Source: Marsupella aquatica
Taxonomy: Eukaryota > Plantae > Marchantiophyta
DNA: 64,000 nt
Direction: 5' to 3'
Assembly (NCBI GenBank): GCA_973895155.1
Contig: OZ316893.1
Location: 744,860 to 808,859, forward strand
A program made the position numbers and the translations under genes. Below the pieces are notes generated by a model that was not told the DNA's origin, made no database searches, and saw nothing but the letters and a program-made list of their open reading frames with translations. Positions 1-64,000 of this stretch are shown in pieces. Numbering within the stretch: position 1 is the first letter of the stretch; each line of letters starts with the position of its first letter.

Positions 1-1346
1 CGGTAAGTAATCCTTTAGGATCTAGATCTCCCAAGTTTAGTATCCTAACTCAAGTTCAACAGACATTGGTAAGTAGGTCAGTGATAGGTCCTCCCGATGT
101 CATAAGCCGGAACCAGAATCGACACCCACTGTTCGTCCAGAACAACTCTTTTCTTGGGTGCAGCCCGGGTTTCCCCTCGTACTTATTTATCACCAACTGA
201 TTGCCCTGCCCCCAGGACATGCTCATGGCCCAAGTAGCGTAACTTGTCCTAAAGCTTGTCCCAACACGTCGGGACCAGAATGGCCCCGACTATAACAACC
301 AACTCTCATTTCTCACCCCACTAATGGTCTAGGGGCGAATTAAGTGCCCTTGGAACTCAACCTCCATGACTACTTGGCCTTGCCTCCCAACACAAGCTCC
401 GTTGAGAGATTGAACGTGGCTTGGCTGCTATTTTGATATGATTTGGCAAGCGGGCGAGATAGCCCCCGCAAGCCCCGAGAACCTATGGAAACCCTAGACC
501 CAGCTAAGCTTAGGAAGATGTAGCCCCCCTTGAGAGATTTTCAATGCATCCAAGACGTCTCCCAACAGACTTCCCAACGGACAGTTATCGTCGATTTGGT
601 TTAACGTTTTCCCTAAGTGTCGCGACCGCCGCGGCTCACGACTTCGGCTCGCCCCCCAGCGAGACACCACTCCCCTCATATATGCTTTGGAGACCTGCCA
701 CCCTAAATTTTGGCCTCTCACCTGGACCCCAACCCGCATGTCTGGGCGCGCTACCAATTGGCAATGCCTATAAATTTATAGTTAGGCGTTCGCAAGCGGA
801 GTGCCTTAGCCCATTGTGATTGGCCCGACCTAGTGCTCATGGCTGGGCCCTGAGATCCCATTGTCGCCTAGGGCCCCCGATCGACCAAACCGGGATCGGG
901 CCATAACTTGCGCCCCAAGCGTCCATTGCCCATGGAGTCAACTCCATTGGCCTTGGGCCCAAGAGGAGCTCTCACTCAAGCCCTCAGAACTCAAAGTCCA
1001 TTCGGGGGTCCGGACGGTCGACCTTGAGCCCGACCCTTTTCTCCTTGACCCGACCAGCCCTCAGCTAGTCTAAGTTTTTAGTGTGTCACTAGCTTAGCGC
1101 GTTGCCTTTGCCAGTGCCACGCCCTGTTGCCCACAAGTCTCCCCATGCTAAGTCCTCCCCGGATGGCCTATCTGGGTCTGGTCGACCATAAGGGAGCTCG
1201 ACATCGGAGTCAACGACATCGGAACTAAGTGTTAAGGTAGTCGAGTTCCGTGATTCAATGGCTATAGCTTTTTCACTAAGTTATGTAATTGACTGGCATG
1301 GTTTCCCTAGAGTCAACCAAATTAAATATTGCCATGCCCAATCATA

Positions 1347-1384
1347 GGTCTTGACTCTGGTAAACGGTCTTGACTCTGGTAAAC
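1347..1384. repeat. 19-bp perfect tandem duplication
   Basis: GGTCTTGACTCTGGTAAAC occurs at 1347-1365 and 1366-1384. Confidence 0.85.
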
Positions 1385-4319
1385 CAAATTAAATATTATA
1401 TTTATAAGAATGTGAGAATTAGGGTCACACAAAAAGCAGAGTATCTAGATTGTTACTGGGATGTGCCGAACCATGTCAGTCATAGGTCTTTCCCTAAAGT
1501 CGCTTTCACCAGAGTTCAGAAAAGAACAAACTTAGCTATGGAGGAGTACCAGCTTTGTCCTGGAGGAAAGGAGAAAATAATTTACTTGGTATTTTCTTGG
1601 GTTACAATCTTGGCAAATCTTGAGGTTATTAAGGCTTAGTCTTCATAGGAGTGGTAAGTGTGCCTGTCATCCTCTCCATTTAAGTATAACTCTATTATTA
1701 ATAGTATCACAATTGTAAACTTACCCTAAACTGCTTTACACATCACAGGTGCCCACTTGAAATTTTGCAGCCAATGTTTTTGTCCATCTACCTTTTCTTA
1801 TATACTTTACTGCCACCTAGCCAAAACATGTGTTTATGGCCTATTTTAACAAAAACTAAATTTGATGTTGTGTCTGGAGTTAAACTTACTCTTTATTGAC
1901 GCATATATTCTTCTAGCCCACTGCCTTGAAAACAAAAACTTTGCGCTTGGCCTCAAAAGTTTCCTAGTAAAATCACACCTGCCCATTTAAAAACTCCAGG
2001 TTGTCCATAGCTATCATTAAATTTTTTTGGCCTCAAATTGTGGAAACTGGCTCTAGGGGAGAAATTTGAGTGGAATGTGGAAAGATAGGGAGGTCTTGGA
2101 GACTTCTCTCCTATGTATGGCCAGCAGTGATTTAATTAATATTTGTGCTAAATCTAATCACAATCACGACATTAAACTTAGAATACAACATTGCGCCACT
2201 GTTTACGGTGGTCACCATTCAAATATGCAGGGGCATTTTGGGTGAAAACAAACTAAACGGGAAAAAGACAAAGGAACAAGACAAAAAAATTGCCATCCTG
2301 GATAGAGGCCACGGGAACAACTTTGAGCCTTGACTCTCGGTCCACTCCTTGGTCAACCCTCCCATGGCCAGACTCCCTCCCTGCCTCCCTTCCTCAGACC
2401 GACTCCCTCGCCAGTGCTGCCCCATGTGCCGCACGAACAACCCAACCACCTCGCCCTTATGACCCTTCCTCGCCTCTCCGTCCCTTGTAGAGCATTGACA
2501 ACATTCACAACGGCATGCCCATAACCATCCAACGATCAAGTAATCGACATAGAGAGATACGTGATTCACCTCCACATGAGACTATGTCCATGAGAACACA
2601 CAAAAGCTTTGTTGTACTCTAGGCCGACCGACCATACTAAGCATCCACAACACAAACTCTCCCTATTCTAGTGGCTTAGTAATAATGAACCTGAGTTCCT
2701 ACTATCCAAACAGACACACTTTAGGTAGTGTGCGAGGTAGTGTGTGTGGGCTGCATGACTAACCTAGCCTAGTCTCCAACTAGTGTTAGCCCCAACTGCG
2801 GTATAGTTATAAGTCTAGACCTAAGAGTTAATCCTAACATCCCTCGCCCCGACTCTTGGTCAACTCCTCCTTCCAGCGACACTGCCTGCCCCCCTCCACG
2901 CCTTGCTCCTTCCTCGACTCCCCCTCCTTGACTCTCTCCTACCTCGTGTTGCACCTCCATCCGACCTCGCCCCTGCCTCTCATCAACCCCGGCCCGACTC
3001 TGCCTCCGCCCCAACCTTGCCCTGGCCTGATGGCCGCCATCACTGATGACAAGGTTGGGGCGGAGCTTTTACTAATGACGTCCCTTTACTTATCTACATT
3101 TGTGATGCAACATCTTTTACTAACAATATCCCTTTACTTATTGGCCCATTTGACCCCGGAACATTTGTTAGGGTTCAACAACATATTTATACTGAATGAC
3201 ATCATTGGCGCTTCAACATCTTTTGGCTTAATTACATCTTTGGCGCCATCACATCTTTGCACTTGATTAAATCTTTGACGCCAGGAGATCTTTTTACTTG
3301 ACAATATCTGTGACATAACAACATTTTTTATTTTACAATGTATTTTATAGAACAACATATTAATGCACAAGTATTAAATTAAACTAGTGCATAAATAAAC
3401 AATATCATTTGGGTGTCCAGGTCGACAGTCGTTATATTTTACAATGAATTATGTGTCCCCGGAACCCTAACATGGGCTAGGCTTGAAGTCTCTCATCAAG
3501 GAGTGCACCTCCCGCTTTTAGCTTTTCTACCGGACCGTTCGGTCGAGTGCGTTTCTTGTAGCTCCGTCCTCGTCTCTGTCCTCGACGTGATGTTTTCGAA
3601 GCAGCGGAAGACAGGGCTTCGTGTGACCACAACTACGATGTCCATTACGATTGCTCGCGAACTTCAACTCTTCAGATTTGCCAGTGGCGAGCAGAACGCG
3701 ATCTGAACTGGCATACTCGAAGTCTTGTGTTTTGCTGTTGTGTGGATGGTGGCTCAGGTAGCTAGCTCGTCTGTGTGCGCGGGCTCTCCATTTGCTCCTG
3801 TGCGGAACTAGTACTGTTTCAGTGTTCGGCGGTAGTTTTGAGTGAAGTTTAAGACGACAAAGAGTGGGGAACCTGGATTGTCTTTTGCCTCTTTGGTATT
3901 GGTCGTTTGCGGTCGTCTTGGTCTTTCGTTGTTCTGTTGGAGGTGCTTGTCGTGCTCGAGATGGATGTAAGGTTCAGAGACGAGAGAATGGAAGGCAAAG
4001 TGGTCTAGAAGTTCGTTGGCCGTGTTTTCTGGTTACTGCTTATCTTTCTGTTGGTGGTGTTTGACCCAATGTGTGGTGCGATCGATTGTAACGAATTAGG
4101 CCTGTTTGGGTATCTTTCTTATGAATGGCTTCCCGATTTGCCCTAACGTGGTACAGTTTGTTAGCGTTCTGGGTCAATTTCTGGGGTTGTGAAAATCTCC
4201 TTTGCGTGTGTAGCCTTGCTACGTTTTCTTTGGCCGTGTTTCACCCGGAACTCTGTTTGTGGATGCGAACAGGAGGTTGGTTGTTGATAGCGAAAGCAGG
4301 GTTTATGGTTGCTTGAAGC

Positions 4320-7057
4320 ATGACGGGTTTTGGAGGGGCTCCACCCGTCTACAATAACACGGTTTATGTCTGCAATCTCCCCCCCGGAAGTGATGAGGAG
4401 CTTTTAGCGGAACATTTTGGGCGGTTAGGTCTACTCAAGGTGATTACTTTGAGGCAGTGCCATCCTCGCGGTGTAGGACGCATTTGTGTTCTGCTTTGTC
4501 CTGTGTGATCGGCATGTCCCCGTTTGGATTCTACTAGCAACCGACTTTCGCTATTCCAGGAGGGAGACAGAAGTCATGGTGTATTTCGGAATGCACAGTG
4601 TGATGACCTTGATTGGAATAACCTTCTTGTTGTGGAAACTTACCTTTGTTTGTTATTGAAGTCCGGTGGTACTCGTTTTGTTTCTGAGCAGAAAGATAAG
4701 AGGACTGGTCGGCCTAAGATTTGGATATATCGGGATAAGGTGACAAATGAACCAAAAGGAGACGCAACAATCTCTTACGAGGATCCACATGCAGCGTCTG
4801 CAGCTGTCGATTGGTTCAATAACACCGAGTTTCACGGTTCCCTCATCAACGTATCTATTGCAGAGTCTAAGAGAGAAAAAGAGCAAGCGGAGGTGGCACC
4901 AGTTGTGCAAGAGGAAAATCCAGTCGAAGACCAGGATCAGGCGCTTGAATTCGGAACGGATGGTGATATGGCGGGGGATGGCCCTGGTGGAGGAAGGGGA
5001 AGAGGCCGTGGTGATGCAGGAGCGAAAGCCTGGCAACAGGAGGGGGATTGGCCGTGTCCAAATCCAAGGTCTGTGATGACTTTGGTGAGCGGCTCTATCA
5101 TGCTCCTTGTACTCCCGATAACCCTCATCAACGAACAATGGGTAGAACAGTACCGACCCGCAAATCTGTTAGGATTTCCTCGGGAGATCGGTAGCTGTAG
5201 AAAGAGAGGAGTAGACGCATTTGCCCGCTTGTGAGGTCCTTTCTTGTTTTAGTGGGTGTGAAGGACTCGTCTCGCTGGTTACTGTTCGAGATTGAGTATT
5301 AGCATGGGGAATTCACGAGACCACTTTGTCGAGAGAAATTTCAAAATTTCCCATCAAGAAGTGATAACCCCTTGTTTTGAATTTTTTTTACTGCAGTTGT
5401 GCCAACATCAACTTCGCTTTTCGAGGTGTCTGCAATCGTTGCGGGACCGCTCGTCCTCCTGGAGGTGCAGGTGGCGGTGGAGGGGCAGGGAGTGGTCGCG
5501 GGCGAGGCCGGGGGGCACCAGACGCAGCGAGGGGCCGGGGTCCTGGAGGGCCACCTGGCCTATTCGGCCCCAATGACTGGAATTGTCCAATGTAAGCGGC
5601 TAATACTATTGTGGTGGTCATCACGGTTTTTGTTTCCTTGCCTTGTTGTCATCGGTCCATTTTAAACTGCTTAGGACGCTGTACGTTGCTCAGGCTGCGC
5701 TTTTTGCAGTAAGCATTGAATAGAGTGGAAAGCAATTTTCTTGACAGTTGCGTGTTGTAGGTGTGGAAATATAAATTGGGCAAAGCGCACCAAGTGCAAC
5801 ATTTGCAACACCACCAAACCTGGTCATAATGAAGGCGGTGTTAGGTGCTATTCCCATTTCTCATACAACTTACTGTCCCACACTTGCCATTTTGGAAGGA
5901 TTCAGCAATTGAGTGCTGTTCTGTTTTTCCCATTCAACACGCTTTCGGGGACGTCAACTTCTAGGTTCTACTTGATTAGAAAGACTACGGTAGTTAAAAA
6001 GTTGTCGATCTATTTTCTTGGTGAGCAGCACTCGTTCGTTGAATACGTTCTCCCAATTCGGTTAGTTGCGCCAGGGTTCTACCTCGCTGGTTCGTTGGTC
6101 GTACAATGAGTTCCCATGGTGAAAACATGCTAGGTTACATGACATTCTGGTGATGCAATGTTGCAACACCCACCTCTGTATCTGCTGCCCAGCTGAACTG
6201 TTACTTGCCTAGTCCTGGAATCTTCCGCTGTTTGATGCATTTCATCTGTGGTTGGTGACGAAAAAATTCGAGTAACACTAGACAACACCTTTATAGTTTC
6301 TGTTGTTATGTACTATCGGCTGATGGGATGTTTGCTTTCAGAGAGGGCCGAGCTGGAGGCTACAAAGAATTTGATGAAGCCGAGATTGAGGAGACTCGTC
6401 GCCGTCGAAAGGAATTAGAAGAGGTAGGATGCCATTGGTTACCTGTGCTCAGAAGTCGTTTGCTATGCGTGCATCTGGTAGCTAGCATTTGGTGCTTTCG
6501 TGATTTCAAAACTCTTGTCATGGAAGCTTCTGACTTGCTCTTACCTCGTCCAGGACGATGGAGAAATGTATGATGAATTTGGAACCTTGAAGAAGAAGTT
6601 TCGTCTCAAGGCAAAGCAAGGAGACGCAGCTGGTCCAACCGTCATCCCAGGAGTAGGAAAGGCAGCTTGGGATAAAGAAGAGCTTGGCATTGTCGAGCGT
6701 TCGGGAAGCAAGGAGAAAAGCAGGGAGAGAAGTGTCAAAGAAAATGAATGGGAGGAAGACGGCAGTCGGAGCTGGCGTGATCGTAGTGATGTTGATCGAA
6801 ATGGATATAGATCAGCCCGGGATGAAGACCGTAGCATAAGTGACTATGATAAGAGTCGAGGACGAGGTGTCAGAGCACGTGAATACCGTGACAGTGACAG
6901 AGGTAGAGATCTAGATCGTGATACATACCGGGAGAGAGAAAGGAGTCGAGATCGAGGTCGTGATAGAGGTCGGGAATATGACAGGGAAAGAGATCGGGAA
7001 TGGGATCGACCTAGAGAAAGAGAGCGGGTTCGAGAACGAGATAGATTCCTGGATTAA
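4320..7057 (+). CDS. TAF15: TAF15-like FET-family RNA-binding protein (RRM, two RanBP2-type zinc fingers, RGG tracts, RD/RE-rich tail); 6 coding exons approx. 4320-4439, 4692-5068, 5397-5591, 5761-5844, 6342-6423, 6554-7057
   Basis: RRM motifs TVYVCNLP and [17 protein letters not shown]...[12 protein letters not shown]; zinc fingers [24 protein letters not shown] and [22 protein letters not shown]; GT-AG boundaries join the ORF pieces in frame; stop TAA at 7055-7057. Confidence 0.9.
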
Positions 7058-9368
7058 TATTGATCTCATCACCTAGCCGCCCCTTCATCTGCAGGTTACA
7101 GACTTGACAATATGTTCCGCTTCAGGGTTGAGATCCTGACATGCAACTGCAATTGCAGTGTTTCCATGCCTCTTGTTGTAGCAGATGGAAGGATATTTGG
7201 ATTCTCTTGCTTGTTTAAAGCGACTGTTCTTGGTTCCTTGGAATTGCAGTCATCGGAACACTGGATCGTGAAATCACACGATCCAAAGAGGATTATCGGA
7301 GGATAAACAAATGACCCTTCAAGTTGTGTGTGTGAGTGTCAGCACCTCGAAACAGTTAATGGATAGTCTGGGGACTAAAAAAAGTGAGTGAAATTTTGCA
7401 AGGGGGCCTTGAATCCGACCTGAGGTTTCATTTATTTTGGGCGTGAGAATACCCTACGATTGCTTATGCGCATTATATTTTTGTTATTAAGAGAGGCAAA
7501 GTGCCTACTGCCACCCAGAAGTGCTAGCGAGATCCATGCTGTGGATGACGGGGGGCTGTATAATTGTCTTGCTCATATGAGAGCTGCCACTTGATTCGGT
7601 GTCCCTAAATCTGGCGACTTGACTGGCCTTGGGCCGCGGGTAAAGCTTCTAGCGAGTTTCACATTTTATCCCATTTTTTGTAGGTAGACTTCCATTATTG
7701 CCTCCCCACTTGCTGTCCCTAGTCATGCAATTTCAGCATGCTCACTCAGACAATTTTAATTGCCTTTCTACAAACCATAATTCGTGCAACTTGTTTTCTA
7801 TGCTGCTAACAACATGGCCTTCATGAACGTCCAACTTCTGCCTCTGCTTATCTACTCTCAGCCCTGACATGCTTCCAAGCTCTACTACTTGCTGCCCTGC
7901 CCTGGCCCGACTCACCCCCAGCACATCGATCCTACTCCGGCCTTGCCTTGCCCAAGCCGCCCATGTCGCCCTGCCCACCAGTGCTGTGCTTGAAGCAGTC
8001 CTGTTATGAGGCTGCACAGTCCTTCCTTGCCCATGGATTGATGTTGTTTCTGTTTCGTCCTGCTTCCTTTGTCACACAAATCCTGCCTTTCCCAGCGACT
8101 GCCTTTTAATCAACTTTCCTGTCGGCCCAACTTTTTGGCTCCCCTCCCCACTTACACAACAATTGGATTTTTCTTTCACCTTTACTTTCCGCCGGTCATT
8201 CTTCCTGTTGACCATCTTCTGTACCAAGGACGGGCTAATATTGTGCCGTCCCCACTATCCCGACTTTTGGATTTTCTTTGAGAAATCTTTCCACTTCCGA
8301 TCTTCGCCAACAGCACATCGTGCAATGCACAGGCAACATCATAATGAATTTTGCGAATTCTTACATCGCGCATCTTCGTAACGCTTTGAAAGAAATCGTT
8401 TCGGCCAGCAATAATAATACTTCATGCAACTCACTCTATAATAAACAAATGTATTATTTTGCTGTAACATTTCTTTAGCAGTTTTGATCATGTCTACACA
8501 TAGGCTCGTTGTTCCTTTGTAAGTTGGCCAGATGGATGGCCGGGAGGTTTAGACTCATTTTCATTCTTTTCTCACTGTGCAATATAAAGTAAACTGGAGA
8601 TCCTTTGGTTCCCGAAATCCATTCTATAACCACTGCATACTGGAAACATTGACACGTCTGGTGCGCGGGCATAACGGAGGTGGGCAATTTAACCTTTGTA
8701 CCCATCCCTACACCTTGTTCGAGAATTTAAGGAATTCTCTGATTTCGTTGGGGGTCATGTATAGTTGGACACTTTTCCCCTCCCTATGTCTCCAGGCCCC
8801 CATACCTTAAGCTATACCCAAAAAATATATCCCAGCCCAAGACTAACCATCTAGGGCAGGTTAGATGACGATGTAGACGCTTTGTGAACTTTTTCTTGTC
8901 TAGGAGTATAAATACAAATTGTGGGAAGAAAACCGAGGCAACCCAGAGGGAGAAACTTGATTCACCTTGATGACAACTTTCAAAAGGGCCGTCATAGAAC
9001 CTAATTAGGAGACAATGCGAAAAGTCAAAGCAAAACGAGTAAGTGATATGGTGATTTGGTGACGGAGATAAAAGAGTATTACTCGCCATATCTCTCGTCT
9101 TCATATGTGTGGAAAGAAATCTTCTCATCTGAAAGTGTACTAAAGAGATCGATCACTACGGGCAAAGTGATTTATGAACGGAACTGTGAACTCCAATCGA
9201 AGAAGTCGGTCTTTGTTGTGGTGTTGACAACAAAAAGTATTCAATGTAGATTTCAATCAACGCAGCAGAAACTTTTGGACTATCCAAGTCACAACTGGGC
9301 AATGAAAGTACTCCATCCATTCAATCTTACCCCCTTGCCTCAAGGAATCAGCTTTCAATACTATAGAA

Positions 9369-11326
9369 TCAGTGGCAACCCTGAACATCTCGCCAGGTCA
9401 AGTAAAGAAGACCGGCTCTATAATGAGTAAAAGCTCCTGCAACTACAAGAATATGAAATATCTGGTGACTATGGCCCAAAACGTCGAACTTCCCAGGCTG
9501 CCATCGTTCAGGTATTCTGGCAGAATAAATCAATGCACCAAGTCCATATAAGCTCCCCATTGCAGCCTCGAGGACAAAAGTCTTGATGGCCACGGGCTCT
9601 TCCCAATGAAGGAGTAGTTTGTGTACACACGGGATGACTCCAGATATTCCCATGCCAAAAAACAGTGCAGCTCGTGAGCTTCTGAATTCTGCTGTTTGGA
9701 AAAAAGGCAGGAGCGAGACCAAAATGGTTGCTATTCCCATGGCTGTGATGCTGGTGAGATAGATGTTGCACAGAAGAGGAGTGCACATGAACGAGTAGTA
9801 TATTGGAGGGTAGAAAGAAGCCGCAATCAAAGAAGCGATGCCAGCATAGTCCAATCTTATCATGATGGTTTGAACACCCTTAGAGTAGGACCCGAAAAGG
9901 TGGCAAGCAGTACTGGCCAGCAAGCAAAACATAGCTCCCACTAAGAAAATGAAGAATGGCAACCGAGTGATGGGATTCTTTGGACGTGGTGCCAAGATAT
10001 CCGCCAGGTCCATTATTGTCTCCTGCAAAGATTTTTCACGTAAGCACCGATCTTCAGAAAAAAAAAACTAGTTTTGCCACTTCCATCTTTTAGACTGGCA
10101 GTCAAGTTGCGAAGTCTAAACTCACAAGCTGCCCAGCCCCAGACGGTCACCATTGCTAGAATCACTCATTTGCAAACACTGTAGCATGCAAAACAATGTT
10201 GACCTTACCATCTCCAGGTGATAACATTCTGAATTACATCATGGCTGTCAGTTGGAGACATTAGGGTACTTCCTGTCCAGTGAATAAAATGAATCAAACA
10301 GCATTGGTAAGTACCTACCCATCCTGAATGTAATCTATTAGAGTTTTGCAAACTGTTTTCAGGTACCCTCGGGAGCTGACGAGCAGTGTAGATGGTGATT
10401 CCCAGAAATAGGAAGAACCCTAGCAAGTGCCTGCATGTACAGTATGGAGTAAGTGGATCCCATCGGAATTTCCATGTATTCAAAAAACAAAATTTGCAAA
10501 ATTGAGCCATTCTGAGCGTCAACGCAATTGATCTCATCTCAGAATGAATTGAGGGACGAGAATATGCACTACAAGCAGGGCAGCGAACGACTAACGCTCA
10601 AGGCATTCCATTTCCAGTGATGGGAACTGGATCGATCTTTCAAATTAAAATTGACGACATTTAACCGAATGACGCAACCCGGCCCTATCAAAAGGACACA
10701 GAACTATCCTATCAAAGGCATAGATACCTGATCAATCAAAACGGTTCTAGCCTGATAAGATCAAAACAGAAAGTAATTGAATAGAATCGAGTTGAATAAA
10801 ACAGAATGACGAAAGAAATAAAAATTAGACAATTCTAGGACCGTCTGAGAATATTTAATCTTGGACGGAACCGCTGAGTCCCAATTTAACCAACCCAGCT
10901 GCAGGTAATTGCAAGATGGATCATTAGGTGAGCTCATAGGAGGCGATACAGTGGAACTCGCTAGAGACGAGAGGAGGAAAGAAAAAAACTGACGTACGTC
11001 CATATATTGAGAGTCTCGTTGTGAATGCTGAAGATGCTGAGTAGCGTCTGCTTGAAAGGCAAATTCACGCGGTAGTGTCCCAGAATAAAATTGTTGTCCT
11101 TCATAAACTCCGGCGCGGAGTGATAAGTCCCCAGTTGGTACCGCTTCTTCAGCTCCTGGCCCAATTCCTTCACCCGGCTTCTTCCCTCGCTGTGACTACT
11201 TCTGCCGCTTCCACCTCCACTTCCATTTTCCCAAGAGCCCAGACTGCTTTCCTTTCTCACCACTCCTCCTCCACCGTAATTCTCCTCTCCAGCCGACTCA
11301 ATTGGTGCGGCGTTCTCACCCACCAT
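9369..11326 (-). CDS. Heptahelical transmembrane protein (PAQR/AdipoR-like, HlyIII family; plant HHP); first exon 11326-10998, last exon approx. 10022-9369, small middle exons uncertain
   Basis: PAQR motifs PEFMKDNNFILGHYR, SIFSIHNETLNIWTHLLG, CLLASTACHL, RLDYAGI, ARIPERWQPGKFD and GHSHQIFHILVVAG, with multiple hydrophobic helices. Confidence 0.9.
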
Positions 11327-12455
11327 AGCCCCTCCTTCCTTCTCCCCACCCTGCCTATCTCCTTATTAGGCGATTCGAATCCAGTCGCACAGTAAAAATC
11401 ACTTTGAGTTGCTATCCGATTGCCACGCGACGAGCAAATAGTAGCTTCAAATTTCAAGCACCAGAAAGAGGAAAAAAGCAACACCAATTCTAAGGTTCTA
11501 GAGAGAGCAAGACAAGCAAATGGAATTCCGATTAACTGTATATTATGAAGAATTTCCAAACCAAAGAAAAGTGGATTCTCACTTTCTGAGATGATAAGGT
11601 CTACGCAAGGCAAAACAAATTCCCAATCAGTCGAAAGAGAACGTTGATGCCGAGGAAACCAGATTCCACTTACAAGAAAAAGTAACCCAATTTTCAGGTC
11701 TTGAAAGGAATTCGGTTTTAGTCAGAAAAGGGGACAGCAAAAGTGACCCGACCTGCATACAGAGCAGGCTGCAGCTCCTTCCCTCTCGAAGAGGGATGGG
11801 ACGGGAGCGGATGACAATGTTACCACTAATGCACGTCTATGGATCCTTGCATGAAACTTGGTAACAGATTTCACGCGGAAGTGGGTCTAGGAAAACAAGA
11901 TCGGGCTTTCCCTTGTCTTCGTCGTCAATGGGCAAACACTGTTAATGTCGTATGTACACGACACGAAGCAGTGCACTGTAGTGGGTTACGTTACGTTTTC
12001 TCTTTTCAAAGTCGTCAATGGCTCCCCAGTTTGAACAGCAACGAATACTTGCTCCTTCAACAAAATTGCCACGGAAGGAAGTGCAGTGGGGGGACACACC
12101 ACACCACACAGCTTCCTCTACCTGTCAAGCTGTTAGTGGCAAGGAGACACTCAGCTACTCAGCACAATAAAGCCCAAATTCCGCCAATTGCAATTGTTCG
12201 ATAGTGACACGTGAGGGATACCATGGAGATTCTTCTACCTGTAAGCTACTGTAGTGCTTGGTGACACTGAGTCAAACATTTTTGGCAATGGAAAAACAAA
12301 TTGAAATTCATTCAAAAAGCCAGCACATGACATAGGGGGCCTGCAAAGGGGGTTGGCACCCGGGTGGACCAAAGGTTATGGAGCCCAAAGGACCGGAGAC
12401 GCCCGAACCAGGAGAGAAGGAGGGAAGCTAAACAAAAAAAAAACTAACTACTGCA

Positions 12456-12500
12456 AAGCATTCCCCAAAGAAGCAAGCATTCCCCAAAGAAGCAAGCATT
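12456..12500. repeat. 19-bp tandem repeat (about 2.4 units)
   Basis: AAGCATTCCCCAAAGAAGC twice plus a partial third unit. Confidence 0.8.
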
Positions 12501-13428
12501 TGAGTACTAGAAGGATTGTCTAAGCGACACCATAGGGTCGGATGGCTTTAATTAATTTCCTCACCAAAACAGCCCTGTCCTCACAGGCCTCTCAGCATCA
12601 TGTAGGTATGACAGGTTAATTACTGGGGACTTTCAGAATCGAAAGAAAGAATTAGAAGAAATCTGGCCAAGAATTGATAAAATTCCCACTGATTGCGCCA
12701 ATCTCAACCACTGAAAAAATTTGGGGGTTTAGCAATTGAAACAATCCAAAAGCCAGGGGTAAAAGTGAAACAACTTAAATAGGTATCATCTTAAAAAAAA
12801 GTTTTGATTTCAAGTAAGAGGAGGTAGTTATAGAACCTAGAAAATTAGAATTCAAGTAAAATTAGAGTGGGTAGTGATATTAGCCAAAGAAACAAAGAAA
12901 AATCCGTCATGAAATATATCAAAAATTTAACTAAACACCAATAAAACTCATCATTCTGGAGCAGGTCAGTTCAATCAACCATACAACATGTTCATTCCTA
13001 CACCCTAATGTGGAGAATTGTTGCAAGTCTTTGACTGATCTTGCTGTAGAAAAGACTGTCAAACAATTACATTTCAACTACTATACCACAAACTGCTATG
13101 CTACTGTCGAACACCAGCGAAGTGATATAGTTCATGAGTTGGGACCCAATGTGACTGAATTGTGGTGAGTCTTTCATTGACCTCTCTTTTCTAAAAGATC
13201 CAAAGTTTTTTTTATAGTTAATAGTTTTTTCTTTTTAAAGAGAAACTGCCTTTTCCAGTTTTTCCTTTCTTATGCAGGCTTTTTTTATAACTGAAAGGTA
13301 ATAGGAGAAGGGAGTTAGCCTAACCCAAGGAAGGAAGAGGGTCCAAAGTTTCTCCAAGAAAAAGGAAAGCTCCAAATTAAAGTAATTATCAAAGTAACAG
13401 CGTACATGTTACCAACCCTTGTCCAAGT

Positions 13429-13560
13429 AGGAAAGACAAGAATTATATATTTACAAAAGGGCCAAACAAAGTACAAAATGAAGAACAAACAAAAGAAGTT
13501 AGACTAGGACAAACACCAAACTCGAAAGAAACCAGGTCAAAGGAAAGCCCCCAAAACCTA
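13429..13560 (-). mobile_element. Diverged 3'-UTR fragment related to the CRE-like retroelement
   Basis: The reverse complement TTTGTTTGTTCTTCATTTTGTACTTTGTTTGGCCCTTTTGTAAATATA resembles 21748-21792 (TTTGTTTGTTCTTATGTACTCTGTTTGGTCCCTTTGTATATA). Boundaries are approximate. Confidence 0.5.
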
Positions 13561-14643
13561 CAAAGGTGAAAAGAAACAACAAGGAAAAGAGCTACCAGTG
13601 CCATTGATAGTGTGAGGAGCTAAGGGTACGCATATATGTATGCCATAGTGGGTCGAACAAAAGGTAACATCAAAGGTCATAATAAATCTGCAAGTGGGTA
13701 AGGCAGTAACAGATAATCAATCTTGTGGTCCATGATTCAATCATGTATCTGGCTGGTATCTGTACACTGACAGCATATATTTGTACGTTCTTGAAGAAGT
13801 GCCGGGGTCAAGTAGTAAGACCTCAAAGTCTGCAATACATATGCCATGGTAAGGATGTTGTGATAGAGTATTTTAACAGGTGGAAAATGTGGAGGCAGCA
13901 CAAGGGGCCAGGCCACCAAACCTGCTTTGGTCATGGACCTGGTTCAGTAAGTGCTATGATAAATTAGATCAAGTGAGTGGTCCAAACATATCAACTTTCT
14001 CTGTTGTTTTGGGTTGTTTCCGAGTGTAAGAAAAGGAACTGTCTATGAGAGCCCTAATCTTCTTAATTACAATGTCTGAGTATTTGTTTTGTTTTAATTG
14101 TTAGGGAATTAGTCTTTGGTCTAGAGTTACAACTGTAATATTAGTTGCAGACTTGGTCAGGTTAGGCGTACTGAACACTATATCCCAAGTGACGTTTGCG
14201 TGGATAGTAGGAACTCAGGCTCATTGTGGAGTAAAGCTCTGGTGTGTTCCCATAGACATAGCCTCAGCTGAGGTGAATCACATATCTTTCTGTGTCGATT
14301 ATTTGTGTGTTTGATGATCATGGACTTGCCGTTGCAAATGTTGTCTTTGCTCAACATTAATCACCCATGTATGGTTTCTCGCACTCAAGGTGGGTTGGGG
14401 AGGTCTTTTGTCTCTCTCCTGCCCCCTAGCATGGTAATGATGGGGGCTGACCCCTTGGAGCACTCCCGGGAGCACTATCCCCATTCTCAAGGCATATTAA
14501 GGAGAAAAATAAAAGTTTAGTGGGTTGTATCTATACTCAAAACTTAGGAATTACGAGGCATAGACTAGTACCCTGAAGAAAATTAAAAATCAAATAATCA
14601 CCTCTGAAAATAGAATTCATGAGCAGGTCAGTTTATAGGGTTT

Positions 14644-14738
14644 AGGACACTCAATAAGGGATAGAATGATATATAGTTTTCTATCCCTTAGATGTCTATA
14701 AGGACACTTAATAAGGGATAGAATGATATATAGTTTTC
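14644..14738. repeat. 38-bp direct repeat (period 57) with embedded 12-bp hairpin
   Basis: AGGACACT(C/T)AATAAGGGATAGAATGATATATAGTTTTC at 14644 and 14701; TAAGGGATAGAA (14655-14666) is the exact reverse complement of TTCTATCCCTTA (14679-14690). Confidence 0.8.
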
Positions 14739-17700
14739 ATTAAACTATAGGGGGAATGAAATCACATTCTTGACCAATTGGTGAGTTAGAGTAAAGTTTC
14801 CTCCAAAAACAAAACTACCTAGAAACTGACAATGAGCAGCACCAAAGGCAGGTCATTGTAGCGTGCAAGGAAACAGTAAAAACAAATCCTTGCACGAGCA
14901 ATTTTTCTACTCACATCATGACCCCTATTTGTTTTACATCCAACTGCCTGGCTGACAACAACCTGGTCCGTAACATCCATTTTGGGGACTCCTCTAATGG
15001 CTAGCAAACCTGCTAGCCACATGGAGTCTTAAATAAACACTAAAAATACGAAAGGCAAAAATCAAAAGAAATTTAAAACCACTACACTGTTCACAGCAAT
15101 TAGTCTTGATGATACTAGTTGTGTAACCTAAACTTTTTGGGTCTACTCTTTAATTAACATGTTAATTATATTAACTAAATTAATTATGGACTAACACAAT
15201 AGTGTATATATATGCATTACATAGTATTAGTGTAATACTAATTCTGGTTTTTGCATAACACTATTTGGAGAGTAACAGTAATTCTAATTGGAGAGTAAAG
15301 ATAAAATGACATTGCTCTCTCATCTCAAACAGCTAGGGACAAGAGTGTATCTCATGCACCCAAGATCACTAGAAAAAGAAAAGTCTAGAAAAAAAAAGTT
15401 TAACTCCAGGGAACACAGTATCAATAGGGCTATACTACTTGCCAAACAATGACAGCACAAAATAAGGAGCAGGACTAGACAGATTTGAATTGCTTTATTA
15501 TGGTTTAGGGAATTCCAACCCTAAATAGTCCTAGCCCCAAAACTTACCGCATTTAGTGTTATTTTCTATTCAAATCTAGCCCACTCTTAATTAGGATTTA
15601 CCAACATTAATTTACAGACTAACAATTTTTTGAGATAACACAGTGAACGGTGTAGTGACTCGCTAACAACACTGTCTTTCCTTGCTAAGTAAAACTCCTC
15701 TCCTTGAAACTCATGAGGCATGCATTATACAATACCTCACCCTTGGCGCTGTGAGGTTAACATAAACTGAAGGTGACATAGCTTCATCGACCTCACCATC
15801 AGCAAACGAGTTTATTTCCAGTCTCGCGCGTGTACATACCACCAAGTAGTGAATCACGAGTAAGTTTCAACTTAACTTGTGCAGAACCACTTCAGTTCTT
15901 CCTGCAGTGAACTGAAGACTGCTCACCCGCGATGCCTAGTTTAGGGAACCATCACTTCTATGGCGTTTGATCAGAAGCGCCTGGATAACTTCGCAAATTT
16001 GGCGGATGACCCAGGTTAAAGCTCCTTGTGTTATTAATGGCCCGACTTTGATAGTCATTTGTTTCAGAAGTTGATACGGATAGATTAGGGGGCATCAAGA
16101 CATCGTTTAGAGCAACGTAGATTCGAATTGGGCTAGCAAACTTAGTATCAGAGACACTTGTACAGGCAACAAGTATTTAGCTTGAAGAGTAGCATTTCTT
16201 AAAATTGAAGCTAAGAGTACTTCCCCTGATTTCTTGGAATTTCTGGGCCGTCTAACAAATACCATTTCTATTTGCATACCATATAAAACTCAATTTTTGA
16301 GAATTTCAGACATCGCTCAGACTAATATCGATCTGAAGATTCCATAGGAATGAGTTGGGAACTTGGGGGTTTCACTTCAAAAGAGGTCTCATATCACACA
16401 AAATTTTCAATTAATACATACTAAATTTTATTTAAAAAAATAAAATAAGTTTTTATTATTTTCTAGTCCCTAACTTTATGGAAATTATATTTATTTAACA
16501 ATTTTTAAAAAATAATTCACACAATTGAATTAAAAAACCCACAACTTTTTTGTTTGCAATGAGTGGGAAAGAAAAGAAGTGAGGGAAAGAAAAGAAGTGA
16601 GGACCAGGGGTCAGGAAATACATTCACTCACAGAAGTATGAGCATACCACTTATACCACACAACTGTTACATTAATTATAAAGCAGACCGACCATTGAAG
16701 ATTGAGGTAAAACATGTAGGGGAGCAGATCGAATAGATGAGCTTTTGACTCTATGCACACAAAATCCAGTACTTAGCAGTCGTCAATGTATATAACATCC
16801 ATCTGATACAAAGATTAACCAAAATTCAGAGCATTTATAATCTGGCACTGGAGCTACTGAGAAACAGGCTGCAATTCCTCGAGTCTAGTACATACTTTCA
16901 GATCGGACTATAGTGGCCCTTTGCTAATTATTGCAATCTTCCTCCTTCCAAGAAATCAAACGCAGATTGAATTTTCGCAGCACTCTATAATTTAAACGGA
17001 AGCTAAACTAACAACGACGGCCCACTCTGTATGAAGCAGTGGCTTGAATGTCGTGGGCAAATGATCTCCTGTGTCTATCGTTCTACGCTTTTTGAAAAAC
17101 AATGTATTTAAAGTCCATCTCTATGAAGGACTCGCTTTCCGAATTGTCTGTTTGCCTGTCTTCACACATTAAGGTTGCTAGAAACTCGACAACCTCTTCG
17201 TGGTTCTATTCAATTCGTGCGCGCGCAATTGGATGGCATATCTATACTTCCACAGTAGATTGAATCTCAGCATCTTGTGTGTCCGTCCTACAGGACCGAG
17301 CTTCTCCACGTTATTATCCTCGACACTTACCACCCGCTCCGGTATTAATTTAGACTCCACCGAAGCATCTCTCAGCTTCTACTTCAGTTTATATGAGCCA
17401 AATTCAAACCAGACCATAAGCTAAAATAGACACAACGCGATGCGCAGTTAGCATTATTTACTCTATTGCAACATCTCTCATCTCTCAGGAATCCATACAA
17501 AATTCTCTAGGGGGAAGAGGTACAATCCCACGAGCACAGTAGCCAACCAAACCATCTTGATAACCACACCTCGATAATTCATACGTACGGTATAAGGTAC
17601 GTTACGTTCCACACTCAATAGTGCAAAAGACACATGAGCATCATTAGTCTCAGACTGACCTCAACCTAATTCATAACAGCTACAGTCAGCAGACCCTCTC

Positions 17701-17886
17701 GTTTAACCTTCTCCAGAGCCACTCGTTTGATCTATCAGCAGCTGGATCCAGAGGAAGTCGTTTCCTCCATCAGCAGCTGGAACCAGAGCTACGAGCTTCG
17801 AAATTAGACTGGTCACTGGAGAAACAGGATCTACTTCTTCAAGTCTACATACTCGCGGATCCTACTGAAGCGGCCCTTCGCTACGC

Positions 17887-18243
17887 TTATCCAGCTGCTG
17901 GTTCTGGTTCTGACATCGCAGCACCGTGCCCTCCTCTATGCGTAACTGTGGAAACAAAACTATTCATGTCATCGAGAGGCTGTTGGATTTTATAGTGATT
18001 CTGGTAATCGGCTGCGCCGAAGATCCCCAAAATGATAGCTAAAAACACCACAGACACGATGAATGGAACCCACAACCACAATACAATCAAGAGGATGGCC
18101 ACAACCGGTAGAGGAGCTGGTTTCGCTTTCAGTATCTCCTCCAGATTGCTGGTATCGCTCGGCTTTGATACCCGGCCCGCACCGCCCGGATAGCTGTCTC
18201 GTTCGGCCTCCGACCAGTAGGATCCATTCGATCCCTCCATCAA
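17887..18243 (-). other. Possible fragment of a decayed membrane-protein gene (unassigned)
   Basis: ORF with a long hydrophobic stretch (PLPVVAILLIVLWLWVPFIVSVVFLAIILGIFG); there is no ATG start and no family was recognised. Confidence 0.25.
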
Positions 18244-18984
18244 TTATATAATGATGATTCGAACGAGAGATGATCGAATTTGTTCTGAATTGCAACAACT
18301 TCCACTGTCTTGACGGCTAAATCATTCAAAACACAAGAAATCCCCGGGAAAATCCCCACTCACTCTCGCCCAGGAGACGTTGTAAGCTTTCAGTAGTAGG
18401 AGAGAAGAAAGCTGTGATCATGTTTACCCGTATCTCACGAGGCATAGTCTGAGTCTGCGACTCTGGCATGGAGGTTGCACCTACATTTCTGTGGTTCTTG
18501 CTGAAGCTGTGGATCCCCTCTCTGCAGGACAGTCCGTCCATCTGCTTAAGCACTATAATATATCAATACCATGCCCTCCGTCTCTGCTATCTGCGGTTCA
18601 GCTCAGCTGAGAGGAAAAAAGCAGCAGCATGCAGGAACCATAGCATCCTGACTTTCTTTGTGCAGATAAGAATCTGCCCACATAATCAATATTCTGAGGA
18701 GAAAGGTATAACTTTATTCCTTTGCTAGGGAGCTATTGCAGTAGGTGGGCCGGAACCAAATACTTCTGAGCTCTTATCGCGAAAGATCAGTGACGTTACC
18801 GTGATGCCTTCCTGCCCCACCTCACTACCGGCCTAGAATCTACACCAATGCAGATCTCGTCGATAGGTCAGCTTACATTAGTAGCCTGAGCTCATTGAAC
18901 ATGGCGATGAAACCTTCCCAATTTCTTTTTTGTCGTAAACGGAAATGGGAAGAACACTTAGTAGTCTCTCCCACCTTCCCAGGT

Positions 18985-21812
18985 CGTCTCTCCCACTCTC
19001 ATCCCCCTGAGCATAGACGTCTGCGTCGCTCTTGTCGTTTGGCCCAGGCTGGTGAATATCGTCGGGCTGTCCAGGCCCTTTCTCCCACCACACCAGCACC
19101 CCCTGGCGAGGTCACCTCGTCGGCCCTTCAGGATCTCCATCCGCAGTCCCATGATCAGCTCCCTTTGTTCTTAGAGGATTTTGAGCCTGAGGAGGATCTT
19201 CAGTTTAGTAGGGACCACTTCACCTATGCCTTCCTCCATGCCCCGCGTTGCGCTGCTGGTGGCCCCTCCGGCTATGTCTTTGAGCATTTTCGTGATTTAT
19301 TTCCCCCTGAGGATCCTCAGTTTGGTTTTCCAGTTTTCTTCTCCTTTTGCCAGTGTATTGCAACCGGTCGTTTGCCTCCTCCCGTCTCTCGGCTCTTGAG
19401 TGCTTCTCGTTTATTGGCCATGGCTAAGTCTTCACCGGGTGTTCAGCCAATTGCTATTGGGGAGGTTTTTCTTCGCCTTGTGTCTCGCACACTTTCCTCA
19501 CAGTTTCGCTCTGCACTATCGGATCATCTCTCTCCACATTAGTTTGCAGTGGGCGTTCCTGGCGGTTGTGAGACAGTTATTGCGGGTATTCGAGCTACCT
19601 TGGACCTCCACCCTGATTGGGTTGTCCTCCAAGTTGATGTCTCTAACGCTTTTAATACAGTTTCTCGGGCAGCCATTTTTCGTGCTTTGAGGGCGGCGGA
19701 TCCAGATATCCAGTCCCTGATCCCCTTTGTTCGTTGTTTTTATGGACTCGAGGCCCCACTCTTCTGTAGTCATCACTCCTCTACAGGAGTGTATACCACT
19801 CTTTCTTCTGCAGAAGGTACACGTCAGGGTGACCCTTTGGGTGGGCCTCTTTTTGCCATTGCCCATTTTTCAGCTTTACGGGAAGCCACCATGGCCCACC
19901 CCCAGTGTATCTTCCCCTCCCTTTCAGATGACACCCACATCATTGGTCCTCCTGCCGCGGTTACTTCTGCCCTCGCCACTCTTTCCACCCATTTGATGGG
20001 TCTCGGTTTACGAGTTCAACCTGCGAAGAGTCGTGCATGGAGTCCAGCTGGTTTACCCTCTGATCTTGCGCTTCCCCCAGGGTTCTTACGTCCAGTCGAT
20101 GGTCTTCGGGTCCTTGGCTCCCCAGTCGGTTTCGTCTCCTTTTGCTCATCTTTCATCGCTGACTCTCTACAGGCTGCCTTAGCCCCTACTCCTATGCTCC
20201 CTAAGTTAGCAGATTCTCAGGCAGCATTTGGGATGTTGTTGAGGTGCATCCACCCTCGTGCGTCTTATCTGGCTAGGACGCATCCCCCTACCGAGGATCT
20301 TTGTCTCCACCTTCGAGCATTTGATGTATCCATTCGTGAGACTCTGGCCTCTCTTTTAGGGCCGGGAACGTTGCTCTCATCTCCGTGGCTTCATCGACAA
20401 CTCGGTCTTCCTATTTCGCAGGGTGGTTTTGGGCTTACTTCCATTGAGAGCCTTGCACCTTTGGCCTTTTTGGGTGCGTGGGCCGCCTTCTCCTTGTTGG
20501 CCGATCGTTTCCTTATTGAGGATCGCCCTTTTTTACTTTCATCTCTCATGGAGGTAGAGGAGGGTTCCCTCCCGTTTCAGGTTCATTTGCGCGCAACACG
20601 GTCATCATTACCAGATCCCGTTCGTGCTGCGTTACCTTCTTTTCAGGAGTTTTTATCCTTGGATCCCATCCGTCTTCAGGCAGACCTCGCTGGGCGTATG
20701 CACGCTTTTACCCTTTCCAGCATCCTCTCCGAGGCACCTGACACGGACCGAGCTCGGATTCTTTCTTCCGGAGGGAAGGGCGCAGGAGGATGGCTTCAGG
20801 CCAATCCAGTCATTCCTCATTTGCGGATGTCTTCCATAGAGTTCTCCACAGCCATGCGTCTTCGTATGGGGCTGCCCCACCCACTTCTTGCAGGTTTACC
20901 TCCCTTCTTGCACTTGTGGGAAGCCTTGTGATGCCACAGGTGTCCATCTTCTTCGGTGCAGCTTGGGAGGTGAAACCATTATTGTTCATGATGTTGTGCG
21001 AAATGCAACCGCTCAGGTTCTCTCTGGCTCTTTGGTATGCGTGCGGCGGGAGATGGTACTCGAGTTACCTGGTCCTCCATCACAGCGGTTACGGGTGGAT
21101 CTTACCATGGTCCGTGAGGGTCAACGTACTTTGGCAGATGTAGTGGTGGCAAACCCATTGCGCCAAGACATCATTGCGACAGCGGCAACAACGGCAAGGG
21201 CAGCAGCGTCACGTGCGGCAACAACGAAGGAGGCCAAATATGCTGCACGAGCTTCATCCGACAGCTTCCTCCCCCTTGCTCTGGAGCTATTTGGGCGTCT
21301 TCATCCTCAGTTTGATGGGCTTCTTCGGCAAGCTGCTCGGGATGTTCATGGCCGATTGGGTCCCACCGGGCCCCCGCTTTCTGTTTTGACCACGCACTTT
21401 CGCCAACGCATTTCAGTCACCTTACAGCGTGCTCAAGCTCGGGCCATCTATCGTCGATCTCTTACAGTGGGTGCTAGTGTGCCTCCGCAGCGGCTAGCTC
21501 CCCTCGAGGATGTTCCAATCCCACTTGCTGATCTAGTTTTGACCCTTGATGTGGACCATTAGCTTTTTGCCACATTCGCTAGGAATGATGAGGACCTCGG
21601 TCCGGTTGGGTTAGTTTTAGTCTCTCTTTTTTGGTTTTTAGAGGTTCCTTATTGCTCATTTCTTACTTTTAGTTCCTCTTTCTTGGTGTTTAGTGGTTCC
21701 CTTTTGCTCACTTCTTTTACGCTTGGTTTTGTCCACTTGGACCCTCTTTTGTTTGTTCTTATGTACTCTGTTTGGTCCCTTTGTATATAAAAAGTGTGTG
21801 TATTTTTTCCCA
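18985..21812 (+). mobile_element. 5'-truncated non-LTR retrotransposon of CRE-like (early-branching, RT + C-terminal restriction-like endonuclease) type; single ORF broken by a stop (19540-19542) and a frameshift (~20900)
   Basis: RT motifs VQPIAIGEVFLRLV, QVDVSNAFNTVSR, GTRQGDPLG, SDDTHI and GLRVLGSPVG; LPISQGGFGL; zinc knuckle CTCG..DATGVHLLRC; RLE motifs HDVVR, RVDL..(x10)..ADV, KEAKY and FLPLALELFGRL; T-rich 3' UTR; TTCCCAGGT duplicated at 18976-18984 and 21807-21815. Confidence 0.9.
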
Positions 21813-22112
21813 GGTTCTACATCAACTTAATTGGCCCATCACTGCAATCTGCCCAATGACACCGTAGTCCACTAGTCCCATACCTTCACCTCTACGTCTT
21901 GAAGAATTCCAAGTTTTCAACAATTCTCATCGATAGCTACAGGCCCGCGTTGACATACAGAAGCAATCGGACACTGACAACATGTAAATTGATATTGGTT
22001 CTCTTTGCTGCCAGCGTAACATTAGGCTTGCTCCTCCCTATAATATTGTGCCTTTATACCCTCCGTGGTGCCTCCCTCCAAGTATAGTAAGCTCTAGCTG
22101 AGTGCACACTCC

Positions 22113-22322
22113 CCAATAGAAGCATTTGCTGTGCACTTAACTAAAGTTTGCATTAGGTCGTAAGTGCAAAAACTTGTAATTTGCACTTAGCAAAACTATT
22201 GTATGGTCGGATCTCTGCCCAATAGTGGCATTTTCTGTGCACTTAACTGGGGTTTGCATTAAGTTATAAGTGCAAAACCTTGGAATTTGCACTTAGCAAA
22301 ACTAGTGTATGGTTGGATCTGT
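22113..22322. repeat. ~106-bp tandem duplication, each unit with a TAAGTGCAAA/TTTGCACTTA hairpin
   Basis: GCATTT(G/T)CTGTGCACTTAACT...TAAGTGCAAAA..TTG.AATTTGCACTTAGCAAAACTA.TGTATGGT.GGATCT at ~22122 and ~22228. Confidence 0.8.
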
Positions 22323-22793
22323 TTGTCAGTATTATTGACGTATCATAGGGGGGATGTTGAAGATATAAAAGATCGAGCTCCACATAGTGAACCAATTGCA
22401 ATAGGGACTCAAATCTGTCACAGGCTACATTATAAATGCTATATAGTACTCGCGATGATATATGACTTATAAGCTAGAGCTGTACCTTGACTTGCAATGG
22501 GCCCTTTGTGAGTCCACATTCTTGTGACTTCCATACTAAATTGTACAACAAGTCTGAATTGTGATCCCTTCCTCATAAGTGCAACTTTTACCTAGTCTAT
22601 GTAAACAAGACATGCACTCATCAAGAAGTGTAAGTCCAAAGGAATGGGGCCTTATCCTTAAGTGTTCATAAACCCTCTAGAGGCTTTGCACTTATGGATT
22701 GTGCACTAGTGAGAGCTGACTGCACAGTAGCTCCCTGCATGCACCAGGTGTAGGCTGCAAGTGTTTTGTGCACGAGTGGCCCACTACAGTGCA

Positions 22794-23121
22794 CTCGGGG
22801 GGGTCACTATATGGAGGGTCATACATCGCGTGCAACGTTTTAGGGTTTGACCCCCCTAACTTTAAAGTGAAAAATATTTTTTTGCAAAGCCCTTTCTTTC
22901 TTAAAATTTTGTCATTTTTTATTAAAAAACCCCTAAAACTTTATAGAAAGTATTTTTTGCAATTAAATAGGCCTATGTGTTCTTTAAAGTCGACCAATCA
23001 ATAAAACATGCCCTATGTGTTCTTCCACCAAACTTTGGAAGTCTTCCGCCACACCCATTTAAATGGGCCTATACTTCGTCGCACGTGATGTGTCACTTCC
23101 GTGGAAGTGACCCCCCCCGAG
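22794..23121 (+). mobile_element. MITE, family A copy 1 (328 bp, 8-bp TSD ACAGTGCA)
   Basis: TIRs CTCGGGGGGGTCACT / AGTGACCCCCCCCGAG; ACAGTGCA at 22786-22793 and 23122-23129; internal similarity to copies at 55608 and 56081. Confidence 0.9.
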
Positions 23122-23847
23122 ACAGTGCACCCTTGCCAGATCAATCCATCTAGTTTATACTATAATAAAAAATCCAGTTCCTTTTCTCAGTGTTATGTTT
23201 GCAAAATCCAATTTGGGCTGAAAGAAATTGTGGTCATTCAAGTTATGAGGGTCTTCTCCAGCACCTTCAGATTAGCCAAAACACCCTTGCATGCTTGCTC
23301 TTGCCAGACAGCCGGTCATAGATCTTAAGTGTTTTAATGTTTACTAGCAGAGCATTATGGACCATATTAGCCTCTCAAAACTCAAGTTAATGGCCCTCAT
23401 TTTACTGGTCATTATGCTGTTTCTAGTACATCTAAATAACCAGAGTGCAAAATCACATTTGGATGAGGCAATTTCTCCTATATTTTCACTAAAATTTGTA
23501 AAACTATCTCATCGTAATAATGTTTGTTACCAGAGCATTTTGGACCATAATAGCCTGTCACAGCACGAGCTAAAGCTAATATTACCTACATTATTTGTAC
23601 TCAAACAAGGCCTAAAACATATAGCCAGTGGGTCCACTAACTAATTTGTGTTTAGAACCCTCCCAGTAACAACAGTTTGGTAATAGCAGGATCCACCAAA
23701 ACGACAACATCTTTGGAGCAATAACCACCCAGCAGAGATGATGATACTTAACATGACCACACAAATGACATCGAAACACAACACTTTGGCAACAACCACA
23801 ACATGTCCGAAGTGCATGACAACCCAGCCACAACTACAGTCAACAAT

Positions 23848-24235
23848 AGGGCGTCGCAAACCAGCTCATTCCCAGTGGTTTCTTGTGACTGAAATGTTAT
23901 GTGCTGGGTGACGGACCAAAATTTTTGGTTCCCACCAAAGGTGACTGTCAGTAACTTGGGCGGTCAAACACACGACCGCCCACACCAAAACTTGCTTTAC
24001 GCAATATGCGTTTGGGCCCTTCAAGAATTGTTCACGCCCTTTGGGATTGTCAGCGATCGACCATTCTAAAATTGTCGGCACCCAGATGACCCACGGGAGC
24101 TTGTTGAAACCCATCTCAAACCTGAAACCTTGCGGATTAAGTTGGCCTGAAAATTGGATTTTGGTCTAGGCCGTGGACATAGATTTCTTAGAACAGCAGA
24201 ACGGAAAAATCATGAGAGAACAAGTTTGAGGCCCT
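23848..24235. mobile_element. Non-autonomous MITE derivative of the Pangu-like Harbinger family
   Basis: Left end AAT|AGGGCGTCGCAAACCAG matches the TIR AGGGCGTCTCAAACTAG of the 57186-62375 element; right end AGTTTGAGGCCCT|TAT; 23915-23968 aligns with the reverse complement of subterminal 62257-62305. Confidence 0.7.
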
Positions 24236-24922
24236 TATTAAGTTAACTGCTTCAGATTGGGCTTCAGTGTAGTAAGGCACTGCAACGTCAGTGGCCCTGG
24301 TCTTGTCCTCGGTGACCCAGCATTTTCACTGGGTGCCGGCAAGCGGAAGTAAAGTGTGTTGTGAAGACAGACGGAAGAATCACGGAAGTGCCGATATTAA
24401 TACCATTCTGCAGCAGTGCACGGAATACTTACCTACTACAACGATTTATATTGTAGCATGGCCGCCCTCATGCTATAGCTTGGGACCGCCCGACTGACCC
24501 AGCATTTCCAGCTGCGCGCAGACGGGCAAATAGTAATAGCATGCTCGTAAAGCCCCACTAGCTTAGGAATCAATTTCGTTTCCACCATCAGATTTGATCC
24601 TGCTGATGATTGGTCCGCTTGGAGAATTTCTTCTCTTGTAGCTCATCTAAAGCTCTGATGACATGCAGGCTGAGCGCATTACGACATGGTCAGAGAAATG
24701 TGGTCCATGCTGTTTGATCTTTCCGTAAGTCTCAAAACCGCCTCCATGACCCACCACTTCATCTGGAAGTCCCTCGTGTCCTCCCTATGGATTGTATTCA
24801 CATGCGTGTCGCCTGAGAGAAAATGAAGCTCGTGGCAAATGCCCCACTGCATTGTCTTGTTCGTAGATCTTAAATTAGTTTAGATTAGTCTATTTGGATC
24901 AAAGAACTTAACCCGCCTCTTA

Positions 24923-25022
24923 TGGGAAATATACACATACTTTTTACAGAAAAAGCCCAAATAAAGTACAAAAGAAAAAACAAGAGAGGTCCCAAGTGGA
25001 CAAAACCAAACGCAAAAGAAGA
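24923..25022 (-). mobile_element. 100-bp extreme 3'-end copy of the CRE-like retroelement, 9-bp TSD CGCCTCTTA
   Basis: The reverse complement aligns with 21711-21812 (CTTCTTTT.CG.TTGGTTTTGTCCACTTGG...AAAAAGT.TGTGTAT.TTTCCCA); CGCCTCTTA at 24914-24922 and 25023-25031. Confidence 0.85.
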
Positions 25023-28000
25023 CGCCTCTTAGATCCCAGATTAAATTTCTTTATATTCATTCGTAGCCTTGCTGAAGTGTAGAGAATTTACATACTACTG
25101 TATGTAATTTGAGCTAGCGAATGTTCAGCATCCTAGTATTATAGGACTAGCACAATCTAGAAAATCGACTTCAGTTTGTCTTTAGCAACTGTTCAAGTCG
25201 AGTCGGAAAAGTTAACAACTACTATAATGAGGACCCGTAAACCCTAAACTCCTTGACATGTTGAGGAAATTTCGGGGGAAATTTGAACAGAACAAGTAAC
25301 GAAGTCCTTCTCAGGTTGGAGAACGAACCGGAGTGGGACATAACCTATAAAAATCTGAAGAATATCTTCGAGCTCTCCTTGATACGTGACATGGCCAGCA
25401 ACAGCAATGAATTATATATCTTAACTTCATGGCCGACCTTACATTTCAATCCACGAATACACCTGTAGTTTAAGCCCTAAACAATGACTCCCATTTTGCG
25501 GATACACAAGCGGGGCAAACCTCGTTATCACCATGGGCAGCTACCTAAGATACTGGTAAAAGGAAAGATTTTGAAGCATTTTGGGGAACTCTTGGGATTG
25601 GGAATGCTCTGGAGTTTCAGCCCCTATCTGTTCAGGTACAGGAGACAGCAGACGAGCTCCAAACAGCACTCACGAAGCGTGTAAATCATGGCCTTTGGAT
25701 ATAATACTTTCAGGTCTTCCAACCGTACTCAGAACTGGTCTTTGAAACAAGTAAGTTCGAGACAAGTGGGCGCCAATCCACACAACGCTCAAACACTGTC
25801 CAATTGCACTCCTGGTTTCCTGAGAAGGTCTTCGAACCTGTAAAAACTGAAAATCCATGACCTCGATCCAGAATATTAGCTCATTCCTATCTCGACGGTA
25901 AGAGCGAGCACACGTGGAAACCTCAGTCCTATGAGCCTGGCTTTAATACTTCAGTCGACCTTCGATTTTTTCTTGACAATTTCGTTGCAATGAAAGTGCA
26001 TGATAGCCTGGCTACAGTTGCTTCGACAAGTTAATACTAGTTTCATCTGTCTGTGGCAGCTTGTCAATCTGAACTCTTCTAACATTTAGTTGACCCTCAC
26101 CTCTAGTAAGTACGTTCGACAAAGAGCTGCTGCGGAACAAGAGCTCTCACTTCTGACAATTTATCTTGTTAGAGAGCAATGATCGTCGAGAAGCGGTCTC
26201 GTCAAATTCAGAGAAAATGTACAGTTCAACTGCTTACATCCTCGTGTACATCTAGCTGTCTTCAGTTCTCACAACGCGGAAACAGTCGGCCCAGCCGCAA
26301 TGGATAACAAACAGGATCGGAAAGACAAACCATACTAATAGGTGCTCGACTGCGAGCTTATTTCTTCCATTCGAGATGGATCGTTTCGATCCATGGAAGC
26401 GACTACGTGTACACGACCGAATTCGAGTCCAAGCATAAGATTGTACTGTTCAAAGAATCTGCATTGGAATTATCGCTCCGAAGGTTATCGCACTGTACAT
26501 TCAGTTTGGCAGTTGCTAGTCGCCTGTGCTTCGGGAAGATAGTTGGAATACGTCAAATGTTGGTATCAAAATTTATATCAGATGAGACAGATTACATTTG
26601 AAAGCGAGCAACGCAGCAGCGCCTAGACTTCCGGATATCCTTGTCAGTCTCTTGTTCTGTAGGAAGCAGATATATTGCCTCACTTCTGGGTCATTCAGCG
26701 AATTGAAGTAACGTTGACTAGTTGATTAGTTGATTAGCTACTTCCTCATTAAATCTCATCAGCAGCTTCAGCAAGCACTTTCGTGGTTTAACATATCTTG
26801 GCGGTTGAATATAACTTGTTTTCTAAACTGTGGCAGATGGAAGTGTATCGTAACAAGATTAATAGAGAGAGTATTTAGGACTTCGAGAAACTTGTCCACT
26901 GAAAGATCAAAATCATTCCCCGACAGGAAACTTTCCTGACATGAAGTCCAGCTCAAAGCTTCAATTTCTTGAGGGTTGGCCTTTGTGTAGTAGCAAGAAA
27001 AACCTAGAAACAAATGGATGGCATCGACAGTGATAACAGCAATTGCAAAAATGCCACAAGAACTTTTGTGTACTCGCCGGACACACTCAGTCCTCGAATC
27101 AGTTGGGTCTATAGTACAACGTGAAGTCCAAGTTCAGTGTTTTCTCCGGCTTCAGGACGTTGTCCAAGGACACGGATTCAATCTACTATTTCAGTTGGTG
27201 ACACTCCAAGACGTCATTGGGAAATTTTTCATTTCATTCCAGATATTCCAGGAGACGTATTCTTTTTAATAGTTGTTCTCGCTACTCTTCGTCTACTTGG
27301 GCAGTCTAGCCCTTCTAGCCCCAAACAAGCTCTCCGCATTCCAACTCTGCAACATTTGAAACACCCCACAATTCCTCTAGACTAGGTGACTTGCGCGCAG
27401 TTCGCATATCACTTTCATTAAGATTGTTACAAGCAATGCCGTATCTGTGCCGTATCAAAGACAATGAATGACTTGATCACCCGGTGCTTAGTTTAACGGC
27501 GACTTTTGATTTTGGGGAATAAAGATGCTCAGTTGGTTTGTTCATAGTTCGGGTTCTACAGCGACTGATTCTGGGGAATAAAGAACGTCCACTATTACTT
27601 TCAACAAACTCTCTATTGAGAGCAAGTTGGTTCGAACCTCAAAACGGACTTTTTTCATGTACGTGATCCTGTGCTCACTGAGCTAATCTTCTAGATGATA
27701 ACAAGAACAGTCATGACGTTAGAAGTTGTTTGTAAGCAAAAAACAACTAGAAAATATAAAACTGGCGACCAGGCATGCATCCAGACGAGTAAATCATCCA
27801 TTAGACATTTCGCATTTTCGGGATACCCGCAAAATGCAAAATGTCCAATGGGTCAGGAGAGTTGTTCTCCAAATTCCCAGCTGAAAATTGCCAACTACAT
27901 CATTCCATCGTAGAAATTATCACTCACATTAAATAGAACCCGGGACACCTAGTTCCTTGCCATAAGCATTGTAAGAGAGCTTACAACGACAACTGCACAT

Positions 28001-29344
28001 AGTCTTTGCTAAAGTTCTCCACCAGTCCCAAAATCACGCTGGATATAGCTCTTACCACTAAGTTTTCAATACCAGCAGAGATCATACGCGCAGAGCTGCT
28101 GGGTGTCTCACTACCTTTCAAGACAATTAGACAGCTTTGCTGTACTTTAGGAGACAAGATTCAGAGCTATTGTTCAAGACAAACAGTTGATCCTCTTTGT
28201 GCAGCAAGGAGAGTGACAATTACATAACTCCTGCAAGCAAAGTCTATTATGGACAGGTGATATAGCCAATATGGCCATTAGAAATTAATGTAAGTCATGG
28301 ACATCAGTTTAGAGCCATGAAAGATTCCACCTCAAGCCTTACAGTGTCCCTTCTCGAATGGAACTGTGCTTGTAACCTCTGGTGCTGCGATCGACTGTAT
28401 TTTGGGGGACTTTTGAAGAAATCTGTCTACGTCCAGTTGTTCAATCAACTCATGGCTAACCGCTGTCATATCCTTTGCTGCCGCTTCTGCCAAACGTGAG
28501 TACTAAGTTAGTCAACAAGAAAAGCTGCTACGGATAAGCTTGCTGTGAAGGTTAGATCCAAGTTTCTTCCCCTAGTAAAATTCAATTTGTTACTCGAATC
28601 ACTGGAGTCAAGAGGCAACTAAGCAAGTGATTTCAAGAGGGAGGCATGCAATTTTGGGAAGTAGAACAACGACCACAGCTGACGACTGCAGCTCAAACAG
28701 TTTCTACTTGGAACTGTGATAAGCAACAGGACACCTACCACCACAGACACACCTCTCTGACCAAGGCTGGCTCCGCGCAACAAAAGCCTACATATTGACT
28801 TAGGACAGGTGCCCAATCAGAGGATCACATCAATTTTCAGATGTCAGCCATATATGCTCCGGGATGATAATTGTGACGAATCCTTCTCGAATTGTGCTGA
28901 TGTCTATTTGACCGGAGGTAGCATGGCTGAGGTATACGGTGAAAAATTATCATCACTAGGGAGACACTGAGGGACTGCTTATCATAGCAGTAATTAAACG
29001 CCATGGGTAGCTCTTGATAGTGCAACTTGAGTACTCTTTAGACACGGACCAGAAAACTCACAGCTGGTGATACCGAGTCTCAATGCAAGTCTCTAACCTC
29101 CAGCCGCAGGCAACAGGTAAGGATTCCAAACACTCATTACTATGAGGTCAAAGTGATGAACGAGCTTGTCAAGACAACTAAAAGAGTGTTTCCACAATCC
29201 CAATGCACTGATCCTGAGAACCCTGCTATTCTTCAGCTATCGATGTGTTCAATTTTTTCGTAGATGAATTTGTCCTGCCATGAGAAACTGGACCGGCAAA
29301 CCAGTGCCTCATTTCTCTGTTAATCTTACCTTCGACATATTAAC

Positions 29345-30823
29345 TTAGCCCGTAGCTTCTAGCTGTTGTAGCTCTCTCTTCGAGTGCTCCATTATTCTCC
29401 TCTCAAGCTCTGGCCGGAAGTGTCGAATAAGACCTTGGACGGGCCAAGCAGCCGCATCACCAAGTGCACAGATTGTGTGTCCTTCAATCTGCTTAGTGAC
29501 TTCCTGTAGTACATCAATTTCCTCTAACTTCGCATTTCCGACCTTCAACCGCTCCATCATGTGCCAGAGCCACGGAGACCCTTCTCTGCAGGGCGTGCAC
29601 TGTCCACAACTTTCGTGCTTGTAGAAGTAAGACAGTCGAGCAATTGCATCCACAACATCAGTCGATTTGTCCATCACTATCACAGCTGCCGTCCCAAGAC
29701 CGGATTGCACCGCTTTCAAAGCATCAAAGTCCATAATAACATCATCACAGATGTTTTTGGGAAGAAGTGGTACGGAGGACCCACCAGGGATCACAGCCAG
29801 CAAATTGTCCCAACCCCCTCTCACTCCCCCGCAATGCCTGTCAATTAGCTCCCTTAAAGAGATGCTCATTTCCTCCTCCACTGTGCACGGCTTGTTCACG
29901 TGTCCTGACACGCAAAAGAGCTTCGTTCCCGCATTATTCTTGCGCCCAAAGCTGGCAAACCATTCCGGGCCTCTCCGCAAAATCGTTGGAGAAACAGCAA
30001 TAGTCTCAACGTTGGTCACTGTCGTCGGACAGCCATAAAGCCCAGCATTTGCTGGAAACGGAGGTTTCAGTCTAGGTTTCCCCTGTTTTCCTTCTAGACT
30101 CTCCAGAAGAGCGGTCTCCTCACCACAGATGTACGCACCAGCACCGTAGTGAATGTGCACATCAAAATCGTACCCTGAGCCACAAGCATTCTTCCCCAGA
30201 AAGCCGGCAGCGTAGGCCTCATGAAGAGCCTTCTGCAAATTGTTCCTCTCATTGACATACTCTCCACGGATATATATGTACGCCGCCTTCGCTCGCATTC
30301 CCACGCCGGCGATCAGGCAGCCCTCCAGCAGCTTGTGCGGATCATGCCTCATAATCTCGCGATCCTTGCAAGTGCCTGGCTCGCTCTCGTCCGCGTTGAC
30401 GACTAGATAAGATGGACGTCCATCAGAAACCTTAGGCATGAATGACCACTTCAACCCGGACGGAAAACCTGCGCCTCCTCGCCCCCTGAGACCGGACTTC
30501 TTCATCTCATTCACAATCCAATCTGTGCCTTTCTGGACCAGTTCCTTCGTTTGGTACCAGTCGCCCCGCTTCTGCGCCCCTTTCAGAAAAGGGTCATGAA
30601 TTCCATATACGTTGGTGAAGATCCGATCCGCATCGGAAAGCCCTCCATAATGAGTCTTCTCTGCGGGAGGCGGTGGCGGAGGAGGTGGAGGTCCTGGTGG
30701 TGGTGGGGAGGCAGCTGGAGCACTCAGATTTCTCTGTGCAACGAGACTTGAGGATGAGGAAGAAACTTGATACCTCTGCAAAGAAAAACCCGCTCTTCGA
30801 GCCGAGCTCTGAATGGCCCTCAT
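29345..30823 (-). CDS. NDUFV1: NADH dehydrogenase [ubiquinone] flavoprotein 1 (complex I 51-kDa subunit), mitochondrial; no introns in CDS
   Basis: Single open frame with [64 protein letters not shown] and HTICALGD (FMN/NADH and 4Fe-4S motifs); Arg/Ser-rich N-terminal presequence from ATG at 30823. Confidence 0.97.
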
Positions 30824-31347
30824 CTCCTTCCCTCCTCCGCAGCACAAGCACAGCCGAAATCAATTACGGCACCTCCACCTTCGTCGCACCCTAAATTCAC
30901 ACCAAATTCATCCACCCGTCAACAACACCAACAACAACAACAGAGAGAATCAGCTTGACCGAGCTTACAACCAAGCACCGATCGACACCTACCTTCCTGC
31001 CAGCCCTAAATTAACGACAAAATCCATTCACAGGTCCACAATAACAGCAACAGACATTATGAGCTCGACGAGACTCCACACAGCAGCACAACTATGTCCC
31101 ACACTCCTCTCCATGGTCGATCCATTTATGCCAAGCAATCTCGACAAATGCCACCTAAATCCGAAAGATCACATGAGCACCTAACCAGCTATCTACGCGC
31201 AAAACGAAAGCTCGATTTCTCGGAACAGCGTACCGGAGAGTGCCAATCAACCGAGAGAAGCAAGCAGCATCAAATTGTTGGCCGGGCACGCAGCTGCGTC
31301 GGGGTATATCTCCGGAGCTGGCCTCGTGGCGATTGTTCGGTCCTCGT

Positions 31348-31368
31348 CTCTCTCTCTCTCTCTCTCTC
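31348..31368. repeat. (CT)n microsatellite upstream of NDUFV1
   Basis: Run of TC dinucleotides. Confidence 0.85.
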
Positions 31369-31664
31369 CCACGAAAGAAGAAGTCCCCCGGCTCTGTTCT
31401 CTACCAGCCTCTCGGTTTCTCTCCTCTCCTCTCCTCAGCTTTGTCCCCCAAAACAAGGGGAAGCAACGTTGAAGTCACTCACATTCGAACGACGATTCAC
31501 TAGTCACACAAGCTGCCACGTACGAGGAAATGAAAGGGGGCCCTCGTTTGTTAGTCTGCAATAGTAGGGATCGAGAAAAAGCACCAATTAATTAAGAAGG
31601 GACCAACTTACACAAAACAATTTTTTAAGTACATTATCACTAGGTATTTTTAAATCAAAAATAC

Positions 31665-31667
<3 letters not shown>

Positions 31668-31703
<36 letters not shown>
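31668..31703. repeat. (TA)n microsatellite, about 18 units
   Basis: Uninterrupted TA run. Confidence 0.95.
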
Positions 31704-31706
<3 letters not shown>

Positions 31707-33416
31707 CAAGGTTATCAGATATGGTTACATTGGTGAACTTGTCATCCATACAAAACACCTTGACATATCTTTCATTAGTTCGTGGACTCCTTGGCTAATA
31801 AAATCAGGGGGAAGAGTCAATCTGAGCCGTCTCCATTTCTTATCTCCGGAAATTTTGTCCGTCCATCATAATGGCCAATCTATGGCTCAAAAGAAAGATC
31901 TCAAATAGATCTATGGATGGGTTCTGTCCGTTTTGCAAATGGGTTAATATTTTTCAAATGAAAAATTAAACAAATTCAAGCCTTCCTAGTCGTCGATTTT
32001 GTTGATTTTACGATCTTTGCCGTCCATTTTGTAATACCTCTAGAAATCTTATTCATCCATGTTAGAAGGCGATCTAGGGTGCAAAAGAAAGATCTCAATG
32101 AGATCTACGACTGGATATTTTTTGTTTTGAGAATGAGTAAATAGTCTTGAGTATAAAATTCGATGAACTTTCAAGACTCAAGCCATTCCTCCTCCCCAAT
32201 CCTGGGTTTCTATGTGCTCTTCCCAGCATTAATGGCCATACAATACGAGAGGTCCTTACATACCGGGAGTTGCGGTTTAACAAGGAAGTTATCAAGTTAA
32301 TTATTAGTCATTATTTATTATATGAAAAATACTTTTATAAATCTTTGAATTTAAGTTTTAAAATTGGAAATGTAACTAAAACGGTTACATAGTGACAGTT
32401 TTAACCTTCTTGCTCTTTGCATTTCCAATGTTTTTACTTTTTTTTTACAGCATGGCGTCCCAAAATTTACACCCAAATTGACACAAACACGAATGAAAAC
32501 TATAAGTTTGATTCACAAAACCGACGAGTCTTGTTTGTTGCGGTTGTTGTTGACGTGGCACGCTGTGGTGCCAGGAATTTTGGAAGGGACCTCTAGTGGG
32601 GTCCGTAAATATAAAAACATTATATTAATATTGTCAGTTTGAACATCTTTACTGGTAAAATTGTTAAATGTTGTTACCCAAAAAGGTACAAGAGAGTACG
32701 AAAGAGTAGAAGCAAAAGAGGCCAGAGACGGCAAACACCAACTGAAAAGACAACGGCAAATGCAAACAGATAGAAAGAAAAGAAAAAAATTAAGGAAATA
32801 AAGATCTACTGTTGCAATGGTAGGGAGTTTACACAACTTTGCCTACCTGCTTGGTATAATAACTCAGGCATTCCACTGTGTTTTGTATGATGAGCCTATT
32901 TTGGGTTAGGACCTCTAAACATTTTTTTTCTCAGTGAATAACAGATGCTGTCTACTCCAGATACTCCAGAGCGCTACCAGTTCTGGGGTGAAAAAATGAA
33001 TAAAGAGTCTTTTCAGTTTGTTGCTTACTAAGTATTAGTTCTTTCAGTTCTAATACTCTAGATGGGACTCTAGAGCGAACTGATAGCTTTCATTCTTTGG
33101 CAAGTTATAATATTAATGGGAACTCAACTTGTAAAACTTCTTTGTAGATCTACTCTATGTATTTGGATTTCATGACAACTCTATGTACGAGGAAGAGTAG
33201 AGTAAAGTATTAAGCAATTTTCTTTTTCTTGTTTGCAACTTAAAATACATAAAAAGCTTATTAAACTCTTTCTAACTCCAAGTCGTTCTGTATTTCTCGT
33301 CTGCTTATGTCACTTCATTCTAAAATATTGAAAAACTGCTATACACTGAAAGGTTACTTAGATATTGTTAAATTTATAAGACAAAACTAGTTTGACAAGT
33401 ATCCCAAAACATTTTG

Positions 33417-33455
33417 TTAGGTTGGCCCAAATTTATATCTATTGGGCCAACCTAA
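33417..33455. repeat. Perfect 14-bp inverted repeat with 11-nt loop containing GGCCCA/TGGGCC (site II-like) motifs
   Basis: TTAGGTTGGCCCAA-ATTTATATCTA-TTGGGCCAACCTAA. Confidence 0.8.
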
Positions 33456-33519
33456 ATGGCCCTAGGGATCGCACAAAATAGCTACAGAATACATATTTAC
33501 TTACAGGAGAGATGCCAGG

Positions 33520-33835
33520 CAGAGTGGAAGCAGGACTATGTAATTCAATAAGCCCCTTAATTGTGTACTTCAGTCTGTATATCTATGGGTGGAATGGAAG
33601 CAGGTCTAGTATGTTATTCAATAACCCCCTTGTGCACTTTATTTTCTATTTCTATGGATGGTTATGAAACATTGGCCTGGTTTGGGAGTATGAGATGTTG
33701 TCCCCTTGGCTAGCCCCCCTAGAGGTTGAGTACTTTATATTGTATTTCTATTTCTATGGATGGTTATGAGACAATAGTCTGGTTTGGGGGTTATGAGATT
33801 TTGGCTCCTTGGCTAGCCCCCCTGGAGGGTTGTCC
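33520..33835. repeat. Degenerate tandem repeats (~70-bp and ~100-bp units)
   Basis: TGGAAGCAGG..TATGT.ATTCAATAA.CCCCTT occurs twice; TTTCTATTTCTATGGATGGTTATGA..CA...G.CTGGTTTGGG...TATGAGAT...CCTTGGCTAGCCCCCCT occurs twice (~33643 and ~33745). Confidence 0.75.
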
Positions 33836-34373
33836 AATCTGGGGTCATAAAGATATAAAACTACAGTAAGGACTTGCGCTCGTTAATCCTGGGGCCATAG
33901 GTGTAACCACCCTTGGGACCATGGGCCCATGAAACCCAAACCAGACATTGAGATGCACGACACAAGCAAGCTGCGTGGAAGCTGCAGGGGCGTAGACTTC
34001 TCCTGAACGCAAAAAAAAGAACCTTTCAGAATTCGATCGACTGGATCGATAAGTAAACCGTCTTCGATTACACGCTTTGTTCATAGCGCTGTCCCGAAAT
34101 TGCAAGTAAGCCGAGCTCCTGCATCGATAACTATGATTATTCTCGAAGCAGCTGGGAGCCATCCAGAGGATCGTTATATAAACTGAATGTGCGATGGTCG
34201 ACTGAAACTTCAGAAGAGTGTTCTGGGCAACAAGGAGGAAAAGTTCCTACATCCTTGAGCTATGATCACATTGAAAGCAGCTGGGAACACGGAGGGTCGT
34301 TAATTCTGTCGTATCGCCATCGGAATTGAGCGTCATATGGTTGACAGGAAGCCCAAACGAGAGAAGAAGGACG

Positions 34374-37192
34374 ATGAGGAAGGGGCAAGTACGCGCCGAG
34401 AGGAGAATGAAAGAGGCCGAAAGTGAGCCACCATTGTCTTATGCAAATGAGCGAGATATCGTCGTCGATCGCAAGAGGCTGGGAGATCTGATTGAAACCG
34501 CCACGACCTCTCCTCTGCTCCACCTCGAAGATCGCGCTCTGTCTTCCATTAAATCTCTCGTGCGTGTCTCCGACAGCAACGTCCATGCAGCATTAGATTT
34601 ACTCCTGGATCGGCTCAAAAAGAACCATTCTCAGGTCCCTCGCTCACTTCTGATATGGGTTTGTCGAAATTCGCTCGGTCGTCCTTGATTTTTTAATTAG
34701 GGTCTTCTCCAAAGGCAAACAATCGCGATTTTGTGGCCGGCTGGCTCATCTGATGTGAATTGCAGACGCTTATGGAATTCAAGTTGTCGAGGTCTCGAGG
34801 GTTAAAAGATTTATTGAGGAATCAGTAACGCTCAATATCGGGCTCTTTCGCGTATAATTGCCTTCGAGCCTCTGATCAAGACCGTTCAACCCTATTTACG
34901 TTTAGCCCTGGGCAATTCAACGTAGCACGTACGGAGGAGAACTTCAAGAGTAACAGTGTATCTTTAGGTAGCTCAGGGCAATTCACGGTAGCAGACTTTG
35001 AAGATCACCAGTGACGCTTTGGGTTTGCCTGGAGCAATTCTCCGTACCTAATAAGGCTCAGAATTTGACGATCAGCAGAGAAGCACCCTAAGGATGTTTT
35101 ACCACCCATTCGCTTTCTTCAATTTGTGTAGTAGAAAATTGTGGGTAGCAAGTAGTTATTTTTGCAGAGGGCACATAAGGACTAGTGTCTGTAGATTCAC
35201 CAGGTGCTACACAATAGGGCACAGCCCTAAGGTGGGCATGGTATATTACCCAATGAAAAGGTGGAAAGTTGAGAGAGGTGGTGAAGTCTCATAGCATATA
35301 ATTGGTTTTGAAAACTGAGTCACTTGTTTACCCTGCAGGTGCGTTATTTGGCAGTGTTGCTGGTAGATGAACTATTCACTAGATCCAAGCTCTTCCGCTC
35401 GCTTTTGGTCCCTCAATTCGAGATCTTCATACTGCTCAGTGTCGGCTTCAGGGCAGATTATCCTCTCCCACCTCCAGATGATCGGGCCAAGTTGCTACGC
35501 AAGAAGAGCATAGAGCTGGTGGAGAAATGGAAGGACATGTTCGGACAGCATTACAAGCCGATTCGACTGGGCCATGATTACTTGAAGACCACTCTCAGGT
35601 TGGAGTTTCCTAACGCCAGAGAGGTCGCAACTTTGGCAAGTCAGCAGCGGAGGGACAGGGAGGAACGCACGCAAGAGCTGTTGAAGAGGAAATTCCGGTC
35701 GTTGATACAGGAATTTCCGAACTTTAAAGCTGATATCCAATCTACACTCGACGAAATTGACCAATGTCTTGAGATTCTCGTTCCTCCAGCTGCTGCCTCG
35801 GAAGATGCTGCAGAGGGCACTCCAATTGTTGCTGACATTGGGGACGAAGATGATGAATTTGAAACATACGGAGTGGAAAGCCTTCGACAACTTCGGGGGG
35901 TAGTAGAAGAGCAGGATGTATTACCACAGGAATCAACAGACAACTCAGCAGTTTTTGACACGCTTCGGGATCTTTACAAGCTTCTAACGACTCGACACAT
36001 CGTGAATTCTCAGGAGTGGTTAACAACGCTGATGAGAGTAGATCCTGAAGAAGACAGGCACTCCAGAGACTCCTTTCTCAGGGACATAATTGATCTCCGA
36101 AACCACCTGCTGCAAGTTCGAGCCAAGTGCGAGGGGCTGGGCATTCAGAGAATTGAGGGGAGTGGTGCGGGAGATGCTGGGGAGGAATTCGACGACGAAG
36201 TTTGGGAACAGGGAGATCTATTGACCGACCTAGGAGTTGTTCCACAAAGTCCTCCAGTTGAGAGCAGTCGGTCTGCTGACGCCCCCAGCTCCGGCTATAC
36301 GACTACAGTGGAGAGTGAAGAAATCAAAAGCAATTCGGAGAAAATGGACCTAGTGGGTATCAAGCAAGATCTGCTGAAGGAAGCCCCGGTATTGCCATGG
36401 GGCTCATTCCTGGACACTTGGGGCAGTCAGAGTGCCGTCCCTGCCAACCCACGGGGGATGGAATATGAGAATCACTGGGGGAAGGTTGACTATGATGTCA
36501 TGATCCCTGCTGAGAAGATTGCGGAAATCAGCGTAAGGGCATCGTACTACAAAGCCCCAGAGGTTGAAATTCGCCCTTGTCGAGCTCCTCTGAGGAGTGG
36601 AGGGTTGTGCCAACGTAGAGATCTTCGAAAATGCCCACTTCATGGGCTTATACGAGCGCGAGACGAGGAAGGAAATATTATTCCTAAAGAAGTAAAGCAC
36701 GCACAGTCAGCAATTGGACCCCAGGCAGAAAATGCGAGACAGTTGACTGGAACTGGTGGTGACGAATCTGATGAAACTGGCATCCTTACAGGTCATCAAA
36801 GCTTAGACCCGGTCGAGCTAGCTGAGCAGGCGATAGGGAACGTTAGGAAGATGGACGAACAAGCCAAGGCACTAGCACGGAGACATAGAGCGAAAAGAAC
36901 TAGAGAGCACAACGAGGCCTGCTTAAGAGAAGCAGCTACTGCTCAAATTAGATTAGGAGAATTTGGTGAGGCTCCTAGTGGGGCTTTTGGTGAAGGGGGC
37001 AATGCTGACTCTCGTACAAAAAAGCCAAGAGGTGGGCTGACCGCTCTCTTGCGAAAGAAACCAACGGTGAAAGATAGGCTGGCTCGCAGGCTACTGAATG
37101 GGCGTGTCACGGATGCAACTGTTAGTCAGCTAGCCAGGGATCAAGATGCAGCTTACCGTGAATCTTTTCCCAATCAGTGGACAATGAAGTAG
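34374..37192 (+). CDS. UVSSA: UV-stimulated scaffold protein A homolog; exons approx. 34374-34634 and 35339-37192 (start could be ATG 34407)
   Basis: VHS-like N-terminus (KKNHSQ|VRYLAVLLVDELFTRSKLFR, PLPPP); DUF2043 region APVLPWG..LD.WG and ENHWG; C-terminal zinc finger CRAPL..GGLCQRRDLRKCPLHG.I..RD..G; in-frame GT-AG intron. Confidence 0.92.
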
Positions 37193-38575
37193 TTGTCTTC
37201 ATGAGTCTTCAAAAGGTTCAACATTATGTGTGTAGTCAACTGGACCACTGCTTATAGATACTGATCGAGGCGAACGTCCTGGTACAGTTTTGAAAGTTCC
37301 ATCTTGAGATTGGTAAGCTGCGAAAGGGGAAACAGTGAGCTAATATGGAAGTTGTCAAGCTTACTCTAAGACTTCCGCAGGTTTCTGAAAGGAGGACCGG
37401 GAGTAAACTAGAGAGATACATCGAAGACCTTGCCTGGTGAGTTAAGGCAACTCGTAGAAGAAGTTTTTCTTTATTGCGTCTGAATTTCAGGACTTGTTAG
37501 TCTCAAAATTTATAAGTCAGGCCCTGGTGTTAATGACAAAGGACCGTCCTGAGATTTGCGTTGGTTGCCGAATAATATCCATCGTTTGAAAGTTGGCAGT
37601 TGAATGAGTGGGGGCTTCGTTTTTGCGTCATATGAACTACGTTTTAAAGGGCAGAATGTACAGAGTTCCGTATTTGTTTTGACAGCTCGGTCTGATTATT
37701 TCATAGTGGATTGCTGTCAGGTTTTGGACAGGAAGAAGTGAAGGCACACGCAACCATGCCTCTCAGATCAACCTCTTTGAAGACCATGATTGGGATTAAA
37801 TTGTCAGATTTCGTACATGATCTCACGACTTGCAGAGTGAGCGCGGCAGATATGTCAATGATAGTTCAAAAGGATCTCACAATTAAAAAGAGTATCTAAT
37901 TGACAAACGATGTAGGTATGCAATAGTTCCTAACTTCCCACTCAGTTTCCGATGCAAAGGGAGAATCTCCTGTTCTTTGACGATTGGGCCGGCGTGTGAA
38001 ATAGCTCAAACCCATACCAAAGAGAGAATAAAGCTACGCTTAACCGATTGATATTTTAAACTCTCCATGCCCTTCTTCGGTCCCGTGTGTCCTCATTCTT
38101 GATTGGGTCATTATTTGGCATCTTGTACTCTGTCCTTACCGTTCCCAAGTGGGGCATTTTAGACTTGAAAATCACTCAATTTGTGCCTCTAGTTGCTATT
38201 TCCTATCCTGTTCCATCAGAAATAATGGCATGATCGAAGGCAAAGTTCTGGCAAGGCAGAGTGAAAAAGGGGGCAACGCGGCTCTCGTCTGCCATCTTCG
38301 TGCGAATTTTGCATACCAACAATGAAATGCAAATTGTGTATACTAACTGCATTAGACTTAATTTTGGACAATCAAGTCCATGTCATATGGTGACAACTGA
38401 TTCACCCATAGTCTCTGTCTTCTCCAACTACAATTGGGTTTTGTTATTGCATGTCAATGAAGATTTGGAGAAGAAAAAACATAGGGCAGTCTCCTCTTTG
38501 CCAAGGAGAGACAGTTGATTCCAATCAACAGCAATCGAATTGACAGAACTCGACAAATATCGAAGATAGAAATGT

Positions 38576-40128
38576 CTACAGCTTTGTGCCAAATGCACGA
38601 CATCGTTCGCAATGTTTCTTGCAGATATCCTCAAGCATCTTCGCTGTTGCTGTACGTTCCTGCTGCATTTGTTTTACCCGGGATCTCATCAATTGACGTT
38701 CTTCCTTACTGCCTACAGAAAAGTCATCGAGCCATTCAGCTATAAGTTTCTCGAGGTGGTACATGTCCGATCCCTTGGTGTATCTTTTCCTTTTGTCATT
38801 GTCTTCTTCCAACGTTTCCGCATACATTCCTCACCAACCCATACTTCATTGTCGGGTCGAGCAGCTTCCAAGTCTATGATCACCCATTTCCGTTCACCCA
38901 TATCATTTACTTTGATAAGGTTGGGCCACCTTATGTCCCTGTGGGTGTAGCCTTTCATCCGCAAGGCCGCATAACATGTAATGCGTGGCATTTTCTAAAT
39001 CCTTGCAATCCTCAGGCTTTGCAGATCGGTCACCAACAGATTGTAGTTGCAACACTGTTTTACCCCTGGATGATTGGGTGGATATAAGTTGGATCAGGTA
39101 CCTGGAACCATCGATTTTTTCATACAGGCATTTTATCGCGGTCACCTTATCTTTCATCAATCGTGGGATTTCCTTCGTCACACAGTCAGGATAGACCGTC
39201 ACTGCTCCACCATCAGCTCTGCTATTGGCTTATATAATGCCAAGGGGATTTCACTATCCAGTTCTTCCTGTAGTTTCTGTAGGAGTCAGTGCATCCAAAT
39301 GGTGCTATGTAGGAACTTAACTACTTCGGTCAATACATTCAAGTCATAGAGTTGTGAGATACTTTCAAGAACAATTTCCTTGCCTCGCGGATAGAGCTTC
39401 AGCCATTGAAACTGCCTTCCACCGCAGCCACCACCAATCACATAAGGGAGTTTACCATAGAACAAAAGGCTCCATGCCTTTAATTTTGAGGTGTTCTCAA
39501 GTACAGCCTCGTGCCGAAGTGCCCCATCTGTTTGATTCTCCCATCTGAGAATGAGACAATCCCTATAAAAACAGCTGGAAATCTGGTCTTAATAGCGGTT
39601 TTAGTGGTCGCAATGCTACAGTTTAGCCGGGGGATCGGGTGAATCCAATAACCAGTCCAAACCTTTTAATTTTCCGTTTGCTGGAGCTTCCTCATTTAAT
39701 AATGAGATGAACTCTCCACTGAGATTAGCCAATTCATGTGAGTTGGTGGCCTCATTGCCTGAACAACAACACTTCATTTGTCCGAACACAGTATTGCAGA
39801 AGGATGCCAAGCTTTTCACCGCTTCGGGAGTATCAAGCTCCACCAGCTCAAAAGTGTGTATTTTCTGGAAAATTACAAGATCGCTAATTGGGAGCAGTAA
39901 TGGTGTCTGGGACCAAAACTCCGAGAGTTCATGGGCACTTTGTGGGAGCGTCGAAGGTGGTTCCAACAGTTTCCCAAAATAGCGCTCTCCAGCTTCAGCA
40001 GCAGCTCTTGCTGCCAAGGACAGGCATCCAAGTGATTGGTTTTCCAACTTTTCCAAGGAATCACTAGTGATTGGTTCTATTCCATCACCATCTCCCTTCT
40101 CCGGAGAAAACAAGAGCTCATCAACCAC
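38576..40128 (-). pseudogene. Decayed Crinkler-type (CRN) restriction-endonuclease-like + protein-kinase-like gene
   Basis: Frameshifted pieces read LRPDFQLF / RDCLILRWEN..EAVLENTSKLKAWSLLFYGKLPYVIG (REase-like) and then GYTHRDIRWPNLIK..WVIIDLEAA and YTKGSDMYHL (kinase subdomains VIb, VII, IX). There are several stops and frameshifts and no clear introns. Confidence 0.7.
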
Positions 40129-42068
40129 TGATCCAGTCCTCCTTCACTGGACACTCTTCACAACCCTAAACCCCCAAACCCTGACAGACCATCGTCGACA
40201 AAGAGCACAAATCTACTCTAACTTTGCAACTATAATCAAATCTTGAGTGCATTTCTTTCCTCCGAGGACGTGCCTGCCTCTTGCTTACTCTCTTCTTCCT
40301 TCTTGTCCGCAGTCCAAGAATTGTCCACACTATCAACCAGAGGACGCAGATGATGGCCCGAAAACAGAGAGCTTCTGGCCATTCTCCCTCTACCTGGAGG
40401 TGGTACCACTTCGCGTCCACCTCCTGCTGGTGAGTGTACAGACAATACACCGGACGGCCCTTTCCTTGCAATGCAGTTACCTGCCAAACCATACGAAAGG
40501 AGTTCTCAAATCGAAGCAAGGGATGGGAGGTACAATTCGTCAAGCGTGCTGCCTGATCTTAATACACAGTCATGCCTTCGGGAAGCGCTATCTATGGTCG
40601 TAATTATTGCCTTCTCAGATCATTCGCCTCTAGTTGAGAAACAAACCAAGAGATTTCAAAGGCTGGAACGAGGAGCGATCCTTCCGATGGAGTGCCAAAA
40701 GCGGGGCCAAAAGACTACTCCTGCGTTCAAATGTGCTGAATTTGCCGCATCTCATCTCTCTGTTTAACAGAAATTGCGAAGCACTCTGGACCGGCTTTCA
40801 CACCTGAGGACTCTATCCAATTGCTCAAATTTTGCTTGAAGTGGACCTTGTACTCATCAACAGGAAACCAGAATTCCAAAAAGGCAAAAGTTTCTCAAAT
40901 ATTGGATTCACCAGAGCCCTAACGAGAAGAGCGATTTCAAAAGAAGACAGCCTCGTAATTCCAAAAGCATCACTCTTGCTTGACAACGAACAACATAGGA
41001 AACTTCTTCTCCATCCTTACCCTTGGACGAGAACTAATGACCTGCCAACATGCTCTGGACCCAGGTGATTTATAGGAGCTGTAGATAAAACTCATCGACT
41101 ACATTCGGCGGGAGATTGTTTTCCACACGTTCTTAACGGCCGTCGTCGTCATTCCAGCCCTGTCCGTCGGAACCAGTGCAACCCGAGCCAGAAGCATGTT
41201 CTTCCTCTTCTGAAATATTTTTCACGAGAAGTCTGCTCCTTCGCTCACAGCGACAACGTTACCGAGCGTTACCTCTGCATGCGGAAGGGGGATGGCTGAG
41301 AAACATTGGTGCCTGTCGAATATCTCCGCTTTTAGTCAGATATTTGTCTGTTGGAGACCAGTTGATATTCGCCTTTCGATTAATCAGAAGCTCCTAATTG
41401 GTGTCTGGTGTGCTGTGTGCCATGTCAGATTTCTGCATTGAAAAAAAACTCGCTGATCTTAGGATCTGTAATGTGTGATACTTCCTCAACTTTGTGATCC
41501 TCCAGGCTTTGAATCACTGATCCGATCATTAGCGTCTGAGGGAACCATGAGAGGGATGACTTTAAAGTTCAAAAACGATCTATTTCAGATTTCTGCAATT
41601 CCAGCCACGTTGCAGTCCACACTTCTAATGAAGTTTTTCCTTGCAGACCTTGTGTCATTTCATTTGGAGGTTACTTGTGGGGGAACTTCCCAAATGAATT
41701 AACCAGATTGATCGGACTGGATTGGTTTGCAGAACATTTCACCCAGCACATACTCAAAGTCCTCTAAATCTTTCCCTAAGGATGGAGAGGTGCATGTTCA
41801 TTTCTTCCAGGTTATGCACCTCAGACAAGCTGTTCATCTTACTTTTCAAACTAATTCCAACTTCATTGTATAGAAGAGATTACAAACTGGATTTTGAATC
41901 TATTAAGTAAAAGAAAACATCAGCCCGGGATACTGCCAGGTCCTAGGATATAACCTGCAGTGACCAGCCAACTGTAGAGTTCCATGATGGAGATACTGTA
42001 AGGATAACATTGAAAGGCTACTAGAAAAAGGGTGAATCAATCTAATGCCAAGTGGCTGCGTTAGATCA

Positions 42069-43497
42069 TCAATTGTCTTTATTGATCTCTTTTACCATTG
42101 CTTCCGAAGAGTGCTTGGCGAACTGAAGCTGCTGAAATTTTACAACAGGGAATCCTACAATGGAGAGAAAATGGGCAGGTTTTGAAAATGAATATATGTC
42201 ATACCACACAGTGTCATCTTCCTTGTTCCATTCGACTGCAAATCTCTCCTCTCCTGCCTGCACTCAAAGCATTAACACAGTAGAATCAAGGAACGCATCT
42301 AACGGCTGTGGGTACACGTGCTATCTGCGTTTGAAACTAGAATTCTGCCAGATTGCGATCGAGCAGAGCCTTGATATCCTATACGAGCATGTTTTTGCCC
42401 TCTATTTGCATTACCCGTCAGAACCACTCTGGTTTCACGGTCTAGCCCATTTTCCACCGACAAAACTCGAAATCATGTGGAGGTAGAGCACCTTCACACA
42501 CAGGATGTCTTCTCGATACAAATGCTGGGAGAAAGAGTGGAGAAGGCTGTAGGAAAGGGTAGGAAATGGATACACGTTCTACTCCTTTTCCTGTAAGGGA
42601 GAGCAGCTCCACTTCCCACAAAAGCAGTGATTTTCCAAAAGATATTGAAAGGATAACTTGAAGATGACCATACCAGTAAGTGACCTCTAAGAGCGCCACC
42701 TGCAAATGCGAAAGCCGACAATCCAGAAATGTTCTCTGATAAATTGCTATCTCCTCGGTTAGCTGGCGAAATCTTTACTTGGCCATCTCTCAGAGTGTCC
42801 GTAATGTAAAGAATCTGCAGTGGATTGACGAGCCAAGCAACCAACTCATGAGCCTGGATGCCAAACTTGCCCCCAACTTTGATCTGTGTACTAGGGTCAA
42901 CAGAAATTGATCCCAGCTGCAAGTGCCTGCACTATTAAGAGGAATTCCTTCAGCGCAAGCACATCAAATACCAAGCCCTAATCAACAGTATAGCCAAAAC
43001 TTACTACAAAAGCGCCAGTGTACTTGAATGAGAACCATCAGGAGCAGAAATTCGCATCTACGACTGACTGATTGCTGTCTTGGGCAATTGCAGAGACCAA
43101 AAGAAAGACTTTCCAATCTTACGGACCTCCAATTCTACAGCTTGTCTTTTGCTTTACTGAATGTGTTGAGTCCCGACCCAAGTCTCACACGACTGTGATT
43201 AATAGAAAATCCATTCCTTTTCAGTTCCTGGACTTTGTCGGCAGCAAAAGGTACCTCTGAAGTCATTCCCACATACTTCTCCTCGTAGTTGAAACCCCTG
43301 CATCACTCAAATTTCAGTTTTGGAGGGAAAGTAATGATTCACATCCCATCGTCCGACATGCACACAATTTCGGCATATCACTGGAGAAACTGAAATGAGA
43401 TAGCAGAAATTACTCGCTAAGCAGATTTAAACTTTTTCCCAGGTGAGCTTGGTCGGGCCCAAGCCCAAGCCCATTCGAATAAAATCAAGGATGCCAT
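42069..43497 (-). pseudogene. DUF1990/UPF0548 (At2g17695-like) gene with in-frame TAG; exons approx. 43497-~43414, 43297-43127, 42926-42674, 42257-42069
   Basis: WARPS, GFNYEEKY, GFSINHSRVRLGSG, L*NWRH, VDPST, NPLQILY, GALRGHLLAGEERF and VWYDIYSFSKPAHFLSIVGFP match the plant DUF1990 family; TAG at 43137-43135 lies where Gln is expected. Confidence 0.8.
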
Positions 43498-43949
43498 GAA
43501 CTTAGACAAGGGACCACACGAGATGCAGGGCAGAGGTGTTACTGGCAGGATGCAAGGAAAGAAGCCTCATCCTTGGGAGAAGGGCGATTCCACCAGAGCG
43601 CTGGCAACCACATTTTCCCAATTCTCGCTACAACGAGAAGGCGATCGGAACCCACGGATCGACGAGGAAGGAAGCTCACTAGTGGGAGCATTCAGGGACG
43701 GTGGCGATGCAGCAGCAGAGGAGCTTCGGTAGAGTGAAAGGCCGAATCCAGAGGCAGAGCGGACGAAAGAGAAGACCGCGGAAACCAAAGGGTACGAGTC
43801 TACGAGAAGAAGATGGCGGAGGAGTATCTTCAGGCAAGGCAAAGTGCTCCTGGAGGCCGGTAACCTTTCTTCCTCAATTACGTTTAAGGAGGCGGGTTCC
43901 CACACCGTACAGGTAAAATCTGTCGCTGTTACGGACGACAGCGTCCCCG

Positions 43950-44086
43950 CTACCCGAAGTGAAACTCGGGCAGGCGTTCGAAGGACAACTTTCGGGAGCC
44001 CGGTTTGAGATCTTTGTCGTTCTTGCGGAAAGGTTGTGTCCCGGCCGCGGACTACCCGAAGTGAAACTCGGGCAGGCGTTGGAAGG
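43950..44086. repeat. 35-bp direct repeat (1 mismatch, period 102) with internal CCCGA/TCGGG hairpin
   Basis: CTACCCGAAGTGAAACTCGGGCAGGCGTT(C/G)GAAGG at 43950-43984 and 44052-44086. Confidence 0.9.
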
Positions 44087-45017
44087 GGGCACGTACAGCC
44101 GAACGGGCCTCGGGCAGCGGGCAGGGAGCTGGTCAGTTGGTTCTCCCCAATGTAGAAAAGTGTTTGGGCTCTGATTGACTAACAGCGTCCCCGGTAGTTT
44201 CGGCAGAGCGGCAAAGCAGCTTCGTTTGTTGGAGGACACTGCTCTGTCGTCATGGAACAAAATCATGGGCGCCTTGTGTCATAAATACATGACCCAAAGT
44301 TCGAATCTAGAGAGCTAGTGATATAGCATTGCAGAGCACATACTTCGACTGCATAGAGCAAGATTTTGCCAGTGGTTGTGACGTCTAGCTTTCCCCTTGT
44401 AGTAATTGCTGGATTGTTTGTTGGATTGCTTCTGTAGAACCCCTGCCGGCAGTCAGTCCATGCATTATTGCCGTCAACTGAGTGAATCATAGGAGCAGTA
44501 CGACGGGACTTTGCGATGCGAGCCAAGACATCATTCTAGTGTCGCTGGATTGGTTGGTACGGGTGGGAGTCTGAATAGGCGGGCCCGATACTTTCACTTG
44601 TTCACGGATCAGCAGCTATTCAGGTGGAAATGTGGCATAGGGTCAGGAAGTCGTTGGGATTGTCGATCTCGCTTGAATTTGGTTGTTCTTGAGTGAGTGG
44701 AGGTCAGCCGGCCAATGTTAAGAGTTTGAAAGTGCTGCAGATTGGGAGTGTTTTTCCATGGGTGGCGATCGAAGGTGGCATTTCAGACCGTTTTGGGCTG
44801 TTTTGGACTTTGATTTTCTAACCGGATTGGTGACTCTTTGACGGTGCCCAATCTTGTGGATCGAGGGTGGCTTGCGAAATCCTCGGTGCAGGGAAGTTTG
44901 ATTAGTCTGCGATTTGACCGCATGGTTGGATTGGCCTATTGCCTGTACCGAGTGAGATTTTCTTCTCAAAAACTCGTTGAAAAGTTTGTGGAGGCGTATG
45001 GTAATTTCCGGTTGAGG

Positions 45018-48000
45018 ATGGCTGGACCGTATTCAAGCTACCAACCAAAGCAGGGAGCAATGAGGTATCAGCAGACTCAACAGTCCAATGTCTCTCGAGT
45101 TTTGTTGTTGGCGCTCACGTTGCTGCCCTTGTGCCTGGCCGCGTTTGCGTTTGGATTGCAGTGGAGAGGGGGGCCTCCCTTTGGTCCGAACTTTAAAGGT
45201 CGGTTTGAAATATCGAAACTGCCTGGAGGGGGAGCTCTTGGCTTTCCATCGTTGAGTCATTCTGCAACCAATGCTGATTGCGGGGCTGACTCTTTGGCGA
45301 GACGGAACGTGCCTTCTTTCCCGCACCATCCTGGCTGGCAGTATGCCATTGTCGGTGAAGCTCACCCTAAGGTAAACCCTCTGTTTCTAAATGACTGAAA
45401 GGGCGACAAGTGAATGAATTTGGATGAGGGAGTACTACTTTCATCCATGGCATAACCTATTCATTTTGTGACACAAAGCAAGGGAGCGGATCGGTTCGAA
45501 GGATCCCTACTCCTTATCGATAGCAGTTGTGGAATCGATTAGGCCGTAGGGTCATAAAATTATTTCTCTAAGAAGGACATCATGAAGCACCGAAAACATA
45601 GTCCGGCCAATCTTACAGATAAATTTGCTAGCAATCCTGCGACTGACGAGAGACTTATCCTGGGAGGTTTTATCTACAGCGAAGGTGATGGATGGTGGCT
45701 TGCGTATCAATCGAGAGGAAAACATGCTGAGAAATTAGCGGGAGACTCTATGGCTTGACTGAAGATACTCAATAAGAGCAGCTTGGTGCCGAAGACTCGT
45801 TCAAATACTGTACATGATTGTTATTATCACCTAAACTACTCTTATGGGGCGCAGATATGTATATGTACAAGCACATCCGCAGGGCTCGATCAGATTTTGC
45901 CATGGTTGTACTACCATCGAGTTATTGGTGTCACTAATTTCTTCCTCTTCGTTGAGGGAAAAGCAGCTTCCGCTAACATCTCGGCAGTTCTAGAGGCCAT
46001 TCCTGTAAGTGATTGGATCACTCTCATCCTGCATCGCATAGCTGAAATTTTACTGAGAATTCTAACTAAGAGCAACGCCAGCGTCAATGTTTCTTTGACG
46101 GGAGGTTAAATCTGAATGACTTTTTTGGCAGGGCGTACAAGTTGTTCATCGTACAAAGGAACTGGAGGAGAAACAAGCCAAGAGGTAGAACTGCGTCTGA
46201 GTGGAGTCAAATGCCCCATTATAGGCTTTAGGGTGGACAAAAATTATGCATATTATAGTTTCTATCTGGGAGGTCAGAGTCTGTTACTTCTCAAGTTACA
46301 GCTTTTGAAGTTTCAGAATTGCAAGTACCTTTCTAAGGAGTCTAATCGGAGATTTCTGTCTCATGATTGCTTTTGCCTATGCAGCCGGATTTGGAATGAG
46401 ACCTGGCTCTCAAGTTTTTTCTATCGACCTTGTAACTACGAACTGTTTGTCAGGCAGTCTCTCAATATGGAAATGGCAATTGTGATGGCAAGGGTACGTG
46501 GTCTTACGCCAGCCAAATGTCAAACCTAGGATGTAAACGATGTGAGCAGGTTTTTCATTCTTCATGTTGCTAACCTGATATACTTGATTAAGTGCGGAGA
46601 AACCAGTCCATCATAAACCATTGGCCCTCAAAGAGTGACAATAGGAAAATTTCCTTTATACCTCTGCGACAGGTTTCTTACTAGCAACATGTTAGGGATT
46701 GGACATTCCGTGCCGAGGACTGTGTTGTCATTCAATATGCATTGAGGGTTTCTAGATGGCGGAGATAAACTCTAACATGCGTTTAGTTCTGTTCGGGTTG
46801 GTGAGTACCACTGAAAGCTTTTGCCACCATAGCGGACACGGTATCCTGCACGTAATCTTAGAGCAAGGAGAGAGTACATTATTGCTTTTCTGGCATTCTT
46901 GGTATGGGCTGAACCACATAGATGGGATTAAAGCCTATGTGAGGAAATAAGCAAATGAAAAGCAACTGAAAGATTACTAAATACTTGAGGATAAGAATCC
47001 AGAATTCATGCCCAGGGCTGCTGCAAGGCAGATATGAATCTGCGAGTCTTGTTTTCTTGAGACCATGGGAAGACACAGTAGGCTTGTCTTGGAATGCCAC
47101 AACTAACTCAACATCTAGTCTTTCGAATGTGTATTCTGAGAATATGGTTAAGCAAGCAACAGTAGCGTTGCATGTATTGAGGCAAGTGGATAGCACAGGG
47201 GATTTGTTTTTATTTTATTGTTTGTCTGCATATATTGACTACATGTCAGAGGTTGCACAACTTAGCGAGTTGGTTGTTACAGGCGAGTGGGATGGATTGG
47301 ATCATTCACCTGGACACAGATGAATTACTTCATCCTGCTGGTGCTGAGGAATATTCTTTGAGGCGATTGCTGGGAGATGTGGCGTCAGACGTTGACATGG
47401 TTGTCTTCCCTAATTATGTGAGTGAATGTTGTTCTGAGATCCTTTTGCTCTACTACATTGGACGCATATCGATTGTTGTTGGGAGGAACTCATCTGACGA
47501 GTAGATATCAAATACCTGGGAAATAGGGAAAGAGTGAGGATGCATTGTCAACAGAAATTCCGTGTTCAGCCATAGTAACTACACGACCATCCATAATATG
47601 AAGATCAAAGCACATCATTGCATCGACGTGCTGTACAAGAATTTGTCATTAGTTCTCCATGTTACGTTCTGCATTCTTATTCCAAATTTGATATAGGTTG
47701 CTGGGCTCTCAATTGTGAGGCTTGAATGAGCAAAACATGAGCTCCCTGCACTCTTTGCCTCCTGTTCTGTTGCGGTGTGCTCTTACTGAACAACAAAACT
47801 TGGTGGTTTACGCAGGAAAGTGCTATTGAGCGTGACGACATCAGAGACCCTTTTACAGAGGTTAGTCACACAATGCCATCTTCGTAACCATATTTCTTAT
47901 GACGTGGTGTGATTATATCAGTTCAATTCTGGATGGTGTTTATATCTACCTCTCCATCTGAATATTAATGAACACAGATGAACGTTCAGCTATGTCCCAA

Positions 48001-49771
48001 ACAGTTCCTACAGTTTCAACTGCTGGATGCTGGATCTTTGATATCTTTTCTTTTGGGTGTTGACAGGTGTCAATGTTTAAGAAAAATTACGACCATGTGA
48101 TGAAGGAGACCTATTTTGGCTTGTATAAAGAAGCAACTCGAGGCAACCCGAACTACTTTCTCACGTACGGAAATGGCAAGGCTGCAGCACGGATTCAGAA
48201 CCATCTTCGACCAAACGGGGCTCACCGATGGCACAACTACATGAAAAATCCAAAGTCCGAATCTAACCATCTTGCACTTGTTAGAGTTGCTTTGTAGCAG
48301 TCCAGACTGGCGAATTCAAACTGGAGTTGTATCTAATCTAATGTTGATAGTGTGTTGACGTGGGCTGTTCAGTGAGATAAAACTGGAAGAGGCAGCAGTG
48401 TTACATTTCACTTATACAAAGTTTTCAGACTTGACTTCAAGGAGAGATCGATGTGGATGCAAACCTACCAAGGAAGATGTGAAGAAGTGTTTCATGCTGG
48501 AGTTCGACCGTGATGTGAGTACACAATTTTTTGCTTGTGTTTCTGTTTTCTATGACAGAGCTACCACAAAAACTATATTCAGAGGAAAAAACTACGTTAG
48601 GTGAAAACTCATTTCCATCTACAGTAGGTAACGTTTATTGGTTGAACCCTAGAGGATCGTTGTCAAAAAAGAACGACCTCTTCTTATAGGTCAGCGTATC
48701 TCAAAGTTTGCCTGGAATTAATTTTGATCCTCTTGCAGTTCTGAATAAATCAAAACTTACTGGAACTTAAATTGTGCGTTTCCACTGTTTTCCCCAGGCG
48801 TTCATCATTGCTTCGACGTTCACAGAAGAGGAGATGCGATTGTGGTAGGAACCATTCGTTTCATCCTGAGCCAGTTGTTTCATTACTCGTCTTGTACGAC
48901 GAAGTATGGTGCCAATGTTGTCTTCTAGTTGGGCTTCTGCCAGACACCAATACAAACTGGCGCAACCTTTTTTCAGTTCCATAGATTCTCATGGAGACGG
49001 AGATCTTGGAAACTATCTGCTGCTAGTTCTAGACGTATAATTGGCTTTGGACTCCAGGTAAAGAGAAATTTACAGTAACGGCAATGTGCAGGTACCGCGA
49101 GCATGTTGTCTGGACAGATAACGAATCAAACCTAAAGCTGATGAGGAAAGGGCTTCTAACACGCATATTTGCTCCTAAGGTTAGGATCAACACAAGGAGC
49201 TTTGCTTGGTGCCTTCGATTTGCATTTCTCGATGGACAGGCATCCACGACGAGTTTTTGACGTCAGCCTAGGATGTCTTGATTTTTCATCCGACTAGTAT
49301 GATATTGGTTGCACATCTAATGATGAAGAAGCGCTTCAGGAGCGTAGCCTTAAAAGACAGTACCGCATCGTTGCCCCTGCCTTCGCATTGCTCTTAAGAG
49401 TGTGTGGAATCTGGACTCTGTTGCAGGTCATAATTCAAGGGCTGAGAGAGGCTGGTGTCTACGATAATGCGTTGGCTGCTGGTCAGGCTTTGCTTGAAAA
49501 GTACAAATCAAGGGACGAGTTCCTACTAGCTGTGACACATTCGTCAGCTAGAAACTCCTCCGTGTCGTCCTCAGAGACGGAAAGATCAGGTCAAAGTGGT
49601 AACAGTGAAGAACATGATAGTGCGGTAAAGCCTGACGAGACTCAACAGGAGGATGAGTCAGGGTTGGAAGAAATTAAAGTTGCCAGGAGACAGCTGTTGG
49701 AGTTTTTTGACATGATACCGGAGGCGGTTCCTCCAATGGCATCGCCAGTCCCTTCATCTTCCCTTTGGTAG
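45018..49771 (+). CDS. KOB1: Glycosyltransferase-like KOBITO1/ELD1/ABI8 homolog; about 11 exons (first 45018-45371, last 49427-49771)
   Basis: N-terminal [25 protein letters not shown]; [28 protein letters not shown]; [34 protein letters not shown]; [13 protein letters not shown]; FKKNYDH; YGNGKAAAR; [12 protein letters not shown]; [28 protein letters not shown]; consistent GT-AG sites. Confidence 0.92.
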
Positions 49772-52700
49772 TTGTGATTTTTTAGTTGCGTTCTTAGCAG
49801 GATAGTTGTGAAAGGTGCTGAAGCAGCATCTGCACATTCACATCGTATACTTGTTCAGCAATTAGCCCATTTCACTTCCAATCGTGAAAAGTTGGAGATA
49901 TGTTAGGTGCAAGCTGCTAGGGACCTGGCATGTCAAAGACGGCAATCAGTCACACAGTAGTTTGTAGTGTGTACATTACAAGGCTTAGAATTCAGATGAG
50001 TCAGAGACACTGGCTCATATCTCTTCTAGATTTACATTAAAAAACGAACAAGAGAAACTGAAGCATGCGGATGTCATTGATGGCCTTGTTAGGGCCTCTG
50101 ACGTGAATTTGAAATGGTCTTTCTTGGAAGGAGGGAGACAAGCGGCTCTGGTTTGTCATACAGTATCGGTCTATTTTAAAGGAGGAACCAATGCCAGCAT
50201 CGTTGGTCAGGCACTGCTCTTGATTGGGGTGAAAGCAGAGAGTTAATTTAGAGCGCGAAATTATAGTTCGATCTATAATTTTAATTCACCCTGTTCTTGT
50301 TAGAAAGCTTGTCCGCAGTGCTCAAATTGGGGAGGACATTCATACTCATATCAGCAGTGCTTGTGGACTCTTAGATGACAGTGCCCCGGTTGTGATGGGC
50401 AGAGGAACAGAAGACATAGCAGCTGCGATAGGACAATCAACACGATAGTCAGAATGTAATTGCTGAGGTACATTTGCGCACTCCACGGATTAAATCCGTA
50501 TGTTTCACTCGTATCTGGTTACATTGTACATGTGTATTGTTTCTTGTCTCATTCCCTATATAAACATTGCCATACGATTCCTCACCACTTTACTGTGGAC
50601 TGTACTCGGCAGAGGAAAGGGCAAAGTGTGCCTGCATTGTGTGAACCTTTGAATGGCAATGCCGTGTCTTGAGGGCAGGGCAGGGCCGGGCAGGATAAGG
50701 ACGCAACCGATAAATGCATTAGGTCGTATCAAAATAATCTGCTTTGGCTCTATTCGGGATTTTAAGATTGTATGGTTCAGAATGATGACCTCCAGGTAAC
50801 CCGGAATGTCCATTCCCACCCCGTATCGTTCCCAGTCAGAGAGAGCTTTATAGTCCTGAGCTGGTCCCGTGCTGCAGATCGCCGCTATCTTGATGCGTTC
50901 ATCTTGCACTGTGGAGTTGACTAGTATGAGTGGGGATCGGTAGCGGCGGTAGGGCACCCGAGCTTCGAAGTAGACTCCTCACAGCGCAAGTCCCGTAACA
51001 TCCAGTCAACTTTGAGCGTTAGCTATGGCCGGATTTTTTCTCTCTGAAATGCACCACCAATGCAATGTAGAGACTGGAGGCGTGCAATCTTTGCTTGGGC
51101 CTTTATTTCACCTGTACTACAGCACATTGACTGTGTCATTGCACCTCTTGTCAGCACTTGCAAGTAACGATTGTAGAATGTGGATGTTGCACATAAAATC
51201 ACATGTACATGATGATTTAATCAAGGTTTGCTGAATATGACGACAGAATTACCATATGCGATTTGTAAAGTACCAAAATTGTTTCTGGAAGGCTCTGCAT
51301 ATACTTAAAACAACCTGATCTGGCTCGTAGCTCTGCGATAAAACTACACGTACTTAAGCTGGAAGCTCAAAGTTCTGTTTTAGGCTACCAGAGGAGATTG
51401 TGCCCACGCCTATCCACATGAGTAGGATTTCGATATCGTTGCAATTCGCGAATCATAGTTGGGTGAGGAACGGCTTCAATGTTGCCTCACAAAAAGCTTT
51501 TCGGCGACGAGACCCATGTAAAGAATGCACCCTGTGCGTAGAATTCTCTCTATATAGACTTATGACGTCAATGTGTGAGCACACTTTCAATAATAAGGAT
51601 CGGTTGATGGTCTTCCATCGGGCCCAGCAGACCGTGCAGAGCAGAAGCAGTCTGGCTACCTTTACAGGGTTCCCATATTGTGGTTCGATTCTGCTTTCGA
51701 AAGAACGTAATGCACTAATCCAGAATTCAACATTCCCTGAATCTGCATGAGGCGACTCTACTTGCTCTGTTGCAATAGGTATCCTTCGTTCATTCCCTCT
51801 GCTTGATCTGATTGGATTCGTTTCTGCCGCCAGGATCGATAAATCAAATCTTGTGACATTTTCTTCCTGCATGGATAATCTTTTTCTATTAGAACGAATT
51901 TACAGGATTTTCCATTCTCCACATCGTTGAAAGTTGTGTGACAGCGCGTCCAGGTACATTATCTTCCTTGGCATCTAACTCGGTCTAAGACTAGTCTAAC
52001 CAAAGCCAGAGGAAGGAAAAAAAGTTCCTTTCTGATTCGTTCGAAGACTCGTCTAACCAGTGCCGAAGGGACGAAAAGGAGAATGTGCACAGCTTTAAGT
52101 AGAGCGGAACTGTAGTTGCGCAAAACTGATGTCAAAGGAATATTAATGAGTGGACAAAGAGACGGATTCTCACATTTATTGGTGAGCGGCTTTTATAGGA
52201 ATGTTTCTGAGAAAGCACGCACCCGTGCAGAAGTTCTCTAAAAAGAGAACATGGTGCAGATTATATTGTAGGGGGATGATCAGTCAAAAGATAAAAATAG
52301 CTTTAGAAAGACGTAAAAGATATTCGCAAAAGCTGATTCAATGGGTCGATTTTGAATTATCGTAGGGAACTGCTCATTACTAGAAGAAGTAGCAAAGATG
52401 CAGACAGCACCTGGCAAAAAGCTGATATTCGATGTTGATGCTTGACCAGCTGAGGAATTCAATCTCTCTAATTAGTGATAAAGTAATAGAACTGCACGAT
52501 GATTACTCAATCCATCGGACACTAGGTGGAATAATAATATGAACGGGAGCCGGACCGGTTTCCAACCAAGGAAGTAGTCCAGATCAATGACACTCATCCA
52601 ACTTTTAGCCATCACGGGGACACTGATCAAGAATGCTCATGAACATTGAGGACCTGAGATTGTATTAAGCTTTGAGAGCAACAACCAAGTAGTAGCCTCT

Positions 52701-55607
52701 GTTGTTCTCTGTACTACTAGCATTCATTCAACAGATCCATCAGGACTAGGCATCTAAACAGATACAAGGTACAGTAACCCTCTGTTTCTTCTTCATAATT
52801 GATTGGGATAAGAATGAAAACCCCGCCCAAAATTTTCCACTGCTTTGAAGATCATTATAGAGCAGCGTAGAGTTCATCGCCTTGGCTCACAAGCTTACCA
52901 TCAATGAAATGCAAAGCTGGTCTGCAATCTTGCATGAATCGAACCGAACTCACCGTCCAACGCACACACAAAAAGATCGATGAATCAAACAGAGAATCCG
53001 TTCCGTATTCCTTCTTCATGACGAGGATCACTTCCGCGTCAGAATTCTTTGTACTCCCTCCATGAGACGTGGGAACTCTTGCTAGCCCTTTCCTTTGCTC
53101 TTGATCCCAATCTCTGTGCATAGCCCACCCTGGCTAGTTCGATACGTTTGCACCGGGTTCCGCAGCAAGGTGGGAGAGAGTATTGATCTGGCCCATGACG
53201 ACTATGGATTTATCTATCTTGCATCGATCCATCCAATCTACTCTTTCATGAAAATAAAAAGCAACGGAAGATGGCTCGTTACCCTTCACTTCGGTTTGAG
53301 CCTGGCATTATCGTTGGCCAATGACAAGCTGGCAGCTCATAGAATTCGAAGGGCTTCGAAGAGACGCCGAAAGTTAATTCATTTCTGCAGGCGATCTACA
53401 CAACATGGTTACTTTGATGAGCTTGCTCCGATGGATTCCATGGGCCATTCCAGAAATGAAGCTGCAGCAGTGCATCCGTTCTGTGTATTGTTCTCGGTCT
53501 CCCTACTCCTGTATCAACTTCCTCGTGAAGTCCAGTGGCACACAACACAGTAGGTTGCTACCACTTGGACTTATCGCAGATTTTCGTAGGATGAGCATCA
53601 CTTATCGCAAAAGGGTATTTCACTGTTCCAGTTGGTTCCTGCTCCAATTCTGTTGGACCTCCCCCTCTATTCTGTCAGGTCACTCTCCCAGCCCAGTCAC
53701 GTGAAGGCTCTGCTTTCCAGATAATTAATGATTTGTTTCAATACGCTTCACTCTATTTTTTTTAGCTTGGAAGTATTGCGGATAACTACATCCCATTCCA
53801 TGAAACAGACGACAGGAGGAGGAGGGCCCCAGCCCCGGTCCTGTTTCCTTTGGACAGAAAGTCATAAAGCTAAACGAATTCAGCTGAAATCTCCAGTTTG
53901 AAATCTTGCATTGGAGATGAAATCACACTGCCAACGAAAGAAAAAAATGTCAAACCGACAAGATTTAGAAGGGAGGACAACCAAAAATGGGGAGAAACAA
54001 GAGAGAAACACACGAAGATCAAAGAGCCAGAGAGTCCCTGACAATGGCAAAAGCAGTAAAGCCCTACTCAACGCTTCACTGCGAAGATTGGTAAAGCTCA
54101 TGAGTAAAGTGTACACGTGACGAAGAGGAATTTGTCGACACGAAAACCAGGTGGACATGATTATCAATACTAGAGATCTCTACTGTAGATCGGAGTGCTT
54201 CAACAAAGTGCCTGGTCAAGTCAAGCAACAGGGTTCCCAGGTCATGCTTGGTCAAGGCATGCAACAGAATTCCCAGCCCATGAGTTCAGCTCCTGCAGGT
54301 TTCAACAACATTATGAGATTGAAGGAGAGGGTCCATTTACATCTTAAGAAAAATCAATTAAAGTGAATCTGAAGCCTGGATGGACTGAGCTTGTAAACCA
54401 TACAATTCAATTGGACCATGACATCCTTTAGGGGAGTTGGAGTATGGGATAGTACTTACAAAAAGAACTCAACTCATTCGGTGAGTCAGTTTCCATGATC
54501 TCTATGTTTGTTTTACTGGTTGCCAGAGTAGTTGCTCGTATTTTAATGCTATTGGGACCCATCTAAAATAAATCACTTTTGCAATTGATCTGTTGTGTCA
54601 TTTGTTGGGGAAATATTGCACAGCGTAACATCAAATAGAACCAGCATAACAAGAAATTGATTGACACTGCCACAAAGATAAGTGATTCACCCTGTGTGGA
54701 CTACTTACACAACTGCAAGAAGAGTCACTATGTACAAACCAGTAGATCTGTTGTAGCCTGAATAGCTCACAAGCTGCTTTGTGACCATCCTCTTCTCTCC
54801 TTTGGGTATACCCCCTCTCTAGTAGTATAATCCGGGTCTAACCCAAGAAACCCTTAACCATGGTCAGTCTGCCCCCTAGTTACCCTCTCCAGGCACTAGA
54901 GTTAAGTACCAACAATATTTTGAGACAATTCAAAATGATGGAACATTATGCCAATTTTAAGCACATTGAGGCCCAAAGGTTGTCCATGTGCCAATCCCAC
55001 CAGTCTAAGTTAGTGAACTAAGAAAAGAAAAATTGAACTACTGGAATATCTTGTAAATTGCACATTTGTATTAAGAATAAATTATTTCTAGTGTCGATTT
55101 TGCTCAAATGATAAACACCATGCTATAAAGTTCATTGACAGTGTGACCGTACTAGTCTAGGTCTTGGATAGAGCTCCTCTGAAATGGTCCTTCTGGGTCT
55201 CATGGCCTGATGTTTTTGCTATTAGGATTTACTCTAAGGTCTAGAGTAAGTTACCACTTTACAGCAATTAGGGCTATTTAACCTTAGTCGCAGACTAGGT
55301 TAGGTTAGTCATGTTGTGCACACACTATACCCAGGCGGTGTTTGCTAGGATAGGAGAAAGTTCTCGGTGACAATATTTGTGCATTGGATGGTCCATGGGC
55401 TTGCCGTTGCAATTGTTGTCTATGCTCAACACGTGCATCCTAGCGTCCTTGGTGCCTTTATGTTCCTTAAGACAACATAGCAAAATTTTACAAGAGAAAG
55501 GTGTGAGCATAAATGCAAGGAGCCCCAAATTGGATTTCAAATAGAAGAGGTGGAGGGGCAAAATATTTGGCAAAAATTATACTAAGTAAATAGACAAGCA
55601 ATTCACT

Positions 55608-55893
55608 CTCGGGGGTCTCACTATATGGAGACCTCCCCATCACCTGCAACATTTTTAGGCCTTGGACCCCATAAAATGTAAGAAAAATAAATTATTTGTT
55701 AACCCCTATAAAGTTGGAATCTAAAATTTTGATTAATTAAAAATACCCTAATGTTCTTATAAGTTTCAAAATTTGATTTAAAAGGCCCTATTGTTTTTCT
55801 CAGAAAATTCTTAAGTCTTCCCTTAGAATCAATAAAATGACCTTATCCTTCTCGCACGTGATGTGCCATTTTTGTGGAAGTGAAACCCTCAAA
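55608..55893 (+). mobile_element. MITE, family A copy 2 (286 bp, imperfect TSD AATTCACT/TATTCACT)
   Basis: Starts CTCGGGGGTCTCACTATATGGAG and ends TCGCACGTGATGTGCCATTTTTGTGGAAGTGAAACCCTCAAA, like copy 1; flanks match at 7 of 8 positions. Confidence 0.85.
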
Positions 55894-56080
55894 TATTCAC
55901 TTGGATGATGCATTAGATTCCCAAGGCTGTAAATCATGATTGGCCATGAATGAAAGTATCACTACATACTCGCTTATTAGTCAAATCTATCAATCAGTTG
56001 TTACTTTATCTAAGAGAGGTAGTCGAGATGTCGTGGCTAAACAAAATCTTGACAAAATAATTTATTCTTTGTAGTTGCAT

Positions 56081-56366
56081 CTCCGGGGTTTCACTTCCAC
56101 AAAAATGGCACATCACGTGCGACGAAGTATAGGGTCATTTTATTGGTTCAAAGGGAAGACTTAAGAATTTCTGAGAAAAACAATAGGGTCTTTTAAATCA
56201 AATTTTGAGACTTATAAGACCATTAGGGTCCTTATAACCAAAATTTTGGAATATTCCAACTTTGTAGGAGTTGAAAAATTAAAAAACAAATCTTACATTT
56301 TAGGGGGTCCGAGGCCTAAAAACATTGCAGGTGATGGGGAGACATCCATATAGTGAGATCCCCAAG
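56081..56366 (-). mobile_element. MITE, family A copy 3 (286 bp, perfect TSD AGTTGCAT), inverted relative to copy 2
   Basis: AGTTGCAT at 56073-56080 and 56367-56374; the reverse complement aligns end to end with 55608-55893. Confidence 0.9.
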
Positions 56367-57553
56367 AGTTGCATCTATCCCCAACAAATGTTGATTTTGT
56401 TAGACATTCACTTTTGGGTCTAGAGTTACTTTGTAAGGAATCCTTTTTCTGTTTTCATGGGACACCACACAAGAGTAAGCCTCACGGTTGACTTGCAGGC
56501 TGGAAAAACCCTGGTTTATGTTTTGTATTTCTTGTCATAATTCCTCCAACTACACAAGTGCCAATGGCACAATGCACATTGAACCCACCCAAGATGTTTA
56601 AGGCAGAACCTATAATCAGTTTATAAGTTGGAGCAGAACTCATTGTAGAAACTAGGGGCACTATGATTGACCCGATGATTGAGGCTGGATTGAGGTTGAG
56701 ATCAGTTGGTCACAAAGCCACCCCTGGCCACTTGAGCTGACGATCAGGCATGCAAAAGTTTACCCTTGCCTCCTCATTGTCTATCTGGCTGAAGGGAGGG
56801 AACTCCTAGAAATAAAAACAACAGGCACAACACCAAAGCTTCTTGCAAATCAGTTGCAGATGACATTATCCCAAACATTTCCCAGGAAAACAAGGTATAT
56901 GCTTCATTGAACCCTTCTCTGAAAATATTTAGTTCATGTCACAGTTTACACCCCTTGTGACACTTTTATGTCTGATATTCTTGTAGGGGTTCTGATAAAG
57001 TGTGATGTTGGATACTATACCGGACTGGATAAAAACAATATTAATGAACAAAGACTACCGGCATTTGAACCAGAAACTGTGTGCGGTCTGCAGGCTGTGA
57101 CATGAACCGCACATCACCAGCCATGCATTAGACCATTGCCGAAACTGAGAGTTTATGGTAATTGGATTTGTGAAGTGAAGCCAATAGGGGGTCTCAAACT
57201 AGGCGCCCGGAAATTTTTCCCGGACGGCCGTCCCCCAAAATTCCAGGCCAAGACGGTCACCAAAACCCAAGTCCCGGGTGAGCAAGACCAACGGGGTACT
57301 TGCTTTGAGAGGGCCCACCGCGGGTGTGCCGGACTAAAAAAACTCGCCCCCGCCCATATCTAGTTCGAAATCGTCACTGATGCTGCCATTTTTTACTCTC
57401 GTCACCATGAGACTTCCACGCACATTTTGACAAGGAGCCATGAATGTGCAGCCACTTTGTTGAAACATTTGAAAGTCTCAAACTTCCCCCCCCAGAACTT
57501 GACGCAGAATTTTGGGATCCAAGTGAGAGGCTGGCCCTGTTATAGAGGATACC

Positions 57554-58903
57554 ATGGACCCTTGTGAGCATGACTCTGCACATGAATTTGGCAAAGCACA
57601 GCAAGTTGAGATTCAGAATTTGTTTGGACCAACTGACTTTGTGCAGGATTCTCAAGCAGCCGAAGCTATGGTTGTAGGTGGTGCATCCGGTGGAGCACAA
57701 GCTAGATCTGCACCTCATCCGACAACAAGCACTCTTGTTGAGAACAGAAAGTTGTCAAGGGATGACTTATCGAAGATAGTAGATTGGCTCGAAGATCCTA
57801 ACAACTATGCCATGCTTCATGGGTCGCGAGCTCGGCTAGCAGTTGGGGAGAAGCATCCCTCGAAGAAAACAGTGTTCAAACTGATGCTTGTGCTCCTGCA
57901 TTCTAACGGATTTGCCAAGTTTGTGATGACAGGAGAGAATCTGGGAAAGAGGTTTAACAGATACACATCCAAGTGGAAGGAGGCCCTGGCAATTAAAAGT
58001 GACTCTGGTGCTGGGCTAACCTTGGCTGAGCTGAGGGTGGGGATTACTCTAGAAGACAAACTCGAGAAGATTTGCCCACATTTTGAACGGATGAGTCAGC
58101 TTTATGGGGAGCGGGCTAATGTGGCACCTCCAGCATTGGCTCAATGTGGGATACCTGGCCAGCCTGAGCTCATTTGTGATCCAACATCTGATGATGAAGC
58201 ACAAGATTATGACAATGTTGGGCTGCAACAGGATGAATCTGAATTTCCTGTCGACGATGGAGCACCAACCCAGCAAGAAGACATTCCCCACACTGCTTCT
58301 GAAGTGAATGGTGGAACTCAAACTCATGCCCAACCCGCAGCGACTGAGCAAAACACTGCTAACACCGGCACACCAGGCAATGTCGAAGAGAAGTCGCAAT
58401 CTAGGCCTATTCCTACTCCACCTGGGAATGGGCAAAGGCGTGTTCCTAATAAGAGGGCTGCCCCACCTTCAACGCAGGCACAGTCTAGATCATCTATGGC
58501 CGACCTTTACCTAGACAAGATTGGTGACAAGTCTATGTACAGACGAGAGATGATTCAAACTAAGGACAAGTGGAGAACCCAAGAATTACTTGATAGGCGA
58601 GAGGCTAGAGAAGTAGCAGCAGCTCAGCAAGACAAGAAGGATCGAATACAAAGGAGGCATGAGGAGAAGAGGGCTCGGTTGGAGCACCAACACCAGGTAG
58701 ATTTGATCCATCACCAGCAGCACGCAGCGTTGCTTACAGAGCTCTTTAGGGGTAATCGATCTCAGGATGAAATGAAATCCCTCTTGAATCTTATTCCCCC
58801 TATTCCTTCCAATGTCAATGCTGGCCCTCCTCGCAGGGCTCGTCCACCCACTACTACTACACCACCTTATGACAACCAGCCAATCAACATTGACAACAAA
58901 TGA
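57554..58903 (+). CDS. Transposon accessory protein (ORF2; Myb/trihelix-like helical N-terminal domain, low-complexity middle, charged coiled-coil C-terminus)
   Basis: Intact 449-aa ORF inside the TIRs, convergent with the transposase; motif IVDWLEDPNNY...KRFNRY..KWKEA....DSGAGLT...LEKICPHFERMSQLYGERANVAP is typical of Harbinger-associated second proteins. Confidence 0.75.
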   Translation: MDPCEHDSAHEFGKAQQVEIQNLFGPTDFVQDSQAAEAMVVGGASGGAQARSAPHPTTSTLVENRKLSRDDLSKIVDWLEDPNNYAMLHGSRARLAVGEKHPSKKTVFKLMLVLLHSNGFAKFVMTGENLGKRFNRYTSKWKEALAIKSDSGAGLTLAELRVGITLEDKLEKICPHFERMSQLYGERANVAPPALAQCGIPGQPELICDPTSDDEAQDYDNVGLQQDESEFPVDDGAPTQQEDIPHTASEVNGGTQTHAQPAATEQNTANTGTPGNVEEKSQSRPIPTPPGNGQRRVPNKRAAPPSTQAQSRSSMADLYLDKIGDKSMYRREMIQTKDKWRTQELLDRREAREVAAAQQDKKDRIQRRHEEKRARLEHQHQVDLIHHQQHAALLTELFRGNRSQDEMKSLLNLIPPIPSNVNAGPPRRARPPTTTTPPYDNQPINIDNK

Positions 58904-59504
58904 CTATTAGGTTCTTTGAATGATCTATGTGTTTACAATGTAAATTTCAGCCTCGCAGACTATGGAATGCCAGGCTGGTTCTCAAAATAAAGCAATCTTT
59001 TTGTTTTGGAGATGAATACTGTCTTTCTGATTCTGAATTGTAGTCATCATATATGGCATTATATATTGCTTGTGCTTTCTTTGCATGCAATGTGCAATTG
59101 GCTCAAGGTCGGTATTATATCCGGAGGGTCCATCGACAACAGAATTTGTTGACGGCATGGATGGGAACTGTGATCTTGATTGTGATCAGTGCAATTAAGA
59201 ACCAGAGCCAAGTCTGGACACAAGTAAGTCGATGCCATCGACACAGTAACATGAAAAGGTCATGAATTAATACACAGAAGCCTGAGATTACAAAATTTTG
59301 GTCATTACAAAAAGGAGTCTCAAAACTCTCAATACTCTCATTGCATTCGACTTAGTTGCTTCTGAACTACTGCTACAACAATTGAATGGTGATACATAAT
59401 TCTATGCAACCCTAACTGAATATTTATCCTTCTTGTTCACTTGATGGACTCTGATACTGAACTCTCGTATATACTCCAACATTTCAAAGGCTTTCTAATA
59501 CCAG

Positions 59505-61056
59505 CTAGATTAAGGTAGTCGGTGCCTGAGCTTCCCGGTGCGAAAACCTCCCTGGTTGTCGATAGTGCTCCAAGGCTCCATCCATGACTCTTACAAGAAA
59601 TGCATTTCCAGCTTGTACCAAAGCACGTCGAGAAACTCTGCCTGGATCCCGATGCTGACCAGGATGTCCATTCACGCTAGGATCTGGATAAAAGTCCTCA
59701 TTTTAAAGTCACCATCTTGCTCCCTCTGTAGCGCTATATCCTCAGGTGTCCACGCATCATTCCTGTTAATCACATAGTTGTGCAATTTTGCACACAAACT
59801 GATCCACCGTACCATCCAAAGGTTGTCCTTTTTGGTGTTCAATTATTCGGACTTCCTTTAAGGAATGCCATCTACTCTTCAGAACACCAATACAGTGCTC
59901 ATTGGTTACCCTGCATTTGGTCACACACATATTGAAATCTTCTTTATCTGGTATCATGTTTGTCCTCTTGAATGCAGACACCATGTGTGGAAGGGCCTGA
60001 TAACCCGAATCACCTAAAATGTACTGGTCTGCTTCAAATAGTGAATTTCTTCTCACATCAGTCAAAAAGGGTAACAATGGGGACTTCTGCACACAAGGTA
60101 GATCAGAGCATGATCCAGGCATTCCTGCAAAAGAGCAGTAACATCCCAAAGTCAATAACAGAGCATACAAAGTTCTGGTGAATTCCTCAAAATAATTCAA
60201 ATGGATTATTATTACCTAAGAACAGAAATATAATCTTCCTGCGATGGTCACAGACCACTTGCACATTGATGGAATACCGACTCTTACGATCATAGTAACA
60301 CTCTCCAAGCAGGGCAGGGCGTTGTGACAGAGGGCAAAGGGATCCATCAATGAGAGCGATGCAGCCTCAAAATCCCAATCTTTCGAATGCCTCTAAACTC
60401 GCTTCCCGTTCCCTTCTGGTAGGCCATTCAATGTAGTCTTTCAAAACGCTCTCCAAAGCTAGAAAGCAACGTTTAGAGTAGTTTACAACTGAACCACAAC
60501 TCACACCCCAAGTGGGTATCATATGATTTAAGCATGCACCATTCCCATCGTGACCAAGCCGGTCCAAGCATACCGCTAATTGTGCCTCTATAGGTGCTTG
60601 CTCACAATTGGACTGATTCTGGAAGACTGGGTGTCCTTCAATGAGGGAAAGAAGGTGATAAAAAGAAGACTTGTCCATCCTAGTGAGCTGCCTAAACAAA
60701 GGATTGGCCAAGCAATGGAAGAATTGTTGTGGAAATTCTTTAGATTTAAGGTTGACATGACGATCAACAAAATAACAAGTATTGTACATCACAAAGTACA
60801 GCTCTAACAGGTCGGTTGGATTCTCATCAGAGTTGGACCACTCTTCTCCTTTCTGATCATCAGATGAGCTATCCAGATCCAAGTTGGACTCAATGTCAGT
60901 ACTGAAGTTGTCTCTGTCAAAGTTTGAGAATCGTTCTAGGTCAAGGTCCACACATCCAGTATCTTCAGAACTATCAGAACTCTGTACAGCAATGGCCAAT
61001 TCAAGGCGTTGCCTTACTTGTCTCAAGCCTCTCTGCCTTTCAGAAAATTGAGGCAT
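59505..61056 (-). pseudogene. Harbinger/HARBI1-type DDE transposase, disrupted (TGA at 60369-60367; intron approx. 60216-60125; frameshift near 59843)
   Basis: FRQLTRMDKSSFYHLLSLI, EAQLAVCLDRLG, GVSCGSV (HTH region); F*GCIALIDGS, YYDRKSRYSINVQVVCD, GMPGSCSD, ILGDSGY, FN..VTKCRVTNEHCIGVLKSRW and, after the shift, LCAKLHNY. The D-D-E triad is visible. Confidence 0.9.
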
Positions 61057-61239
61057 TTTCAAGCGCAAGAGCTGTCATCCAGTGATGAAGAAAGTCAGTG
61101 CATATATAGATGAAGCTATGAACACAATGCAACAATCGTCATGCATAGTCCTTCACAAGAATAAGTGCAAAACAAATGTATTTCTCATGTAATAACCAAG
61201 TACATTATTGTTGTCCAAAGCAAGTAGACTATTCTATCC

Positions 61240-61899
61240 CTATTCGAAGTCCTCTAAATCTGTATTCCTCAATTGCAGCACAAGGTCTGCGAGAATTTTC
61301 TTTGCACTCTGTTGTTTCCCGGGAGAGGACTTTGGTTTTATAGAGCTTTGAGTAGGTGTCCTTGGAATTCTAGCATCCACAAAAGTCAATCTTTTAATGT
61401 GCATCTCAAGACCTTTCACTTCAAGTGAGACTTGGAGCTTGGGCAATTGCTTGAGAATGTCATGGACTACTGTACATTGCTCATATTCAGGCAGAATGCT
61501 GAATTCAAGTGGAGTATATTTTAGAAGAATGCTAGCACAATTCCAAAGGAGAACCTTCACAGGCTGCACACCACCATGAATGGCATCAAACAGAACCAAT
61601 TGGAATCGGAAGGCAGGCTCTCCAGGTAGGTGATGCCCACATTTTGAGCCAAATTCCAGGGACTTGTTACATCGTTGACCATCATCGTCTCTGTGGGGGC
61701 AAGAAGAGTAAATAACTTTCGTCAGGTAGGGATTTCGGGTTGTGTAGTTCGCTGCCCAGACTAAAGACGGTGGGAAATGCATACTGATCCCTTCAGCCCT
61801 CTTCTCCTCCACATCTAATAGAGACATCCACTGAGCCATGGCCTCCTGGCAGACAAGCAAGCATTCAGGCATTTCCACATCCTGATTGCGATTGAACAT
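61240..61899 (-). CDS. Intact 219-aa ORF resembling RPA70 C-terminal (DBD-C) zinc-ribbon OB fold, carried inside the transposon
   Basis: IYSSCP-x8-CNKSL-x5-CGHH-x4-PAFRFQLVLFD-x8-VKVLLWNCASILLKYTPLEF parallels the RPA1-C pattern Y.ACP..CNKKV..C..C..YRY.L.L.I.D...V..F...A..LLG..A.E; ATG 61899, stop 61240; no introns. Confidence 0.65.
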   Translation of the reverse strand: MFNRNQDVEMPECLLVCQEAMAQWMSLLDVEEKRAEGISMHFPPSLVWAANYTTRNPYLTKVIYSSCPHRDDDGQRCNKSLEFGSKCGHHLPGEPAFRFQLVLFDAIHGGVQPVKVLLWNCASILLKYTPLEFSILPEYEQCTVVHDILKQLPKLQVSLEVKGLEMHIKRLTFVDARIPRTPTQSSIKPKSSPGKQQSAKKILADLVLQLRNTDLEDFE

Positions 61900-61977
61900 T
61901 GGCGAAGAGAGCGAGTAGTAATGACTGAGGCGACTTAAAAGGATAAGGACTTACAGGAAAAGCAAGAATGTTGAACG

Positions 61978-62140
61978 TCGATGGACACTCGCAAGCTGCA
62001 CAATCACATTCACAATGTCAAAGGAATTTCGCACACGCAAAGCCGCAGCGTCATTCACATTCCTCGATGGACGCCCTGCAAGCTGCACAATCACATTCAC
62101 AATGTCGAAGGAATTTTGCAAACACAAAGCCGCAGTGTCA
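61978..62140. repeat. ~87-bp tandem duplication in the right subterminal region of the transposon
   Basis: TCGATGGAC...GCAAGCTGCACAATCACATTCACAATGTC.AAGGAATTT.GCA.AC.CAAAGCCGCAG.GTCA occurs twice. Confidence 0.9.
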
Positions 62141-62771
62141 CAAGCAGCGTTGAACTGCGAGGCCGAACAAAGTGTAACCTAAACTCATCAAAATGTATCC
62201 TAAACGCCTCACGTAACCCAGCTGTAGTCAACTTCCGGTTGCTATAACGGTAAGATGACCGGCTGGGTTATTGACGGTCACCAATTTTGGGCACCAACTA
62301 TTTTGCGGTCAGAGTCCTCCCCGCGAATTCCCGGCAGCTGAAAAGTTCCGCGGGACACCTAGTTTGAGACGCCCTAATAGTATCAATGTCTTCTGTTTTG
62401 TAAACTTTTTTACATGCATCCTCGGAAACAATTGATCCCACATTTTGGAGATTTTGCTTGCAGTTCACTAGGTTTTTTCAAGGTCTTCACAAGCTTCACA
62501 CTGTCATTCAGGTCCCACTCTGAAGGTGAGGCATTACTTCAACAGCAGTTCAATGCAATGGGTGCACAGGGAGGCCTCCTATGAGAGCTAATGGGCATAG
62601 GGGTCAATGTGGAGTTACTAGTCTGGCCCAAGGTATTGAAAAGCACCTATTGTGATCAGATTGTTCATAGTAATGAGATCTTGAGGTGGGGCAGACCACC
62701 ATGGCAACAACTTAGGATATCAACTCAGGAAATTTTTACTGTCTGGGATATTAATGTACTCCGCAAAAGTC

Positions 62772-63329
62772 TGAAAATGTGCAATCCTCATGTGTAATGT
62801 TGGAAAGCTCAATGAAGGCAAATTATTGCATGCAACTCTATTTCTTGGTATGAGTCAATTTTTTTGCTCTTTAGATCCAATGATCCATCTCTAAGTTGGT
62901 AACTGTTGATTTGAAGACAGCCTGAATATTGTCTCCCCAAATGGTCCACTCGGGGGTCCACTTTAAACTTTTTATCCCCGCCTGAACGGGATCTGTGATA
63001 AAAAAAAGTTGACTAATCCAAGCCAAACGATTGTGTTAAGTGTCACGTGAAGATAACATTCTTCCACATAGGTAAACTTTTGGCCAGTTATCAACAAGTT
63101 GTGAAATTGTTCTTGATCAAGAAGTCTATGAGTCAAATAATTGTACTAGGCATTATGTAAGTTCAACATCCATCTTGCGGACCATCTTGTCTACTAAAAA
63201 GGTCCATTGGCCATTTACCCCTACTTGAAATGGTTCTGTGATGATTTTGCAGAGATGAACAGGTTTTGTTATCAAGTAAAGTAAGCCCCAAATTACCCAA
63301 AAATTTCACATGAGGATTGCACATTTTCA
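62772..63329. repeat. 23-bp perfect inverted repeat pair about 510 bp apart (possible old non-autonomous element)
   Basis: TGAAAATGTGCAATCCTCATGTG (62772-62794) and CACATGAGGATTGCACATTTTCA (63307-63329); no TSD seen. Confidence 0.6.
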
Positions 63330-64000
63330 AATCTCTAGAAGAACAGCTAACACAAAAGTTTCAGGGGGTCTAAAATATAACAAAACTTTTAAGGGGGGTT
63401 CAAAGTGTAACAATTTTTTTATGGGTGTCCATCAAGTACAAATTTTCAGCTAAGGGGTCCACCAAGTCTATGCCTCTAAAAAGACCACAAGGACATAAAG
63501 TTGAATGAGTAGTTATTATTAATGAGGAATAATTATTGTGGTGTTAATGGGGGTGTTACCTGGTTCTCCTAGAGGCTACTTTGTTTTATTGAGAAACTTG
63601 TTGTATATGTTTGTTTCAATTTGCCTTAGACAGGGTCTGGACAAGGTGCTTCTTTCGTATTGTTGGATATTGAAATTGTTTTTGCACCCCTCTCATTGTT
63701 CTTATATATTTTTCTTCCTCCAAGACCCCCTCTTTAGGTTTATATTTATTTTTCAATCTTTGCCATCCCTTGTTAGAGTATGTTATTTTCTTCCTTAAAT
63801 TTCAAGTAACATGTAATTGACATTTCATACATGAGGGATTACTAAGCCGTTAAGCTATCTCTTCACAGGATCGTGAAAAATAAAGGTTTAAAGAAAATGT
63901 CATCCCACCAAGTGAGGCATGGGTGTGTGGTAGCTCACTTGAGTGTAGACTCATAATTCAAATGTTGTATCTGACGACTCCCTTTCTGTTGGATTTCCCT

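Follow-up and report, generated by a model that had tools for sequence, protein, structure and literature searches.

Does a cut-and-paste transposon of a liverwort encode its own single-stranded DNA (ssDNA)-binding protein? The question is raised by a locus of Marsupella aquatica within a 64,000-nucleotide stretch of contig OZ316893.1 (hereafter the window), in which a preliminary description had recognized a Harbinger-type element with an RPA-like third gene. For cut-and-paste transposons, the only routes to additional copies are gap repair and the timing of host replication, a step thought to be left to the host. The explanation that we favor takes the element for one decayed member of a multi-copy Pangu-type family, whose third gene, ORF3, encodes an ssDNA-binding helper of transposition; we give this explanation as a whole a probability of about one half. 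Its first part, including an RPA70C-like third gene beside the transposase in diverged relatives, is highly probable. The second part, which leans on a predicted structure, has at best even odds: the ORF3 product may bind ssDNA and help the element to gain copies.

Boundaries, class and decay of the element

The element extends from 57186 to 62375 and is fully bounded, as initially described. A 20-bp left terminal inverted repeat (TIR) beginning with AGGG (57186..57205, plus strand) is complementary at 18 of 20 positions to the right TIR (62356..62375, minus strand), and AAT target-site duplications lie on either flank (57183..57185 and 62376..62378). Allowing up to 3 mismatches, the TIR pattern has 3 matches for 0.14 expected, a number reached in none of 100 shuffles, and the AAT duplication disappears when the element ends are moved by one base. 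The short TIRs, the 3-bp duplication and a DDE_Tnp_4 transposase place the element in the PHIS/Harbinger superfamily. The earlier assignment to PIF/Harbinger thus holds for the superfamily but not for the canonical group, which duplicates TWA (TAA/TTA). The AAT duplication fits the ANT target of Pangu elements, on the basis of one insertion whose exact empty site was not seen, and the 20-bp TIR beginning with AG falls within the Pangu range (11-40 bp, beginning with AG or GG). We conclude that this is a Pangu-type (ANT target) Harbinger-superfamily element rather than a canonical PIF/Harbinger. PHISTA was ruled out by the 3-bp AAT duplication, where TA would be expected, and by an OB-fold third gene in place of TET/JBP.

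Compared by eye, the catalytic blocks of the transposase are nearest to Pangu-2_MLP (Repbase Harbinger-3_MLP) of Melampsora and unlike the core Pangu/Harbinger2 rows. The Pangu group has the same ANT target, AG-start TIR of 11-40 bp, DDE_Tnp_4 transposase and second ORF without known motif (PMC4482050, PMC12730594). In contrast to this element, none of the 34 Pangu families listed in Table S3 of PMC4482050 has a land-plant host, and most have two ORFs; three are found here and in sister contigs. As far as those families go, a third ORF is therefore not needed by the Pangu group overall. The motif likeness suggests a possible horizontal transfer from rust fungi, and the locus puts an ANT-target, rust-fungus-like Harbinger lineage into land plants, a host group absent from the list in the paper that defined these elements (PMC4482050).

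The transposase gene (59505..61056, minus strand, 3' end approximate; DDE_Tnp_4 match, E 2e-13) retains a catalytic triad formed by D 60348, D 60011 and E 59900. Sequence and a tblastn frame change predict a GT-AG intron of 91 nt (60125..60215, minus strand), which does not align to a sister element; exon 1 is 54-55% identical to the Calypogeia fissa transposases P0073/P0074. The gene had been correctly recognized, but its lesions were overlooked: an in-frame TGA (60367-60369) and a shift of frame near 59844, with one or more additional frame changes near 59700. Other copies have sense codons in place of the stop and do not share the shift near 59844. With its transposase broken, this copy cannot be autonomous. 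The accessory gene ORF2 (57554..58903, plus strand, 449 aa) is open and runs toward the transposase, whose minus-strand start is at 61056, in the convergent arrangement previously noted. Its product has an N-terminal helical domain weakly resembling Myb/SANT and no match in Pfam; its best Atlas clusters are unnamed ones from Basidiomycota (0.91) and Streptophyta (0.89), while Myb/SANT clusters reach just 0.79-0.82. A single-sequence structure model (pLDDT 46), too poor for use, gave no fold match.

The element is CpG-depleted (observed/expected ratio of 0.33-0.5, versus 0.75 in a host gene), hence under methylation pressure. Upstream of ORF3 lies an 87-bp tandem duplication (61978..62140, repeats about 90% identical), across which other copies skip 43-69 nt.

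A predicted RPA70-like fold in the third gene

ORF3 (61240..61899, minus strand) is an open frame of 219 codons; frames of 199 or more codons occurred in none of 1000 shuffles of its 1.3-kb stretch. It is co-oriented with the transposase and lies upstream of it, and the spacer between its stop and the transposase ATG, initially put at about 180 bp, measures 183 nt (61057..61239). That ORF3 is intact is true of the frame but less so of the protein, which in this copy has private changes at conserved residues 54, 59 and 62. The probable start codon is Met21 (61839), the position used by most homologs. Four of six well-supported ORF3 differences from other copies are non-synonymous, as decay predicts, in variant tables made of the 40 best-supported sites, mostly private changes of this copy. 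The zinc-ribbon ligands (C67, C77, C87 and H89) and the RFxLxLxD strand are both present as first reported. The predicted layout is an OB fold at residues ~21-177 with a CCCH zinc ribbon, then a low-complexity linker and a C-terminal amphipathic helix.

ORF3 is not flanked by any inverted repeat of at least 8 nt or by a Helitron-like end, and a nested insertion, which the preliminary description had considered, was rejected as its ends are absent. We likewise rejected a location within a Helitron: no RepHel-sized ORF appears among nearby ORFs of at least 150 aa, the spacer has no CTRR-T site, and upstream of ORF3 no such site is accompanied by a strong hairpin.

An AlphaFold model of ORF3 (pLDDT 87) agrees with the RPA-like OB fold proposed earlier. 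The best seven Foldseek rows are all RPA70 or RPA-complex chains (E 1.5e-5 to 5.3e-5), and VIA comparison with RPA70C of U. maydis and human gives Z 12.9 (rmsd 3.2-3.5, 135-137 residues aligned). Teb1 OB-C of Tetrahymena ties with RPA70C (Z 12.7). Over RPA70 DBD-C (1l1o_C, 4gnx_C, 8rk2_A) and Teb1 (3u50_C) together, Z is 12.7-12.9, with rmsd 3.1-3.5, 135-140 residues and 7-18% identity. The predicted ORF3 shares with all of these an OB fold and a zinc ribbon, the latter inserted into the former as in DBD-C; we therefore predict that the ORF3 product folds like the RPA70 C-terminal zinc/OB domain. At 15-18% identity to RPA70C structures, ORF3 is too diverged for a recent capture of RPA1, as had been supposed. 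With one OB domain to its 219 aa, it lacks the several tandem OB domains of a full RPA70 subunit. The zinc ligands of RPA70 are four cysteines; ORF3 differs from RPA70 DBD-C and Teb1 in its CCCH ligands, in the absence of N-terminal OB domains and in the long linker carrying its terminal helix. This helix, predicted at 199-212 and conserved in character, lies outside the structural alignment with RPA70, which ends at residue ~177, and follows a disordered linker whose length varies. On its own, RPA70C is a weak ssDNA binder, and it has a role in subunit assembly as well. The OB core of ORF3, with 16 K+R for 17 D+E, is not basic overall. Homodimer co-folding without alignment returned a score of 0.00, which gives no verdict.

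In sequence searches, ORF3 alone has no match in Pfam or among PDB sequences, and its family profile found just a chance TRAPP31 match among the latter. Within the family, Rep_fac-A_C (PF08646) matches 2 of 57 members, one above the curated cut-off. A viral structure library held no match at E <= 0.001. Top Atlas scores of 0.86, below the recognition threshold, serve as a lead only.

Other copies and the ORF3 protein family

A one-off capture should be confined to this copy, but contigs from public runs, which may include the source of this window, contain further copies of about 97%, 90% and 84% identity, with ORF3 present in each class. Linkage to the transposase was also found. Two contigs (X1 record 6 and X2 record 15/4) span both genes, ordered as here, at 90%; two others (X4 record 30/13, 2643 nt; X2 record 2, 1509 nt) have both in the order and strand seen here, with transposase exons 83-87% and ORF3 84-86% identical, and their intron and spacer do not align at 80%. 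In one sister contig, 128 nt of the spacer are swapped for 100 unalignable nt. From the linkage in the 90% and 84% classes and the lesser conservation of intron and spacer, we infer that ORF3 is a long-retained third gene. The contrast of coding with non-coding sequence is modest, since part of ORF3 (61661-61818) and part of the transposase 5' region are likewise unalignable in the 84% sister. The 84% and 90% classes each resemble one locus seen across several runs (near single-copy depth, shared indels). One copy carries a deletion of 61443-61966 that removes most of ORF3. Summed contig depth is similar over the three genes and above that of the flanks, a weak hint rather than a copy number.

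An index-free homolog search found 63 clusters of ORF3 relatives with a conserved Cys-Cys-Cys-His motif; a word-indexed search had yielded just 1 of 76 and 2 of 6705 candidates. All four named members looked up are liverwort proteins. Over 57 aligned proteins, with homologs 23-74% identical, the ligands are conserved in 50/52 (C67), 50/53 (C77), 50/54 (C87) and 49/54 (H89) rows, F99 in 55/55 and W/F119 in 50/53. Judged from these alignments, such motif conservation indicates selection at the protein level. ORF3 and P0001 agree at 121 of 155 positions of the OB core and at 25 of 42 positions of the linker and tail. Locus scans returned no confirmed relatives in viral contigs (0/10 and 0/7 stretches), metagenome contigs (0/95 and 0/275) or prokaryote genomes (0/135).

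Possible roles of ORF3

In the favored explanation, the transposase and ORF2 would excise and insert the element, as known Harbinger biology suggests, while the ORF3 product would coat the ssDNA of the excision gap or of replication forks, with its C-terminal helix recruiting a partner. The donor site would then be refilled from the sister chromatid, or the element would insert into unreplicated DNA. A broader version, in which a bryophyte-wide Pangu-type clade has an RPA70C-derived ssDNA-binding protein of its own, acting as a third transposition factor that steers gap repair or fork targeting, is rather unlikely; if true, this would be the first case of a DDE transposon system equipped with a dedicated ssDNA-binding protein, a nominally conservative element copying itself.

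About as improbable as this broader version is that ORF3 is a general mobile gene of bryophyte transposons, perhaps Helitron-derived, with this Pangu-type family as one carrier and its link to ORF3 young compared with the ORF3 family itself. Consistent with such a history, linkage to the transposase was observed out to about 16% DNA divergence only. The ORF3 family is very deep: a tree of 46 of the 57 rows (11 short ones dropped), which lacks an outgroup and is silent on origin, has at least two lineages within Riccia sorocarpa. In three Riccia homologs the C-terminus is extended differently, by a stretch that resembles neither ORF2 nor the transposase. RPA is a recurrent cargo of Helitrons (PMC11417382, PMC4683698, PMC6431247), and TET genes move between superfamilies in rust fungi (PMC12730594). 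However, neither RepHel nor a Helitron end lies near ORF3, and most full-length homologs keep a compact single-domain layout of 200-260 aa. A C. fissa homolog (P0008) and a C. fissa transposase (P0074), moreover, are each on a contig of 66,576,599 nt, which is compatible with wider linkage.

A somewhat less probable reading concerns anti-silencing: ORF3 would imitate the domain by which RPA70 assembles and would titrate RPA32/RPA14 of the host or join them, so relaxing the replication-coupled transcriptional silencing to which the element is subject. The domain retained is, by prediction, that of the RPA70 trimerization core, followed by a conserved amphipathic helix, and the CpG depletion fits an element under methylation pressure. 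Transcriptional silencing is released in rpa2 mutants of Arabidopsis (PMC2721414), and other third genes of the superfamily are chromatin modifiers, SET and TET (PMC12730594). Against this, the structural match ends at ~177, and the terminal helix, past its variable disordered linker, is not aligned to the helix of RPA70. It is very improbable that ORF3 has no function for the element, having arrived as a nested insertion or as a piece of a host gene captured passively in Pack-type fashion. The decay of this copy and the loss of most of ORF3 in another would fit, but ORF3 recurs in the three identity classes, is complete from start to stop with zinc ligands conserved over 57 aligned proteins, lacks ends of its own and is far from RPA70C in sequence.

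The architecture is less novel than first proposed, inasmuch as three-gene Harbinger-superfamily elements are on record: HarbingerS with SET and PHISTA with TET (PMC12730594). As for a combination with RPA, in the literature covered we found no account of an RPA-like gene on a Harbinger-type element, and transposon RPA cargo for rolling-circle elements only. HarbingerS and TET+ PHISTA likewise stably carry an extra gene, but theirs is a chromatin-modifying enzyme, and PHISTA duplicates TA; the cargo here is an OB/zinc-ribbon protein (PMC12730594). Plant Helitron PHRPA (PMC4683698) and the RPA of HLE1/HLE2 (PMC11417382) are similarly highly diverged transposon-borne genes, whereas their carriers are rolling-circle elements with an obvious ssDNA intermediate and ours is a TIR/DDE element. 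PHRPAs are described there from monocots and dicots only (PMC4683698), and the present protein is one DBD-C-like domain. A predicted RPA fold without a rolling-circle intermediate bears on the function of Helitron RPA genes, and an RPA-derived gene kept over at least 16% DNA divergence offers a deletable handle on the copy-gain step or on RPA-linked silencing. DDE transposons with accessory genes for DNA metabolism are also known among Kolobok lineages, in the form of nucleases or RecQ helicase (PMC9587614); they belong to another superfamily and carry enzymes, in contrast to the predicted ssDNA-binding fold found here.

The element and its classification

The Harbinger-superfamily transposon at 57186-62375 has a three-gene architecture. 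It is bounded by terminal inverted repeats (TIRs) that agree at 18 of 20 terminal bases, with AAT, the target duplication, at both flanks; the TIR pattern occurs three times in the window, for an expectation of 0.14. ORF2, the accessory gene (57554-58903, + strand, 449 aa), is convergent with the DDE transposase gene, which starts at 61056 on the - strand. ORF3 (61899-61240, - strand, 219 aa) lies upstream of the transposase, its end 183 nt away, and an ORF of that length appeared in none of 1000 shuffles of its stretch. These ends and this layout bear out the bounded three-gene element of the preliminary description. Its DDE transposase is also present, but it had missed that the gene is broken here by an in-frame TGA (60367-60369), a frameshift near 59844 and another frame change near 59700. 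At the position of the stop the contigs of other copies differ, and at 59844 they have two additional bases; the element is thus a decayed copy, and the family has better-preserved members. Among the best-supported differences from other copies, 4/6 in ORF3, 11/14 in ORF2 and 10/13 in the transposase are non-synonymous. The element is CpG-depleted (o/e 0.33-0.5).

The Pangu group, which corresponds to Repbase Harbinger2 (PMC12730594), is defined by ANT duplications and TIRs beginning AG (PMC4482050). The element has both features; its target is not the TWA of canonical PIF/Harbinger elements. Compared by eye with Fig. S3 of PMC4482050, its catalytic blocks are nearer to Pangu-2_MLP, a Melampsora family, than to the core Pangu rows. 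No land-plant family is among the 34 Pangu families in Table S3 of that paper, and that table's columns provide for only two ORFs, whereas our element has three. Among named transposases the nearest come from a liverwort, Calypogeia fissa, with identities of 55-59% across the query and 54-55% across exon 1, followed by one from Puccinia sorghi (37%). These matches and the plant-like genes in the window suggest that the host is a bryophyte, either a liverwort or another. ORF2 only weakly resembles Myb/SANT clusters; its best Atlas likeness is to an unnamed basidiomycete cluster (0.91), ahead of a streptophyte cluster (0.89). With rust-like transposase blocks and a basidiomycete best cluster for ORF2, a fungus-bryophyte transfer of the element is possible.

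Predicted fold and family of ORF3

The ORF3 query alone has no Pfam match and no PDB sequence match. The RPA-like OB fold proposed for it emerges from predicted structure: searched with an AlphaFold model (mean pLDDT 87), Foldseek returns RPA70 or RPA-complex chains in its top seven rows (E 1.5e-5 to 5.3e-5). VIA-align, run against 48,161 chains, ranks RPA70C, the C-terminal zinc/OB domain of RPA70, at the top (Z 12.8-12.9, rmsd 3.2-3.5, 135-140 aligned) together with Teb1 OB-C (Z 12.7), generic OB folds scoring 8 or below. From these matches, ORF3 is predicted to consist of a single RPA70C-type OB/zinc domain, then a low-complexity linker and, at its end, an amphipathic helix; in the family a few acidic residues often come after the helix.

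Homologs comprise 63 matching cluster representatives. Twenty-one clusters were looked up (13 Logan, 4 JGI/IMG, 4 named), and all four named ones are from liverworts, three from Riccia sorocarpa and one from C. fissa. The motif is conserved in our 57-row alignment, counting the rows that cover each position: zinc ligands C67 (50/52), C77 (50/53), C87 (50/54) and H89 (49/54), F99 (55/55), and W or F at position 119 (50/53). By eye, we take W119 to occupy the site of a DNA-stacking aromatic in RPA70C; the loop presumably matching the second stacking aromatic looks shortened. Unlike ORF3 itself, two family members do match Pfam Rep_fac-A_C, one with E 3.8e-7, above the curated cut-off. In a tree of 46 of the 57 rows the lineages are deep and at least two lie inside R. 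sorocarpa, the shape of a mobile multi-lineage family. Three homologs (P0045 and P0058, both from R. sorocarpa, and P0060) share a C-terminal extension that resembles neither ORF2 nor the transposase nor any known family; it may point to another kind of element around these genes or to gene models that were fused.

Linkage of ORF3 to the transposase

Five public sequencing runs from three studies contain the stretch; in some of these runs the flanks match the window exactly, and its own source may be among them. Their contigs form several identity classes. Near-identical ones (96-98%) cover ORF3, and others at 90% run from the 5' end of the transposase into the 3' end of ORF3 (record 6 of run X1, record 15 of run X2). 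A sister at ~84% is found as 2643 nt in run X4, 1509 nt in X2 and two pieces in run X3. It shares the element's layout: exons 2 and 1 of the transposase and then ORF3, with order and strand unchanged. Identity is 83-87% in the exons and 84-86% in ORF3, while the intron region 60086-60208 and most of the spacer 61056-61185 are unaligned at 80%. Three observations count against this: 61661-61818 of ORF3 and a portion of the transposase 5' region are likewise unaligned, each diverged class looks like one locus, and one copy carries a deletion at 61443-61966, in ORF3. The co-occurrence across copies that the preliminary description set as a check is found in both the 90% and ~84% copies, and linkage extends to about 16% divergence. 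We conclude that ORF3 is more than a one-off capture: the element belongs to a real family of Pangu type that has kept an RPA70C-like third gene.

A contig in X3 and X4 joins 57138 to 62508 with an inexact junction, skipping the element; this is possibly a paralogous empty site, in which case the element had inserted into another repeat.

Proposed role and surroundings

By analogy with other Harbingers, the transposase and ORF2 would cut and paste the element. ORF3 would bind ssDNA, either where excision leaves a gap or at forks, and bias repair or targeting toward copy gain, a reading to which we give about even odds. Copy gain of cut-and-paste elements is tied to replication forks (PMC9033089). 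The main functional rival is anti-silencing by ORF3 through host RPA32/14: Arabidopsis rpa2 mutants release silencing (PMC2721414), and chromatin modification is the job of the superfamily's known third genes (PMC12730594). On scope, the main rival to a gene belonging to this family is a cargo common to several bryophyte transposon types. No inverted repeats or Helitron-type ends belong to ORF3 itself, and five locus scans, of viral contigs, metagenome contigs and prokaryote genomes, gave no confirmed relative. The only hint of linkage beyond the element's own family is that a C. fissa contig with an ORF3 homolog is exactly as long as one with a C. fissa transposase.

RPA is described as Helitron cargo in PMC6431247, PMC11417382, PMC4683698 and PMC9033089. 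Among the papers listed by our full-text searches, none concerns RPA in a Harbinger/Pangu element, and the term is absent from the text of PMC12730594 (without supplement), PMC5751038, PMC9587614, PMC13668399 and PMC13182070. The architecture may already be catalogued in Repbase Reports, Dfam, subscription papers or the PMC12730594 supplement.

Elsewhere in the window are plant-like genes for a haemolysin-III-family protein, the complex I 51-kDa subunit and UVSSA, the last two (29348-30859, 35312-37189) each one long ORF with no apparent introns. A fragmented non-LTR-type reverse transcriptase element (RVT_1) lies at 18805-21559. At 23845-23865, AAT precedes a TIR-like end with three mismatches to the element's TIR, its partner end not found. 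A MITE-like element at 55605-56369 has inverted arms that are long and about 85% alike over 289 nt, with related pieces at 23010-23116; contigs pile up in thousands on 55300-56500 in all four runs compared with the window. Right of the transposon, an inverted repeat pair at 62772-63329 (30 nt, 93% complementary, 498 nt apart) is probably a MITE.
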